Shown here piece after piece: positions 1-64,000 of a stretch of DNA of 64,000 nt (position 1 is its first letter; each line of letters begins with the position of its first letter). Source of the DNA: Candidatus Dormibacteria bacterium (lineage in GTDB: Bacteria; Chloroflexota; Dormibacteria; Aeolococcales; Bog-877); contig JBJKSO010000086.1 in assembly GCA_046703825.1 (NCBI GenBank), positions 16,142 to 80,141 of the forward strand, written 5' to 3'. The position numbers were made by a program, and so were the translations under genes. A model generated the notes under the pieces. The model was not told where the DNA came from. It saw nothing but the letters and a program-made list of their open reading frames with translations, and did not search any database.

Positions 1-552
1 GTCGCTGAAGAAGACCTGCATGTGGGGATGAACCTGGGTGGCCCCGGCCAGCGGCATGTAGTTCCAGGTGATCAACCCCTGGTAGCCGGGCGCCAGCGAG
101 CGGGCAGCGCGGAAGTACTCCTGCGCTACCTGGATTCCGTCCGCGAGGTGGTCGGCGGTGAACGCGCTCGGCGGCAGGAAGTGGGCGTGCGTCAGCGCGG
201 TCACGGCGCTGAAGCGGTCGTAGGGGGAGAGGTTGGGGAACAGGACCGCCTCGCCGCGCTGCAGGCGCTCCCCCAGGCCAAGCCGCCCAGGGAGCCGGGG
301 CGTCACCGTGAGCAGTCGGTCCGGGCAGAAGGGGCACTTGGGGGCCGAGACCTCCACCGCGTCGCCGAGATCGGGTACCCCCAGCTGGAAGCCGAGGAAG
401 TGGGCCACGCGTCCGGTGCGTCCGGTGAGCGGGTCCCGCCGCAGCTCGCACGGCAGCTCACGCAGCCAGCCGCCCTCGGCCGGCAGGTACTGGGCCAGCC
501 GCACGCTCCCCTGCAGCTCGAGGGGCGGTGCGGGCGATCCCTCCTCAGCCAC
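1..552 (-). CDS. GalT-like (HIT superfamily) nucleotidyltransferase, runs off the left edge
   Basis: Not in the ORF track; translated by hand from GTG at 552 (8-nt overlap with the rsmE stop). Contains RRDPLTG, CPFCP, FPNLSPY and NYMPLAGATQVHPHMQ (the GalT HxHxQ motif). Confidence 0.85.
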   Translation of the reverse strand, partial: MAEEGSPAPPLELQGSVRLAQYLPAEGGWLRELPCELRRDPLTGRTGRVAHFLGFQLGVPDLGDAVEVSAPKCPFCPDRLLTVTPRLPGRLGLGERLQRGEAVLFPNLSPYDRFSAVTALTHAHFLPPSAFTADHLADGIQVAQEYFRAARSLAPGYQGLITWNYMPLAGATQVHPHMQVFFSD

Positions 553-1303
553 CGTGAACCTCCAGGTCGCCTGCTCGCGCCAGCAGGACGGTGAGCGCGA
601 TCGCCCCGGCCAGGGCGGTGCGCAGGTTGCGCGGTCCCAGCGATACCTGGCGGGCGCCCAGAGTGGCCAGCCGCTGCAGCTCCGCCTGGTCGAAGCCGCC
701 CTCGGGCCCGACCAGCAGCGCGGTCGGCCTCTGCGGATCCCAGCTGGCCGAGGTCAGCGCCTGTCGCAGCTCGCCCTGATGGCAGGTGAATGCCTGCAAC
801 TCCGGCCGCTCGCGCTGGAGCTGGGTCAGCGCCTCGGAAATCGGGGAGGGGAGCCGCACCTCGGGGACCCGGTGCCGGCCAGCCAGCTGGGCGGCCTCAC
901 GGGCGATCGCCTGCCAGCGCTCGAGCCGGCTCTGGGCGGCCGCCGGGTCGATCCTGGGAACGGTGCGCGAGGACAGCGCGGGCCGGATCGAGGCCACCCC
1001 CAGCTCCGTTGCCCGCTCGCAGACATCGGCCATGCCCTGACCCTTGGGCAGGGCTTGAAGCAGGTGGATCTCGGCGCGGGGCTCGCGGCGCGTGCGCCGG
1101 GAGGCAACGATGGTGCCGGTCACCTGATCGGGCCCAAGGCTCTCCAGCTCCACGTCATGCTCGGTACCATCCTCCACCACCACGGTGATCAGCTCGCCCA
1201 GACGCGAGCGCAGGACCTTGCTGATGTGCCAGGCGTCCTGGTCGAGGATCCGGACTCGCCCGTTCGAGCTGACTTGGTGCGAGGAGACGAAGAAGACCGG
1301 CAC
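545..1303 (-). CDS. rsmE: 16S rRNA m3U1498 methyltransferase RsmE
   Basis: HISKVLR, ATELGV, EAAQLAGR, VGPEGGF and LGPRNLRTALA SPOUT motifs. Confidence 0.95.
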   Translation of the reverse strand: MPVFFVSSHQVSSNGRVRILDQDAWHISKVLRSRLGELITVVVEDGTEHDVELESLGPDQVTGTIVASRRTRREPRAEIHLLQALPKGQGMADVCERATELGVASIRPALSSRTVPRIDPAAAQSRLERWQAIAREAAQLAGRHRVPEVRLPSPISEALTQLQRERPELQAFTCHQGELRQALTSASWDPQRPTALLVGPEGGFDQAELQRLATLGARQVSLGPRNLRTALAGAIALTVLLARAGDLEVHGG

Positions 1304-1365
1304 GGGCCAGCAGTTTACTTACCGCTCCACGCGGCCGGGCTCGGCCGCCTGGGCACCTAACTAGC

Positions 1366-2226
1366 ATGGAAGGAGTGGACTGGCCAGAGCAAAGCGCGCT
1401 CCGAGTGGTTACCTCCGGCGGGGTGCGGCTGGCGGTCTGGGAGCTGGGTGAGGGCCCCGACCTGCTGCTGCTGCCCGGTCTCGGGACCGATCATCACGTG
1501 TTCGTCTGGAACATCGGCCGGCTGGCACGAAATTTCCGCTGCTTGGTCCCCGACCAGCGGGGGGTGGGAAGTTCTCAGGCGAGCCCCGGCCCCTACACGA
1601 TGGAAATGCTCGCCGACGATGCCAGTCAGGTACTCGACCAGCTGGCTCCCGGGGGTGCCCACGTCTTCGGCGCCTCCATGGGGGGGATGGTCGCCCAGCA
1701 GCTGGCGATCCGCCATCCCGGGCAGGTACGCACGCTGAGTTTGGGCTGCACTGGGCCGGGGGGAACGGCTGCGGTCAAGGCCGATCCCGGCGTCACCAAG
1801 CGACTTTTGGGAGGCGATGCCCGCGACCCCGGCTCCGCCTACCGCGTCGCTTGCACCGTCCTCTACGAGCGGCGCTGGCGCGAGACGCATCCCGAGGTGA
1901 TCGAAGATGCCGTCCACTGGCGCGCCACCCACCCGGTACGGCCGGGCGTGTTCGCGGCCCAGTGGGCTGCCAGCCGGCATCACCACGCCTCCGACCTACT
2001 GCCCAGGATCAGTGCTCCCACCCTGATCTTGCACGGGACTGCGGACATCGTCATGCCCCCCGGCAACGCGCTGGTGCTGCAGTCGCGCATCCCGGGGGCT
2101 CAGCTACGGTGGATGGTGGGTCGCGGCCACCTCTTTTTCCAAGAGGCGCCCGAGGAGACCGAGCGGCTGATCCTGGAGCACTCACTCGCGGCTGGCCGGG
2201 CCGCTGCCAGCGGCCGAGCAACCTAG
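1366..2226 (+). CDS. alpha/beta-fold hydrolase (start may be GTG 1375)
   Basis: DQRGVGSS, GASMGG nucleophile elbow, HGTAD, GHLFF catalytic His. Confidence 0.9.
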   Translation: MEGVDWPEQSALRVVTSGGVRLAVWELGEGPDLLLLPGLGTDHHVFVWNIGRLARNFRCLVPDQRGVGSSQASPGPYTMEMLADDASQVLDQLAPGGAHVFGASMGGMVAQQLAIRHPGQVRTLSLGCTGPGGTAAVKADPGVTKRLLGGDARDPGSAYRVACTVLYERRWRETHPEVIEDAVHWRATHPVRPGVFAAQWAASRHHHASDLLPRISAPTLILHGTADIVMPPGNALVLQSRIPGAQLRWMVGRGHLFFQEAPEETERLILEHSLAAGRAAASGRAT

Positions 2227-2313
2227 GCGGCTGCGCAAGCTAAAATCGCGGTCCGCGTCCTTCGGTCCTCTCGAGCGGACGCACTTGGTCAACCATGTGG
2301 GAGGTGAGTTCAG

Positions 2314-2496
2314 CTGTCCGAGGTCAAGCTCCGGGAAGGCGAGTCCTTCGAAAGTGCCCTGCGCCGGTTCAACAAGAAGATCAAGCAGAACGGCATCCTC
2401 ACCGAGGTGCGCCGCCGCGAGTTCTACGAGAAGCCCAGTGTTCGCCGCAAGAAGAAGGTGATGGCAGCGCGCAAGCGCCGGGCCAAGCAGGGCTGA
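2314..2496 (+). CDS. rpsU: 30S ribosomal protein bS21 (CTG start)
   Basis: Missed by the ORF track. Reads (M)[47 protein letters not shown]; SD GGAGGTG at 2300-2306. Confidence 0.95.
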
Positions 2497-3017
2497 TCCA
2501 GACCCGGGCCCGGCCCCCGGTCCAGCTCGTGCTCTCACGCCGGCTGAGCCGTCACTGTCGGGAGCTGGCGCGAGACGCCGGGCTTGGGGGCTTGCTGCGG
2601 GAGTCGCTGGTGGGGTTGAAGCTACCCGACGCGACGCTCGCCTGCATGCTGACCACAGCCCCGGAGCTGCGCCGGCTCAACCGGGACTTCGCTGACGAGG
2701 ACGCGGCCACGGACGTTCTGGCCTTTCCCGCCCGGTCCGATACTTTCGTGGTCGCCGGCCCCGCCGCTGCCCACCTGGGCGATCTGGCCATCGCCGTCAG
2801 CGTCGCCGCGGCGAACGCGCGCCGCCAGCATGGCGATGCCACCTTCGAGCTGCGGATGCTCGCCGTGCACGGTCTGCTCCACCTGCTCGGCCACGACCAT
2901 GGTGTGCCCGCGGCGGCCCAGCGGATGGGCGAGCTCACGCAGGAGCTGCTGAGCTCGTTTGCCGAGCGCAGAGGCTGGCCCACGCTGACCGCTCCCCGAC
3001 TGCAGGTGCATGGGTGA
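2493..3017 (+). CDS. ybeY: rRNA maturation endoribonuclease YbeY (start uncertain: CTG 2493 or GTG 2529)
   Basis: LNRDF, TDVLAF, LGDLAI and the [11 protein letters not shown] zinc motif. Confidence 0.9.
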
Positions 3018-3646
3018 AGCGGCTGCTGCGGTCCGGGCCAAGGGCGCCCAGGGTCCCGGAGGGCAGCTGGCTGGTGCTCGGGCTGGGCAATCCCGGCGAC
3101 GACTACGAGAGCAGTCGACACAACGCCGGCGCGACCGCGGTCGAGATCCTGGCGGAGCGGCTCCGGGTGCGCCTCGGCAGGTTCGCAGGCCCGGCCCGGG
3201 TGGCCATGGCGACTCTGGCCGAGAACTCAGTGGTGCTGGCCCGCTCCAAGACCTACATGAACGATTCCGGCATCGCCGCGGCCCGGCTCGTCGCCAGCCT
3301 AGGTCTGGACCCGAACCACCTGATCGTCGTCTGCGATGATTTGGACCTCCCGATGGGACGGCTGCGGATCCGGGCGCGGGGCAGTTCCGGTGGCCACAAT
3401 GGGCTGCGCTCGATCGAGGCCAGCCTGCGCTCCCGGGAGTTCATCCGGGTGCGAATCGGGATCGGGCGCCCGCCGGGGGGCGTGGACGCTATCGAGCATG
3501 TGCTCGGCCAGCTCCAGGGTGACCAGCGGGAGCAACTGCGGCGCGCCTGCGCCCGGGCGGCCGATGCTGTCTCGGCGGTCGTGGCTGAGGGAATAGAAAA
3601 GGCGATGACCGAGTACAACCAGGTGACTGCCAGCGATGGCGACTGA
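3014..3646 (+). CDS. pth: peptidyl-tRNA hydrolase
   Basis: GLGNPG, SRHNAG, TYMNDSG, GGHNGLRS, RVRIGIGRP. Confidence 0.97.
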   Translation: MKRLLRSGPRAPRVPEGSWLVLGLGNPGDDYESSRHNAGATAVEILAERLRVRLGRFAGPARVAMATLAENSVVLARSKTYMNDSGIAAARLVASLGLDPNHLIVVCDDLDLPMGRLRIRARGSSGGHNGLRSIEASLRSREFIRVRIGIGRPPGGVDAIEHVLGQLQGDQREQLRRACARAADAVSAVVAEGIEKAMTEYNQVTASDGD

Positions 3647-6600
3647 GACAACCGCCGCAGAGAGCACCATGCTCGCCCGGATCGAGGAGACGGCGCTGGG
3701 CGCTGGACTGCGGCGCTGGGCCGCCTCGGGTGCGCCGCACACGGCGGTCGGCGGGGTGGTCAGGGCGGCGTCCGGGCTGCTGGCGGAGCTGGCGCGGCAG
3801 CTCCTAGGCCGGACGGTGCTGCTGGTGGTCCCGGAACCGGAGGCCGCCTACGGGGAAGTGGCCAGCTTCGCCGGCGAGCGGGGCGTCTGCCTGTTTCCCG
3901 CCCCCGACGTCCTGCCCTTCGACCGGACCGCGCCCGCGCTCGAGGTGTTGCGGCACCGCCTGGACACGATCCGGCGCTTGCGCTCGGGTGAAGCTCTGGT
4001 GGTGGTTACCTCCATGTCCGCTTTGCTGCGGCCCACGGTGGCACCGGAGTGGGTGGGCTCGCAGGTGCGCCAACTTGAGGTCGGCACCCAGGTAGGGCCC
4101 CTGGCCCTGAGCCGCCTGCTGCTCGAGGCTGGCTACCGCCAGGAGTCGATCGTGGCCGGCCCCGGAGAATTCGCCCGCCGAGGAGGCATCGTCGACTGCT
4201 TCCCCCTGGATGGGCGCCCCTGGCGGGGGGAGTGGGAGGGAGACCAGGTCGCTGGGCTGTGGCGGCTCGACCCCGAGACCCAGGGATCCCGGGCCGCGCT
4301 CTCGGCGGTGCCTCTGATGCCGGCACGAGAGTTTCCCCTGGACTCGGAATCTCTGCAGCGGGCCACCGCCCGACTCAGGGCCCTCGACCTGGAGGCGCTG
4401 CGCGAGGATGTGCGCGAGCGGTGGCTGGAGGACCTCGGACGCCTCGGTGACGGCGTGCTGCCCGATCCCGTGGATGGGCTCGCCCCCTTGCTCTTGGAGC
4501 CGGGCCAGACCCTGCTCGAACACCTGCCCCAGCCGACCTTGCTCATCACCGAGCGCTACCAGCGCCTCCGTGAGCAGGCTCACAGCTGGCTGGCCGAGGT
4601 TGAGCGGGTCCGCGAGGGCGAGGTGGAGCGACTCGAGCTGCCGGCCGGCTTGGCGATCAATCTCGCTCCCCTGGACAAGTTCGACTCCACCTTCTCCGGC
4701 CCTTGGTCTTTGGATCTGGTCCGAGAGCCGGCGCCCGACTCGCAGGCCTGTGAGGACGCCCAGATGGCGGCGGCGCCCACTTTTGCGGGCGACTTCGCCG
4801 AATTCGCCCGCCAGAGCGGAGAGCTGCTCCGCGCCACCGGGACCGTGATCGTGCTCGGGCGCCAGGAGGAGCGGGTGGCCGAGCTGGCTAGCGACCATGG
4901 ACTGGAGCCGGTGCCGCTGGAGGCGTTCGAGCTGGGGACCGAGCTGCCCAGGTCGGCTCTCGTGCTGGGGCCGGGCGACCTGCGCAGCGGGGTGGTGCTG
5001 GCCCAGGAGCGGGTGGCGGTCTTCTCCGACGGCGACCTCTTCGGGGCCCAGCAGCGGCGGCCGTCATCGCTGTTGCGCACGGTGCGGCGGGCGGAGTCGA
5101 GCGCGGCTGGGAGGGTGCGGCGGGCCTCGATTGGCGTGCCCGACCTGAGCGTGTTCCGCTTCAAGCTGGAGCCGGGCGACGTGGTGGTCCACCGAGACCA
5201 CGGGATCGGACGTTTTTTGGGGATGCGCCGGGTCGCCGACGGCGACGGTGAGCGCGAGTACATGCAGCTGGAGTACGCCGACGGCAACAAGCTCTACGTG
5301 CCCGCGGAGCACCTGGACCGCGTGGAGAAGTACAGCGGCGGCAGCGGCAGCCAGCCCGCGCTGTCGCGCCTGGGCACGGGTGAGTGGGAGAGGACCCGCC
5401 GTTCGGTGCGGCGGCGCATCGACCAGATCGCCGAGGACCTGGTTGAGCTCTACGCCCGGCGGGCACAGGCTCAGGGCCACCCCTTCGCCAGCGATTCGCG
5501 CTGGCAGCAGGAGCTGGAGGCCTCATTCCCGTACCAGGAGACGCGCGACCAGCTGCTCGTGCTGGACGACATCAAGCGGGACATGGAGTCGCCGCGGCCG
5601 ATGGACCGCCTGCTATGTGGCGACGTCGGCTTCGGCAAGACCGAGATCGCCCTGCGTGCGGCCTTCAAGGCCGTGGAGGACGGCTATCAGGTGGCGCTAC
5701 TGGTTCCGACCACGGTGCTGGCCCAACAGCACTGGCTCACCTTCAAGGAACGGCTGAACGCGTTTCCGGTGGTGGTGGAGCAGCTCTCGCGGATGCGCAG
5801 CGATGACGAGGCCAAGGCGGTGCTGGGCGGTCTGGCCACCGGCGGCGTGGATATCGTCATCGGCACCCACCGACTCCTGCAGCGCGACGTCCGCTTCAAG
5901 AACCTCGGGCTCGTGATCCTGGATGAGGAGCAGCGGTTCGGGGTCATGCAGAAGGAGCGCCTCAAGAAGCTGCGCACTGCAGTGGATGTGCTCTCGCTTT
6001 CAGCAACACCGATCCCGCGCACCCTGCACATGGCGCTGGCGGGGATCCGCGACCTGTCGGTGGTTCGCACCCCTCCCGAGGGAAGGCTGCCGATCCGGAC
6101 TTACGTCACGGCCAAGGAGGAGGGCCTGGTCCAGGACGTGATTCGGCGCGAGCTGGCCCGCAATGGCCAGGTGTACTACGTACATAACCGTGTCCAGAGC
6201 ATGCAGGGCGAGGTGGAGTGGCTGCGGACGCTCGTTCCTGAGGCGCGGATTGCGGTCGCCCACGGGCAGATGGACGAGGGGACGCTGGCCAAGGTGATGG
6301 TGGCGTTCATGTCGGGCGAGGTCGACGTGCTCTGCTGCACCACCATCATCGAGAACGGCCTGGACATACCCAATGCCAACACCCTGGTGGTCGACGACGC
6401 GTCGCGCATGGGGCTCTCGCAGCTGTACCAGTTGCGCGGACGGGTGGGTCGGGCCGGCCAGCGCGCCTACGCCTACTTCCTCTACGACCCGCTGCGGTCA
6501 CTGACTGAGCGAGCCGACAAGCGGCTGGACGTGGTGGCCGACCTCCAGGACCTCGGTTCCGGGTTCGCGCTTGCACTCAAGGATCTGGAGATACGCGGTG

Positions 6601-7178
6601 CGGGCAACGTCCTGGGTGAGGCCCAGCACGGCGACATCGCCTCGGTTGGGCTCGAGATGTACAACCACCTGTTGCGCCAGGCGGTGCTCGCCGCTCAGGG
6701 GCAAGAGTTGCCCGAGTCACCCGCGCAGGTGTCGGTGGCCATGCCACTTCGGGCGCTGCTGCCGACGCAGTACATACCCGACGAGCGAGTGCGTTTGCGC
6801 ACCTATCAGCAGCTGGCCGCCGCCACCAGCGAGACGGAGCTGGAGGAGGTGGTCCGGAACCTGCGCCAGCGTTTCGGGTCGCGTCCAGTGGAGGTTGACA
6901 ACCTTGCGCTGGTGCTCAAGGTGCGGCTGATGGCGGCCGCGGCCGGGGCTCAGGCGATAGAGACCGACGGGGACCTGGTGCTGATCAAGTTCGAGCCCGG
7001 GCATGGGCTGGACCTGGGCCGGGCGCTGGCGGGCATGCCCGGGGCGGTGCAGCCGGGCAGCAACCGGGTGCGGATCCTGCTGGCGCAGGCGGGCGAGACC
7101 TGGCCCGAGCTGATCACCTCGGTCCTGCGCCGGCTGGTCCAGTCCCGCGTGCTAGAGCCGGCGGCGACGCCCTCGTGA
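3636..7178 (+). CDS. mfd: transcription-repair coupling factor
   Basis: RID domain (VVHRDHGIGRF), GDVGFGKT, DEEQRFG, QLRGRVGR, DLEIRGAGN; 1180 aa. Confidence 0.98.
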   Translation: MATETTAAESTMLARIEETALGAGLRRWAASGAPHTAVGGVVRAASGLLAELARQLLGRTVLLVVPEPEAAYGEVASFAGERGVCLFPAPDVLPFDRTAPALEVLRHRLDTIRRLRSGEALVVVTSMSALLRPTVAPEWVGSQVRQLEVGTQVGPLALSRLLLEAGYRQESIVAGPGEFARRGGIVDCFPLDGRPWRGEWEGDQVAGLWRLDPETQGSRAALSAVPLMPAREFPLDSESLQRATARLRALDLEALREDVRERWLEDLGRLGDGVLPDPVDGLAPLLLEPGQTLLEHLPQPTLLITERYQRLREQAHSWLAEVERVREGEVERLELPAGLAINLAPLDKFDSTFSGPWSLDLVREPAPDSQACEDAQMAAAPTFAGDFAEFARQSGELLRATGTVIVLGRQEERVAELASDHGLEPVPLEAFELGTELPRSALVLGPGDLRSGVVLAQERVAVFSDGDLFGAQQRRPSSLLRTVRRAESSAAGRVRRASIGVPDLSVFRFKLEPGDVVVHRDHGIGRFLGMRRVADGDGEREYMQLEYADGNKLYVPAEHLDRVEKYSGGSGSQPALSRLGTGEWERTRRSVRRRIDQIAEDLVELYARRAQAQGHPFASDSRWQQELEASFPYQETRDQLLVLDDIKRDMESPRPMDRLLCGDVGFGKTEIALRAAFKAVEDGYQVALLVPTTVLAQQHWLTFKERLNAFPVVVEQLSRMRSDDEAKAVLGGLATGGVDIVIGTHRLLQRDVRFKNLGLVILDEEQRFGVMQKERLKKLRTAVDVLSLSATPIPRTLHMALAGIRDLSVVRTPPEGRLPIRTYVTAKEEGLVQDVIRRELARNGQVYYVHNRVQSMQGEVEWLRTLVPEARIAVAHGQMDEGTLAKVMVAFMSGEVDVLCCTTIIENGLDIPNANTLVVDDASRMGLSQLYQLRGRVGRAGQRAYAYFLYDPLRSLTERADKRLDVVADLQDLGSGFALALKDLEIRGAGNVLGEAQHGDIASVGLEMYNHLLRQAVLAAQGQELPESPAQVSVAMPLRALLPTQYIPDERVRLRTYQQLAAATSETELEEVVRNLRQRFGSRPVEVDNLALVLKVRLMAAAAGAQAIETDGDLVLIKFEPGHGLDLGRALAGMPGAVQPGSNRVRILLAQAGETWPELITSVLRRLVQSRVLEPAATPS

Positions 7179-7882
7179 CCGACGAGCAGCTGCAGCAAAT
7201 GGCGCGCGTCTTTGACGTGATGAGCCAGCTGCGGGCACCCGGCGGCTGTCCCTGGGACCGGGCCCAGACGCACCAGTCGCTGGTGCCGTTCCTCCTGGAG
7301 GAGACCTACGAGGCGATCGAGGCGATCGAGCGGGGCAGCGACAAAGAGCTGGCAGAGGAGCTGGGCGACCTGCTGGTGGAAGTAGCCATGCAGTCCGCGA
7401 TAGCCGCCGAACGGGGCGCTTTCGATGTTGGCGACGTCGCTCGAACGGCGGCGGAAAAGATGGTCGGCCGCCATCCGCACGTCTTCGCCGATACCGATCA
7501 GCTCTTCGACGCGGACGACGTCCTCCGCAACTGGGAAAGGCTGAAGGAACAAGAGAAGCCCGGACGAACGTCTGTGCTGGACGGGCTGCCGCGCACGCTG
7601 CCCGCGCTCGCCTTGTCCGCCGCCATGCAGCGACGTCAGGCGCGCAAGGGCCATGACGAGCTGCCGTCCCCGGCGGCGGCGACCAAAGTGGTCTCGGCCC
7701 GACTGGAGCAGCTAGAGCGCCCAGCAGGGCCAGAGGCGCGGCTACAGCAAATCGGCGAGCTTTTGTTCGCCCTGGTCGCGCTGGCACGACATCTCGACGT
7801 CGACCCCGAGGGAGCTCTGCGCGCAGTGGCACGGCGCCACCGGGAGGAGTACGAAGCGCAGATAACGCGCCCAACTGGCTAG
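7175..7882 (+). CDS. mazG: MazG nucleoside triphosphate pyrophosphohydrolase
   Basis: GCPWDRAQTH, EETYE, EELGDLL, RHPHVF. Confidence 0.95.
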   Translation: MTDEQLQQMARVFDVMSQLRAPGGCPWDRAQTHQSLVPFLLEETYEAIEAIERGSDKELAEELGDLLVEVAMQSAIAAERGAFDVGDVARTAAEKMVGRHPHVFADTDQLFDADDVLRNWERLKEQEKPGRTSVLDGLPRTLPALALSAAMQRRQARKGHDELPSPAAATKVVSARLEQLERPAGPEARLQQIGELLFALVALARHLDVDPEGALRAVARRHREEYEAQITRPTG

Positions 7883-7922
7883 CCGATATACTCCGCGACG
7901 CTACTCGTGCCGCCCGCGGCCG

Positions 7923-8414
7923 GTGCAAACCCACTCCACGTTGAAGCACATAGCAGCGGCCCCCAGGGGACAGTTCGATGACGCAGTGCGAGAGCTGCGA
8001 ATCAGGTGGCGCCTCCTCAAGAGGTCTCATCGGCCCCGGCAGCGCCACGCGATCTTGCTCTCCGGAGTTGTGATCCTGGGCTGGCTTTTGATCAGCCTGT
8101 ACCACGGTTACGGTGCCAACTCGGCGATGCGAGGAGATCTGGCGCAGCTGCAGCTGCAGACACAGCAGCTCAATCAGCAGGTCGCCACCGACCGGGCTGA
8201 GCTACGCGCCGCACGCTCGGCCGGCTCGCTGCAGGAGCGGGAGCGCGCCCAGGGGCTGGTGGCGCCGGGGGAGTCTACCTACATCGTCGAGAGCCCGCAG
8301 CAGGCGGCCGGCCCTGTGCCGGCGGAGCAGGGGGTGCAGATCGCCGGCCAGGTGGCGCAGCAGTTTCAGCAGTTCCTGGAGCCGGCCGCAGCCAGTCCGC
8401 CAAGTCACTCCTGA
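7923..8414 (+). CDS. septum formation initiator (FtsB/DivIC-like)
   Basis: One TM segment, Gln-rich coiled coil, ERAQGLVAPGE motif; position after mfd-mazG. Confidence 0.7.
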   Translation: MQTHSTLKHIAAAPRGQFDDAVRELRIRWRLLKRSHRPRQRHAILLSGVVILGWLLISLYHGYGANSAMRGDLAQLQLQTQQLNQQVATDRAELRAARSAGSLQERERAQGLVAPGESTYIVESPQQAAGPVPAEQGVQIAGQVAQQFQQFLEPAAASPPSHS

Positions 8415-8628
8415 CCCGCCCAGGTCGGGCTTGCAGGGTGGCCACGCATGCGTACGGCCATCGACGGCCAGTTCCCCCAGTGGCTCACCCGCGGCTTCCT
8501 GGAATCAGCGCGTGTCCGGGCCAGGTCCAGCCGGCGGCGCAGGGGCGGCCTTGGGCCCGGCGGCCGGCCCTTCTGCGAAGGCGATCCAGCTCTGCTCCCG
8601 GGCCGCTTCGAGTGCAAGTGCTGCCACT

Positions 8629-8657
8629 TTGACCTCTCCATCGTCGTCAGCTACAAT
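8629..8657 (+). promoter_or_regulatory. sigma70/sigmaA promoter for the tRNA pair
   Basis: TTGACC (8629-8634), 17-nt spacer, TACAAT (8652-8657). Confidence 0.8.
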
Positions 8658-8662
8658 CCCAG

Positions 8663-8734
8663 GGCGGCGTGGAGCAGTGGCAGCTCGTCGGGCTCATAAC
8701 CCGAAGGTCCCAAGTTCGAATCTTGGCGCCGCAA
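8663..8734 (+). tRNA. tRNA-fMet (initiator, CAT); CCA not encoded
   Basis: Cloverleaf with TCGGG-CT-CAT-AA-CCCGA (three G-C pairs), A11-U24, and an unpaired 1:72 position (G·A). Confidence 0.93.
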
Positions 8735-8760
8735 CGCTCCCCCAATAGGGCGCCGAGCGG

Positions 8761-8836
8761 GGCGGTATAGCTCAGGGGTTAGAGCGCTCGGCTCATAACC
8801 GAGGTGTCCCTGGTTCGAATCCAGGTACCGCCACCA
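8761..8836 (+). tRNA. tRNA-Met (elongator, CAT; Ile2 less likely)
   Basis: GGCGGTA/TACCGCC acceptor stem, CTCGG-CT-CAT-AA-CCGAG, TTCGAAT loop, encoded CCA. G4 and G5 argue against TilS identity elements. Confidence 0.9.
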
Positions 8837-9202
8837 GCGATTTCGCGCGCGGGCCGAGGTTGGAGATCGGCGCTCTTCGGCTTTCGGGATCTGTGGGGTG
8901 GGCCAGTCCTTGGCGCTCGCGTCACCCACGATCGACCCCCGCACCCTGAGGTTCCGCTTGCCGGCACAGGTCAGACCGCGTGGAAACCGCAAGCGCCCGT
9001 TTCCAGGCTGTTCCCCGTAACCGGCTCAACTGCTCGTAGCCGGGCGCTGCGTTGGCGGCCGGGGCATGCCGTGAGCAGGTGCACTGATCTAGTCGTTCTC
9101 ACCTGCTAGCCGTCGGCGCCGACCGGTCCCGCTTGGCGCGACCCGGTGGCGCGGTTCAGGGCCGGCTCAGGCGGTCCTCGTTGGCGTGGCGGCTGCCGGT
9201 CA

Positions 9203-10600
9203 CTACCTCCGCGGCGGCGTCTCCGCGCGCCACCGCTGGCCAGCAGCTTGGAGGACGTCCCAGGGGCTGCCAAGCGGTGGCGTGTAGGAGAGATCGAGGT
9301 CGCTCAGCTGGTCTACGCCGAGGCCGGCGTAGATGGCCGTGGCCGCGGTGTCGATGCGCTTGTGGACGGCGCTCTGAATGGTCCCGACCATCTGGACACC
9401 AAGGAGTCGGCCGGTGGCGAGATCTCCGGTGGTGTGGACGTGCACGGTGGTGGCGCCCGGGTAGTACGCCTTGTGGTCGTCGGCAACCGAGGCGATCGTG
9501 CGGGGATCGAATCCGGCAGGAACGGCTTCGTGGTCGCGGATGCCGGTTCGGGCGGCGACGAGGTCGAAGATCCTCACCACCTGGGTGCCAAGGCTGCCTT
9601 CGAACCGGCGGTGCCCACCGAGGGCGTTTTCGCCGGCGACCCGACCCTGCTTGTGGGCGGTGGTACCGAGCGGGAGGTAGGTCTCGCCGAGCAGCACGTG
9701 GTGGGTGAGGGCGCAGTCGCCGGCCGCGTAGACGTCGGGCAGACCCGTGGCCATGTGCCGATCGACCCGAATGGCCCCCTTCGGGGTGAGCGACAGCCCA
9801 GCTGATCGAGCGAGGGCCGTGTCGGGGGTGACGCCGGTGACGACGAGGACCATGTCGGCGTGCAGGTCGACTCGCGCGTCGGCCTCGTCGTCGGGGCCGA
9901 GACCAACCGCGTGGACGGTGAGGTGGGCGCGGTCGGCGTCGACAGCGGTGACGGTGGTGGCCGCCCGCACCTCGACGCCGTGGGTGGAGAGCTCGCCAGC
10001 GACGAGCTCGCCGAGGGCGCCGTCCACGGTGGGCAGCACCTGGGGGAGCGCTTCGACCAAGGTGACGGCAATGCCGCGGGTGCGCAGCGCTTCGGACATC
10101 TCCAGGCCGATGTAGCCGGCGCCGACGATGACAACGCGTTCCGGCCGGCGGCCGGCAAGGCTGGACATGACCCGGTGGGTGTCGCCCATGGTGTGGAGCA
10201 GGTGGACGCCGTCGTCCGGCCCGAGGCGGTCGAGCCCGGCGATGGGAGGCCGGAGCGGCACGGCACCGGTGGCGACGACGAGGCGGTCGTAACCGATGGT
10301 CTGCTCGTGGGCGGCGTCGGCGGTGGCCGTCACCTCGTGGGCGGCGACGTCGATGTGGCGGGCACGGGTGTCGGTCAGGAGGCGGATCCCGAGCGCTTCG
10401 AGGTCGGCCCTGCCGCGATGGGCGAGGTCGTGCCAGTCGCCGACCTCGCCGGAGAGGTAGTAGGGGATGCCGCAGATGCTGAAGTTGGGATAAGCATCCG
10501 CGAGCATGACGGTGACCTCGACGTTAGGATCGAGCTCGCGGGCGCGGAGCGCTGCCGAGATCCCCCCGTCGCTTCCTCCGAGGCAGAGCAGTCGGGTCAT
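9203..10600 (-). CDS. CoA-disulfide reductase / NADH oxidase-like FAD-dependent oxidoreductase
   Basis: GGSDGG FAD site, NFSICGIPY single redox Cys, GAGYIGLE, YAAGD, AYYPG, DLSYTPP; ATG at 10600. Confidence 0.9.
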   Translation of the reverse strand: MTRLLCLGGSDGGISAALRARELDPNVEVTVMLADAYPNFSICGIPYYLSGEVGDWHDLAHRGRADLEALGIRLLTDTRARHIDVAAHEVTATADAAHEQTIGYDRLVVATGAVPLRPPIAGLDRLGPDDGVHLLHTMGDTHRVMSSLAGRRPERVVIVGAGYIGLEMSEALRTRGIAVTLVEALPQVLPTVDGALGELVAGELSTHGVEVRAATTVTAVDADRAHLTVHAVGLGPDDEADARVDLHADMVLVVTGVTPDTALARSAGLSLTPKGAIRVDRHMATGLPDVYAAGDCALTHHVLLGETYLPLGTTAHKQGRVAGENALGGHRRFEGSLGTQVVRIFDLVAARTGIRDHEAVPAGFDPRTIASVADDHKAYYPGATTVHVHTTGDLATGRLLGVQMVGTIQSAVHKRIDTAATAIYAGLGVDQLSDLDLSYTPPLGSPWDVLQAAGQRWRAETPPRR

Positions 10601-10728
10601 GCCCACCACCGCTCGGCTCGCGTCCGACTCCTCGCCGGCGCAGGGCCGGCCCGCCAGCCGCAGTCCAGGCGGCTCGCGACCGTAGGCGTCGCCGGGCGGA
10701 TGTCCAGGTCGCAGTCACGACCGTTCAA
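10597..10728 (-). pseudogene. 43-codon remnant, possibly of a GNAT (ArsN-like) acetyltransferase
   Basis: Its TTG overlaps the acr3 stop and its TGA overlaps the next ATG; begins MNGRDCDLDIRPAT, similar to a GNAT N-terminus. Weak. Confidence 0.3.
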
Positions 10729-11834
10729 GAGCCGATCTCCACGCTTTTCGGAAACAGGCGCCGTCGTGCCCACAGCGAGACGTAGACGAGGCCGACGAGA
10801 ACTGGGACCTCGATGAGGGGACCGACCACCCCGGCTAGCGCCTGGCCGGAGGTGACCCCGAAGACGCCGATGCACACGGCGATGGCGAGCTCGAAGTTGT
10901 TGCCGGCGGCCGTGAACGCCAAGGTGGCGGTCCGCTTGTAGGGGAGGCGCATGGCCTTGCCCCAGGCGAAGGAACCGGTCCACATGATGGCGAAGTAGCA
11001 GAGCAAAGGCAGGGCGATGCGGGCTACCTCGAGCGGCTGCGCGGTGATGGTGTGACCTTGCAGGGCGAAGAGGATGACGATGGTGTACAGGAGGCCGACC
11101 AGCGCCAGCGGCCCGACCTTGGGAAGGAGCTTCTCCTCATACCATCGTCGGCCCTTGGCCCGTTCGGAGGCGGTGCGGGTGAGGTAGCCGGCGACTAGCG
11201 GGATGCCCAAGAAGATGGCGACCGTCTCGGCGATCTCTCCGATCGAGAAGTGGAGCCCGACCGTGGACAGCCCGAGCCAGCCGGGGAGCACCCGCAGGTA
11301 GAAGTAACCGAGTAGGGCAAAGGCGACGATCTGGAACAGCGAGTTGAGGGCCACGAGCACCGCCGCGGCTTCACGATCGCCGCATGACAGGTCGTTCCAG
11401 ATGAGGACCATCGCGATGCAGCGGGCGAGTCCGACGATGATGAGCCCGGTGCGATAGGCGGGCTGGTCAGGCAGCAGGGCCCAGGCGAGGCCGAACATCA
11501 CCGCCGGTCCGATGACCCAGTTGAGCACGAGCGAAGACACGAGCATGCGTCGGTCCCGCGTGACCGAGCCGAGCTCGCCGTAGCGAACCTTGGCGAGCAC
11601 TGGGTACATCATCACCAGTAGCCCGACAAAGATCGGGAGCGACGTCCCCTGAGTGACCTGGATGGCGTCGAGGTGCCGGTTGAGGCTAGGGATCGCCCGT
11701 CCCAGCCCGATACCGAGGCCCATGGCCACCAGGATCCATACCGGCAGGAAGCGGTCGAGCAGCGACAGGCGCCGAACCACGGGCCCTTCGGTGTCCACCG
11801 CCGGAGCTGGCCGTGTGTCGACAAGCTGGCTCAC
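10725..11834 (-). CDS. acr3: Acr3-family arsenite efflux transporter
   Basis: LDRFLPVWI, MMYPVLAKV, GLARCIAMV, GNNFELAIAV, GPLIEVPVL; GTG start overlaps the upstream stop. Confidence 0.95.
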   Translation of the reverse strand: MSQLVDTRPAPAVDTEGPVVRRLSLLDRFLPVWILVAMGLGIGLGRAIPSLNRHLDAIQVTQGTSLPIFVGLLVMMYPVLAKVRYGELGSVTRDRRMLVSSLVLNWVIGPAVMFGLAWALLPDQPAYRTGLIIVGLARCIAMVLIWNDLSCGDREAAAVLVALNSLFQIVAFALLGYFYLRVLPGWLGLSTVGLHFSIGEIAETVAIFLGIPLVAGYLTRTASERAKGRRWYEEKLLPKVGPLALVGLLYTIVILFALQGHTITAQPLEVARIALPLLCYFAIMWTGSFAWGKAMRLPYKRTATLAFTAAGNNFELAIAVCIGVFGVTSGQALAGVVGPLIEVPVLVGLVYVSLWARRRLFPKSVEIGS

Positions 11835-12079
11835 CGGCTTGGCTCGGCCAGTGGCACTCCACGGATCGACGGCTCCGGTGCCCCGGCGCACCGCGCGGGC
11901 TCGCCTGGTGCGGCTGCCCGAAGCTGGTGGGCGTTCGCGGCGGCTTCCCCTAGGGCGGTGTAGATCTCCCACGGCTCGCCGCCCCACCCCTTGCTCGGCT
12001 CTCCGCAGAAGAGCTTCGGGTAGAAGCGGACCGAGTGGTGAAGATCGGCGACATTCAAGGCGACCTGGACTCGGGACAC
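11831..12079 (-). pseudogene. arsI: ArsI/CadI VOC-family metalloenzyme with an in-frame internal deletion
   Basis: N-terminus MSRVQVALNVADL..SVRFY.KLF..EPSK is joined directly to C-terminal GEPWEIY; the central part, including the vicinal Cys pair, is missing. Confidence 0.8.
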
Positions 12080-12126
12080 GGGCACTCTCCTGCCAGTAGA
12101 TTTACGAACATCGATCGTAGTCGTTA

Positions 12127-12144
12127 CATTGACTGTTGTCAATG
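12127..12144. promoter_or_regulatory. probable ArsR operator
   Basis: Perfect inverted repeat CATTGAC-tgtt-GTCAATG between the divergent arsI/acr3 and arsR starts; a degenerate copy lies at 12109-12126. Confidence 0.65.
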
Positions 12145-12162
12145 AGTGTGGAGGAGCCGCAG

Positions 12163-12525
12163 ATGTCCGCTCGATCCACGAGTCTCACCGAGATCTCGAG
12201 CGCCAAAGTGACCGACGAGGCGCCCTGCAGCGCCTCGGTGCTTGAAGCTCCGCTCGGCGAGGCCGAAGCGGCCGACCTCGCCCGGGTGCTCGGGGCGCTT
12301 GCCGACCCGGTGCGTCTGCGGCTTCTGTCGCTCGTCGCCGCCCGAGGCGAGGTGTGCTCCTGCGATCTCGAGGTGCCGCTCGCAAAGAGCCAGCCGACCA
12401 TCTCGCACCACACCAAGGTTCTCGCCGAAGCCGGGCTGGTCGTGGGTGAACACCGGGGGCGCTGGACTTGGTGGCACATCGTCCCCGACCGCCTGGCGGC
12501 CACCCGCCGCGCGCTCGGGGGTTGA
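12163..12525 (+). CDS. arsR: ArsR/SmtB transcriptional repressor
   Basis: ALADPVRLRLL, EVCSCDL, SQPTISHH; SD GGAGGA before ATG 12163. Confidence 0.93.
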   Translation: MSARSTSLTEISSAKVTDEAPCSASVLEAPLGEAEAADLARVLGALADPVRLRLLSLVAARGEVCSCDLEVPLAKSQPTISHHTKVLAEAGLVVGEHRGRWTWWHIVPDRLAATRRALGG

Positions 12526-12626
12526 CCGGACGGGGTCACCGCCCCAGCAGGCCTGGACGGCGAATGCTTGACGGGCCGCGGCCTGGCGCCTGTCCGCGCG
12601 TCTTCCACCTCGCCTGACCGAGCCGC

Positions 12627-13029
12627 TCACGCGTAGCGGCGCCGAGCCTCTTGTTCGAGTGGGCAGCGTCCGTCCGTCCGGCCACAGGCGTTCAGGTCGC
12701 AGAGCCGGCAGGTCCATCGGGTAGCTCCCGGCTCCCGCATCATGCCAACCAGCAGTCGTCCGGCAAGGGCCCCGAAGGTTTGTCGCTCGTCATCGTCCGC
12801 ACGTAGCCGTACCGCTCGAGGCGATCGACAAGTCGGACCGTTCCCGACTTGCCGAGGCCGAGCACCGTCGCCGCGCCGTCCATGGAAGGAGCGTCAAGGA
12901 ATTGCCGGACGGCGCCGAGTAATGCCGAGGTGCTCTCGGGCCGGCCAAATGCCTCTCCCAGCCTGTCGGTGATCGCGGTAGCGAGCGCGCCAAGAAGGTG
13001 TGAGGGCTGGCTGGTGGGCTACCGGCCAC
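12627..13029 (-). pseudogene. MarR-family regulator pseudogene (Cys-rich C-terminus type)
   Basis: Hand translation gives HLLGALATAITDRL...LGLGKSGTVRLVDRLERYGYVR, then in another frame ERQTFGALAGRLLVG...TCRLCDLNACG...CPL*; frameshifts plus a deleted wing region. Confidence 0.75.
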
Positions 13030-13426
13030 CTGGGATCGCTAGGTCGAAGTTGTAGGTGCCGGAGCTTCCGCGGCCGGCGGCAGCAGATCCCGATCCCGTG
13101 ATCCCGCCCAGCTCGCCGGTGCCGGAGCCGTCGATTACCTCGAAGTCTGTACGCGCTTCAGCCCCGTCATACCTACCGTAGGCACGCAGCACGAAGCTCC
13201 CGGTGTTACCTCCGACCTGGCCGAGCACCCGGTGATGGCCGACGAACTCGGCAGTACCATCCGATCGGTACGTCATCACCATGTCGGCAACGGTTTCTGC
13301 CTCGATGCCGCCGGTGAAGCGCTGGCCGATCCGAGCGGTGGTCACCTTCACGGTGCCCTCCAGCCCTTCAACTGGCTGCTCGTCCCACGAGCTCACCTCG
13401 AAGTCGCCCTGGACGTGTTCGGTCAT
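13019..13426 (-). CDS. DUF3224-family beta-barrel protein
   Basis: GDFEVSSWDE, FTGGIE, GSFVL, GSGTGELGGITG pattern. Confidence 0.8.
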   Translation of the reverse strand: MTEHVQGDFEVSSWDEQPVEGLEGTVKVTTARIGQRFTGGIEAETVADMVMTYRSDGTAEFVGHHRVLGQVGGNTGSFVLRAYGRYDGAEARTDFEVIDGSGTGELGGITGSGSAAAGRGSSGTYNFDLAIPGGR

Positions 13427-13525
13427 CGATCTCTCTCTCGCATAGAAATGAATGGCGCATACATCGCACGAGATTAAACAAGCGCAGGCAAGGGACCAAG
13501 GTGCTATGGCGACTCCGCCGAGCCG

Positions 13526-14632
13526 CTACGGCTCCTTACCCAGGACCACGGTGACCTGAAAAGAACGCCCGGAGCGGTCGATCTCAAGCGTCACCTTGGA
13601 CCCGGGCCGGTGCCGCAGGCTCAACTCCACCAGCTGGTCCGGGCTGGATGCCGTGACTCCATCGATCTTTGTTAACAGGTCGCCGCTACGGATTCCGGCA
13701 GCGGCGGCTGGGCCGCCGGCGGCGACAGACGTGACATAGAGGCCGCCGATTGGCTGGCCGGTCTCAGAGGTGAGCGGCTCTGCTTCGAGCCCGAGGTAGG
13801 CGTGGGTCGCCTTACCACTCGTGATGAGGTCGTTGGCTATCGTCTTGGCCTCGTCGACCGGGATCGCAAAGCCCAGCCCGATATCGCCGCCGTTGGTCGG
13901 CTCACCGTTGGCGCTGGGGATGGTCGCCCCGGCCGAAGGGATGCCGACTAGCTGGCCAGCGCAGTTCACGAGCGCCCCGCCGCTGTTGCCCGGATTGATG
14001 GCCGCGTCCGTCTGGATGGCGTCGATCAGCAGAGCGTTGGTCGAACCTTCGCCGGGGACGGCGATGGTACGGTCGAGCGCGCTCACGATTCCGGCGGTCA
14101 CCGTGCTTGACAACCCGAGCGGTGCGCCCAGGACCACGACGGGCTGCCCTACGCGCAAGCGGGCCGAGTCGCCCATCGGTATCGCCTTCAGCGGTCGTTT
14201 GGTGGTGACCTTCACCACCGCAAGATCGCTGAGGGGGTCGCGTCCGACAACATGAGCCGGGACGCTTGTCCCATCATCGAACAGGACCGAGACCGAGGCA
14301 CCGGTGGCGACGGCGGCCACGACGTGGTTGTTGGTCAGGATCTCGCCGTTGGAGCGGATGACCTCGCCGGATCCGGTTGACAACGAACTCTGACTTCGGA
14401 CTGAGATGGTCACCACCGATCGCAGGTCCTTGGCCGCCACCGACTCCACAGGGCACGCCGCTTGCGCGCTGCCGGAAACCGCCGGGGTTGCCGGCGCCGG
14501 TGCCGGCGGTGCGGTCGAGCGGGCGACGAACCCCCCCAGCGCTCCGGCGCCCAGCGCGACGACTACCAGGCCGCCGCCAAACCAGAACATCCGTGCTGTG
14601 GCGGATTTCGCACCGGACCGTTTTGGGTCCAT
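13526..14632 (-). CDS. htrA: HtrA/DegP-like serine protease with TM anchor and one PDZ domain
   Basis: TNNHVV, SDLAVV and IQTDAAINPGNSGG triad, C-terminal PDZ; ATG 14632 avoids overlap with ftsH. Confidence 0.92.
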   Translation of the reverse strand: MDPKRSGAKSATARMFWFGGGLVVVALGAGALGGFVARSTAPPAPAPATPAVSGSAQAACPVESVAAKDLRSVVTISVRSQSSLSTGSGEVIRSNGEILTNNHVVAAVATGASVSVLFDDGTSVPAHVVGRDPLSDLAVVKVTTKRPLKAIPMGDSARLRVGQPVVVLGAPLGLSSTVTAGIVSALDRTIAVPGEGSTNALLIDAIQTDAAINPGNSGGALVNCAGQLVGIPSAGATIPSANGEPTNGGDIGLGFAIPVDEAKTIANDLITSGKATHAYLGLEAEPLTSETGQPIGGLYVTSVAAGGPAAAAGIRSGDLLTKIDGVTASSPDQLVELSLRHRPGSKVTLEIDRSGRSFQVTVVLGKEP

Positions 14633-14828
14633 CGACCTAGGCACGATAGCGCGGAACTGGTGCCAGTGCGCGACTTTGCCTGATTCGATTCCAATGTTCC
14701 GAGCCGCCGCCACGCGGGTGGCAGGGTGCCAGACGGCCGTCGGGCTGTCGAGGCGGGCCGGCAGGCCGTGACGCCCGCGCGAGGTGCCGCCGAAGGGGGC
14801 AGCTGAGTTTGCGGATACAATCACCAGT

Positions 14829-16715
14829 ATGCGCAACCAGCGGCGCGCGATCGCGTACCTCGCAGTCTTCGCCGCGATCTTGGCGATCGCCATACTGGCG
14901 TGGCATGTCGCGCCCACCCAGAACGTCCCGAGCGCCAGCGCCGGCAAGCTGCAGCAGGCTCTGCAGAACTACCAGCTCAAGGCTGAAGGCAAGCCGGTCC
15001 CGGCGGGCCAGCCGATCATTAGCGACACCCACACCGCCCAGGTCCTCAACGCCGGCCAGTCCGTGGACTGGTGGACCACCACGGGCAAGGAATATCAGTC
15101 GGTGGTCGAGGCCAGTGACCCGGAAACCCTCTTCAGCCGCTACAACTACACGAACTACAGCGTTCAGCAGTCGAGCTCAGACAACGTGTTCCTGACCCTG
15201 ATCCTGCCCAACCTGATCATCGTCTTGGTGATCCTGGGCTTCCTTTGGTTCATGCTGCGCCAAAGCCAGAGCGGCAACAACCAGGCCCTCTCCTTCGGCC
15301 GCAGCCGCGCCCGGCTGGTGGCCGGCGACAAGCCCCAGGTGACCTTCGCCGACGTGGCCGGGGTGGACGAGGCCAAGCAGGAGCTGACCGAGATCGTCGA
15401 GTTCCTGAAGTACCCCGAGCGGTTCACCTCGCTGGGGGCCCGCATCCCCAAGGGCGTCCTGATGGTGGGGCCGCCCGGCGCTGGCAAGACCCTGCTCAGC
15501 AAGGCGGTCGCCGGGGAGGCGGGGGTGCCCTTCTTCAGCATCTCGGGCTCGGAGTTTGTGGAGATGTTCGTGGGCGTCGGCGCCAGCCGGGTGCGCGACC
15601 TCTTCGACCAGGCCAAGAAGAACAGCCCCTGCATCGTGTTCGTGGACGAGATCGACGCGGTCGGCCGCCAGCGCGGCGCCGGTCTGGGTGGCGGTCATGA
15701 CGAGCGGGAGCAGACCCTCAACCAGCTCTTGGTCGAGATGGACGGATTCGAGACCAACACCCACGTGATCGTGATCGCCGCCACCAACCGGCCCGACGTG
15801 CTGGATCCCGCCCTGCTCCGTCCCGGCCGCTTCGACCGCCACGTCACCCTGGACCGCCCGGACATCCGCGGCCGCGAGGCCATCCTCAAGGTGCACGCGC
15901 GCAACAAGCCGCTGGACACGGCGGTGGACGTCGCGGTGTTGGCTCGGCAGACGGTCGGTTTCAGTGGCGCCGATCTGGCCAACCTGATCAACGAGGCGGC
16001 TATTTTGGCCGCCCGCCAGAACAAGAAGATGATCGCGATGCCCGAACTGGAGGAGGCGATCGCCCGGGTGATCGCCGGGCCGGAGCGCAAGTCCCGCCGC
16101 ATCTCCGATGAGGAGAAGCTGGTCATCGCCTACCACGAGATGGGCCATGCCCTGGTGATGCGCAGCCTGCCCCACTGCGATCCGCCCTACAAGATCAGCA
16201 TCGTCAGCCGCGGCATGGCCCTGGGCTGGACGATGCAGCTGCCGGAGCACGACAAGGTGCTGGTGAGCAAGGCCGAGCTGACCGACCAGCTCTCGGGAAT
16301 GCTGGGCGGCCGGGTGGCGGAGGAGATCCTGTTGGGCGACGGCAACATCACCACCGGGGCTTCGGACGACATCGGCAAGGCCACCAAGCTGGCGCGCCGG
16401 ATGGTCACCGAGTGGGGGATGAGTGAGCGCCTCGGCCCGCTCGCTTTCGGGACCAAGGAGGAGTTGGTCTTCCTGGGCCGCGATCTCGGCGAGCAGCGCA
16501 ACTACTCCGAGGAGGTGGCGGGCGAGATCGACCAGGAGGTGCACTCTTTGGTCGACAACGCCTACCTGACTGCCAAGAAGGTGCTCACCCTGCGCCGCCA
16601 GACGCTGCAGGCGCTCGCCGACCATCTGGTCCAGGTGGAGTCGATGGACCGCCACGAGATGGACCAGCTGATCGAGCAGGCGGAAGAGGAGCCTCCCGCC
16701 GCGGCCAACATGTGA
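14829..16715 (+). CDS. ftsH: ATP-dependent zinc metalloprotease FtsH
   Basis: Two TMs, [29 protein letters not shown]. Confidence 0.98.
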
Positions 16716-16800
16716 CCCGGGCGGCGCTAGCCGCCCCGCCATGACTTACCATGGCCACCGGCTCCCATCGCCTGGAGGCCAGTCCGCTTGGATCCCAGAG

Positions 16801-17613
16801 GTGACCGAGACGGAATCAGGTTTGGGCATCGTCGGCGCCGGCCGCGCCGGCAGCGCTCTGGCGGTACGCGCGGCTGAGCACGGGCTCCACGTAGCGGTTG
16901 CGTCCCGCCGCATCGAGGACGCCAAGCGGTTGGCCGAGCGCTGCTCCGGGGTCGCCCGCGAGGACCCGCTGCTGGTGCTCAGCAGCAGCCCGGTTACCCT
17001 GCTCGCCCTGCCCGAGCGAGCGCTGGAACAGGTCGCCGCTCAGATCTCGCGGGCCGGAGCGGCCAGCCTTGCCGGGCGGGTCGTGGCCCACTGCGCGGGA
17101 GCGCTCGGCCCTTCGGTGCTGGCACCGCTCGCCGACGCCGGGGCCAGCGTCGGCGTCTTCCACCCGCTGGCTCCAATCCCGGACGGTGACGCCTCGTCGC
17201 TCGACGGTGCTTTCGTCGCCCTCGACGGTGACGATGAGGCGGTGGGCCGGATGTCGGAGCTGGCGACCGCCATCGGTTGCCGCTGGTTCCGGCTGGCGGG
17301 GCAGGACCGGGTGCTCTACCATGCGGCCGCCGTACTGGCGGGCGTCTTCCCGGTGATGCTCGAGGGGGCGGCCGAGCAACTGGCGACGTCCATCGGTCTG
17401 GGCTCGGAGGCCAGGTTGGGGCTGAGGCGCCTTCTTCGGCTCTCGGCCGCCAACGTCAGTCGGTTGGGGCCCACGGCCGGAACCAGCGGGCCTTCACGAC
17501 GAGGTGATGACGCGACCTTCCGGCTGCACCTGGACCGGCTAAACGAGGTGAACCCGCGGCTGGCGGGTGCCTATCGAGGCGTCTTGGATCTGATGGCAGG
17601 AGGGTCCCCGTGA
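16801..17613 (+). CDS. Rossmann-like/DUF2520 protein (probable ketopantoate reductase, PanG-type)
   Basis: GIVGAGRAG, HCAGA, FHPL, LYHAAAV, SGPSRRGD; coupled to panB. Confidence 0.8.
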   Translation: MTETESGLGIVGAGRAGSALAVRAAEHGLHVAVASRRIEDAKRLAERCSGVAREDPLLVLSSSPVTLLALPERALEQVAAQISRAGAASLAGRVVAHCAGALGPSVLAPLADAGASVGVFHPLAPIPDGDASSLDGAFVALDGDDEAVGRMSELATAIGCRWFRLAGQDRVLYHAAAVLAGVFPVMLEGAAEQLATSIGLGSEARLGLRRLLRLSAANVSRLGPTAGTSGPSRRGDDATFRLHLDRLNEVNPRLAGAYRGVLDLMAGGSP

Positions 17614-18449
17614 CAGATCAATCCTTGGCGAGCCGACCGGTGCAGATCACCGACCTGGCTCGATGGAAGCAAGCGAAGCAGCGCTTCGCCATGCTTACCG
17701 CCTACGACGCCAACACCGCCGCCTGGCTGGAGCAGGCCGGGATCCCCATCCTGCTGGTGGGTGATTCGGTGGGATCGACCGTACTCGGCTACAGACTCCG
17801 CGACGGGGGGCCGAGCACGATGCCGGTCACCTTGGAGGAGATGCTGCACCACGCCAAGGCCGTCGCCCGCGGTTGTCGCCGGCCGCTGCTGGTTGGCGAC
17901 CTCCCCTTCTTGAGCTACCACCTGGGGCTCGACGAGGCCACCCGTGCCGCCGGCCGGATGCTCAAGGAGGGCGGCATGCAGGCGGTCAAGCTGGAGGGCG
18001 GCGGGCCGATGCTCGAAGTGGTGGCCCATTTGGCCGAGCGGGGAATCCCGGTGATGGGGCACCTCGGCCTCACTCCCCAGAGCGTCTACGCCATGGGGGG
18101 CCTCCGGGTCCAGGGCCGCAAGGATCGGCAGGCCGAGCAGTTGCGCGCCGACGTCGCCGGGCTGGAGCAGGCGGGCGCCTTCTCGGTCGTGCTGGAAGGT
18201 ATCCCTGCCCGGCTGGGCTCGGAACTGAGCGCCGCGACCGCAATGCCCACGATCGGGATCGGGGCGGGCCCCGGGTGCGACGGACAGGTGCTGGTCCTCC
18301 ACGACATGCTCGGGCTAACCATTGGTCCGGCGCCGAAGTTCGCGCGCAGTTTCGGAGAGCTGGGCTTGCAGATGCGCGAGGCCGCAGGCTCGTTCAGGGC
18401 GGCGGTGGAGTCCGGCGCCTACCCGGACGAAGAGCACAGCTACGCCTGA
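17610..18449 (+). CDS. panB: 3-methyl-2-oxobutanoate hydroxymethyltransferase
   Basis: MLTAYD, LVGDS, VKLEGG, HLGLTPQ, IGIGAG.CDGQVLV. Confidence 0.97.
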   Translation: MTDQSLASRPVQITDLARWKQAKQRFAMLTAYDANTAAWLEQAGIPILLVGDSVGSTVLGYRLRDGGPSTMPVTLEEMLHHAKAVARGCRRPLLVGDLPFLSYHLGLDEATRAAGRMLKEGGMQAVKLEGGGPMLEVVAHLAERGIPVMGHLGLTPQSVYAMGGLRVQGRKDRQAEQLRADVAGLEQAGAFSVVLEGIPARLGSELSAATAMPTIGIGAGPGCDGQVLVLHDMLGLTIGPAPKFARSFGELGLQMREAAGSFRAAVESGAYPDEEHSYA

Positions 18450-19311
18450 GCCGGCGGCGGCGCCTCGCCTGGTCAGGCACCCCCAGGCGTTGCGCTCGCT
18501 TCTGGTCGAGTGGCGTATGGCGGGATCGTCGGTGGCGCTGGTGCCGACCATGGGGGCGCTGCATCGCGGCCACCGCTCGCTGGTAGACTGCGCCCGCCGT
18601 TCGTGCGATCGCGTCGTGGTCTCGATCTTCGTCAATCCGCTGCAGTTCGGGCCCAGTGAGGACTACAGCCGCTACCCCCGCCGACTCGAGGCGGATCTGG
18701 CGGTGCTGGCTGAGCAGAAGGTCGATGTCTGCTACGCGCCCGATGTGGCCGCCGTCTATCCCGAGGGCTTCGCCACCCAGGTGCACTGCGCCCTGACGGG
18801 CTTGAGCCGCTGGGAGGGGCAACTCCGGCCCGGTCACTTTGACGGGGTGGCGACGGTGGTGACCAAGCTCTTCGCCCTGCTCGGACCGTGCTCGGCTTAC
18901 TTCGGCGAGAAGGACATCCAGCAGCTCGCCATGGTCAGGCGCCTGGCGCGGGACCTGGACGCCGGCACCCAGGTGGTGGGCTGTCCCACCGTGCGGGAAG
19001 AGGACGGCGTGGCGATCTCCAGCCGCAACGCCATGCTCTCCTGGCGCGGGCGGCGTGCCGCCGGCTGCCTGCCCGCGGCGTGGCGAGCTGCCCGGAGCGC
19101 CTACTCAGCCGGGGAGCGTGACGGCCAACGCCTCGGACAGCTGGCCGCGGCTGAGGTCGCCCGCGAGGCGCTGGCCGAGCTGGACTACGCCGTCGTGGTC
19201 GAGGACGTGGAGTTCGAGCCGGTCGAGCGGGCGAACTCGCACTCCCGGCTGCTGCTGGCGGCCACCATCGAAGGTGTCCGCCTGATCGACAACGCGCTCC
19301 TGGAGGAGTGA
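18442..19311 (+). CDS. panC: pantoate-beta-alanine ligase (start uncertain: ACG 18442, CTG 18469 or TTG 18490)
   Basis: VPTMGALHRGH, SIFVNPLQF, RPGHFDGV, FGEKD, SSRN, RLIDN. Confidence 0.93.
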   Translation, partial: TPEPAAAPRLVRHPQALRSLLVEWRMAGSSVALVPTMGALHRGHRSLVDCARRSCDRVVVSIFVNPLQFGPSEDYSRYPRRLEADLAVLAEQKVDVCYAPDVAAVYPEGFATQVHCALTGLSRWEGQLRPGHFDGVATVVTKLFALLGPCSAYFGEKDIQQLAMVRRLARDLDAGTQVVGCPTVREEDGVAISSRNAMLSWRGRRAAGCLPAAWRAARSAYSAGERDGQRLGQLAAAEVAREALAELDYAVVVEDVEFEPVERANSHSRLLLAATIEGVRLIDNALLEE

Positions 19312-19325
19312 GCCGCGGTGAGGGC

Positions 19326-19520
19326 TCAGTCGCGGTTGGCGAAGCCCAGCCGGCGAGCGCTGTCGGAATCGCGCAGCCTCCGGACCAAGTACTCCACGTG
19401 GTCGCCCACCGCAAGTGCCTGGTAGAGATCGAATCCCTGCTCCTGAACCAGCTGGTTGACCTCGTCGAGGCTTGCTAGCAGGCGGTACTCATACACTGGC
19501 CGGCCCGGTTCGGCGATCAA
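19326..19520 (-). CDS. small hypothetical protein (64 aa)
   Basis: GGAGGA SD before TTG 19520; reads YEYRLL...GFDLYQA...YLVRR...RRLGF, a DUF4177-like alpha/beta pattern. Confidence 0.65.
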   Translation of the reverse strand: MIAEPGRPVYEYRLLASLDEVNQLVQEQGFDLYQALAVGDHVEYLVRRLRDSDSARRLGFANRD

Positions 19521-19718
19521 TCGGAGTCCTCCATGCGTCGTGTCGGCGGCGCCGCGCGCCAGACCACAGGAGTGTGCCATGCTGGGAGCGGGAGCCGCCG
19601 CGGTCGCCCATCACTGCGCGGGGGTCATCGATCTCCGCCCCACTGATATACTCTCGCCCGCGCCGCCGCTTCCACTTGGGCGCAGCGCAGCACAAGTTCC
19701 GGAGGATTCAGCAGGCCT

Positions 19719-21044
19719 TTGACCGATCTCGCCACCCAGGCTCCCGTTACTCCGCTGCCGACGTACAGCTCAATGGAGGAGTACCTGCGAGCCAGCGCTG
19801 AATCCATCAGGACGCTCACCTACGGTGACATCGTCGACGGCACCGTGGTTCGGGTGGACCCCGACGAGGTGCTGGTCGACATCGGCGCCAAGTCCGAGGG
19901 GGTTATCTCCAACCGCGAGCTCACCGGTCGCGCCGAGGAGCCGGTGGTGCTCAACCCTGGCGATCGGGTCAAGGTCTACGTGCTGCAGTCGGAGAACGAC
20001 GACGGTAACGTCGTGCTCAGCCTGCGCCGGGCTCGCGCCGAGGGCATCTGGGCCAAGGCGGCCGAGAAGGAGAGCAGCGGCGAGGGCGTGGAGGCGGAGG
20101 TCCGCGAGCAGAACAAGGGCGGGCTGATCGTGAACATCATGGGCCTGCGCGGCTTCCTGCCCAGTTCGCAGGTAGCGCGCACCCACTCGGGCAACCTTAT
20201 GGACCTGGTCGGCCAGCGGATCATGGTCAAGATCCTTGAGGTCAACCGCAAGCGCAACCGCCTCATCGTCAGCCAGCGCGCCGCCCAAGACGAGGACCGC
20301 GCGCGGCAGCGGGAAGAGCTCTTCGAGCGGCTGCACGTGGGCGACGTGGTGACGGGTAAGGTCAGCGGCCTCACCTCCTACGGTGCGTTCATCAACCTCG
20401 GCGGTGCGGACGGGCTCATCCACATCAGTGAGCTCTCCTGGGACCGTGTCAGCAACGTTTCCGACATGCTGGCGGTTGGGGACGAGGTGACTGTCAAGGT
20501 GATCAAGCTCGACCCCGAGCTATCGCGCATCTCGCTCTCGCTGCGGCAGATGACCGAGGACCCCTGGGACAGCATCGAAGCCCGCTTCCCGCCGGGAACG
20601 ATCATCGAGGGCGCTGTTACCAAGACCAAGAAGTACGGCGCCTTCTTGCAGATCGCCGACGGGGTTGAAGGTCTGCTGCACATCAGCGAGCTCTCCTGGG
20701 AGCACGTGGAGCGCACCGAGGACGTCCTCCACGTGGGCGACAACGTGCGCGTGGTGGTGCTGCAGGCCGATCGGAGTCGGCGGCGGATCTCGCTCTCCTA
20801 CCGTCAGCTACTACCGCGTCCGGAGCATCTCAGCGATGAGGAGATCACCGACCTTGGGTACCAGGCCGCCGCTGACTACGAGCCCGATGAAGAATCCGAA
20901 GAGCCGGTGGGCAGCGTCCAGGCCGCCGAGCCGGGGCCCGAGGACACTTCGCCGGAGGCTCCCGGGGACCCTGAGATCGCTGAAGGCGGTGAGGAGCCGG
21001 CGGCATCGGTCGAAGAGGAGTCGGTAGAGGCCGAGCAGGGCTAG
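19719..21044 (+). CDS. rpsA: 30S ribosomal protein bS1 (four S1 domains, acidic tail)
   Basis: DIGAKSEG, RGFLPSSQ, DGLIHISELSW, EGLLHISELSW. Confidence 0.96.
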   Translation: MTDLATQAPVTPLPTYSSMEEYLRASAESIRTLTYGDIVDGTVVRVDPDEVLVDIGAKSEGVISNRELTGRAEEPVVLNPGDRVKVYVLQSENDDGNVVLSLRRARAEGIWAKAAEKESSGEGVEAEVREQNKGGLIVNIMGLRGFLPSSQVARTHSGNLMDLVGQRIMVKILEVNRKRNRLIVSQRAAQDEDRARQREELFERLHVGDVVTGKVSGLTSYGAFINLGGADGLIHISELSWDRVSNVSDMLAVGDEVTVKVIKLDPELSRISLSLRQMTEDPWDSIEARFPPGTIIEGAVTKTKKYGAFLQIADGVEGLLHISELSWEHVERTEDVLHVGDNVRVVVLQADRSRRRISLSYRQLLPRPEHLSDEEITDLGYQAAADYEPDEESEEPVGSVQAAEPGPEDTSPEAPGDPEIAEGGEEPAASVEEESVEAEQG

Positions 21045-21065
21045 GGTTCCCTCTCCCCGCGGGCA

Positions 21066-21799
21066 TTACCCAAGGGTGGCCGGCTTCGCGCCGATCACCC
21101 TGTCGAAGCCACCGGGATCGGCAATGGCGACACCGACCGGCTCGGCAAGGCGGAGCTCGCTACGCGGGGGCGAGGCGCTCTCGGCTAGGGGCCACTTCGA
21201 CGCCTCGTGCACGGCGGCCGCCATGGCGCGGCCCAGTTCAGTTCCGCAGCGGTCGCGACCTTGTTCGGCGAGTCCTCCGCCGCCGCGTGTGGGGGTATGC
21301 CGGCGAAGATGGCCTCGTCGGGGTCCTGGCCCATGGTTATGCGCCCGGCCTCCTCGACTGTAGCCAGCGCCAGGGAGCCGCCATCCAGGCTGCGGGAAAT
21401 CACCACCGCGACGACGTGGTCCGTGGGCCCGCACCGCAGAGCGGAACAAGGCGTCGACAGCCGGCCGGGCCCCGTTCTCGCGGGGGCCCCGAGCGACGGG
21501 CGACAGGGCTGTCCATGGACCAGCAGGTGGTGGTCCGGAGGAGCTACGAAGACCTTCCCGGCCAGCAGTGGCTCCCCGTCGACCGCATGGCGGGCGGGGA
21601 GCGGCCCCCACGGTTCAGGATCTGCGGCAGGACGCGGCGACTGGAGGGAGCGAGGCGCAGCACCACGAGAACCGCGGCGGGCAGGTCTGCAGGGAGTTCG
21701 GAAGGCAGCGTCACCAAGGGGTCGAGCCCCCCGGCCGAACACCCTATGACCACAAGGCAACGAGCGGTGGCGTTGACCGGCGAAGTCGACTCTCAGCAC
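21066..21799 (-). pseudogene. stand-alone CheB-type methylesterase pseudogene
   Basis: Fragments in three frames: VVIGCSAGG..LPADLPAAVLVV; VAPPDHHLLV; GPRENGARPAVDALFRS; LDGG..QDPDEA. Catalytic His is replaced by Arg. Confidence 0.85.
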
Positions 21800-22093
21800 G
21801 CCCCGGTCCCCGCGATGCAGCCCGGCACCGCTCTCCCGTTGCAGCGAAGCGGTGTACTTGAACAGATTCGTAACCCGTTACACCGAGTGATGCAGCAGTG
21901 GCTGGTTAGCTTGGTGGTCGCCCGGCATGGACCCTCTACGGGAGGCCGCGGCAGCCGGCGGGTAGCAACAGAGCGAATTGGGCATAATGCGAGAGTGATC
22001 GGCCCCACCCGGAGCCCCTTCTGCGTCTCAGTTATGGTCCGGCAGCCGGCGGGGCTGGCGGCCGCCGCCCCGCCGGGCTCGAGGAGATGATCT

Positions 22094-24649
22094 GTGTACC
22101 CGTTTGAACGATTCACGGAGAAGGCCAAGAAGGTCCTGACCTTGGCTCAGGACGAAGCCGAGAAGTCACACCACTCATACATAGGTACCGAGCATCTGCT
22201 GCTCGGCCTCCTGCGAGAGGGCGACGGGCTCGCCGCCAAGGTCCTCAACAACCTCGGCGTGGAGATCGAGAAGGTGAGGACCACCATCGAGTCGGTGCTC
22301 GGCCGCAACGAGCGGATCATCGTCCAGCAGATCATCCCCACCTCACGGGTCAAGAAGGTGATCGAGATCGCCTTCGAAGAGGCGAAGCGGATGAACAACA
22401 CCTACGTGGGGACCGAGCATCTGCTCCTGGGTCTTCTGATCGAGGGCGAGGGCATCGCCGCCCATGTCCTCGAGGACTTGGGTGCCAACCTGGAGAAGGT
22501 TCGCAGCGAGCTGGAGGCGTTGCTGCGGGAGCAAGGCTTGGAGGACGAGGCTCCACACGATCGCAAGAAGACCAGCAAGACGCCGCTGCTGGATCAGTTC
22601 TGCCGTGACCTAACCGAGCTGGCCCAGAAGAACCAGCTGGACCCGGTCATTGGCCGCGAGATGGAGATCGAGCGGGTGGTGCAGATCCTTTCGCGGCGCA
22701 CCAAGAACAACCCAGCCCTGATTGGCGAGCCCGGGGTGGGTAAGACTGCGATCGCCGAGGGCCTGGCCCAGGGCATCGTCCAGCACGAGATCCCGGAGTC
22801 GTTGGCGAACAAGCGAGTTCTCACCCTGGACATGGGTGCCCTGGTAGCCGGGACCAAGTACCGCGGTGAGTTCGAGGAGCGCCTCAAGAAGATCCTCGAC
22901 GAGATCCGGTCGTCCAAGGAGGTGGTGCTCTTCATCGACGAGTTGCACACCCTGGTGGGCGCCGGTGCCGCCGAGGGCGCCATCGACGCCGCCAACATCC
23001 TCAAGCCGGCGCTGGCCCGTGGTGAGATCCAATGCATCGGTGCCACCACCCTCAACGAGTACCGCAAGTACATAGAGAAGGACGCGGCGCTGGAGCGTCG
23101 CTTCCAGCCGGTCTACGTGGAAGAGCCCAAGCTGGAGGAGACGGTGGAGATCCTCTCCGGGGTTCGCAGTCTCTACGAGAAGCACCACCGGGTCACCATC
23201 ACCGACGACGCTGTGCATGCCGCGGCCGAACTCTCCGGTCGCTACGTCAGCGATCGCTCCTGGCCGGACAAGGCGATCGATCTGATCGACGAGGCCAGCG
23301 CCCGGGTTCGGATGAAGCTCACCACCACACCCCCCGAACTGCGAGCCAAGCAGCGCCACATCCGCTCCCTGCATATGCGCAAGGAGGAAGCGGTGGAGCG
23401 CCAGGACTACGAGGCCGCCAACCAGCTGGACCAGGAGGCCAAACAGCTCAAGGATGAGTACTCGTCCGAGGAGGCCACCTGGCGGGACGAGCTGGGCAAG
23501 ACCACCCCGGAGGTCACGGAGCACCACATTGCCGACATCGTGTCCTCCTGGACCGGAGTTCCGGTGAGCCGGCTGGTGGAGGCCGAGACCAAACGGCTTC
23601 TGGCCATGGAATCGGAGATCCACCGACGCCTGATCGGCCAAGAGGAGGCAGTCAAGGTTGTCTGCCAGGCGGTCCGCCGGGCTCGCGCCGGCCTCAAGGA
23701 CCCGCGGCGGCCGATCGGCTCGTTCATCTTCCTTGGCCCAACCGGGGTGGGAAAGACCGAACTCGCCCGGAGCTTGGCGGGGTTCCTGTTCGACAACGAC
23801 GACGCTCTGATCCGCCTGGACATGTCCGAGTTCGCCGAGCGTCACAGCACCGCCCGTCTGGTGGGCTCACCCCCGGGCTACGTCGGCTACGACGAGGGAG
23901 GACAGTTGACGGAAGCGGTGCGCCGCCGACCCTACAGTGTCGTCCTCTTCGACGAGATCGAAAAGGCGCACCCGGACTTCTTCAACATGCTCTTGCAGAT
24001 CCTCGAGGACGGACGACTCACCGACGCCAAGGGCAAGGCGGTCAGCTTCGCCAACACCATCGTGATCATGACCAGCAACCTGGGCATCCAAGGGGTGGGG
24101 ACCAACAAGTCCATGGGCTTCCAGACCGGGATGCCCGGGCCGTCGGGTGAGGACCACGAGCACGCCAAGATGCGGGAGCGGATCACCGACGAGCTCAAGC
24201 GCGCCTTCCGTCCGGAGTTTCTCAATCGGGTGGACGCGATCGTGGTCTTCCACCGCCTCACCCAGGACGAGAGTCGGCAGATAGTCGAACTGATGCTGGT
24301 TCGCTCGCGCGAGCACCTGCAGCGGCAGGGCCTGAGCCTGCTGGTGACAGAGGAGGCCAAGCAGTTGCTGGTCGAGCAGGGCTTCGACCGCGTCTACGGC
24401 GCCCGCCCGCTGCGCCGGGTGATCCAGACCGAGATCGAAGACCCGCTCAGTGAGGAATTGCTGCGGACCGAGTTCAGCGCGGGCGACCTGGTCACCATCG
24501 ACGTTGAAGACGGACACATCCGTACTCACGTGGTGCCGGGGCCGCCGCCGCCCGCGGAGCCGACTCCGAAGTCGACCGCCACCGCCGAGCCAGCGGGAGC
24601 CGGCGCCACCGGCCCCGGACCGAGCGATGGCGGCAGCGTCGCCGGATAA
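22094..24649 (+). CDS. clpC: ATP-dependent Clp protease ATPase ClpC
   Basis: Two Clp-N repeats, [11 protein letters not shown] coil, [15 protein letters not shown]. Confidence 0.97.
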
Positions 24650-25805
24650 CCAAGAGCAGGTCGGCGGCGCCCCGAGCCGGGGCGTCGCTTTGACCGGCCC
24701 CGTGGTCCCGATGCGCTTGGAGCGGATCGCCAGCCTGGTCGGCATGTGCCTGGGCGCGGTCGGCGGAACCTTCTACGGAGCGGTTTTGGTCCAGAGTGTC
24801 AAGGGCCCGCTGGCGACCTGGCCGGGCATCAGCCTCACCCTCTTGATCGGGCTGGGCCTGGGTTGCGCCGCCGGCTACTTGCTCGGACCCAACCTCAGCG
24901 TCCGCCCCTACTTCTGGGCGGAGAACCGGCTGGCCACGATCCCGCTACTGGAGCTGGTCGGTGCCACCCTCGGAGTGATCGTTGCGCTCGCCATCGCCGC
25001 CCTCGTGGCTCTTATCGGCAGCGGGCTGCCGCACGGTCTCGGGTGGGTGGTGGCAGTGGTGGTGGCCTTTGTTTTGGTGCCGTTGGGGCTCTCGGTGGGC
25101 CGCCGCCGGCGGCAGGAGATCTCCCAAATCGGTTTGCCGCTGACCAGCGGCGGACCTTCGCTGGCCCGGGTGGTGGTCGACACCAGCGCCGTCATTGACG
25201 GCCGCCTGCTGGACCTTGCCCGGGCCGGCTTCTGCCTCTACGAACTGGTGGTGCCGCACTTCGTCCTGGAGGAGTTGCAGGCGGTGGCGGATTCGGCGGA
25301 CCCGCTCCGGCGCTCGCGGGGGAGGCGCGGGCTCGCCATGCTCGAGGAACTGCGCGGCCTCTCGGGGATCGACTTTCGCGTGGTTGAGACCGATTACCCG
25401 TCGATGACCGAGGTCGACGCCAAGTTGGTGCGGCTGGCCAAGGAAGAGCGCGCAGGGCTGCTCACGGTCGATTACAACCTGGCCCGGCTGGCTCAGATCG
25501 ACGGCCTGCGCGTGCTCAACCTGAACCAGCTGGCCACCGCCCTCCGCCCCGCCATCGTGGCCGGGGAGCGCGTGGAGGTGCAGGTGGTGAAGGAAGGCAA
25601 GGAGCCGGAGCAGGGCGTGGCCTACCTCGAGGATGGCACCATGATGGTCGTGGAGGGAGGCAGGGACCGGCTGGGCGAACGGGTAGCTGTCACCGTGCGC
25701 AGCGTCATCCAGACCGCCTCCGGGCGCTTGGTGTTCGCCCAGATCGACAGCCAGTCACCTGCCCCCGACGGCGCGGCCTCGGCCGCCGAGGCGAGCGGCT
25801 CGTGA
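24627..25805 (+). CDS. membrane PIN/TRAM-domain protein (YacL-like); start 24627 or 24711
   Basis: Four TMs, VDTSAVIDGR, RGRRGL, EVDAKL, GVAYLEDGTM, QTASGR; clpC-ispD context. Confidence 0.92.
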   Translation: MAAASPDNQEQVGGAPSRGVALTGPVVPMRLERIASLVGMCLGAVGGTFYGAVLVQSVKGPLATWPGISLTLLIGLGLGCAAGYLLGPNLSVRPYFWAENRLATIPLLELVGATLGVIVALAIAALVALIGSGLPHGLGWVVAVVVAFVLVPLGLSVGRRRRQEISQIGLPLTSGGPSLARVVVDTSAVIDGRLLDLARAGFCLYELVVPHFVLEELQAVADSADPLRRSRGRRGLAMLEELRGLSGIDFRVVETDYPSMTEVDAKLVRLAKEERAGLLTVDYNLARLAQIDGLRVLNLNQLATALRPAIVAGERVEVQVVKEGKEPEQGVAYLEDGTMMVVEGGRDRLGERVAVTVRSVIQTASGRLVFAQIDSQSPAPDGAASAAEASGS

Positions 25806-25806
25806 G

Positions 25807-26508
25807 TTGAGCGGCGCCACGGGCGGCGCCTCGGGACTGGTGGCCGCCGCCGGTGCCGGAACTCGGTTTGGGGGAGCCAAGCTCTGGGCGGATCTCAATG
25901 GCCAGCCCGTCTTGGCCTGGGTGCTTCAGGCGCTGGGAGATCCAGCGAGCGGGCTAACTGAGCTGGTGGTGGTCATCGACCCCAAAGAGCACCGGCGCGT
26001 TCAGGAACTGGCATCGGCGGTCGCGCCGCGACTGGGCTGTCGCTGCGTGGGCGGCGGGCCGCGCCGCCAGCAGTCGGTGGCCAACGGAGTCGATGCCTGC
26101 CAAGGTGGCCTGATTCTGGTGCATGACGGCGCCCGCCCAGGCGTCACCCCGGAACTCTGCGCCCGGGTCCTGCGGGCGGCGCGCCAGCAGGGCGCCGCCA
26201 CCGCCTTCCTGCCGGTCGCCGACTCGATGGCGCGGCTCGGCGATGGTGGGGTCGCGGAGATGCTGGTGCGGTCGGAGCTGGGCGCCATCCAGACTCCCCA
26301 GGCCTTTCGGCGGGAACTGCTGCGGCAAGCCCACCAGCGCGCCGCCACCGGTGGACTGGAGGCAGACGACGACGCGGCACTGGTGCTTGCCACCGGCCAT
26401 CCGGTCGCTGCGGTGCTCGGCGACCCGCGCAACCTCAAGGTGACCCGGAACGAGGACCTGCTGGCCCTGCGCAGCTGGCTTGCCGGACACAGCTGGGCCC
26501 GGAGATGA
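25807..26508 (+). CDS. ispD: 2-C-methyl-D-erythritol 4-phosphate cytidylyltransferase
   Basis: AAGAGTRF..K, GGPRRQQS, VHDGARP, QTPQAF, NLKVT. Confidence 0.95.
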   Translation: MSGATGGASGLVAAAGAGTRFGGAKLWADLNGQPVLAWVLQALGDPASGLTELVVVIDPKEHRRVQELASAVAPRLGCRCVGGGPRRQQSVANGVDACQGGLILVHDGARPGVTPELCARVLRAARQQGAATAFLPVADSMARLGDGGVAEMLVRSELGAIQTPQAFRRELLRQAHQRAATGGLEADDDAALVLATGHPVAAVLGDPRNLKVTRNEDLLALRSWLAGHSWARR

Positions 26509-27029
26509 GCAGGGCCGTGCCCGGCGTTGGCTTGGGCGTTGACGTCCACCGCTTCGGCGGCCCGGGGCCCCTCCACCTGGGCGGGGTGTCCGTCCCCTTC
26601 GAACTGGGACTGCAGGGTCACTCCGACGGGGATGTCTTGTGCCACGCTGTGGCCGACGCGATCCTCGGCGCCAGCAACCTGGGGGACATGGGTCGGCACT
26701 TCCCCTCTGCCGACGAGCAGTGGCGGGGAGCCGCGTCTTTGGAGTTTCTCCGGCTGGTTGCAGAGATGATCGCCGGGGCCCGGCTCGAGATCGCCGGTAT
26801 CGACGCCACCGTGATCGCCGAGGCGCCCCGACTCGGTGACCGGATCGACACTATGGCCGAGGCGATGGCGGAAGCGCTGGGGATCGATCCCACCCTGCTC
26901 TCGGTCAAGGTCAAGTCGAGCGACGGGCTCGGGTTGACCGGCAGAGGTGAAGGCATCGCCGCTCTGGCCGTGGCCCGGGTCGAGCCCCGGACGTCTCAGG
27001 CGCCGCCCATACCATTGGGCACCGAGTGA
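26505..27029 (+). CDS. ispF: 2-C-methyl-D-erythritol 2,4-cyclodiphosphate synthase
   Basis: GVDVHRF, GHSDGDV..HA..DA, DMGRHFP, GRGEGI. Confidence 0.96.
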   Translation: MSRAVPGVGLGVDVHRFGGPGPLHLGGVSVPFELGLQGHSDGDVLCHAVADAILGASNLGDMGRHFPSADEQWRGAASLEFLRLVAEMIAGARLEIAGIDATVIAEAPRLGDRIDTMAEAMAEALGIDPTLLSVKVKSSDGLGLTGRGEGIAALAVARVEPRTSQAPPIPLGTE

Positions 27030-28456
27030 CGATCCAGCTGTTCAACACCATGAGCGGCCGACTGGAGCCGCTGCGGCCGATCGATCCTGGACGCATCAGG
27101 CTGTACACCTGCGGGCCGACGGTGCATGACCGGGCACACATCGGAAACTTGCGCACCTACCTCTTGGAGGACCTGCTGCGGCGGCACCTGGAGTACCGGG
27201 GCTTGGCGGTCCGCCACGTGATGAACATCACCGATGTCGACGACAAGATCATCGGAAAGGCCGCTGCGGCCGGGTCGACGATCGAGCAGTTCACCGAACC
27301 CTACATCGAGGCCTTCTTCGACGACCTGCGGCAGCTGGGAATCGAGCCGGCCCAGTCCTACCCAAGGGCCACCCAGCACGTCCCGGGGATGATCGCGCTC
27401 GTCGAAAGGCTCCTGGCCAACGGTCACGCCTACCAGAGCGAGGGCTCGGTGTACTTCCGGGTGAGCTCGTTCCCCGCTTACGGCCGGCTCAGTAGGCTCG
27501 ACGTCGCCGGACTGCTGGCTGGCGGAAGCGGGCGGGTCGACAGTGACGAGTACGAGGTTAAGGAACAGGTACGGGATTTTGTCCTCTGGAAGGCCGGTCG
27601 CGAGGGCGACCTCGCCAGCTGGCCATCCCCCTTTGGCTGGGGTCGTCCCGGCTGGCACCTCGAGTGCTCGGCGATGGCGATGGCGGAGCTGGGCGAGACC
27701 ATCGACATTCACTGCGGCGGGGTGGACAACAAGTTCCCCCACCACGAGAACGAGATCGCCCAGTCCGAGTCTGCGACCGGCAGGCCGTTCGTCCACCTTT
27801 GGTTCCACTGCGAGCACCTGGTGGTGCAGGGCGGCAAGATGGCGAAGTCGCTCGGCAACTTCGTCACCCTGGGTGACCTGCTCCGTCGCGGGCGCAGCCC
27901 CTTGCCGGTGCGCTACCACTTGCTGGCGTCTGGAGCCCACTACCGGTCGCGCCTCGCCTTCCGCGAGGGAGATTTGGACGGTGCTGCCAAGTCCCTTCAG
28001 ATCCTGGCCGCCTTCTGGATCCGGTGCCGCGACTCCCTCCATCTGCCGGCACCCGACGGAGGGGCGGATCCTCTGGTGGACGCAGCGGAGCGTGCCAGGG
28101 AGAGGTTTGACGAGGAGATGGACAACGACCTGCAGCTGCCTCAGGCCATGCCTGCGCTCCACGAGTTGGTGCGGACGGGCAACCGCTATTTGGACCAGGG
28201 ACGGAGTGGGGGAGCGGGATGCGAGGCGGCCCTGTCGACGCTGAAGGCGATCGACACCCGCTTGGCGGTGATCGAGCGCGCGGCAAGTGCGCCGGTGGCC
28301 GACCTCACCGCCGAGGAGGCCGAGCTGGTAGCGCTCCGCGACGCGGCGAAGTGCCGGCGCGACTTTTCCGAGGCTGACCGCCTGCGCGAGCAACTGGCCA
28401 CTCGCGGCATCCAATTAGAGGACACCAAGGCCGGCACCCGCTGGCGCCGGGCGTAG
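27026..28456 (+). CDS. cysS: cysteine--tRNA ligase
   Basis: CGPTV, HIGN, GRPGWHLECS, FPHHENE, KMAKS. Confidence 0.97.
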   Translation: MTIQLFNTMSGRLEPLRPIDPGRIRLYTCGPTVHDRAHIGNLRTYLLEDLLRRHLEYRGLAVRHVMNITDVDDKIIGKAAAAGSTIEQFTEPYIEAFFDDLRQLGIEPAQSYPRATQHVPGMIALVERLLANGHAYQSEGSVYFRVSSFPAYGRLSRLDVAGLLAGGSGRVDSDEYEVKEQVRDFVLWKAGREGDLASWPSPFGWGRPGWHLECSAMAMAELGETIDIHCGGVDNKFPHHENEIAQSESATGRPFVHLWFHCEHLVVQGGKMAKSLGNFVTLGDLLRRGRSPLPVRYHLLASGAHYRSRLAFREGDLDGAAKSLQILAAFWIRCRDSLHLPAPDGGADPLVDAAERARERFDEEMDNDLQLPQAMPALHELVRTGNRYLDQGRSGGAGCEAALSTLKAIDTRLAVIERAASAPVADLTAEEAELVALRDAAKCRRDFSEADRLREQLATRGIQLEDTKAGTRWRRA

Positions 28457-29250
28457 TGCCTGAGGTCCTCTACGGGCGGAATCCGGTCCTGGAGGCGCTC
28501 CGGGCTGGCCGGAGGCTGCGACGGTTGCTGCTGGCACCAGCACTGCACTCGGAGCCGCGTCTGGACGAGATCGGCACGCGCGCGGCCGAGGTAGGAGTGG
28601 AACCCGAGGTAGTTAGCCGGCGACGCCTTGCCGACATCGCCCACACAGAGCACCACCAGGGCGTGGCCGGCTACTTCGACGCACGGCAGTTGCCGGGCCT
28701 CGCGTTCTTGCGGCAGGCTCTGGTGGAGCCGGCCGCGGTACCGCCCCTGCTGGTATGCCTGGACGGAATCCAGGACCCGCAAAACCTCGGCGCCATCGCG
28801 CGGAGCGCGGAGGCGATGGGCGTCCGCGCCCTGGTCATCTCGAAGAACCGCACTGTGGCACCGACCGCGGCGGCCGTGAAGGCTTCAGCGGGTGCGCTCG
28901 AGCACTTGACCGTTGTCAGCGTTTCCAACCTGGTCGCGGCGATGGCGGAGATAGCCAAGGCCGGAGTCTTGCTCGTGGGACTGGAGCCGGATGGCGAGCA
29001 GCGTGTCGACCAAGCCGACCTGCGAGGCCCCGTGGCACTGGTGGTGGGCGCTGAGGGCACAGGTTTGCGCCCGCTGGTTCGCCGCAGCTGCGATCTCACT
29101 GTGAGGATCCCCATGGGAGGCAGGGTGGCGTCGCTGAACGCCTCGGCGGCACTGGCTCTAGTGCTCTACGAGACCCGCCGGCAGCAGCGGTTTGTCGGGC
29201 TCGCCGACCCAGAGGTCCGACCCTATACTTCAGCGGCCGCGCCGACGTAG
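28456..29250 (+). CDS. rlmB: 23S rRNA Gm2251 methyltransferase (TrmH family)
   Basis: YGRNPVLEAL, HQGV, DPQNLGAI.RS, GAEGTG, SLNAS. Confidence 0.94.
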   Translation: MPEVLYGRNPVLEALRAGRRLRRLLLAPALHSEPRLDEIGTRAAEVGVEPEVVSRRRLADIAHTEHHQGVAGYFDARQLPGLAFLRQALVEPAAVPPLLVCLDGIQDPQNLGAIARSAEAMGVRALVISKNRTVAPTAAAVKASAGALEHLTVVSVSNLVAAMAEIAKAGVLLVGLEPDGEQRVDQADLRGPVALVVGAEGTGLRPLVRRSCDLTVRIPMGGRVASLNASAALALVLYETRRQQRFVGLADPEVRPYTSAAAPT

Positions 29251-29312
29251 CTCAGTGGTAGAGCAGCTGTCTTGTAAACAGCTGGTCGGGAGTTCGACTC
29301 TCCCCGTCGGCT
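29241..29312 (+). tRNA. tRNA-Thr (TGT); CCA not encoded
   Basis: GCCGACG/CGTCGGC acceptor stem, GCTGT-CT-TGT-AA-ACAGC, GGGAG-TTCGACT-CTCCC. Confidence 0.95.
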
Positions 29313-29352
29313 CACCAAGTGGGTGAAAGCCAACCCCGAGAGCGAGGTTGGG

Positions 29353-29586
29353 CTAGTTCCCGGTCACCCTCCCAACCGCCTGGTTCGAGGCGATCGTGGT
29401 CACGAACACCAGGACGCTGGTGAGTACGAACAAGAAGCCGATCGGCAGTGACACTATCACCCAGTAGCGCCATGCTTGTGGTGACCACGAGAGATAAATC
29501 GAGCCGGCGAAGAAGCCCGATGCTAGGAGCACGACCACTCCGAGAGTGAAGACGGCCAAGCCCCCAATCGGCTCGAAAACCGCCAT
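29353..29586 (-). CDS. small two-TM membrane protein
   Basis: GGAGGA SD before ATG; two long hydrophobic segments. Confidence 0.65.
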   Translation of the reverse strand: MAVFEPIGGLAVFTLGVVVLLASGFFAGSIYLSWSPQAWRYWVIVSLPIGFLFVLTSVLVFVTTIASNQAVGRVTGN

Positions 29587-29778
29587 GTTTATCCTCCCGC
29601 CACCTCAACCGGCTACCGCCAGCCACGATGAACCTGGCTTCCGCAGAGCGTAGGGCCGGGCCGCTCTGGCTGTCAAGAGCTCAACTCGAGCCAGTCGGCT
29701 GTGGTTGCCGTGAGCGGCACTACGGCTAGGCCGAACAGTTGCTCCACTGACGGCTTCGCTCAGTTCGTCTGACTTGCC

Positions 29779-29808
29779 TTGACTGCCCCGCGCGGCCGGT
29801 GCTACAGT
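29779..29808 (+). promoter_or_regulatory. sigmaA-type promoter for the oxidase operon
   Basis: TTGACT, 18-nt spacer containing an extended -10 TG, TACAGT. Confidence 0.55.
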
Positions 29809-29931
29809 CGTTTGCCATCGAGCTTCGCCTAGCACGGGGAGGTCAGGGAAGGATGCCGGTGCAGGGGGAGGGTAGCGGCGGCCGTGAGCGGTGCGTGCGC
29901 CCCTGATGATGTACGTGTTTGGTAGCAGCCC

Positions 29932-30588
29932 GTGTCGCTGACACAGAAGTTCGTCATCCTGGGCAGCCTCTTGGCCGCTGCCCTCATTGCTTTGGCCGCG
30001 TACGTGTTCTTCTGGCTGGCCTACATCCCGCCCACCGTGCAGGCGAGCACCGTGGGCGGGACGCACATAAGGCTAGCCACGGTAGGGACGATCGACTACG
30101 GAGCAGAGCCGGACTGGGTCTCGTACTTGATCCGTCACGACGGCAAGTGGGTGCACTCCACCGTCTGGGAGGTCCCCGCGAACTCGACGATTCACGTCAC
30201 GGTCGACGAATACGACACGCAGACCGGTCTTCGTAACCCGTTCCTCAGCATGGTTCGGGGCACCTTGGGCGGCGTGGAGGTTGTCAACGGCACCCCTGTC
30301 CGGTATGTCAATCCGAACTACCCGGCGCACACATTCTCGGTGCCCGAGTTGGGGGTGAATGTCCCGCTGGTGGGCATCTCGAACAGCAGCTATCCCGGGG
30401 ATCTAACCAACCCCCACAACGACCACGTGACCATCACCTTCTCGTTCCGCACCTATGGCCCCGAGACGGTGCACTGGCAGTGCTTCGTGCCCTGCGCCGC
30501 TGGCTATCTGTATGGCAACGGCGGCCCGATGCAGACGGTGGGCTACATGGACGGCTACATAAAGATCGTTCCGAAGTCGCAACTCTAG
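29932..30588 (+). CDS. membrane-anchored cupredoxin (CoxB-periplasmic/sulfocyanin-like)
   Basis: N-terminal TM, VPANSTIHVTV, HTFSVP, WQCFVPC...GGPM...GYMDG copper-ligand-like pattern. Confidence 0.75.
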   Translation: MSLTQKFVILGSLLAAALIALAAYVFFWLAYIPPTVQASTVGGTHIRLATVGTIDYGAEPDWVSYLIRHDGKWVHSTVWEVPANSTIHVTVDEYDTQTGLRNPFLSMVRGTLGGVEVVNGTPVRYVNPNYPAHTFSVPELGVNVPLVGISNSSYPGDLTNPHNDHVTITFSFRTYGPETVHWQCFVPCAAGYLYGNGGPMQTVGYMDGYIKIVPKSQL

Positions 30589-30628
30589 GTCGATAGTCGG
30601 GCAAGACGGGTAAGGGGAGAGTCAGACC

Positions 30629-31492
30629 TTGAGCGTTGGAGCCGAGAGGATCAGCCACAGCAACTGGCGAAACTTTCTTGTCCCGCACATCATCTACATG
30701 TGCTTCGCCATTGTTGGCGACCTTGCCATCGCGCTCGGATGGCTGCACATTCCGCCGGGGTTCATGGCCACCGGCTCGAGCGACCAAGTGGTCGAGACTC
30801 AGGTGCTGTCGATTCTGGCGTGGAATGTGGCGAGCGCAGTCATAATCTTCGGCGTCTATTACCTCATAACCTTCCGCGAGCGCGCCGATCGCCAGTCGAT
30901 CTGGATGGCACAGCCGCGCACCGCCTTTTGGATCCAGACGGGTTGGCTGACCTTCGCTGTTGTGCACGTGCTTTTCGCCGCTGGCTATGGCACCGCAATG
31001 TTGGAGGGACAGGTCCAGCCCAACCTGGTGGTGCCGGCTTCAGCCAAGACGCACGGAGTGCAGAAGCCGCTGGTTATTCAGGTGATTGGCCAGCAGTGGC
31101 AGTGGACCTACCGCTACCCGCAGTTTGGCGGCTTCGAGACACAGCAGCTGAGAATGCCCGAAGGCAGACTGATCCAGTTTGATGTGACCTCACTTGACGT
31201 GATCCACTCATTCTGGGCCTACCAGCTCGGGGTGAAGATCGACGCCAACCCCGGGGTGAACAACGTCGGATACGCCTTCGCGTTGCACACCGGAGTCGTG
31301 GATGTGCACTGCGCCGAGTTGTGCGGGATCTGGCACGGCTACATGACCGACGTGGGGCCCCAGGCTGGCCGGGTGCTGAGTTCCTCGCAATTCGCGTCCT
31401 GGGTTAGCTACGCCAAGGCGAAATACGGACCGGAGGACAAGTACCTGCCCAAGTACGCCCCGGTTTACTATCCACAACCCCTGACGTATTAG
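30629..31492 (+). CDS. coxB: cytochrome c oxidase subunit II (CuA)
   Basis: QQWQW, DVIHSFW, CAELCGIWHGYM; three N-terminal hydrophobic segments. Confidence 0.93.
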   Translation: MSVGAERISHSNWRNFLVPHIIYMCFAIVGDLAIALGWLHIPPGFMATGSSDQVVETQVLSILAWNVASAVIIFGVYYLITFRERADRQSIWMAQPRTAFWIQTGWLTFAVVHVLFAAGYGTAMLEGQVQPNLVVPASAKTHGVQKPLVIQVIGQQWQWTYRYPQFGGFETQQLRMPEGRLIQFDVTSLDVIHSFWAYQLGVKIDANPGVNNVGYAFALHTGVVDVHCAELCGIWHGYMTDVGPQAGRVLSSSQFASWVSYAKAKYGPEDKYLPKYAPVYYPQPLTY

Positions 31493-31569
31493 GTGGGGTG
31501 ATGTATGACTTCGAGAGCGTGTACTTGGGGAAGTGGCAGTACCGCAGCGAGTTCCACGGAGGTCGATAG

Positions 31570-33483
31570 GTGAGTTCGACAGCTATCGCTAGCGGCCGGG
31601 CCCGGGGTGCCTTCGACCCGCGGAAGTTCTTTCTCGGGCAGAACCTGTTCACAGCCGCGGTCGTCGGAATCTGTGCGGGCCTCATCGGCTACTGGATCGG
31701 TGCCCAGATCGAGACGACTGACAACGGCACGGCCGGCATCATCCTTGGCTACCTGATAGGCGCCGCCGGCTTCCTGCTGACCCTGGGCTTCGCCAACGAC
31801 CCGATCCAACGGCTGCTGGGTCGGCCAAGCGCGAGCATCGTCAAGCACGCTGAGCGCTCCAACTGGACTGAGTACTTCGGCATCTCCATGGACCACAAGG
31901 TCGTCGGCATTCAGTTCGGCGTCGTGGTCCTGCTCATGTTCTTCACCGCCGGCTTCCAGGCGATGATGATCCGCACTGACCTCATGTTCCCGAGCGGCGG
32001 CCCCTGGCCTGCCGGGCAGTACATCGCGCTGGTGGGCCTGCATGGCCTGCTGATGATGTTCGTGGCCACGCTGATCATCGTCGGTGCATTCGGCAACTAC
32101 TTCGTGCCCCTGATGATCGGTGCCAAGCGGATGGCCTTCCCTCGCGCCGAGTCTCTGGCGCTCTGGCTTGCCCTTCTGGGCTGGATCATCCTCTACTCGC
32201 AGCTCTTCGCCGGCCCCGGCGCCGGCTTCCCGACGGGGTGGTACGGCTATGCCCCGCTGTCGGTCGAGGCTCGGGCGGGGATGGACGGCTATATCGTCGG
32301 CTTCGCCTTCATCGGGCTGGCCGCCAGCATCGCGGGGATCAACCTGCTGACGACGATCTTCGTTCTGCGGGCACCCGGAATGACATGGAGCCGCCTGCCG
32401 ATCTTCGTCTGGGCGATTCTCGCCACCGAGTTCCTCTCCGCCTTTGCCCCGCCTGTCTTGGCGTGTGCCCTGACGCTGGTCGGGTTCGACCGGTCGGTGC
32501 ACTCCTCCTTCTACATACCCGCGGCTGGCGGTAGCGCATATCTTTGGGAGGAGATGTTCTGGTGGTTTGGCCACCCAGAGGTCTACATCTTCATCCTGCC
32601 CGCGTTCGGAGTGGTCCTGGAGATCCTGCCGGTCTTCGCCCGCAAGCCACTGTTTGGCTACCGCCTCGCGGTAGCGGGTCTGATGGGTGTATCGATGATG
32701 AGCTGGTTCGTCTGGAACCACCACATCTTCACCAGCGGGATCGCGCCCGGGCTGCGTCCATACTTCATGACCGCGACCGAGTTCATCTCGATACCGACCG
32801 GCGTGGTGTTCCTAAGTTTGCTGGGCACGCTCTGGGGAGGCCGGATTCGCTTCAAACTGCCGCTGCTGTTCGCCCTGGCCATGATGTTCAACTTCCTCTT
32901 CGGCGGGGTGACCGGTGTATTCCTCTCCGACGTACCTCTGAACACCACGCTCCATGACAGCTTCTTCGTGGTCGGGCACTTCCACTACACGATCCTCGGC
33001 GGTGAAATCTTCGCGATGTACGCCGCCTGCTACTACTGGTTCCCCAAGATCACGGGGAAGATGCTGAACGAGCGGCTCGGCAAGATTCACTTCTGGACCG
33101 CCTTCATCTTCTTCAACACGACCTTCATGCCGATGTTCGCGGCGGGCTACATGGGGATGGTTCGGCGGGTGGTCGTCTACCAGCAAGACCTCCACGGACT
33201 GAACCTCTGGATCTCCGCAAATGCGTTCATGTTCGGGATCTCCAACTTGGTCTTCCTGATCAACCTGATCTACTCGTGGGCATTCCAGAAGGACCTGGCA
33301 CCGGTGAACCCGTGGGAGGCCCGGTCGCTTGAGTGGCAACTGCCCACGCCAATTCCGGCTGACAACTTCCAGCGCATCCCGACGATCGTGGGCAGCCCAT
33401 ACGACTACGGTGTCGGCGTGGGTACGCCAGTAGCCGAGTGGCCTAGTGGAGGGCAGGCACCAACGCCTGCACCAGTCAATTGA
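31570..33483 (+). CDS. coxA: heme-copper oxidase subunit I (A-family-like, N-terminally extended)
   Basis: DHK, LHG, WFGHPEVY, WNHH, GHFH, GM.RR. Confidence 0.97.
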   Translation: MSSTAIASGRARGAFDPRKFFLGQNLFTAAVVGICAGLIGYWIGAQIETTDNGTAGIILGYLIGAAGFLLTLGFANDPIQRLLGRPSASIVKHAERSNWTEYFGISMDHKVVGIQFGVVVLLMFFTAGFQAMMIRTDLMFPSGGPWPAGQYIALVGLHGLLMMFVATLIIVGAFGNYFVPLMIGAKRMAFPRAESLALWLALLGWIILYSQLFAGPGAGFPTGWYGYAPLSVEARAGMDGYIVGFAFIGLAASIAGINLLTTIFVLRAPGMTWSRLPIFVWAILATEFLSAFAPPVLACALTLVGFDRSVHSSFYIPAAGGSAYLWEEMFWWFGHPEVYIFILPAFGVVLEILPVFARKPLFGYRLAVAGLMGVSMMSWFVWNHHIFTSGIAPGLRPYFMTATEFISIPTGVVFLSLLGTLWGGRIRFKLPLLFALAMMFNFLFGGVTGVFLSDVPLNTTLHDSFFVVGHFHYTILGGEIFAMYAACYYWFPKITGKMLNERLGKIHFWTAFIFFNTTFMPMFAAGYMGMVRRVVVYQQDLHGLNLWISANAFMFGISNLVFLINLIYSWAFQKDLAPVNPWEARSLEWQLPTPIPADNFQRIPTIVGSPYDYGVGVGTPVAEWPSGGQAPTPAPVN

Positions 33484-34157
33484 AGAGTCGTTCCTCCGTC
33501 ACAACACCGGGGGTCTCGTCCGGGGTTCCCCTGCAGCCTGGAGGCTTTGTCCACACTCCGCAGCAAATCGCTCGGATTCCGGTGGTGGGCGGATGGCTTC
33601 TGACCGGGGCCGATCTGTTCTTCACGGTGCCGCTCTTCTTCGCATTCTTTTTCCTGCAGCAAGCGAACGAGAACAACTCGTGGCAGCCGAAGGGGGTGCA
33701 CCCACCGGATCTGGCGATCGGAACCCTCTGCATGGCACTGGTCGTCGCCGGTGTAGGCGTAGTTCATTGGGCGCTGCCTCGGCTCAACTCCCAAGAGGGC
33801 CTGGCCAGCTTCGTCCTCCCGGCACGGGTTGGGGCGCTGGCAATGATCGGCGGCGTGGTCGTCGAGATCTGGCAGCTCTCCCATCTGGGCTTTGGGATCT
33901 CCGATGGCTCGTACGCGAGTGCCTTCATCGCCATGCAGGTGATCCTGATCATCCACGTGGCGATAACCGCGCTTTGGGTGATCAGCCTGGCCAACCGGGC
34001 CGCGTACGAGGCACGCCACCCGATTGTGGCGCCCGACGACGATCAACTGGTCGAGACACCGACCCCCATATCCGCCCTCGGCTACTCGTATTTGTGGTGG
34101 GGGGTATGGATCGGTGGTGTGTTTGCACTGGCTTGGGTGGTCGGCTACTTCCTGTAG
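33480..34157 (+). CDS. coxC: heme-copper oxidase subunit III-like
   Basis: Five TMs, WQP, GSYASAF...H; TTGA-coupled to coxA. Confidence 0.75.
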   Translation: MKSRSSVTTPGVSSGVPLQPGGFVHTPQQIARIPVVGGWLLTGADLFFTVPLFFAFFFLQQANENNSWQPKGVHPPDLAIGTLCMALVVAGVGVVHWALPRLNSQEGLASFVLPARVGALAMIGGVVVEIWQLSHLGFGISDGSYASAFIAMQVILIIHVAITALWVISLANRAAYEARHPIVAPDDDQLVETPTPISALGYSYLWWGVWIGGVFALAWVVGYFL

Positions 34158-34360
34158 CAGGGATATCCGGCCTTGGGGCCAGCGGCGGCAAGCTGGATCT
34201 TGAGGGAGTCGCTTGGCACTGAGGAGCCGGTCCGTGGCGGGTGGTGGGCCTTTTGGCGGCTGAGCCTGCGGTGGCTGCGGGCGCACCCGGGAGCGCCGAC
34301 GGCCAGAGTGCGAGGGCAGTAGACTCGGCTCTGGACGGCTGGGGCAACACCGCTAGGAGC

Positions 34361-35266
34361 ATGGGAGGCGCAATGCTGGCAATTTCGCTCGTGCGCGGAC
34401 GGCCTGCGCGAGCGGTCATCGCGGACTACCTGAGCCTGATGAAGCCTGGAGTCCTGAGCCTCTTGGTCGTGACCGAACTGCTCGCCATGGTCACCGCTGC
34501 ACGCGGGTGGCCGGGCTGGGGGCTCACCCTCATCGCCCTCGCCGCAGGATGCCTCGCGGCCGGCGGCGCGGCGGCGATCAACTGTTGGTTCGATCGGGAC
34601 ATCGACGCGGTGATGGGGAGGACGCGCAGCCGTCCAGTACCGGCGGGTCGCATCCAGCCGGCGGCGGCGCTGGTCTTCGGAACCGTTTTGGCCACTGCCG
34701 GTGTGGTGGTCTTCTTTGTCTTCGTCAACCCGCTGGCCGCCGGGCTCGCCCTCTTCGGCGGCGTCTTTTACGTGTGCGTCTACACCTTCTGGCTGAAGCG
34801 AGCCACGGCCCAGAACATCGTCATCGGTGGGGCTGCGGGGGCGATGCCGCCACTGGTCGGCTGGGCGGCGGTCACCCATTCCCTTTCCCCGGTGGCGATC
34901 GGACTCTTCGTGGTCATATTTCTGTGGACGCCCCCCCACTTCTGGGCGCTCTCCCTGATCGTGCGACGGGACTACGCCGCGGTGTCGGTTCCGATGCGCT
35001 CGGTGGCCCTCGGGGTTAAGCGAACCCGCCGGGGGATCGTTGCCTACGCCATCCTGCTGCTGGCGGCCAGTTGCAGTCTCGGAATTTGGCTCGGGGCGGG
35101 GGAGGTGGTGCTGGCGCTGCTGACGGGAGTGCCACTCTTGGCGATGGGGCTGGTCGTGATGCGGGAGGGGGCGTCGATGCGTTGGGCACGGCGCCTGTTC
35201 CAGTTCTCGATCCTCTATCTCTTCCTGTTCTTTGCCGGAACTGCGGCGGTCGCAGTACTGCGCTAG
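34361..35266 (+). CDS. cyoE: protoheme IX farnesyltransferase (heme O synthase); start 34361 or 34373
   Basis: LMKP, N..DRDID..M.RT..RP, NIVIGGAAGA.PPLVGW, LWTPPHFWAL. Confidence 0.95.
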   Translation: MGGAMLAISLVRGRPARAVIADYLSLMKPGVLSLLVVTELLAMVTAARGWPGWGLTLIALAAGCLAAGGAAAINCWFDRDIDAVMGRTRSRPVPAGRIQPAAALVFGTVLATAGVVVFFVFVNPLAAGLALFGGVFYVCVYTFWLKRATAQNIVIGGAAGAMPPLVGWAAVTHSLSPVAIGLFVVIFLWTPPHFWALSLIVRRDYAAVSVPMRSVALGVKRTRRGIVAYAILLLAASCSLGIWLGAGEVVLALLTGVPLLAMGLVVMREGASMRWARRLFQFSILYLFLFFAGTAAVAVLR

Positions 35267-35279
35267 CCGTCTCGACGGC

Positions 35280-35720
35280 TCACCGGACGACCACCACCTT
35301 GCCCAGCATCCCGAGGGTCTCGTGCGGAATGCAGAAGTATTTGTAGACTCCGGGCGCCGTGAACTTGACCTTGGCCGAGTGACCGGGCGGTAGCGGGTGG
35401 TCCCAGCCGCGGCCGCCCTTGGGGATGGACGCGTCGGCCGGATTGGCCGCCAATTGCGGCTCATCGGTGGTGGTGTGGGCGAGGTTGTTGGTCACGTTGT
35501 GCCAGGTGACCGTGCCGCCCACCTTAAGACAGACCGTTGCCGGCGAAAACCTGAGGCTCTCGTTGGCGTCCACCACCGCCGACCTGGCCGCCGTTGCGGC
35601 TGTGCAGCTGCCTATGCGAGAAGGCCCGCTGGAGCGGGCGGGCTGGGAGGGGCCGCCGCATCCAGCGAGGACGGTCGCGGCCAGTAGGAGCGGAGCGGCT
35701 GCGGCTGCGGCGCGCTGCAC
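35280..35720 (-). CDS. plastocyanin/azurin-type blue copper lipoprotein
   Basis: Lipobox LAGC; FSP, VTWHN, upstream His (AHT) and YFCIPHETLGM type-1 Cu ligands. Confidence 0.88.
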   Translation of the reverse strand: MQRAAAAAAPLLLAATVLAGCGGPSQPARSSGPSRIGSCTAATAARSAVVDANESLRFSPATVCLKVGGTVTWHNVTNNLAHTTTDEPQLAANPADASIPKGGRGWDHPLPPGHSAKVKFTAPGVYKYFCIPHETLGMLGKVVVVR

Positions 35721-35725
35721 GGTTA

Positions 35726-36316
35726 CTACTTGAGCGGCGACTGGCCGAGCCCGATGACGCCACAGGCGGCCGACGAGGGCACATGGTTGGGCGTCTGCAC
35801 CCACACCGACCAGGCCGAAAAGCGCAGATCCGTCACGCCAAGCAGCTCGTTGCTCATCTGGACGGTTCCGCTCGCGGACGAGCGTCCCGTCGCCGCCCGG
35901 CGGGCGTTCTGGGGCAGATCCCCCGCACAAGAACCCTCGGGCACCAGCCACGCACGCACTAGCTGCCTTGCCGGCAATCTCTCGAGCGTCAATGTGAGCA
36001 CCAGCACGTGCCCCTGACGGTACCAGACGAGCCGGACCTCTCCGCTAGCCAGGCTGCCTGCGGTCGGCTTGATGGCGATCAGGACTGCATGCCGGTCTGG
36101 CAGCAACGGGGTGCTGCCCGCGCCCACCAGCGCGAGGATGGTCCAGATCCCGGCACCTACTACGGCCACCGCGGCAATCCATCTAAGGAGCAGGTGGCGG
36201 AACTCCTGCGGAGATCTCGGCCTCGGAAACGGCCTCATGAACGGCCGAGCCATGTAGCGAGGGCGATGCCCGTTGTGCGAGTGCCCGGGCCACTGGTTCG
36301 GAGGTTGCGAACTCAC
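35726..36316 (-). CDS. membrane-anchored protein with a Cu/Zn-SOD/CHRD-like beta-sandwich lacking His ligands
   Basis: One TM, then GEVRL...LTLERLP...GSC...ACGVIG. Confidence 0.55.
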   Translation of the reverse strand: MSSQPPNQWPGHSHNGHRPRYMARPFMRPFPRPRSPQEFRHLLLRWIAAVAVVGAGIWTILALVGAGSTPLLPDRHAVLIAIKPTAGSLASGEVRLVWYRQGHVLVLTLTLERLPARQLVRAWLVPEGSCAGDLPQNARRAATGRSSASGTVQMSNELLGVTDLRFSAWSVWVQTPNHVPSSAACGVIGLGQSPLK

Positions 36317-36375
36317 GGCGTTGAATTATCCGAGGATGGACTCCGGAAGCAGATCGCCGGAGACGCTCGCTTGGC

Positions 36376-37311
36376 CTAGGGCGAGATCATCCGCTCCGAG
36401 GGTCCCCCGCCTTCGTCGAAGGCCCCCGCCTGGTTGGCTTCTCGGAACTCCCTCGAGAGGGCTTCGGTCTGCTCCTCGTCCGCCTTCATCCAGCGGTAAA
36501 CCACGACGTCCAGCATGATCTCGAGGGGGAGGCCGGCGGGCACCCACGCGACGCCGGCTCCCCACTGCTGGTCGGTGAGCGCGGAGATTCCGAGGGGCCG
36601 GTGGACCTCATGGAGGTAGACCGCGTACCACGCGTGTGATGACAGTCCCAGGGGGAAAGCGACCATCCACATGCTAGTTGCGCCGCAGACGATGTAAGCG
36701 GTCATCTGCCAGGGGGTCATGCGGTGCCGCAGCGGTGGGCTGTCCACCAGTAGCGACCAGTACACGAGCCCGCCCAGCAACATGGTCAGGTGCTCAAAGT
36801 CGTGGAGCGTCTGGTTGGCAAGGCTCAGGTCGTAAAGGGTCGGGATGTGCCAGGACCAGAAGGTGAGAGCCATGGCCGCCACACCCACCTGGGGACGCCG
36901 GAAGAACCCGCCGAAGGACCGCACCGGCGACTTCCGGAAGAAGCGGAGCGCAATCGGAGCGATCGCCCGCCGCCACCGCAGCGGCAGGCCGCGCCACATC
37001 GGGGTCCACGGGGCCCCGATGATCAGTAGCGGAGCTACCACCATCTGCAGCATGCAGTGTTGGATCATGTGCATGAAGAAGAGGTAGTAGGAGAGGTAGT
37101 CGATCGGCGACTCGAGCGCCACCAGGGTCGCGGCGAGGCCGGCGTAGAAGGCCAATCCGCGCCACAAGTGCTCCCGGTCCCCGGGCCGGCGTGCCCACGC
37201 GACCTGCCTTTGTCCCCGCCAGTAGAGGAATCCGCTCACGATTACCGGGATCCAGACGCCTGGCTCGAGTGAGTATCCGTAGAGGTGGGTCCAAGGCGCG
37301 AGGAAGCTCAT
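36376..37311 (-). CDS. ctaG: cytochrome c oxidase assembly factor (Caa3_CtaG family)
   Basis: SPID, HMIQH, WHIP.LYD, HDFEH, DQQWG. Confidence 0.92.
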   Translation of the reverse strand: MSFLAPWTHLYGYSLEPGVWIPVIVSGFLYWRGQRQVAWARRPGDREHLWRGLAFYAGLAATLVALESPIDYLSYYLFFMHMIQHCMLQMVVAPLLIIGAPWTPMWRGLPLRWRRAIAPIALRFFRKSPVRSFGGFFRRPQVGVAAMALTFWSWHIPTLYDLSLANQTLHDFEHLTMLLGGLVYWSLLVDSPPLRHRMTPWQMTAYIVCGATSMWMVAFPLGLSSHAWYAVYLHEVHRPLGISALTDQQWGAGVAWVPAGLPLEIMLDVVVYRWMKADEEQTEALSREFREANQAGAFDEGGGPSERMISP

Positions 37312-37428
37312 CGCTCCGTGCCCCAGCGAAGGCAACCCCAGTCCCGCTTGCGTCGCTCGGATAGATCTGAGCGGCGATACCCCACGCCGTTCCTCCCGCC
37401 GGTACCGCCTACTGCACTCGCCAGAGAG

Positions 37429-37620
37429 CTACGAGTTGGCCACCCCCAAGCAGACCACCACGATGAAGAAGGCCAGGGCGGTGAACAGGATCATGCCGAA
37501 CACGAACCAGGCGGACTTCCTCAGCCGGAAATCCATGGGAAGATCGGCCAGGGTCCGGAGGCGCCCGCCGTCCGAAGCTGCCGGCTGCTCTCTGTCGGAG
37601 TGCGCAGGAACTCGCTCCAC
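37429..37620 (-). CDS. small single-TM protein
   Basis: TATACT 6 nt before GTG; C-terminal hydrophobic helix; upstream of ctaG on the same strand. Confidence 0.55.
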   Translation of the reverse strand: MERVPAHSDREQPAASDGGRLRTLADLPMDFRLRKSAWFVFGMILFTALAFFIVVVCLGVANS

Positions 37621-37713
37621 GGTGAGAGTATAGATCCAGGGCAGTCACGGCTCGCCGTCGACACGCCATGCGCGCTCGGTTTCGAATTCGAACTCCGGGC
37701 CTAGAATTGCTCC

Positions 37714-39855
37714 ATGCTGCAGACGTTCGCCGATCTGGCCCCAGGTCTCAGCTACCTCGGTCCCAAGGAGCTGCTGGAGGTGGATGCGGCCTACCGCTGT
37801 GCGGAGCGGGCCCACAGCGGGCAGCTGCGGCTCTCAGGTGAACCCTTCATATGCCACCCGCTGGCGGTGGCTGGCATGCTCGCCGAGATGCGCCTGGACG
37901 CGGATGCCTTGGCCGCAGCCATCCTGCACGACGTGGTCGAGGACACTGCGGTGTCGGCCGAGGAGTTGCGTGCGGAGTTCGGGCCGAAAGTCGAGAAGCT
38001 GGTCGAGGGCGTCACCAAGCTGGGCCGGATCAAGTTCCACAGCCCGGCCCAGGTCCAGGCGGAAAACATTCGCAAGATGCTAATTGCGATGGCGGAGGAC
38101 CTGCGGGTGGTCCTGATCAAGCTGGCCGACCGTCTGCACAACATGAGGACCATCTCGGCGCTCCCGCCCGACCGGCAACGACGCATCGCCCAGGAAACCA
38201 TGGACATCTACGCTCCACTGGCCCACCGGCTGGGGATGTGGCAGATGAAGGCGGAACTGGAGGACCTGTCATTTTCGGTCCTCGACCACGACAACTATGA
38301 GCGGGTAAGGCATGAGATCCGCGCCCGCAGGCGCCAGCGCGAGACGGCGCTGGAGCAGGCCACCCAGCACTTGGCTGCCGAGTTGCGCGACTCGGGCATC
38401 GCGGCCGAGGTTGCCGGCCGACCGAAGAACATAACCAGCATCTTTCGCAAGATGCAGCAGGGCGCCAAGGGCATCGGCGAGATCTACGACCTGGTCGCCC
38501 TGCGCGTGCTCTGCCGCGACATCCGCGATTGCTACGCAGCCCTAGGCGTAGTGCACTCGCTCTGGAAGCCGATACCCGGCCGATTCAAGGACTACATCGC
38601 GATGCCGAAGGGGAACGGCTACCAATCCTTGCACACCACCGTAGTGGGCGATGTGGGCGAGCCCATCGAGATCCAGATACGGACCCGCGACATGCACCGC
38701 ACCGCCGAGGAGGGCATCGCCGCTCACTGGCATTACAAGGAGGGCACGGCCTCGGATCCCCGCCTGGATCAGGGCTTCAGCTGGCTGCGCTCGCTCTTGG
38801 AATGGCAGAAGGAGCTGCTCGACGCCGAGCGCTTCGTCGAGCATGTTCGTCTAGACGTCTTCCAGGACGAGGTCTTCGTGTTCACGCCCAAGGGCGACGT
38901 ACTCTCACTGCCCGCCGGCGCCACCGCGATCGATTTCGCCTACCGCATCCACACGGACGTAGGGCACCGCTGCATCGGAGCCAAGGTCAACTCGCGGATG
39001 GTGTCGCTGGACTCCCGCCTGCAAAACGGCGACATCGTCGAGATTCTCACCACGCGCTCCGCCCGGCGCGGGCCGAGCCGGGACTGGCTCAACTTCGCCA
39101 AGACCAGCAGCGCCCGCGAAAAGATCCGCCAGTGGTTCAAGCGCGAGCGGCGTGAGGAGAACGTGGCGCGGGGTCGCGAACTCCTGGACCGGGAGCTGCG
39201 TCGCATGCGCGGCACCCAACTCAGCGCCATCACCCCGGCCCGGCTCCAGGAGCTGGTGCGGGAGTACAAGCTCAGTGACGCGACCGAGTTCTTCGCGGCG
39301 ATCGGCTACGGCGAGATCGCCGCGCGCAGTGTCGTCTTGAAGTGGGCCAAGGACGAGGCCCCGGATTCTGACGGTCATGCTCCGATACCCCTCGTCAGCC
39401 GCCCCTCGCCTACCGGGAGCGTCCGGGTGGCGGGGGTAGATCGACTGCTGACGACCGTCGCCGGTTGCTGCAAGCCGGTGCCCGGCGAGCCGATCAAGGG
39501 CTACATCACCCGGGGACGCGGGGTCTCCGTGCACCGAGACACCTGTGTCAACATCCGTAACGCTGCCGATCCCCGTCGCGTGGTCGAGGTTGAGTGGGAC
39601 GACGGCAGAGGGGAGGTCTACCCGGTGCGCCTGCGGATCGAGTGCCGCGACCGCACCGGCTTGCTCCGTGACGTGGCGATCGCCATCGCCGAGAGCAAGG
39701 TGAATCTGAGCGGGGCGGCGGTGCAGGTCGAAGAAGGTAAGACCGCGGTCATCTCCGCGGTGGTGGACGTGACCAGCCTCACCCAACTCAGCCGACTACT
39801 GGAGCGGCTGGAGACCATTCGCGACGTCCGCCAGGTGATGCGCGACGCCAGCTGA
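37714..39855 (+). CDS. rel: bifunctional (p)ppGpp synthase/hydrolase Rel
   Basis: HD motif HDVVED, KLADRLHN, YQSLHT, EIQIRT, TGS and ACT domains. Confidence 0.97.
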   Translation: MLQTFADLAPGLSYLGPKELLEVDAAYRCAERAHSGQLRLSGEPFICHPLAVAGMLAEMRLDADALAAAILHDVVEDTAVSAEELRAEFGPKVEKLVEGVTKLGRIKFHSPAQVQAENIRKMLIAMAEDLRVVLIKLADRLHNMRTISALPPDRQRRIAQETMDIYAPLAHRLGMWQMKAELEDLSFSVLDHDNYERVRHEIRARRRQRETALEQATQHLAAELRDSGIAAEVAGRPKNITSIFRKMQQGAKGIGEIYDLVALRVLCRDIRDCYAALGVVHSLWKPIPGRFKDYIAMPKGNGYQSLHTTVVGDVGEPIEIQIRTRDMHRTAEEGIAAHWHYKEGTASDPRLDQGFSWLRSLLEWQKELLDAERFVEHVRLDVFQDEVFVFTPKGDVLSLPAGATAIDFAYRIHTDVGHRCIGAKVNSRMVSLDSRLQNGDIVEILTTRSARRGPSRDWLNFAKTSSAREKIRQWFKRERREENVARGRELLDRELRRMRGTQLSAITPARLQELVREYKLSDATEFFAAIGYGEIAARSVVLKWAKDEAPDSDGHAPIPLVSRPSPTGSVRVAGVDRLLTTVAGCCKPVPGEPIKGYITRGRGVSVHRDTCVNIRNAADPRRVVEVEWDDGRGEVYPVRLRIECRDRTGLLRDVAIAIAESKVNLSGAAVQVEEGKTAVISAVVDVTSLTQLSRLLERLETIRDVRQVMRDAS

Positions 39856-39906
39856 GCCACCCCCGCCCAGGGCGTGATCTCGACCGCGGCTTAAACTGCA
39901 GGGCCT

Positions 39907-41184
39907 ATGGCTGGCATCGCGCGCCCGCGTGGCACCGAAGATCTCCTCCCCGCCCAGCTGGCGGCCATGAAGCAGGCGTCGGAGCTGGGGTTGCAGGTGG
40001 CTATGGCCTACGGCTACCACGAGATGGAGACGCCGGTCTTCGAGGCCACCGAGCTGTTCCAGCGCGGGGTCGGCGACACCACCGACGTAGTGCGTCATGA
40101 GATGTACACCTTCGCCGATCGCGGCGGGCGCTCACTGACACTGCGGCCGGACGGCACCACGCCGGTAGTGCGGGCCTTCTGGGAATCCGAATTGCGCCAG
40201 TCGAGCCTGCCTGTGAGGCTTGCCTACGTCGGGCCGATGTTCCGTTATGACCGGCCCGGGCGCGGCCGCTACCGCCAGTTTCACCAGCTCGGCGTCGAGG
40301 CTCTCGGCGATGCCGACGCTGAGGTGGATGCGGAAGTCATCGCCGTGGCCTGGCGGTGGCTGGAGCGGCTCGGGCTGAAGGGCCTCAGCCTTCAGCTCAA
40401 CTCGATTGGCGATCGAAACTGTCGACCGCACTACCGGCAGGCGTTGCTCGCCCATTTCGCGCCCCACCTGGCGACGCTGGCCGAGGTCGACCAGGAACGT
40501 TTGCGCCGCAACCCGCTGCGCATCCTGGACAGCAAGGAGTACGGGGCAGAGGAGCTGATGGCGTCCGCTCCCAGCCCGGTGGACTATCTCTGCCCCGAGT
40601 GCGCCGACTCGTTTGCTCGGGTCAAGGGAGCCTTGGACGCCTACGGCATCTCCTACTGCCCCAATCCCCGGCTGGTCCGCGGACTCGACTACTACGTGCG
40701 CACCGCGTTCGAGGTCTGGCACGAGGACCTGCAGGGCGCGCAGAACGCCCTGTTCGGAGGTGGTCGCTATGACGGCCTCTCGGAGACGATCGGCTACCCA
40801 CCCCTGGCTGGGGTGGGATTTGCCGCCGGCCTGGAACGCATCGTGATGATGAGCTCAGCGACGCCGGCTCCAAGCTCGGCCCAGGTGGCGGTGCTCGCTG
40901 CGCAGAGGACGGCGCAGGCCGAGGCCATCAGGCTGGCGGAGACGCTGCGGGCAGGCGGGAGGGCGGCGGTGATCTGCGACGTCGGAGCGCGCAGCCTCAA
41001 GGCCAAGATGCGTTCGGCCGAGAAGAGCGGCGCTGGGGTGGTGTGCATCCTGGGCGAGGAGGAACTCCAATCCGGGACGGCAACCGTGCGCCGGCTCTCC
41101 AGCCGGGAGCAGGTCCAGCTGGGCCGCGCGGAGGTGGAGGATCTGGTGCGCCAATGGTTGGGGCAAGGAGGTGGAGCGGTTTGA
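39907..41184 (+). CDS. hisS: histidine--tRNA ligase
   Basis: LRPDGT, FRYDRP..GRYRQF, LVRGLDYY, GGGRYDGL. Confidence 0.97.
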   Translation: MAGIARPRGTEDLLPAQLAAMKQASELGLQVAMAYGYHEMETPVFEATELFQRGVGDTTDVVRHEMYTFADRGGRSLTLRPDGTTPVVRAFWESELRQSSLPVRLAYVGPMFRYDRPGRGRYRQFHQLGVEALGDADAEVDAEVIAVAWRWLERLGLKGLSLQLNSIGDRNCRPHYRQALLAHFAPHLATLAEVDQERLRRNPLRILDSKEYGAEELMASAPSPVDYLCPECADSFARVKGALDAYGISYCPNPRLVRGLDYYVRTAFEVWHEDLQGAQNALFGGGRYDGLSETIGYPPLAGVGFAAGLERIVMMSSATPAPSSAQVAVLAAQRTAQAEAIRLAETLRAGGRAAVICDVGARSLKAKMRSAEKSGAGVVCILGEEELQSGTATVRRLSSREQVQLGRAEVEDLVRQWLGQGGGAV

Positions 41185-42974
41185 GGGACAGGACCATGTG
41201 TGGCAGCCTGACTTCCGCCAACCAGGGGGAGCGCGTGGCGCTGGCCGGCTGGGTAAACCACCGGCGTGATCATGGCGGGCTCACCTTCATCGACCTGCGA
41301 GATCACACCGGGGTGGTGCAGTTGGTCTTCAACCCGAGCGATTCCCCGCAGAGCAAGGCGGTCGCGGAGCGGTGCCGCCTGGAGTGGGTGCTGCGGGTTT
41401 CTGGCTTGGTGCGGCCGCGGCCCGAGGGCAGCGCCAACCCCAACCTGCCCACCGGAGAGGTTGAAGTTGCGGTCGAGGAGAGCGAGATCCTGGCGCAGGC
41501 GGATGCGATGCCCTTGGCGGTGACCGACGAGTCCCAGGCCGATGAGCGCGTCCGCCTGCAGTACCGCTACTTGGATCTGCGCCGGCCGCGGATGCAGCGC
41601 AACCTGCGCGCCCGCCACCGCTTCGTCAAGGCCCTCCGCGATGAGGCCGACCGGATGGGCTTCGTCGAGCTGGAGACGCCCACGCTGATACCCAGCACGC
41701 CCGAGGGTGCTCGGGACTTCCTGGTCCCGAGCCGCCTCTGGCCCGGGCGAGTCTGGGCGCTACCGCAATCCCCCCAGGTCTACAAGCAGCTGTCCATGGT
41801 GGGAGGTCTGGATCGGTACTTCCAGATCGCCCGCTGCTGGCGCGACGAGGATCTCCGCGCCGACCGCCAGTTCGAGTTCACCCAACTGGACCTGGAGATG
41901 TCCTTCGTTGACGAGGAGGAGGTGTACTCGGTGCTGGAAGGCATGGTCAGCGCGGCTTGGGCCGCCGCCTTCGCGGTCCGGCCGGCCACGCCCTGGCCTC
42001 GCATCCCCTTCCGAGAGGCGCTGGACCGATTCGGGTCCGACAAGCCGGACACCCGCTTCGGCCACGAGTTGCAGGATGCGTCCGAAGTCTTCCGCCGCAC
42101 CGAGTTCAATGTGTTCCGCGGAGCGCTCGAGAGCGGCGGCGCGGTCAAGGCGCTGCGAGTCCCTGGGGGCGGCCGGCTCACCCGCGGGGAACTGGAGGGA
42201 AGCTGGCTGCAGGTGGCGCGCACCTACGGAGCTGCTGGGCTGGCCTACCTGTGGAGGCGGTCCGGGGCCTTCGAGGGCTCGATCGCCAAGTTCATCGCCG
42301 ACCGGGAGATGGACGATTTGGCCGCGCTGCTGCGCGTGGAGGACGGCGACTGTGTCCTCTTCACGGCGGGAGCCCCCGCCGTGGCGGCCACGGCGCTTGG
42401 AGCGGTGCGACTCCACGCCGCTCGGGAGTTTGGCTGGATCCCGGCGGGCCGCTTTGACTTCCTCTGGGTGACCGAGTTCCCCCTCTTCGAGTGGGATGAC
42501 CAGACCAAGTCGGTGACCCCGGTGCATCACCCCTTCACCCAGCCGCATCCGGACGACTGGCCACTTCTGCACAGCGACCCACTGCGGGTCCGCTCCCGCG
42601 CCTACGACATCGTCTGCAACGGGGTGGAGTTGGGGAGCGGCTCCCTTAGGATCACCCGTCCGGACCAGCAGCAGGCGATCTTCCAGGCCCTGGGGATGGA
42701 AGCCGACGAGGTTGAGCGCAAGTTCGGCTTCCTGATCAACGCCTTCCGATACGGGGCACCCCCTCACGGAGGCTTCGCCGCCGGCATCGATCGGATGGTG
42801 ATGGTGGGGACGGGCGAGACCACCATCCGCGAAGTCATCGGCTTCCCCAAGACCCAAACCGGCGCCGACCCCATGACCGGATCCCCGACGCCGGTCATGG
42901 GGGAGCAGCTGGCCGAGGTCGGCTTGCGCCTTGGTCCCCGGGCGCTGGCGGCGAGAGAGGAGGCGTCCTCCTGA
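41181..42974 (+). CDS. aspS: aspartate--tRNA ligase (probably non-discriminating)
   Basis: TTGA overlap with hisS; RRDHGG and RPEG (residues typical of non-discriminating AspRS), PQSPQ, RDEDLRADRQ, GAPPHGG. Confidence 0.96.
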   Translation: MRDRTMCGSLTSANQGERVALAGWVNHRRDHGGLTFIDLRDHTGVVQLVFNPSDSPQSKAVAERCRLEWVLRVSGLVRPRPEGSANPNLPTGEVEVAVEESEILAQADAMPLAVTDESQADERVRLQYRYLDLRRPRMQRNLRARHRFVKALRDEADRMGFVELETPTLIPSTPEGARDFLVPSRLWPGRVWALPQSPQVYKQLSMVGGLDRYFQIARCWRDEDLRADRQFEFTQLDLEMSFVDEEEVYSVLEGMVSAAWAAAFAVRPATPWPRIPFREALDRFGSDKPDTRFGHELQDASEVFRRTEFNVFRGALESGGAVKALRVPGGGRLTRGELEGSWLQVARTYGAAGLAYLWRRSGAFEGSIAKFIADREMDDLAALLRVEDGDCVLFTAGAPAVAATALGAVRLHAAREFGWIPAGRFDFLWVTEFPLFEWDDQTKSVTPVHHPFTQPHPDDWPLLHSDPLRVRSRAYDIVCNGVELGSGSLRITRPDQQQAIFQALGMEADEVERKFGFLINAFRYGAPPHGGFAAGIDRMVMVGTGETTIREVIGFPKTQTGADPMTGSPTPVMGEQLAEVGLRLGPRALAAREEASS

Positions 42975-42996
42975 CCAGCCGTGCTAGGGTTCAGCA

Positions 42997-43168
42997 GGGC
43001 CCGGGACCCCGCCTGAACCAGTCGCCGACCCTAGTGATGTTTGCTTCGGGAGCGCCGACACCGTGGCAGCCCACGGGCCTCCACAGAGAGGAAGTGGAAA
43101 GTTGCGTGAGGTGCACCCACCTGGTGCCCGAGGGATCGGGGCCATTGGGGGCGGCGGTCCCTGGGCCC
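42997..43168 (+). ncRNA. ssrS: 6S RNA (SsrS)
   Basis: Terminal stem GGGCCCGGGACC/GGTCCCTGGGCCC; internal GGGAGC...GCACCCACCTG elements as in Firmicute 6S RNAs; 172 nt; located after hisS-aspS; TGnTAGGGT -10 six nt upstream. Confidence 0.8.
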
Positions 43169-43175
43169 AACTCCC

Positions 43176-43201
43176 GTTTGAAGTTGGGCCAAAGGTGGAA
43201 T
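43176..43201 (+). promoter_or_regulatory. candidate SigB/SigF-type promoter for rsbW-sigB
   Basis: GTTT-N17-GGAAT, 7 nt before the GTG start; partial match to the GTTT..GGGWAW consensus. Confidence 0.35.
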
Positions 43202-43208
43202 TAGCCAG

Positions 43209-43652
43209 GTGATGAGTCAGCGTCCGATGGAGACCGCCGAACTTCGGATTCCGGCAGACCCCCAGTACATCTTGGTGGCCAAGCGAGCGGCGGCGGGGAT
43301 GGCCAGCGTGGCCGGCCTCGGCCTGGAAGCGCTCGACGAGCTCAACATCGCCATCGCCGAGGCCTGCGAGCACACCATTCGGGCCGCCGATGCCGCCGGC
43401 TTGGTGGACGCCAAGCTGCGGATCTCCTTCCGGGTGCAGGAGGATGCGCTTCGAGTCGACGTCCGGCTGGTGGGAGGCAAGGCGGAGGTCCGGGAGCCAA
43501 CCTCGGCTCCGGTCGGCTCGGCCGCGATCTCAACCAGCGCTGCGGTGGAGTTGGCGGTCCAGATGCTGCGCTGCTTCGCCGACGACGTCGACTACCAGGC
43601 CATCGGCGACGGGCTGATGCGCGTGCGGCTGGCCAAGTACCGCTGGCGGTGA
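43209..43652 (+). CDS. rsbW: RsbW/UsfX-like anti-sigma factor (degenerate GHKL motifs)
   Basis: LRIPA, LDELNIAIAEAC, FADDV; coupled to the sigma gene. Confidence 0.8.
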   Translation: MMSQRPMETAELRIPADPQYILVAKRAAAGMASVAGLGLEALDELNIAIAEACEHTIRAADAAGLVDAKLRISFRVQEDALRVDVRLVGGKAEVREPTSAPVGSAAISTSAAVELAVQMLRCFADDVDYQAIGDGLMRVRLAKYRWR

Positions 43653-44428
43653 CGCAGGCGGGGTTCGACTCCACCGCGAGCCCCACCCGGTTTGATCGCG
43701 AGGCGCAGCGTCAGCTCTTCCAGCAGTACGCCGCCACTCGCGACCCAGCCATCCGGGACCAGTTGGTCCAGCAGTACACGGCGCTGGTCCACTCCCTGGC
43801 CCGCCGATTCGCCGGCCGAGGCGAGCCCCTGGAGGATCTGGAGCAGGTGGGCTACCTGGGGCTGCTGGCCGCCGTCGACCGCTTCGACCCCAGCCTGGGC
43901 CTGGAGTTCACCACCTTTGCCACCCCAACCATCCTCGGCGAGATCAAGCGCTACTTCCGTGACAAGAGCTGGGCGGTCAGGGTACCCCGCCGGCTCCAGG
44001 AGACCTACGCCCGGGTGGTCCGGGCCCAGGGTGAGCTCAGCCAGACCCTGGGGCGCAATCCCAGCATCACCGAGGTGGCGGAGAAGTTAGAGATGGAACC
44101 CGATGACGTGCTGCAGGCGCTGGAGGCGGGTCCGGCCCAGCGGGCGGTGTCGCTCGAGACCCCGGCGGGCGCCGGTGACCAGAGCGACACCGAGCTGTCC
44201 GACTACCTGGGGGCCGAGGACGAAAACCTGAGCCGGATCGAGCTGCAGAACATGCTGGCGGGCGCGCTTCGGCACCTCACCCCGCGCGAGCGAGAGATCA
44301 TGATTCTTCGCTTCGTGGAGCAGCTGCCCCAGACCGAAGTGGCGCGCCGCCTCGGCATCAGCCAGATGCACGTCAGCCGCCTCCAGCGCGCGGCGCTCTC
44401 CCAGTTGAAGCGCGAGCTGCCCGAGTAG
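43649..44428 (+). CDS. sigB: SigB/SigF/SigG-family sigma factor
   Basis: GEPLEDLEQVG, FATPTILGEIKRYFRD.SWAVRVPRR, ISQMHVSRLQ. Confidence 0.93.
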   Translation: MTQAGFDSTASPTRFDREAQRQLFQQYAATRDPAIRDQLVQQYTALVHSLARRFAGRGEPLEDLEQVGYLGLLAAVDRFDPSLGLEFTTFATPTILGEIKRYFRDKSWAVRVPRRLQETYARVVRAQGELSQTLGRNPSITEVAEKLEMEPDDVLQALEAGPAQRAVSLETPAGAGDQSDTELSDYLGAEDENLSRIELQNMLAGALRHLTPREREIMILRFVEQLPQTEVARRLGISQMHVSRLQRAALSQLKRELPE

Positions 44429-44487
44429 GACGGCTCCGGTCCATCTCGGGGCGGCTGCTAGAATCCGCCTACCGCAGAGGTTCCTCA

Positions 44488-47040
44488 TTGCTTAGCCACG
44501 AAATCCGCTCACGTTTTCTCGAGTACTTCGAGGGACTGGGCCACCTGCGCATCCCCAGTGCTTCGCTGGTTCCCCGGGACGATCCGAGCATGCTGCTGGT
44601 GGACGCGGGCATGGTGCCGTTCAAACCGTTCTTTCTCGGGTTGCGGCCACCTCCGGCGCTGCGGCTGACGTCGTGTCAGAAGGCGCTGCGCACGACCGAC
44701 ATCGAGGATGTCGGCGACGCCTCCCACGACACCTTCTTCGAGATGCTGGGCAACTTCACGTTCGGCGACTACTTCAAAGCCGAGGCGATCGAGTTCGCGT
44801 ACCTTCTGGCCACCCAGGGGTTCCAGCTGCCGCCGGACCGCCTGTTCTTCAGCGTCCACCCCTCCGACTCAGTTTCCCGGGAGTTGTGGCGGCAGGTGGC
44901 GCGGGTTGGAGACGATCGCATCGTCGCGCTCGAGGACAACTTCTGGCAGGCGGGGCCGGTGGGCCCCTGCGGGGTCGACAGCGAGCTGTACTACGACCTG
45001 GGCGAGCAGTTCGCGGCCGGCCCCGACGATCGGCCGGGAGCTGGCCCCCGCTATCTCGAATTCTGGAATCTGGTATTCATGGATTCCGAGCGGCTCGAAG
45101 ATGGCCGCACTGTCCCGCTGGAGCGCCCAGGTGTCGACACCGGTCTCGGCCTGGAGCGGATGGCGATGATCCTTCAGGGCCGGAGTTCGATCTACGACAC
45201 CGACCTCTTCGCACCGCTGCTGGAGGAGTTCTTGGGCCGCTCCCAGGCGGACCTTGGCCGACAAGAACGGGAGCGGCATCTGCGCATCCTCGCGGACCAC
45301 ACCCGCGCCGCCTGCATGCTGATCTGCGACGGGGTGGTGCCGGGCAATCAGGGCCGTGGCTACGTGCTGCGCCGCCTGCTGCGGCGGGCGCTGGTCAGCG
45401 CCCGGGGCCTCGACCTCCAGGGGGGCCTGGCACCCGCGGTGGCCACGGTGGAGCAGATCCTGGCCCCCCAGTACCCGGAGCTGGCCCCAGCGCGCGAGCA
45501 CATCGTCGCCGCCATCACCCAGGAGGAGGAGCGTTTCGAGGAAACTCGCGCCCGCGGCATCGAGCACTTCGAGCAGGCCGCGGGCCGGGCAGCCGCTGGC
45601 GTCATCTCCGGGGCTGACACGTTTCGCCTCCATGACACCTACGGCTTCCCGGTGGAGCTGACCGTGGACCTCGCTGCCAGCCGGGGCCTGGCGGTGGACC
45701 GGGCCGGGTTTGGCCGCCTGTTGGAGGAGCAGCGCGAGCGGGCCCGGCTCAGCCGCGAGGCGCTGCCTTCGGCCGCCGGGCCCGACTGGCCCGCCAGCCG
45801 GTTCGTCGGCTACGACCAGCTGGAGGTGGATGCCCAGGTGCTGATGATCGCCCGGGCTGGCGGGGTATGCGACGAGGCTCTCCCGGGCGAGTCGGTCGAG
45901 GTGGTCCTGGACCAAACCCCGTTCTACGCCGAGGGCGGCGGACAGATGGGAGACCGGGGCCTTCTCAGTTGGGAAGGGGGTAAGGCGTCGGTGGTAGATA
46001 CCCAAGCCGCCGGCCAGGAAACCCGGGTGCAGCGCTGCCGGATCGAGCAGGGCCGGCTCGCCGCCGGGGCGCGCCTGACCGCGCGGGTCGACGTTCACCG
46101 CCGCCAGGGCAGCGCTGCCCACCACTCGGCGACGCATCTGCTCAATGCCGCCCTGAGACGTACTTTGGGACCGGGGGTGGTACAGCGGGGATCCCTGGTC
46201 GGTCCCGACCACGCGACCTTCGACTTCTCCTGGCCCGCGGCTATGACCGAGGAGCAGATCACCGCCGCCGAGCGGCTCGTGAACGGGGCGGTCCGTCAGG
46301 ACCTGGAGCGCCGGATCGACCACCTGAGCATGGCGCAGGCTCGCGCCGCTGGGGCCTTGGCTCTCCCCGACGAGGCTTACTCCGAATCGGTCCGGGTGGT
46401 GAGCTTCGGCGACTTCTCCAAGGAGCTCTGTGGCGGCACCCACGTGGAACGGGCAGGTCAGATCGGCGCGGTCATCCTGGTCGGCGAGCGCAGCATCGGC
46501 GCCGGGGTGCGCCGACTCGAACTGCTGGCCGGCCCCGCGGCGGAGCTGTGGTGGGAGGAGCAGCGGCAGGTGGTCCAGCAGGTGTCCCGAGCGCTGCGGA
46601 GCGGGCCGGCAGAGGCGGTCTCCCGGCTGGAGAGTCTCCAGCAGCGGGTGCGCCAGCTGGAGCGCCAGCTCCGGGAGGGGCGGCGCCAGGAGGGGGCCGC
46701 GGGATGGCAGCGGGAGCAGCTGGATGGCGTCGTCCTCGCCATCGAGGACGTGGCCGATCTCCTGGATCGGCGCGAGTTGCTCCAGCACGCGGACCGACTG
46801 GTGACCGACGCCGACGTGGGGGCCGCCCTGGTGCTGGCCGGCGGCCGGTTGGCCCTTAAACTCTCCGCAGATTTGGTGTCCAGGGGACTGCACGCGGGCC
46901 GGCTGGCGGCGGCCGCTTGCGGAGAGGCCGGAGGCAAAGGTGGGGGGAACGATCAGCTCGGCATGGGCGGGGTTCCTAGAGACGGGCACCCTGCGGTGCT
47001 GCAGGCGGTGCGCAAGCTGCTGCTGGACGCGCGCGGGTGA
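44488..47040 (+). CDS. alaS: alanine--tRNA ligase
   Basis: AGMVPFK, TFFEMLGNF, EFWNLVF, DTGLGLER, HSATHLL, ELCGGTH, GKGGG. Confidence 0.97.
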   Translation: MLSHEIRSRFLEYFEGLGHLRIPSASLVPRDDPSMLLVDAGMVPFKPFFLGLRPPPALRLTSCQKALRTTDIEDVGDASHDTFFEMLGNFTFGDYFKAEAIEFAYLLATQGFQLPPDRLFFSVHPSDSVSRELWRQVARVGDDRIVALEDNFWQAGPVGPCGVDSELYYDLGEQFAAGPDDRPGAGPRYLEFWNLVFMDSERLEDGRTVPLERPGVDTGLGLERMAMILQGRSSIYDTDLFAPLLEEFLGRSQADLGRQERERHLRILADHTRAACMLICDGVVPGNQGRGYVLRRLLRRALVSARGLDLQGGLAPAVATVEQILAPQYPELAPAREHIVAAITQEEERFEETRARGIEHFEQAAGRAAAGVISGADTFRLHDTYGFPVELTVDLAASRGLAVDRAGFGRLLEEQRERARLSREALPSAAGPDWPASRFVGYDQLEVDAQVLMIARAGGVCDEALPGESVEVVLDQTPFYAEGGGQMGDRGLLSWEGGKASVVDTQAAGQETRVQRCRIEQGRLAAGARLTARVDVHRRQGSAAHHSATHLLNAALRRTLGPGVVQRGSLVGPDHATFDFSWPAAMTEEQITAAERLVNGAVRQDLERRIDHLSMAQARAAGALALPDEAYSESVRVVSFGDFSKELCGGTHVERAGQIGAVILVGERSIGAGVRRLELLAGPAAELWWEEQRQVVQQVSRALRSGPAEAVSRLESLQQRVRQLERQLREGRRQEGAAGWQREQLDGVVLAIEDVADLLDRRELLQHADRLVTDADVGAALVLAGGRLALKLSADLVSRGLHAGRLAAAACGEAGGKGGGNDQLGMGGVPRDGHPAVLQAVRKLLLDARG

Positions 47041-48323
47041 CTGAGGTAGCCGCCGTGTCCTCGCCACCGACCGCCGCCCGGCGCGTGCAGCGTGCGCACG
47101 TGACAGCGCTGGACATTGGCACCCAGGTGATCAAGGCGCTGGTGGTCAAGAAGGAGGGCCCCCAGGCGATCGTCCTGGGGGTGGGTCGGGCGGAGCAGGG
47201 CCCGGGCACTCCCGGCGAGTCCAGCGCCTCCGAGTTGGAATCGATCATCGAGGGCTGCCACACGGCTCTGGAGGCGGCCGAGGACATGGCCGAGGTGATC
47301 CCCACCAGGACCGTGGTGGGGATCGGCGGCCCGAGCGTACGGGCGATGAGCAGTTCCTCGACCCGGATGCGCGGCCGGCCTCATGACCGCCTCTCCCGCC
47401 GGGAGATCGACGATCAGGTCGCGGCGATACAACGCCGGGCAATCCGGGACGCCGAGGCCAGCCTTCGTGAGGACACCAGCTACTCCGGCGACGGGCTCCG
47501 ACTGGTGCACTCGTCGATCACGGCGGCGGTGGTGGACGGCCAGCCGGTGTCCGACCCACTTCGCTACCAGGGCCAGAAGGTGGAGCTCACGGTCTTCAAC
47601 ACCTTTGCGCCCGAAGGCCAGTGCGTCGCCCTTGAGGAGATCGCCCAGGCGCTGGACCTGGAACTGCTGCAGATCGTGGCCGAGCCGTACGCCGTGGCGC
47701 GCCTCGCCTCCACCCCGGAAGTCTTGGAGAGCGGCGGCATCTTCATCGACATCGGCGCGCGCACCACCACCGTGAGCCTGGTGCGGGGCGGCGCCCTGGA
47801 GTCCACCCGCATGTTCGAGCTGGGCGGCCGTGCCTTCACCCGCAAGCTCTCCCACGATCTCGAACTCTCGCTCCCTCTCGCCGAGGGTTTGAAGCTGCGC
47901 CATACGGCGGGACTGCTGGGCGGCGAGGAGCGCGCCCGGGTCCGGCGGGCGATGGGGGAGTCTGCCGAGGTGTTGGCCCAGGGCATCGCCCTGGTGCTCC
48001 ATGAGATGGCCGGCAGTCAGCCCCTGCCCACTTCGGTGCGAATGTGTGGCGGCGGCTGCTTGGTGCCGGAGGTGCTAGAGCAGCTGACCGTCCTGCGCTG
48101 GACGGAGTACTTGCCATTCTTGCAGCAACCGCACTTCGTGCGGCTGCAGCCCGAAGACCTCGGCGCGGTGCACGACACCACCGGGCTGCTCAGTTCCACC
48201 GCGGATGTGACGCCGATGGGACTTGCCTACCAGGGATCATGTGAGGTGGAGGAGGAGCCGGCCCCCGGATCGGCTCCCTTTGAGGACATGCTGCGCAAAC
48301 TGAGCAAGGCAATTCGTGGATAG
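47037..48323 (+). CDS. FtsA-like actin-fold ATPase (no adjacent ftsZ)
   Basis: ALDIGT, 1C-like insert (VDGQPVSDPL..QG.KVE), AEPYA, DIGARTT, CGGG, C-terminal amphipathic FEDMLRKLSKAIRG. Confidence 0.85.
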   Translation: MTEVAAVSSPPTAARRVQRAHVTALDIGTQVIKALVVKKEGPQAIVLGVGRAEQGPGTPGESSASELESIIEGCHTALEAAEDMAEVIPTRTVVGIGGPSVRAMSSSSTRMRGRPHDRLSRREIDDQVAAIQRRAIRDAEASLREDTSYSGDGLRLVHSSITAAVVDGQPVSDPLRYQGQKVELTVFNTFAPEGQCVALEEIAQALDLELLQIVAEPYAVARLASTPEVLESGGIFIDIGARTTTVSLVRGGALESTRMFELGGRAFTRKLSHDLELSLPLAEGLKLRHTAGLLGGEERARVRRAMGESAEVLAQGIALVLHEMAGSQPLPTSVRMCGGGCLVPEVLEQLTVLRWTEYLPFLQQPHFVRLQPEDLGAVHDTTGLLSSTADVTPMGLAYQGSCEVEEEPAPGSAPFEDMLRKLSKAIRG

Positions 48324-48349
48324 GCACGAGCAGAAGGCGGTGAGCTGAC

Positions 48350-50038
48350 GTGGCCAAGATGCTCTACGTCGAGCCCAACGACGAGATCACCGATCTCGTC
48401 GATCGCATCCGGCGCGCGGACGAAGAACGTGACCTGGTCTTCGTGGTGCCTCCGGAAGGCCGGGTGCTGCGCTCGCCGCTGGACATGCAGCTGCTGATGC
48501 AGTATGCCCGGGGGTTTCAGAAGCGGACCGCGATTGTCTCGGCGGACCCACAGGTCCAGTCGCTGGCTATGCGGGTCGGGTTCCCGACCTTCAGCTCTCT
48601 GGCGCGATTGGAGCAGGGGGCGCCTCTGGCGGGCGCCCCCGCCGCCGCCGCGACCCTGCCGGTGACCACCGGGATCGCGACCGCCACCATCCCCGAACCC
48701 CGGGAAGTGGTGGCACACAACGGTTCCACCGCTCTGGCGCCCCCGCCGCCGCGGGTGGCACCGGCCACGAGGTCCGCCCCTGCTTCGGGGGGTGGTGGTG
48801 GCCGCTGGTGGGCGACTCGGCGCGCACGCAACATCGGCCTGATTGCGGGAGGCACCATCTTCCTGCTTGGCCTGCTGAGCGTTCTCTTCATTTTGCCGAC
48901 CGCAACTGTCACCGTATCCGTGCAAGCCCACCGGATCAACGACAGCGTGACTTTGCAGGGGAGTCAGGGCGCGAGTGCTGGCAACACCCTCGACCAGTTC
49001 TCAGCGGTGCCGCTGCAGACCCCGACGGCACAAGCGCAGTTCCAGGTGAGTCCCAGCGGGACCAAAGTGGTCCCGGCGGTGCAGGCGACCGGGACCATAG
49101 ACATGTGCACCAACGGGCCCGGCGCCGTTTTCACTTTTGGGCCAAGTCAGCCAGAGTTCCAGGCGACGCAGGGTGTCGACTTCACAACTACCGCGAGCGG
49201 GCAGCAGTCGGCCTACAACTGCAAGGCAGTCGCTGCGGGAACCGAGCCCGCGCTGGCGGTGCCGGTTACGGCAGATTCTGCCCTTACGGTTGGGAGCAAA
49301 GGCAATGTCGCTGCAAGCCAGACCTGGACTTGGACCAACCAGTCGGGTAGCGCACAAGTGCAACCATCCGGGGCGAGCTTTGTCTTGTCCAATCCCGCCG
49401 CCATGACGGGCGGACAGGACGCCTACACCCAGACCATCTTCACCAGCTCCGACGTGGCTTCGGCGCAAGCGCAGCAGCAGCGGGATGCGGCTCAACTGAC
49501 CACAAAGGTTGAGAAAGAGCTGAAGGCAGCTGCCAAGGGCATGGTCATTGCACAGGACTCCAGCGGCAACGGGATTCAACTGACCACCAACAATCCGACC
49601 CTTCCCACCGCCGGCCAGGTGGGCTCGCCCCAGACGCTGACGGTCAGCGTGAGCGCCGCCGCCACTGCGTACAGTCCCAAGGCGGCCAAGGCGGCTGAGC
49701 TGGCGGACCTCAAGTCGAAGGTCCCCCACGACGGCGAATTACTGGCCAATCCGCAGATCGGCACGCCGCATGTCGTCGCCGCCGGTCCCGGGGGCAACAT
49801 CACGCTGAGCGGCAGCGCCGTCGGGTACTGGGCTCCAAAACTGAACCTGGCTCCCTATGCGGGTAAGCTCACGTTCATGAGCCCGAGCGCCGCCAAGAAC
49901 TTTTTGCTCTCGCGAGTCCCCGGATCGGCGCGGGTGCAGATCAAGCAGTCTCCCTTCGGACTCCCCTGGCTGCCGCTGCTGTCGTCTCGGCTCCACCTGG
50001 TGCGCGTATCCACGCTCTCGAGGACAGGCGCTGGCTGA
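48350..50038 (+). CDS. single-pass membrane protein with a baseplate J/gp47-like extracellular domain
   Basis: Small N-terminal alpha/beta domain, Pro/Ala linker, one TM, then ATGTI...F.T...VPVTA...GSKGNV...SNPAAMTGGQD, matching the baseplate-J N-terminal pattern. Confidence 0.7.
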   Translation: MAKMLYVEPNDEITDLVDRIRRADEERDLVFVVPPEGRVLRSPLDMQLLMQYARGFQKRTAIVSADPQVQSLAMRVGFPTFSSLARLEQGAPLAGAPAAAATLPVTTGIATATIPEPREVVAHNGSTALAPPPPRVAPATRSAPASGGGGGRWWATRRARNIGLIAGGTIFLLGLLSVLFILPTATVTVSVQAHRINDSVTLQGSQGASAGNTLDQFSAVPLQTPTAQAQFQVSPSGTKVVPAVQATGTIDMCTNGPGAVFTFGPSQPEFQATQGVDFTTTASGQQSAYNCKAVAAGTEPALAVPVTADSALTVGSKGNVAASQTWTWTNQSGSAQVQPSGASFVLSNPAAMTGGQDAYTQTIFTSSDVASAQAQQQRDAAQLTTKVEKELKAAAKGMVIAQDSSGNGIQLTTNNPTLPTAGQVGSPQTLTVSVSAAATAYSPKAAKAAELADLKSKVPHDGELLANPQIGTPHVVAAGPGGNITLSGSAVGYWAPKLNLAPYAGKLTFMSPSAAKNFLLSRVPGSARVQIKQSPFGLPWLPLLSSRLHLVRVSTLSRTGAG

Positions 50039-50486
50039 GCGCCGGGGGAGGGTCGCCGGCGGCCGTCTGATGGCCATAGACCCCGGGCGGGTCCGTGTCG
50101 GCGTCGCGCTCACCGATCCCGAGCGCAGGATCGCCCAACCCCACGCCACCATCGACAGAAGGCGTCCCGGGGGACTGCTGGCCAGCATCTGCCAGCTGAT
50201 CCGTGACCAGGAGGTGGGAGGAGTAGTGGTGGGCCTGCCTTTGCAGCTGGACGGAAGCCAGGGGGACGAGGCCTTGGCCGCCCGGGAGCTCGGGCGGGAG
50301 ATCCACGACCGGACCGGGTTGCCGGTTGACTTCCTGGATGAGCGCCTGACCACCAGGCAAGCGGAGCGCTCGCTGGTTGCTGCCGGCGTCAGCCGCCGCC
50401 GCCGCCGCGAGGTCGGGGATCGTGTGGCCGCCGCCCTCATCCTGGAGTCCGCGCTCGCTAGTCGGCGAGGTCCGGCGTCTAGGTGA
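50031..50486 (+). CDS. ruvX: YqgF/RuvX nuclease (start CTG 50031 or ATG 50070)
   Basis: AIDPG.VRVGVALTD, VVGLP, DERLTT, DRVAAALILE. Confidence 0.93.
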   Translation: MAERRGRVAGGRLMAIDPGRVRVGVALTDPERRIAQPHATIDRRRPGGLLASICQLIRDQEVGGVVVGLPLQLDGSQGDEALAARELGREIHDRTGLPVDFLDERLTTRQAERSLVAAGVSRRRRREVGDRVAAALILESALASRRGPASR

Positions 50487-51499
50487 GGCGTTGGCTGGCG
50501 GTGCTGCTGGCGCTGGTGGTGGTGGTGGCCGCCGCCGGCGTAGCGCTGGCCCTGGTCGCTCGCAGTGAGCTGGGTCCGGTGCAGTCCTCGCAAACCCGCC
50601 AGGTCCTGGTCACCGTGAAGAAGGGGGAGTCGCTCAACCAGGTGGTCGCCACCTTGGGCAGCGAGAACTTGATCCGCAGCCAGTTCTTCTTCAAGCTCTA
50701 CGCGGACACCAAGGGTCTCGGCGCCAAACTCCGCGCTGGCCACTTCTTTTTGGACCGGGGCATGGGCGCCTCCGAGGTGGTCAACGTGCTGAGCGGGCCG
50801 CCCCAAACCGTCGGGATCCGGGTCACCATCCCCGACGGTCTGCGGGCGCAGCAGGAGGCGGCGGTGCTGCAGAAGCAGGGGCTCTTCTCTCAGAGCGCGT
50901 ACCTAGCCCAGGTCAAGTCGGCTCACTTCTCCAACATCGCAGCGCTGCCGGGGGCGCCGGCGGGCGCCTCCTGGGAGGGGATGGCCTTCGGTGACACCTA
51001 CCAGGTGAGCCCGTCTGTCACTCCCCGCCAGTTCCTGCAGGTGCAGCTCCAGGACTTCAACCGGCGGTTGCGCCAGCGGATCACCGCGGGTGCGGGGAAG
51101 GTTGGCCTCAATCCCTACCAGGTGCTGACCCTGGCCTCGATCGTGTCGGCCGAGGCGAGCAATCCCAAAGATCAGCATCTCATTGCCGGCGTCTTCTACA
51201 ACCGACTCCGAATTGGCATGCCCCTGCAGAGCGACGTGACCGTGCTCTACGCACAAGCGGTGGCGGGTCAGGCCAACGCACCCTTCAACTCCAAGTTCAA
51301 CTCCCCCTACAACACCTACCTGCACCCGGGGCTGCCTCCCGGGCCGATCGACAGCCCGGGAGTTTCCGCGGTCCTGGCGGCGTTGCAGCCGACCAGCAGC
51401 AACTACCTCTACTTCGTGGCGCTTCCCAACGGAAAGGTGCTGTACGCGGTAACCGCCGCGCAGCACCAGCAGCAGGTGCAGCAGGCCGGCCTGGGATGA
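50483..51499 (+). CDS. mltG: endolytic transglycosylase MltG (YceG family)
   Basis: N-terminal TM, VTIPDG, ASIV..E, VFYNRL..GMPLQSD, SPYNTY..PGLPPGPI, YLYFV. Confidence 0.95.
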   Translation: MRRWLAVLLALVVVVAAAGVALALVARSELGPVQSSQTRQVLVTVKKGESLNQVVATLGSENLIRSQFFFKLYADTKGLGAKLRAGHFFLDRGMGASEVVNVLSGPPQTVGIRVTIPDGLRAQQEAAVLQKQGLFSQSAYLAQVKSAHFSNIAALPGAPAGASWEGMAFGDTYQVSPSVTPRQFLQVQLQDFNRRLRQRITAGAGKVGLNPYQVLTLASIVSAEASNPKDQHLIAGVFYNRLRIGMPLQSDVTVLYAQAVAGQANAPFNSKFNSPYNTYLHPGLPPGPIDSPGVSAVLAALQPTSSNYLYFVALPNGKVLYAVTAAQHQQQVQQAGLG

Positions 51500-51521
51500 G
51501 CTGGCCGGGTAGTGCCCGCCG

Positions 51522-52187
51522 TTGACCCCTCTGGAGATCGCCGGCTGGGGGGTCTTGGGAGGCGTGGGGGGCTTTCTCATGGGCCAGCTCTCCCTACGCC
51601 TCGAGGCGCTCGTGCGCGACCAGGATGCCAAGGTGCCCGACCGCGGCCACTACCTGGAGCTGTTCTTGCTGCCCGCGATGGGGGTGATCGGCTTTTTAGC
51701 CTTCGCCGCCCGTCAGGGCATGGGGGCCGGGCTGCTGGTCCACTCGCTCTGGATCCTGGTGCTGATCCAGATCTTCGGATTCGACCTCAAGCACCGGCTC
51801 ATCCTCGACGTGGTCACCCTGCCCTCGCTGGTGCTGGCGGTGGGCCTCGCCACCATCAGCCCCGACCTCACGGTGCTGCGAGCCCTGTTCGGTGTCCTGG
51901 TCGGTGGCGGTGCCTTGCTGCCGTTTGCGCTGATCAGCGAGCTTTTCCACGGCGGCAGGGGCTTCGGCTGGGGGGACGTCAAGCTGGGCATGTTGATCGG
52001 CGCGATCACTGGCATGAGCTTGAACTACGGGCAGCTTTACGCGCTGTGGGCTCTGATCGCCGGGGTGATCATCGGCGGGGTGGTGACGCTGCTGCTGCTG
52101 CTGAGCCGGCGCCTGCGGTTGCGGGACGCACTTCCCTACGGCCCGTTCCTGGTGCTGGGGGCGGGACTGATCCTCTACTTCATGTAG
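51522..52187 (+). CDS. A24 prepilin peptidase (no N-terminal Zn domain)
   Basis: FGFDLKH and GWGDVKL catalytic Asp motifs; PYGPFL. Confidence 0.9.
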   Translation: MTPLEIAGWGVLGGVGGFLMGQLSLRLEALVRDQDAKVPDRGHYLELFLLPAMGVIGFLAFAARQGMGAGLLVHSLWILVLIQIFGFDLKHRLILDVVTLPSLVLAVGLATISPDLTVLRALFGVLVGGGALLPFALISELFHGGRGFGWGDVKLGMLIGAITGMSLNYGQLYALWALIAGVIIGGVVTLLLLLSRRLRLRDALPYGPFLVLGAGLILYFM

Positions 52188-53586
52188 CGGAGGGCGCCGG
52201 TGCCAGCTCGGGTCGGTGGGTGGTCAGCAGCTCGCCCAAAGCCTCGATGGGCTCAGCCGCCAGCCGCAGGCCCTGCTCCGTGCGTAGCTCGGCCATCGCC
52301 TGGTCCAGGGTCATGGCCCGGCGGTAGGGGCGGTCGGTGGTGAGGGCGTCAAACACGTCCGCCACCGCCAGCAGGTTGGCGCCGAAGGGCATGTCCGGTC
52401 CCCGCAGGTGGCGGTGGTAGCCCGACCCGTCCAGCCGCTCGTGGTGCGCCGCTGCCATCTCGACCACGTCGTCCAGGGGCCACAGCGGTGCCAGGATCTC
52501 GTGGGTTATCGCAGGATGGCGCTGCATCGCCTCCATCTCCTCGGGAAGCAAGGGCCCGGCTTTGTCCAGAATCGAGTTGCTGATCGCCAGCTTGCCCAGG
52601 TCGTGGAGCAGGCCGGCCAACCCGATGCGGTCCTGCTCGGAGTCGCTGAAGCCCATCCGTTCGGCGGCGAAGCGCGCCACCGCGGCGGTCCGCGCGGAGT
52701 GGGTCGCCATCCAGGGCGACTTGGCGTCCACCACTGAGGCGAACACCTCGGCGACGCGGATGATCTCGTCGAGCGACTCCAGGCTCAGCTGGTAGGGCAC
52801 GTGGTTGAGCGAGGCGATGTGCTCGGGGTCGGAGATGGTCCCCAGTTCGGTCCAAAGCCGGTCCTCGCGAGCGTGGCCAAGCAGCGTGTCCACCAGCTTG
52901 GGGTCGAACCAGCGCCCCCGGCGCTGGCGGAGCATCGCCTCGGCGGCCCGGGCGCCACCGCGGCGCCAGAGGATCTCCACCGTCTGGGCCAGCAACGCGA
53001 TCCGGGCCAGCACCGGGATCTGGTCGCCCTTGAGCCGGCGCGGGTAGCCGCTGCCGTCCCAGTGCTCGTCCAGCGCCGCCACCGCGGCGGCGGCGTCTCG
53101 GTCCCAACCCAGGCGGAGCATGAGCTCGGCGCCGCGCTCGGAGCGAGCTTGGATGAGTTCACTGACCAGGCCGCTGCCCTTGGTCCGGAGCGACACCATT
53201 TGCGCCATTCGCCGGGTGATCGGCGCGGCGGGGGCGGCCTGGCGCATGGTGACCAGCAGCGAGCGCCACTGGTTGTTCCAGTCCGTCACCTTGAGCTCGG
53301 CCTTGGTGGTGCGGTCGTCGGCACCGAACCAGCGGGCGACGCTGTAAGCGTTGGCTGAGCACCCCACGTCCTTGAGCAGCAGCGTGTAGTACAGGTTGTG
53401 CCGCTCGACCCGACCGAGACCGATCCACTCTCCCACCCGCATTCCCAGCCAGCAGGTGCGAATGGCATGGCCCATGGGCTCGCCCTCGGCGAGATCGAGT
53501 GCGCGGGAGAGGGAGGCAAGTACCAGCGAGCCGGCCAGACCGGCGGCCGGCTCGCGGCGCGGGCGGGGAAGGGCGGTGATGGCCAT
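52180..53586 (-). CDS. tandem HD/HD-GYP phosphohydrolase (cyclic dinucleotide PDE-like)
   Basis: First domain LLKDVGC...EHWDGSGYP (HD replaced by KD); second domain HDLGK...HHERLDGSGYH...ADVFDALTTDRPYR. Confidence 0.88.
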   Translation of the reverse strand: MAITALPRPRREPAAGLAGSLVLASLSRALDLAEGEPMGHAIRTCWLGMRVGEWIGLGRVERHNLYYTLLLKDVGCSANAYSVARWFGADDRTTKAELKVTDWNNQWRSLLVTMRQAAPAAPITRRMAQMVSLRTKGSGLVSELIQARSERGAELMLRLGWDRDAAAAVAALDEHWDGSGYPRRLKGDQIPVLARIALLAQTVEILWRRGGARAAEAMLRQRRGRWFDPKLVDTLLGHAREDRLWTELGTISDPEHIASLNHVPYQLSLESLDEIIRVAEVFASVVDAKSPWMATHSARTAAVARFAAERMGFSDSEQDRIGLAGLLHDLGKLAISNSILDKAGPLLPEEMEAMQRHPAITHEILAPLWPLDDVVEMAAAHHERLDGSGYHRHLRGPDMPFGANLLAVADVFDALTTDRPYRRAMTLDQAMAELRTEQGLRLAAEPIEALGELLTTHRPELAPAPSAT

Positions 53587-53761
53587 GCCCCCCGAGCCTA
53601 GACCGCGCCTCAGGGCCCAGGATCGCGGATTGATCTCAGCTGCGCACGGGTCCGTCGCAGATTTGCGAGATCCGCCGGTCGCCGGGCAGATGGCGCGGCG
53701 GCGGGCTGGCATGATCAGGGGTGGAGCCGGGCGGTCAAGCCCGACCGATCAGGAGTAGTGC

Positions 53762-54319
53762 ATGATCAACGCCGGGGAACTGAGGGCGGGGACCACCGTC
53801 GAACGCAACGGACAGCTACTCGAGGTGCTCTCCTTCGAGCACATCAAGCTGGGCCGCGGCACCGCGGTGGTGCGTACCCGCCTGCGCAACGTCAACACCG
53901 GGGCTGTGACCGAGGAGACGTTCCGGCCTGAGGAGAAGTTCCCCAGAGCGCGGATCGAGCGGCTGGAGGCGCAGTACCTGTACCGCGACGGGGACAACTT
54001 TGTGGTCATGGACACCCAGTCCTACGACCAGTTCCCGGTCAGCCCGGAGCGGTTCGGCGACGCGGTCTACTACCTGCGGGAGTCGGACACCCTCACCGTG
54101 CTGCGCTACGAGGACCGGGTGATCGGTGTCGAGATGCCGATCACGGTCGAGCTCGAGGTGACCCAGACCGAGCCTGGCTTCCGCGGTGACACCGCCACCG
54201 GGGCCAGCAAGCCGGCCACTTTGGCGACCGGGCTTACCGTGGACGTGCCCCTGTTCGTCAACGTCGGCGACCGCATCAAGGTGGACACCCGCAGCGGCAA
54301 GTTCCTGGAGCGCGCCTAG
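53762..54319 (+). CDS. efp: elongation factor P
   Basis: QYLYRDG, MD..SYDQ, PGFRGDT, KPATL.TG, VPLFV, KVDTR. Confidence 0.97.
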   Translation: MINAGELRAGTTVERNGQLLEVLSFEHIKLGRGTAVVRTRLRNVNTGAVTEETFRPEEKFPRARIERLEAQYLYRDGDNFVVMDTQSYDQFPVSPERFGDAVYYLRESDTLTVLRYEDRVIGVEMPITVELEVTQTEPGFRGDTATGASKPATLATGLTVDVPLFVNVGDRIKVDTRSGKFLERA

Positions 54320-54320
54320 G

Positions 54321-54680
54321 GTGGAGGAGGGGGCGCCGGCGGGGGTCACGCCGGGGGGCCGTGTGGGGGTGGCGCAGGAGGTGGTCGCCGGGGTGGCCGC
54401 CCGGGCCGCGCTGGAGGTGGAGGGAGTGGCCGGTCTCTGCGACCCCGGCCTGCGCGTCTCCCGTCTGCTGCACCACCAGCACGCCCACCGCGGGGTTGAG
54501 CTGGACATGATCGGAGGCGCCGGGATCCGCCTTGAGCTCTATCTGGCGATGCGCTCCGAGGCTACGCTACCCCAGATCACCGAGGAGGTGGAGCGTCGGG
54601 TCACCCACCAGCTGCAGTGGATGCTGGGCCTACAGGTACTGGAACTCAATCTGCATATAGTCGAGCTCGACGAGGGGTGA
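54321..54680 (+). CDS. Asp23/Gls24 envelope stress protein
   Basis: EVVAGVAARAALEVEGV...GV...LGL.V.ELNLHI; efp-nusB context. Confidence 0.85.
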   Translation: MEEGAPAGVTPGGRVGVAQEVVAGVAARAALEVEGVAGLCDPGLRVSRLLHHQHAHRGVELDMIGGAGIRLELYLAMRSEATLPQITEEVERRVTHQLQWMLGLQVLELNLHIVELDEG

Positions 54681-55174
54681 GAGCCATGGGTGACGCCCAC
54701 GCCCGGAGCGAAGGTGGGGAGCGGGGTGGCCGCGGCCCCTACCGCCGCGCTCGCCATCAGGGTCGGGAGCTGGCGGTGCGGGTGCTCTTCCAGCTGGAGT
54801 TGCAGCCGGGCGACTGGCGCGCTCCCCTCGTCTACCAGCTGCGCGAGGCTCCGCAGCCGCCGGGCGCCCGCAGCTTCGCCGAGGAGCTGCTGGAGGGGGC
54901 TGTGGGTCACGCCGGCGAGATTGACACCTTGATCGGCCGGGTCTCGAGCCACTGGAGCTTGGACCAGATGGGCGCGGTGGAGCGCGCCGTGCTGCGACTC
55001 GGCGTCGAGGAGCTCCGCTTTCGCGGCCGGGAGCCCGCGGCGGTGGTGATCGACGAGGCCGTGGAGCTGGCCAAGCAGATGGCCGGTCCCGAGGCGGCCC
55101 GGTTCGTCAACGGTGTCCTGGGCCAGATGGCGCGCGAACCAGAGGACGAGGATGCGGCTGCTGCAGGTCGGTGA
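54677..55174 (+). CDS. nusB: transcription antitermination factor NusB
   Basis: RHQGRELAV, ID.LI, VERAVLR, VVIDEAVELAK, FVNGVL. Confidence 0.95.
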   Translation: MRAMGDAHARSEGGERGGRGPYRRARHQGRELAVRVLFQLELQPGDWRAPLVYQLREAPQPPGARSFAEELLEGAVGHAGEIDTLIGRVSSHWSLDQMGAVERAVLRLGVEELRFRGREPAAVVIDEAVELAKQMAGPEAARFVNGVLGQMAREPEDEDAAAAGR

Positions 55175-56438
55175 ACTCACCTCCCTGATCCGGGCTGCCC
55201 TGGAGGAGGTGCCCGACCTCCAGGACGTGTATGTCGAGGCGGAGATCGGCGACTGCAGTCGCTCTGCCGCCGGACACTGGTACCTGACCCTGAAGGACGC
55301 CCGGCCCCAGCACGGGGAGCGCTTCTCCGTCCAGGCGGTGATGTTCCGCAGCCCGGCCCGCTCGCTCAGGTTCGAGCCCAGAAGCGGCCAGCAGGTGATC
55401 GCCCACGGAGCCGTCTCCCTCTACCCTTCGCGCGGCTCGCTGCAGCTCTACCTGGAGAGCCTGGAGCCGCGGGGCGTGGGCGCTCTGGCCCTGGCCTTCC
55501 AGCAGCTGGTCGCCAAGCTGGAGGCAGAAGGGCTCTTCCGGCCGGAGCGCAAGCGACCGCTGCCGTTCCTGCCCCGCCGGGTGGCGGTGGTGACGTCAAC
55601 ACAGGGCGCCGCCATCCGAGACGTGGTGCACGTGATCCAGCGCCGCTGTCCGATAACCCAGCTGCTGGTGGTCCCCGCGCTGGTCCAAGGCGACGCGGCA
55701 GTCGCCTCCCTCTCCAAGGCGATGCGGCTGGCCTCTCGCGCCGAAGTCGACCTGGTGCTGCTGGTCCGGGGGGGAGGCTCCATGGAGGACCTGCAGGCGT
55801 TCAACTCCGAGGCCCTGGTCCGGGAGGTGGTGGCCTGTCCCCACCCCGTGGTGACCGGGGTGGGCCACGAGACCGACACAACCGTGGTCGACTTCGTCGC
55901 CGACCGGCGGGCGGCGACCCCGTCGGCGGCGGCCGAGCAGTCAGTGCCCGAGCTGTCCCAGCTGCGCGTCGAGGTCTCGCAGCGCCTGGCATTGCTCCAG
56001 CGAGCGGCGGGAGGGCGCTTGGCCGCCCGCCGGGAGCTGCTGCTCGGCCGGGAGCGGAGACTGCAGCGGATGGCGCCCGCCGCTCGTCTGGCCACGGGGC
56101 GGCTGGATCTGGACCGACGCGCCCGCCAGCTGAACTCGCAGCTGCGGCGGCGGCTGGAGGCAGAGTCGGGCAGGGTCGATCAGCGCCGGCATCTGCTTTC
56201 AGCCGGTGGCCCCGGGCCGCGCCTGCTGCGCGCCCGCGAGGAGTTCCGGGGCCGGTTGCTGCGCCTGGAGGCGCTCAGCCCGCTGGCGGTGCTGGCCCGA
56301 GGCTATTCGATCACCTTTGCCGGAGGTCGCATCGTGCGCGAGGCCAGTGAGGTCGCCGCCGGCGAGGAGATAAGCACGCGCGTGGGTCGCGGACGCTTGC
56401 GCAGCCGTATCACCATGGTGGAGCCTGAGGAGACCTGA
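55152..56438 (+). CDS. xseA: exodeoxyribonuclease VII large subunit
   Basis: GHWYLTLKD, GAAIRD, RGGGSMEDL, GVGHETD, TPSAAAE, LARGYS. Confidence 0.96.
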   Translation: MRLLQVGELTSLIRAALEEVPDLQDVYVEAEIGDCSRSAAGHWYLTLKDARPQHGERFSVQAVMFRSPARSLRFEPRSGQQVIAHGAVSLYPSRGSLQLYLESLEPRGVGALALAFQQLVAKLEAEGLFRPERKRPLPFLPRRVAVVTSTQGAAIRDVVHVIQRRCPITQLLVVPALVQGDAAVASLSKAMRLASRAEVDLVLLVRGGGSMEDLQAFNSEALVREVVACPHPVVTGVGHETDTTVVDFVADRRAATPSAAAEQSVPELSQLRVEVSQRLALLQRAAGGRLAARRELLLGRERRLQRMAPAARLATGRLDLDRRARQLNSQLRRRLEAESGRVDQRRHLLSAGGPGPRLLRAREEFRGRLLRLEALSPLAVLARGYSITFAGGRIVREASEVAAGEEISTRVGRGRLRSRITMVEPEET

Positions 56439-56439
56439 C

Positions 56440-56721
56440 TTGCCTGAGTTGAAGGATCTGGAGCCGGACCTGCAAGAGGTCGAGCGGCTGGACTACGAGG
56501 CCGCGCTGGCCGAGCTGGACTCGGTCCTGGCCAAGCTGGAGGACGGCCAGGTGGCGCTCGAGGACTCGATGCGCCTCTACGAGCGCGGCGTCCGGCTGGT
56601 GCAGCGTTGCTCGGTGCTTCTAGACGGGGTGGAGCGACGGCTGGCGGAGCTGGCCGCCGGGCCTGAGGGCCAGGTGAATGAGCGCCCCCTGCTGCTGGGC
56701 CTGGAAGACGAGGCCGAATAG
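56440..56721 (+). CDS. xseB: exodeoxyribonuclease VII small subunit
   Basis: YEAALAEL...LE.G...LEDSMRLYERG. Confidence 0.93.
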   Translation: MPELKDLEPDLQEVERLDYEAALAELDSVLAKLEDGQVALEDSMRLYERGVRLVQRCSVLLDGVERRLAELAAGPEGQVNERPLLLGLEDEAE

Positions 56722-56739
56722 CGCGGCTGGGCGATCTCT

Positions 56740-57171
56740 TTGACCGCCTTCTTGCGCAGCGGCTACTTCTGGATTCCGATCGTGGCCTGGGCGATCGCCC
56801 AGGCGCTCAAGGTGGCCACCGACTCCTGGCGGCACCGCAGGTTCTCGCTGCGATCGCTGGGACTGTCGGGAGGCATGCCCAGCTCCCACACCGCGATGTG
56901 CGTCTGCCTGTGCACCGTGCTCGCGCGGGGACCCGGGCCGGGTTCACCAGTCTTCGCGGCGGGGGCGATCCTCACCATCGTGGTGGTGTACGACGCCACC
57001 GGTGTCCGCAGGGCGGCGGGACAGCAGGCGGTGATCCTGAACCAGGTCATGGAGGACCTCAGGGGACACCTGGGACTCCGCTACGAGCGGCTGCGCGAGC
57101 TGCTGGGACACACTCCGCTGGAGGTCTTGGCCGGGATGGCGCTGGGCATCCTGGTCGGGTTGCTGTTCTAG
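56740..57171 (+). CDS. divergent PAP2-family protein (DUF212)
   Basis: AQALK, GGMPSSH, YDA.GVRR..G.QA, GHTPLEV. Confidence 0.93.
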   Translation: MTAFLRSGYFWIPIVAWAIAQALKVATDSWRHRRFSLRSLGLSGGMPSSHTAMCVCLCTVLARGPGPGSPVFAAGAILTIVVVYDATGVRRAAGQQAVILNQVMEDLRGHLGLRYERLRELLGHTPLEVLAGMALGILVGLLF

Positions 57172-57240
57172 GTTGGGCCCACTTGGAAGGACCTAACATG
57201 CAGTGACCATGCCAGCCAGCTCCACTCAACCGGTCAGGGC

Positions 57241-58158
57241 ATGGCCTTGAAACGCCCGGAGGCCGGTTCTGTCGGCTTCGTCCTCCACTTTCGGGAATCG
57301 GGCAAGGACGGCATCCTGCGCGAGGCGATGGACGTCGTGGAGGGCAAAGGCCTCTCCGCCTGGGTGGCCCAGCACGACTCCGCCGACGTAGTGGCCTCCC
57401 ACGGCCGGGACACTAGGTTGCTGGTGGCGGTGGGCGGCGACGGCACCCTGCTGTACACGGCGAGCCTCGCCGCCGGCCGCCGGGTGCCGGTGCTGGGCGT
57501 CAACCGCGGCCAGCTCGGGTTTCTCACCAACGTCGAGTACCCCAAGATGGCCGAGGCGGTGGCCGACTTCTGCGCCGGCGATTACGTCATCGAGCGGCGG
57601 GCCACCCTGCGCGGTCTCGCCGCGGGCGACGCGCGGCCGCCCCAGGCTGTTCCGCTGGCGGTCAACGAGGTGGTGGTCAAGGCCGAGGGCGTCAATTTGA
57701 TCCGGATGAGGGTGGGCTACGGCCGGGAGCTGCTGGGCGATTTCGACGCCGACGGGCTGATCGTCTCCACCAGCAGCGGGGCCACCGCGTACTCGCTCTC
57801 GGCCGGGGGTCCGCCGGTGGACCCCCGGGTGCCGGCGCGGGTGATCACGGCGCTCAACCCGCACGCGCTGGTGGGCCGCTCGCTGATCGTTCCCGAGCAC
57901 GAGGACGTGGTGGTTGACCTGCGCCGGGGGGCCGCCATGCTGGCTGCGGACGGCAGGATGTGGGGGACGATGGAGGAGGGCGGCAGGCTGACCATCGCCG
58001 CCGGCCCGGAGCTGCTGCTGGTGGCACCGCGCGGGACCCCGGGGTTCTTCCAGAGGCTGCGGGCCAAGACCGGCTTCGGCACGGTTCTCAAGCTGCCCTA
58101 CGACGACGAGGGCGCTGACACCGGCTACTTCGGCTCCGGCGGCCGGCGCACGCTGTAG
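57241..58158 (+). CDS. nadK: NAD kinase
   Basis: GGDGT, GVN.GQLGFL, VNE, DGLIVSTSSGATAYSLSAGGP. Confidence 0.95.
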   Translation: MALKRPEAGSVGFVLHFRESGKDGILREAMDVVEGKGLSAWVAQHDSADVVASHGRDTRLLVAVGGDGTLLYTASLAAGRRVPVLGVNRGQLGFLTNVEYPKMAEAVADFCAGDYVIERRATLRGLAAGDARPPQAVPLAVNEVVVKAEGVNLIRMRVGYGRELLGDFDADGLIVSTSSGATAYSLSAGGPPVDPRVPARVITALNPHALVGRSLIVPEHEDVVVDLRRGAAMLAADGRMWGTMEEGGRLTIAAGPELLLVAPRGTPGFFQRLRAKTGFGTVLKLPYDDEGADTGYFGSGGRRTL

Positions 58159-58166
58159 GGGTAGGG

Positions 58167-59858
58167 GTGCTGCTCCAGCTACGAGTCCAGAACCTGGCGG
58201 TGATGGATCGGGCGGAGGCCGCTCTGGGGCCCGGGCTCAACGCGCTGACGGGAGAGACCGGGGCAGGCAAGTCGGTCCTCCTCACCGCGCTGGGCCTGTG
58301 CCTGGGCGGCCGTGCGGAAGGGGGGCTGGTGCGGCGGGGTGCGGAGCGAGCCGTGGTGTCGGCGGCCTTCTCGGGCGTGGGGGAGACGGCCGCAACCCTG
58401 CTTGACGGGCTGGGGGTGGCCGCCGATGAGGTGCTGGTGCTAGCCCGCGAGGTGCAGCCCTCGGGCCGGAGTCAGGCCCGGGTCAACGGCTCGGTGGTGC
58501 CGGTGACTTCGCTCCGCGATCTCGGTCAGGAGCTGGTCGCGTTCCATGGGCAGGGAACCGCCTGGGGTTGGCTCCAGGAACCCCGCCAGCGCTCCGCCCT
58601 CGACGCCTACGCTGGGCTGGGCGCGCTCCTGCGCGAGCTCGAGCTCGGCTTCGGCCGGCACCGCGAGCTCTCCCGGCGTCTCCGCCAGCGGCGCGAGTCG
58701 GGCGAGCGACTTCGGGCGGAGCTTGAGCAGGCCCGCCTGGATCTGGCCGAGCTGGAGGCGGCTGGGCTGTCGCCGGGTGAGCTGGAGCGGCTCCTCGAGG
58801 AGCGCTCCCGGCTGCAGCACTCGGCCCGACTCCGAATGGCGGCGGAGGAGTTGCGGGCGGCGGCGGGAGCCGAGCAGCTGGCCACGGCCTTACAGCGCGC
58901 GCGGGGGGTCGAGGGGTTGGATTCCCAGCTCGATCCCCTGCTGCGCGAGGCGGACGACATCCAGCTGGCACTGAGCGAGCTTCGGCTCAGCCTCGGCTCA
59001 TACCTGGAGGGGCTGCCTCAGGACGCCGAGCGCCTTACCCAGGTGGAGGAGCGGCTCGACCAGCTGGACCGGGTCGGCCGGCGCCATGGCGGCACCGTGG
59101 CGGCGGCGATCCGGCGTCGCGAGGAGGCGGCGCAGCTGCTGGCGGAGCACGCCCCCGGCCGAAGCGAGGAGGATACCCTGGCTGCGGAGCTCGCCACCCT
59201 CGAGGTTGACTGCTGCTCCCTGTGCGCCCAGCTCTCTGAGCGCCGGGCCCGAGCCGCGGCCGCCCTGGCCAGCTCGGTGACTGAGGAGCTGCGCCGACTG
59301 CTCATGCCGCGGGCGCGCTTCGCGGTCCGCCTCTGGCAGGAGGAGTCGCCGGATGGCCTTTTGGGACCGGCTGGCGCCCGGTTCGGCTGGCAGCCCTGGG
59401 GCTGGGATCGGATCTCCTTCGACTTTGCCGCCAACGCCGGGGACCCGTTGCGACCCTTGGCCGCCACCGCCTCCGGGGGTGAGCTGTCCCGGGTGGTGCT
59501 GGTGGTGGTCTCGGTCCTGTCCGCGGTGGACCCCTCCACTCTCGTGTTCGACGAGGTGGACGAGGGGCTAGGCGGAGAGGCGGCCAACCGCGTGGGCAAG
59601 CTGCTGCAGGAGCTGGGCAAGCGCCAGCAGGTACTGTGCGTGACCCACCTGGCGACCGTCGCCGCTCGCGCAAACACCCATCTGGTGGTGACCAAGCGGG
59701 AGTCCGCCGACCGCGCCACCACCCGGGTGCAAGTCGCCTCGGGTCCAGCGCGGGTGGCAGAGCTGGCGCGCCTGCTGGCCGGCGACGCAACCCCCGAGGC
59801 GGCTCAGAGCCACGCCCGCGAGTTGCTCCTCGCCGTCGGTGAAGGGGCCAATGGGTAG
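58167..59858 (+). CDS. recN: DNA repair protein RecN
   Basis: GETGAGKS, coiled coil, ASGGELSR, VFDEVD, CVTH. Confidence 0.95.
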   Translation: MLLQLRVQNLAVMDRAEAALGPGLNALTGETGAGKSVLLTALGLCLGGRAEGGLVRRGAERAVVSAAFSGVGETAATLLDGLGVAADEVLVLAREVQPSGRSQARVNGSVVPVTSLRDLGQELVAFHGQGTAWGWLQEPRQRSALDAYAGLGALLRELELGFGRHRELSRRLRQRRESGERLRAELEQARLDLAELEAAGLSPGELERLLEERSRLQHSARLRMAAEELRAAAGAEQLATALQRARGVEGLDSQLDPLLREADDIQLALSELRLSLGSYLEGLPQDAERLTQVEERLDQLDRVGRRHGGTVAAAIRRREEAAQLLAEHAPGRSEEDTLAAELATLEVDCCSLCAQLSERRARAAAALASSVTEELRRLLMPRARFAVRLWQEESPDGLLGPAGARFGWQPWGWDRISFDFAANAGDPLRPLAATASGGELSRVVLVVVSVLSAVDPSTLVFDEVDEGLGGEAANRVGKLLQELGKRQQVLCVTHLATVAARANTHLVVTKRESADRATTRVQVASGPARVAELARLLAGDATPEAAQSHARELLLAVGEGANG

Positions 59859-60552
59859 CGACCAGGCGGGGGAGGGGCTGCCGGAGCCCAGAGCGCTCTT
59901 GGCCGGGGCTCAGCGGGGAGAGCTGGACCTGGGAAGCGTGGAGCTGGCGCGCCTGAGCCGGGAGCTGAGGCGGTCGGTCGAGGAGGCGGCTGAAGGGGTA
60001 GACCTCTTGGCGGCCGCCGATGCCCTCCAAGCGCTGGCCCGGCTCTTGGAGATCAAGATGGGCCGCCACCTCGAGGGGGCCTCGGATGCTGCCCTGGACG
60101 CCGGACCGCCCGAGCCGACGGAGGAGGACCCCGGTGCCCGGCTCGAGGAGTACCGCCTCTACCGGGCCGCGGCCGACGTTTTGATCTCCGATCCCCAAGC
60201 GGGACCTCGGGCGTTCCTGCGGGTGCTGGGCCTGCCGGTCGAGCCCCAGCGATCCCTCACCGTGAGCCCGGAGGCCCTGGCCGAAGCGCTGGGCGCGCTG
60301 CTGGCCCGTCTGCCTGAGCCGGCCGAGCTGGCCGTGACCATGCCCAGATACTCGATGGAGGAGAAGATGCAGGAGCTCCGCGGGCTGCTGGCGGAGAGGT
60401 CCCGGCTCCATTTCGAAGCGCTCTTCGCCGCCTCCCGGGATCGCCTGGAGGCGGTGGTGCTCTTCCTGGCGCTGCTGGAACTCCTGCGCCTCGGGGAGCT
60501 GGACTGCGTCCAGGCCGGGGTCGGGGAGCCGATCCTGGTGCGGCGGGTCTAG
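59851..60552 (+). CDS. scpA: segregation/condensation protein A (kleisin)
   Basis: ARLLEIK, RLEEY, VVLFLALLEL C-terminal winged helix; adjacent to scpB. Confidence 0.85.
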   Translation: MGSDQAGEGLPEPRALLAGAQRGELDLGSVELARLSRELRRSVEEAAEGVDLLAAADALQALARLLEIKMGRHLEGASDAALDAGPPEPTEEDPGARLEEYRLYRAAADVLISDPQAGPRAFLRVLGLPVEPQRSLTVSPEALAEALGALLARLPEPAELAVTMPRYSMEEKMQELRGLLAERSRLHFEALFAASRDRLEAVVLFLALLELLRLGELDCVQAGVGEPILVRRV

Positions 60553-60559
60553 CGGCCAG

Positions 60560-61126
60560 GTGAACGAAGAAGTAGAGCCCTCGCTCGAGGCCGTCGCTGC
60601 CGCCCTGGTGGCAGTGCTGTTCGTGCGGGCAGAGCCGATCCCGCGGGACGAGCTGGTAGCGGCGCTGCACTTGGAGCCGCAGGAGGTGGACTCTGCCGCC
60701 TCCCGGGCCGCCGATCTGCTGCGCGGCACCGGGTTGCTGCTCCAGACCAACCGCGGTGAGCTCCAACTCGTCTCCCACCCGGACCAGGCTTGGGCGGTGG
60801 AACGGGCCCTGCGCCCCGAGGTGAGCGGCCGTCTCTCCCGCCCGGCCCTCGAGACTCTGGCGATCGTGGCCTACAAGCAGCCGGTCACCCGTGCGGCCAT
60901 CGAAGCGATCCGGGGCGTCAACTGCGAGGGAGTGCTGGACAGCCTGGAGCGTCACGGGCTGATAGCCGAGACCGGACGCGCCGAGACCCCGGGGCGGCCC
61001 CGTCTCTTCGCCACCACCATGCGCTTTCTTCAGGTAGTGGGGATCGGTTCTCTGGAGGAGCTTCCGCCCCTGGTGGCCCAGGACGCCTGGATGAACCGGG
61101 CCGCGCAGCTCAGCGGCGGTGCCTGA
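60560..61126 (+). CDS. scpB: segregation/condensation protein B
   Basis: LSRPALETLAIVAYKQPVTR..IEAIRGV, PGRP.LF.TT. Confidence 0.95.
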   Translation: MNEEVEPSLEAVAAALVAVLFVRAEPIPRDELVAALHLEPQEVDSAASRAADLLRGTGLLLQTNRGELQLVSHPDQAWAVERALRPEVSGRLSRPALETLAIVAYKQPVTRAAIEAIRGVNCEGVLDSLERHGLIAETGRAETPGRPRLFATTMRFLQVVGIGSLEELPPLVAQDAWMNRAAQLSGGA

Positions 61127-61847
61127 GCGTCTCGGGCGCTGGCTGGCCCGGCAAGGGCTGACCTCGCGCCGGGGCGCCGACCGCTTACTCGCCGAGGGCC
61201 GGGTGGCGGTCAACGGCAGCACCGCCCCGGCGGCGGGCTGTCTGATCGAGCCCGGGCGCGACTCGGTGGCCGTCGACGGCCAGGAGGTGAGGGCGCACCC
61301 GGGCCCCCACCGCTACCTGATGCTCAACAAGCCGACCGGCTACCTCTCCTCGGCAGCGTCCCAGGGCGGACTCCCCACGGTGATGGACCTGCTCGGCGAT
61401 CCCCAGGGGCTGCGCACAGTGGGTCGCCTGGACCTCGACTCCTCCGGACTCCTGCTGCTGACCGACGACGGCGACTTGGCCTACCGCCTAACGCACCCGC
61501 GCTACCAGGTGGTCAAGGTCTACCGGGTGACGGTGGGCGCCGGGCTCAACCCCGAGCAGGTGGCGGCGCTGGCGGCTGGTCCGGTGCTGAGCGACGGGCC
61601 CACGCATCCGCTGGCGGTGCGGGTGATCCGCCGCCGTCCCGAGCGCACCACTATGGAGGTGGAGCTGGCCGAGGGCCGGCAGCGTGAGGTTCGCAGGATG
61701 TGCGCTGCGGTGGGGGTGCGTGTGGTGGAGCTGGAGCGTGTCCGGCTGGGGCCGCTCCGCCTCGGGACCCTGCCTCCGGGCCGAGTGCGCGAGCTCGGCC
61801 AGGGCGAGCTACTAAGGCTGCGTCGCGAGGTCGGGCTGGCGACATGA
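61119..61847 (+). CDS. rluB: RluB/RsuA-family pseudouridine synthase
   Basis: S4 domain SRR.A, NKP.G, VGRLD..SSGLLLLTDDG, EGRQREVRRM. Confidence 0.92.
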   Translation: MPERLGRWLARQGLTSRRGADRLLAEGRVAVNGSTAPAAGCLIEPGRDSVAVDGQEVRAHPGPHRYLMLNKPTGYLSSAASQGGLPTVMDLLGDPQGLRTVGRLDLDSSGLLLLTDDGDLAYRLTHPRYQVVKVYRVTVGAGLNPEQVAALAAGPVLSDGPTHPLAVRVIRRRPERTTMEVELAEGRQREVRRMCAAVGVRVVELERVRLGPLRLGTLPPGRVRELGQGELLRLRREVGLAT

Positions 61848-62521
61848 GCCGGGCCTCATTGCTCACCATCGACGGCCCGGCCGGGGTCGGCAAGACCACG
61901 GTCGGGAGGCGGGTGGCGCGAGCCCTTCGGCTTCCGTTCATCGACACCGGGCTGGTCTACCGCGCTTTGACGGCGGCGGCGGCCGAGGCCGGGCTCGAAG
62001 GAGCCGACGAGGCGGGGCTGAGCCGGCTTGCCGGCCAGGTCAGGATCCAGCTCAATCCGGACCCCGACGACCACCCGGGCTGGTACGCGAGCGTCAACGG
62101 GCGCCCCTTGGGGCTCGAGCTCTGGGACCCGGGACGAGCCACGCTGCTGGCTGCGGTGGCATCCCAGCCGAATGTCCGCCGGCTGCTCCTGCCGGCCCAG
62201 GGGGCGCCCGCGGGCCGGGGAGCCGTCGCGGTCGGCAGGGACACCGGCACGGTGGTCTTTCCACAAGCGGCGTGCAAGGTCTACTTGGACGCCCGCCCTG
62301 AGATTCGGCTGGCGAGACGGGAAGGTGAACTGCGTAACCGCGGGCTCTCGGCGTCTGACCAGGTGATGAGAGACGAGGTCACGGTCCGCGACCGCACTGA
62401 CCTGGCCCGGATGGCGCGGGCGCCCGAGGCACTCGTCATCGACACCAGCGAGATGGGTGTCGACCGGGTAATCAAGGAGGTGCTCGACGCCTGGCGCCGC
62501 GCGATCGCGGCCGGCACCTGA
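61844..62521 (+). CDS. cmk: cytidylate kinase
   Basis: TIDGPAGVGKTT, DTGLVYR, GRDTGTVVFP; ATGA overlap with rluB. Confidence 0.93.
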   Translation: MSRASLLTIDGPAGVGKTTVGRRVARALRLPFIDTGLVYRALTAAAAEAGLEGADEAGLSRLAGQVRIQLNPDPDDHPGWYASVNGRPLGLELWDPGRATLLAAVASQPNVRRLLLPAQGAPAGRGAVAVGRDTGTVVFPQAACKVYLDARPEIRLARREGELRNRGLSASDQVMRDEVTVRDRTDLARMARAPEALVIDTSEMGVDRVIKEVLDAWRRAIAAGT

Positions 62522-62555
62522 GGCCACTCGGAGTCAGCCAACTATGGTTGCAGGC

Positions 62556-64000
62556 ATGCTGGCGAGTGAGGTTGACGGACTGAGGGTCGCCTTCGATCTC
62601 GAGACCACCGGTCTCAGCTCTCGTACCGATCGCATCATCGAGGTAGGCGCGGTCAAGTTCGACGCCGGGGGCGACGTGATCGACCGCTACGCCACCCTGG
62701 CCGATCCGGGGGTGCCGGTGCCACTGGTGGTGCAGCGCCTCTGCGGGCTGCACGACTCCGACCTGCAGGGGGCGCCCGCGCCGGAGGAGGTGGTGGCGCA
62801 GCTGGCGGACTTCTGCCGGGACTGCTTGCTGGTCGGGCACGGCATCTCATTCGACCTCGCCTTTTGCGCCGAGATCCTTCCCGACCAGTTCCTCCGCCGC
62901 CGGGCGGTCGACACCGCCGAGCTGGCGCGCACCGTGCTCCCGGTGGCCCCCAGCCACAGTCTCGAGGAGCTCGCTCGGATGTTGGACATCGGCCACGATC
63001 GCCCGCATCGCGCGTTCTCGGATGCCGACGCCACGCGGCTGCTTCTGACCACCCTGCTGGAGCAGGCTCAGCAGCTGCCCGCAGCGCTGCGTCGGCGGAT
63101 CCGCCAGCTGTGCGCCGGAAGCGGCTGGGTCACCGGCGAGTTTTTGGCTGCCGAACTCTCGAAGGTAGGCGAGCCGGCCGCGGCCGCCACCAGGCAAGGC
63201 GGGCCAGCGCCGGCGGCCGTGCCGCCCGCGCTTCCGCAGGAGCCGGTCGCTCGGTCCCGGCGGCTCGACGCCGTCTGGGTGGGGGAGCAATTCGGCCCGG
63301 GGGGCGCTTTGGCTGCCGTCAACCATGATTTCGAGCTCCGCGAGGAGCAGCAGCAGATGGCGGTCGCGGTGGCCCAGGCCTTCAACCGCGACGAGACCCT
63401 GCTGGTGGAGGCGGGCACCGGGGTGGGGAAGTCGCTGGCCTACCTGCTGCCCGCGCGGGAGTGGGCGGCCCGCACCGGGGAGCGGGTGGTCGTCTCCACT
63501 CACACCATCACCCTCCAGGAGCAGTTGCTCGGTTCGGACCTGCGCGCGCTGGAGGCGGCGCGCCCGCTTCCGGTGCGGGCGGCGGTGCTGAAGGGCCGAG
63601 GCAACTACCTGAGCCTCCGCCGGCTGGAGCGCTGGCTGGCCAGCTCCGCTCCAGGGCGCCGGGGTGCGGTCGACGAGGTGCGTTTCCAGGTGAGAGCCCT
63701 GATCTGGGCCCACCAGACCGAGCACGGGGACCGCGCCGAGTTGCGCCTGGCGGGCCGGGATGCCGAGCTCTGGGACCGGGTCGCCTCCACGGTCGACGAC
63801 TGCCTGGGCCCGGCTTGTCAGAACTGGCAGGCGGCGCGGTGCTTCATGGTCCGAGCTCGCCTCGCGGCCCGCGAGGCGGATGTGCTCGTGGTCAACCACG
63901 CGCTCCTGCTGACCGATGCCGACAGCGGCGGTGCGGTGCTCCCCGAGTTCCGGCGCCTGGTCGTGGACGAGGCGCATCACTTGGAGGAGGCGGCCACCCG
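62556..64000 (+). CDS. dinG: DnaQ-like exonuclease-DinG helicase fusion, runs off the right edge
   Basis: Not in the ORF track; hand translation gives FDLETTG, GH..SFD, HRAFSDA (DEDDh), then EAGTGVGKS, KGRGNYL, VVNHALL, DEAHH. Confidence 0.93.
   Translation, partial: MLASEVDGLRVAFDLETTGLSSRTDRIIEVGAVKFDAGGDVIDRYATLADPGVPVPLVVQRLCGLHDSDLQGAPAPEEVVAQLADFCRDCLLVGHGISFDLAFCAEILPDQFLRRRAVDTAELARTVLPVAPSHSLEELARMLDIGHDRPHRAFSDADATRLLLTTLLEQAQQLPAALRRRIRQLCAGSGWVTGEFLAAELSKVGEPAAAATRQGGPAPAAVPPALPQEPVARSRRLDAVWVGEQFGPGGALAAVNHDFELREEQQQMAVAVAQAFNRDETLLVEAGTGVGKSLAYLLPAREWAARTGERVVVSTHTITLQEQLLGSDLRALEAARPLPVRAAVLKGRGNYLSLRRLERWLASSAPGRRGAVDEVRFQVRALIWAHQTEHGDRAELRLAGRDAELWDRVASTVDDCLGPACQNWQAARCFMVRARLAAREADVLVVNHALLLTDADSGGAVLPEFRRLVVDEAHHLEEAAT

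What the first reader, a model, noticed from the sequence alone, without database searches (positions are those of the whole stretch)
31570..33483. Oxidase subunit I lacks both the D-channel Asp and the K-channel Lys
Seen: the A1 signature GHPEVY and all six His ligands are intact, but GAxDMAFPRxNN reads GAKRMAFPRAES and the helix VIII PTGxK reads TEFISIPTGVV (Lys lost, a new Glu upstream); two extra N-terminal TMs are present. From memory (unverified), the Acidithiobacillus ferrooxidans rus-operon CoxA has a similar TExxSIPTG helix, N-terminal extension and three-TM CoxB. Inference: an acidophile-type oxidase with rewired proton pathways in an unrelated monoderm lineage, suggesting an acidic habitat.
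Basis: partly seen in the sequence, partly recalled or inferred. Interest (0 to 1): 0.7.

Follow-up and report, generated by a model that had tools for sequence, protein, structure and literature searches.

The report
Oxidase with rebuilt proton entry channels
This gene encodes the catalytic subunit of a second respiratory oxidase that lacks both textbook proton-entry residues; the missing lysine marks an already catalogued branch, while the entry acid of the other channel sits seven residues further in, so the enzyme likely still reduces oxygen and pumps protons, as a known laboratory double mutant does.

Summary
Observation confirmed. Against E. coli CyoB, Asp135 is Arg187, Asn142 is Glu194, Lys362 is Val413 and Met353 is Glu404; six His, Glu286 and Tyr288 are intact; there are two extra N-terminal helices. 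These are clade traits, not errors: Glu194 in 117 of 119 homologues, Glu404 in 119, Lys in none.

The recollection about A. ferrooxidans is right (same helix VIII motif, three-helix CoxB). But the Lys-less 2TM clade is published and already lists Ca. Dormibacter. The query sits in a soil Chloroflexota/Actinomycetota branch, apart from Acidithiobacillus (40% identity), and Asp loss looks independent (AU p 8e-5).

It moves the D-channel carboxylate inward, like the D132N/N139D mutant that pumps; Acidithiobacillus has no such acid. The published survey says the D-channel is unchanged in this clade, and I found no paper reporting the swap.

An acidic habitat is not shown: Lys-less relatives include non-acidophiles. 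The genome also holds a canonical oxidase; no cytochrome c was found. This scan reported the same variant before in actinobacterial genomes. Verdict: new variant of a known kind, biochemically untested.

The parts
31570..33483 (+). coxA: family-A heme-copper oxidase subunit I, 637 aa, 12 core helices plus 2 N-terminal helices
31645..31791 (+). two extra N-terminal transmembrane helices (residues 26-46 and 54-74), the '2TM' trait
32128..32130 (+). Arg187 in place of the D-channel entry Asp (E. coli D135; R. sphaeroides D132)
   Evidence: R in 115 of 119 homologues
32149..32151 (+). Glu194 in place of the D-channel Asn (E. coli N142; R. sphaeroides N139): inferred relocated entry carboxylate
   Evidence: E in 117 of 119 homologues
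32569..32586 (+). GHPEVY: CuB ligand His335, Glu337 (E286) and cross-link Tyr339, all intact
   Evidence: H, E and Y each 119 of 119
32779..32781 (+). Glu404 in helix VIII (E. coli M353), with Ser407 (A356): signature of the Lys-less clade
   Evidence: 119 of 119; 121 of 121 in the Acidiferrobacter-centred set
32806..32808 (+). Val413 in place of the K-channel Lys362
   Evidence: no Lys in 119 homologues
30629..31492 (+). coxB: subunit II, three hydrophobic segments, intact CuA motif, no cytochrome c domain; Gln103 where the K-channel entry Glu normally lies
29932..30588 (+). membrane-anchored cupredoxin-like protein of no Pfam family, with invariant H133, H165, C184, C188, M200, M206; candidate electron donor or accessory subunit (inferred)
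   Evidence: (top fold match rusticyanin 1rcy, E 5.5e-5, low TM-score 0.35)
33480..34157 (+). coxC: short, divergent subunit III-like protein, five hydrophobic segments
   Evidence: (weak QoxC/CyoC hits, E 3.5e-5 and 1.2e-4)
34241..35266 (+). ctaB heme O synthase
   Evidence: above the curated cut-off
35280..35951 (-). plastocyanin/azurin-type blue copper protein, convergent with the operon (true start probably later than the ORF call)
   Evidence: PF00127 E 9e-14
36376..37335 (-). caa3_CtaG copper assembly factor
   Evidence: PF09678 E 8e-49

Best explanation
This is the catalytic subunit of a second, CuA-type family-A oxidase that likely reduces oxygen and likely takes up its protons through a rebuilt D-channel in which Glu194 replaces the lost entry Asp, while the classical K-channel is predicted to be shut. 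Shown: the active-site ligands, Glu337 and Tyr339 are intact; D135R, N142E, K362V, S299L and the subunit II Glu-to-Gln change are real and conserved in the branch. Inferred: Glu194 is the first proton acceptor, with Arg187 shaping the channel mouth; protons pass Asn176 and Asn258 to Glu337 and from there to the heme-CuB site and the pump site; the upper channel is retuned (polar residue lost at 201, Ser/Thr gained at residue 167); the new polar set Glu404, Ser407, Asn441, Thr474 makes up for the lost Lys as a local proton store or charge compensator near the high-spin heme. Electrons probably come from a Rieske/cytochrome b complex through copper proteins, since no cytochrome c was found. It is an accessory oxidase beside a canonical one.
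For: Residue map and conservation. D132N/N139D restores full pumping in R. sphaeroides (PMC7196763, passage), and moving the Asp inward restores function in E. coli bo3 and R. sphaeroides (PMC3840923, passage). Arg, Gly or Asn all occur at the old entry site but almost always with Glu at 142 (133 R/E, 3 G/E, 1 R/H), so the Glu is the constant element. The sister branch keeps Asp/Asn, so the swap is derived and was then fixed. The oxygen-reductase hallmark Tyr is present (PMC11214002, passages). The A. ferrooxidans relative is the rus-operon aa3 oxidase (its role in iron respiration is established knowledge). Intact operon with ctaB and ctaG. PF00034, PF13442 and PF01578 not found in the 90.8% complete genome; Rieske plus cytochrome b found.
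Against: No member has been assayed as far as my searches show. The laboratory precedent has Asn, not Arg, at 132, Asp, not Glu, at 139, and an intact K-channel. K-channel mutants of ordinary A-type enzymes are severely inhibited (T316K 15% of wild type), so a D-only enzyme needs a compensation that I can only infer. An extra acid at 139 alone uncouples pumping. Acidithiobacillus CoxA has no acid at either D-channel site yet is a working oxidase, so this clade may have a proton route that needs neither channel. The model returned no coordinates, so side-chain positions were not measured; pLDDT is low at 333-338 and 454-462. Missing cytochrome c may be an assembly gap.
Confidence: 0.55

Rival explanations
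1. The enzyme reduces oxygen but does not pump protons. It would serve as a low-yield oxidase, useful where the pH gradient is steep or for fast oxygen removal, which is closest to the first reader's acidophile reading.
For: An acid at position 139 uncouples pumping in three enzymes. The entry Asp is lost separately in lineages named as acidophiles: Acidithiobacillus, Acidiferrobacter, Acidihalobacter, Sulfobacillus, Ferroacidibacillus; a sequence clustered with a Thermoplasmataceae record shows Arg/Glu on another branch. All 14 class-level relatives that carry it also have at least one further subunit I match. Kdp is present, a weak and common trait.
Against: Glu337 and the inner Asn residues are invariant; the double change matches the recoupled rather than the uncoupled mutant; the closest named relatives are Gaiellaceae, Solirubrobacterales, Acidimicrobiaceae and Dormibacteria MAGs with no pH data.
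Confidence: 0.27
2. Glu404, Ser407, Asn441 and Thr474 form a new proton pathway to the active site, replacing the K-channel in the whole Lys-less clade, possibly fed from the outer side of the membrane.
For: In 320 rows, 251 have Glu353 without Lys and 69 have Lys without Glu353, none both or neither; the four polar residues are near-invariant in all three Lys-less groups and non-polar in canonical enzymes; Acidithiobacillus lacks both classical entries but keeps this set.
Against: The 320 rows were gathered by similarity and are kin, so the pairing may be one event; among 150 broader representatives many Lys-less enzymes lack the Glu. Glu404 lies nine residues before the Lys position and cannot be its positional substitute. 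A candidate His partner in subunit II is not conserved. No geometry was available.
Confidence: 0.14
3. The new helix VIII Glu marks a shift to nitric oxide reduction, as in HCO-derived NO reductases.
For: NO reductases often lack the classical channels and carry extra Glu residues (PMC11214002, passages).
Against: The cross-link Tyr and three CuB His are present in 119 of 119 homologues; the described NOR families lack that Tyr; the tree nests the protein in family A.
Confidence: 0.03
4. The gene is a decaying duplicate or a sequencing artefact.
For: A canonical oxidase is present in the same genome and the variant is patchy: 14 of 46 other genomes of the class.
Against: Open frame, intact operon, same substitutions across two phyla.
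Confidence: 0.01

Closest known systems
COX1 subclade '2TM Chloroflexi & Actinobacteria' (Degli Esposti et al. 2021, PMC8239418, Suppl. Table 1 and Fig. S7a; lists Ca. Dormibacter, Acidimicrobium, Acidithrix)
   Same: Two extra N-terminal helices, HPEVY, Lys354 (Paracoccus numbering) replaced, Ser291 replaced, subunit II Glu78 replaced, caa3_CtaG nearby, same taxa.
   Different: That survey states no significant change in the D-channel (Fig. S9c legend; preprint passage), whereas this branch has Asp-to-Arg plus Asn-to-Glu. The parts I read do not list the helix VIII Glu. No biochemistry.
rus-operon aa3 oxidase CoxBACD of Acidithiobacillus ferrooxidans and Acidiferrobacter thiooxydans
   Same: Glu at Met353, Ser at Ala356, Lys362 lost, N-terminal extension, three-helix subunit II, cupredoxin gene just before coxB.
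   Different: 40% identity; separate branch of the Lys-less clade; D-channel sites are Asn or Thr and Leu with no acid, and Asn124 is Tyr; the upstream copper protein has no significant BLASTP match to the rus-operon proteins; no cyc2, cyc1 or rus genes in this operon.
D132N/N139D double mutant of Rhodobacter sphaeroides aa3 oxidase and second-site D135N revertants of E. coli bo3
   Same: Entry carboxylate moved seven residues inward.
   Different: Natural; Arg and Glu rather than Asn and Asp; combined with loss of the K-channel Lys and other polar swaps.
Canonical A1 oxidases (R. sphaeroides, P. denitrificans, Mycobacterium aa3)
   Same: Fold (Foldseek TM 0.73-0.76 by query length), metal ligands, GHPEVY, Mg-site His-Asp, Arg pair.
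   Different: They keep Asp132, Asn139, Ser299 and Lys362: 69 of 80 named loci have Lys, all with Asp/Asn.

Membership tests
Heme-copper oxygen reductase | Six His ligands and the helix VI cross-link Tyr | tested here: met
Heme-copper oxygen reductase | Reduces O2 to water | not testable with these tools
   needs an assay
Family A | Sequence and fold group with family A, CuA-type subunit II | tested here: met
Canonical type A1 | Glu in HPEVY of helix VI | tested here: met
   E337
Canonical type A1 | D-channel entry Asp and Asn139 | tested here: not met
   R187, E194
Canonical type A1 | K-channel Lys, Ser299 and subunit II Glu | tested here: not met
   V413, L350; CoxB Q103
'2TM Chloroflexi & Actinobacteria' COX1 subclade | Two extra N-terminal helices | tested here: met
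'2TM Chloroflexi & Actinobacteria' COX1 subclade | HPEVY with no canonical K-channel; caa3_CtaG present | tested here: met
'2TM Chloroflexi & Actinobacteria' COX1 subclade | Groups with the paper's own reference accessions (e.g. PZR78255, WP_015799102) | not tested
   those records were not retrieved; the tree holds other Dormibacteria and Acidimicrobiaceae records
'2TM Chloroflexi & Actinobacteria' COX1 subclade | D-channel unchanged (a statement of the paper, not used in its table to define the subclade) | tested here: not met
rus-operon CoxA of acidophilic Proteobacteria | Branches with Acidithiobacillus/Acidiferrobacter CoxA | tested here: not met
rus-operon CoxA of acidophilic Proteobacteria | Encoded with cyc2, cyc1, AcoP and rusticyanin | tested here: not met
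HCO-derived nitric oxide reductases | Loss of the cross-link Tyr | tested here: not met
   Y339 kept; criterion from PMC11214002

The most novel reading that the evidence does not exclude
A widespread soil branch of family-A oxidases has abandoned both textbook proton entries and runs on a new two-route design: a D-channel gated by an inward Glu under an Arg, plus a new Glu/Ser/Asn/Thr pathway on helices VIII-X that replaces the K-channel. It is fed by an undescribed two-Cys cupredoxin in a chain with no cytochrome c. The helix VIII route would also explain how the Acidithiobacillus oxidase works with neither classical entry.
Probability: 0.2. Interest if true: 0.78.

Novelty: new variant of a known kind. 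Interest (0 to 1): 0.5.

Why it matters
Family-A oxidases are defined by two proton channels, and K-channel or D-entry mutants are crippled in model enzymes. A conserved natural branch that has replaced both entry residues is a ready test of whether one channel suffices, whether a relocated carboxylate keeps pumping coupled, and how the iron-oxidiser oxidase obtains protons. It also corrects a published statement that the D-channel is unchanged in this clade, and it warns that database labels calling these proteins 'cbb3-type' are wrong. The clade itself and its Lys loss are not new.

Tried and rejected
Pairing of Glu404 with a His in a subunit II helix: rejected, the His is only in the query. 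Single origin of all Asp-less forms: rejected (42 of the 97 tree rows, quick LG+G4 tree; the group was named after I had seen the tree). Homology of the upstream copper protein to rus-operon proteins: no significant BLASTP hit. Plasmid collection: best hits at most 43% identical among the 30 listed of 1166 records, none useful. Sequencing runs for habitat or expression: none was listed, which is no evidence either way. The named-genome scan used a general helix VI pattern and stopped at 600 stretches, so it samples the range and does not map it. The mixture-model tree did not finish; a quick tree was used. The complex prediction for subunit II with the copper protein was not available, so binding is untested. 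The primary papers of Branden 2006 and Castelle 2008 are not held. ESM Atlas gave only unnamed clusters, one with PF00116 in 14% of members. Nitric oxide reductase and pseudogene readings were rejected, see rivals.

Full report
1. Observation. The ORF at 31570-33483 (+) encodes 637 residues without a stop. It is a family-A heme-copper oxidase subunit I: PF00115 E 1.6e-125, best solved relatives the mycobacterial aa3 enzymes, fold matching R. sphaeroides and others. I numbered it against E. coli CyoB. Asp135 is Arg187, Asn142 is Glu194, Ser299 is Leu350, Met353 is Glu404, Ala356 is Ser407 and Lys362 is Val413. The six His, Glu337, Tyr339, Asn176, Thr410 and the Arg pair are kept. Two extra N-terminal helices appear in hydropathy and in the model. 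R. sphaeroides numbers (D132, N139) come from the cited papers and established usage.

2. Conservation. Of the 119 non-self homologues listed, position 135 is Arg in 115, Gly in 3 and a gap in 1; position 142 is Glu in 117; position 353 is Glu in 119; none has Lys362. Named hits are Dormibacteria, Gaiellaceae, Solirubrobacterales, Acidimicrobiaceae and Streptosporangiaceae records. The host lineage, Dormibacteria, is inferred from the names of the closest hits. Of 46 other genomes of the window's class, 14 carry the variant (residue states), and all 14 have at least one more subunit I match. The window's genome has a canonical second oxidase on another contig.

3. Context. The operon is cupredoxin-like gene, coxB, coxA, coxC, ctaB, with a blue copper protein and caa3_CtaG on the opposite strand. 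CoxB has three hydrophobic segments, an intact CuA motif and no cytochrome c domain; Gln103 stands where the K-channel entry Glu is expected and is kept in at least 90% of 21 aligned rows. The upstream protein folds as a beta-sandwich with one helix anchor; its best fold matches are rusticyanin and COX2, with low TM-scores. No PF00034, PF13442 or PF01578 match was found in the 90.8% complete genome, while Rieske and cytochrome b genes were.

4. Test of the acidophile comparison. A. ferrooxidans CoxA was retrieved by name (P0538). It has Glu at 353, Ile at 362, and Asn, Leu and Tyr at the D-channel positions 135, 142 and 124; a rus-operon locus with 99% identical CoxA has a three-helix CoxB. 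Identity to the query is 40%. All 121 rows of the Acidiferrobacter-centred set have Glu353 and none has Lys (the middle of that listing was cut from view, the tallies were shown). Most of them keep Asp/Asn, among them Rhodobacteraceae, Jiangellaceae, Anaerolineae and Dehalococcoidia records.

5. Phylogeny. In a quick LG+G4 tree of 97 rows chosen from the fetched sets, a Lys-less, Glu353 clade of 71 rows has support 99. Within it the query's branch (34 rows, 99; Glu at 142 throughout) is sister to an Asp/Asn-keeping group that includes two Actinomycetota records. Acidithiobacillus, Acidiferrobacter, Acidihalobacter, Sulfobacillus and Ferroacidibacillus lie in the other half, among Asp/Asn-keeping rows. 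Holding all Asp-less rows together is rejected (p-AU 7.9e-5, 42 rows; group named after seeing the tree). Against a tidy picture: seven further Glu353 rows form a separate branch, and among 150 broad representatives many Lys-less proteins lack the Glu, so the perfect 251 to 69 split reflects a related sample.

6. What is published. PMC8239418 (I read the first seventh of the main text, search passages, all of Suppl. Table 1, parts 3, 6 and 7 of Data Sheet 2 and search passages in it) lists a '2TM Chloroflexi & Actinobacteria' subclade including Ca. Dormibacter, with HPEVY, no canonical K-channel and caa3_CtaG. Its Fig. S9c legend says no significant D-channel change was seen. The preprint 10.1101/2020.03.01.968255 (passages) says the D-channel is essentially conserved and names non-acidophilic carriers such as Thioclava; its supplements, including the channel figure S10, are closed and could bear on novelty, as could the 2020 review by the same author, which I did not see. 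Searches of the held library returned no paper describing the Asp-to-Arg/Asn-to-Glu pair or the helix VIII Glu; most subscription papers are not covered. This scan's earlier notes reported the same variant in actinobacterial genomes; I had reached that reading before opening them, and they are not independent support.

7. Mechanism. Passages in PMC7196763 and PMC3840923 report that losing Asp132 cripples proton uptake, that N139D alone uncouples pumping, and that the D132N/N139D pair restores it; the primary papers were not available. The natural Arg187/Glu194 pair has the same layout. The branch also loses the polar residue at 201 and gains Ser/Thr at residue 167, Asn/Gln before the His-His pair and Ser453, while the whole Lys-less clade gains Gln115, Glu404, Ser407, Asn441 and Thr474. 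Coordinated, fixed polar swaps fit a retuned working channel better than decay. I put a coupled enzyme fed by the rebuilt D-channel at 0.55, a non-pumping oxidase at 0.27 and a new helix VIII route as the main path at 0.14. The Tyr argues against nitric oxide reduction (PMC11214002, passages). None of these steps was measured.

8. Habitat. Lys loss is not an acid marker. Asp loss recurs in named acidophile lineages, which is weak support. Dormibacteria have been recovered from acid mine drainage but are not widely reported there, and the closest relative of that MAG came from permafrost (PMC8357290, passages); soils in another survey spanned pH 3.3 to 9.8 (bioRxiv 10.1101/647651, passages). 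The habitat of this genome remains open.

9. Verdict. Real, conserved and intact. It is a member of a catalogued Lys-less clade with an apparently undescribed rebuilt D-channel: a new variant of a known kind, interest 0.5.

Noticed in passing
window 29932-30588 (+): Membrane-anchored cupredoxin-like protein of no Pfam or NCBIfam family, 2999 homologues, with invariant H133, H165, C184-x3-C188, M200 and M206 in 47 aligned rows. It was found beside the oxidase in 23 of 24 Arg/Gly/Asn-Glu loci examined (the other is cut by a contig end) and in 0 of 5 YS-type Lys-less loci. A second copy lies on contig C98.
   Followed up: partly
G000:C115:16309-22842 (L147, L151, L153, L154): Rieske and cytochrome b genes flanked by two CydA-like genes, with a blue copper protein nearby; no class I cytochrome c or assembly gene found in the genome.
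   Followed up: partly
L001 (G000:C102:1405-5745): Second oxidase with Asp, Asn and Lys intact, YSHPAVY (A2-type), followed by a gene that looks like heme A synthase by its motifs.
   Followed up: partly
P0209, cluster with a Thermoplasmataceae record: A long subunit I on a separate Lys-less, Glu353 branch also shows Arg and Glu at the two D-channel sites, a possible independent origin; its branch is long.
   Followed up: partly
P0538, P0275, P0433, P0470, P0506: Oxidases of named acidophilic iron oxidisers mostly lack any acid at both D-channel sites, against the published statement that their D-channel is conserved.
   Followed up: partly
names: NCBI labels many of these family-A proteins 'cbb3-type subunit I'; reports of cbb3 oxidases in Dormibacteria MAGs (e.g. 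bioRxiv 10.1101/647651, passage) may deserve rechecking.
   Followed up: no
window 29241-29313 (+) and 35280-37335 (-): tRNA-Thr lies 620 bases before the operon. The operon has slightly lower GC (0.60-0.63 against 0.687 for the genome). In two same-family genomes the operon also lies next to relA, but without the blue-copper/ctaG block seen here.
   Followed up: partly
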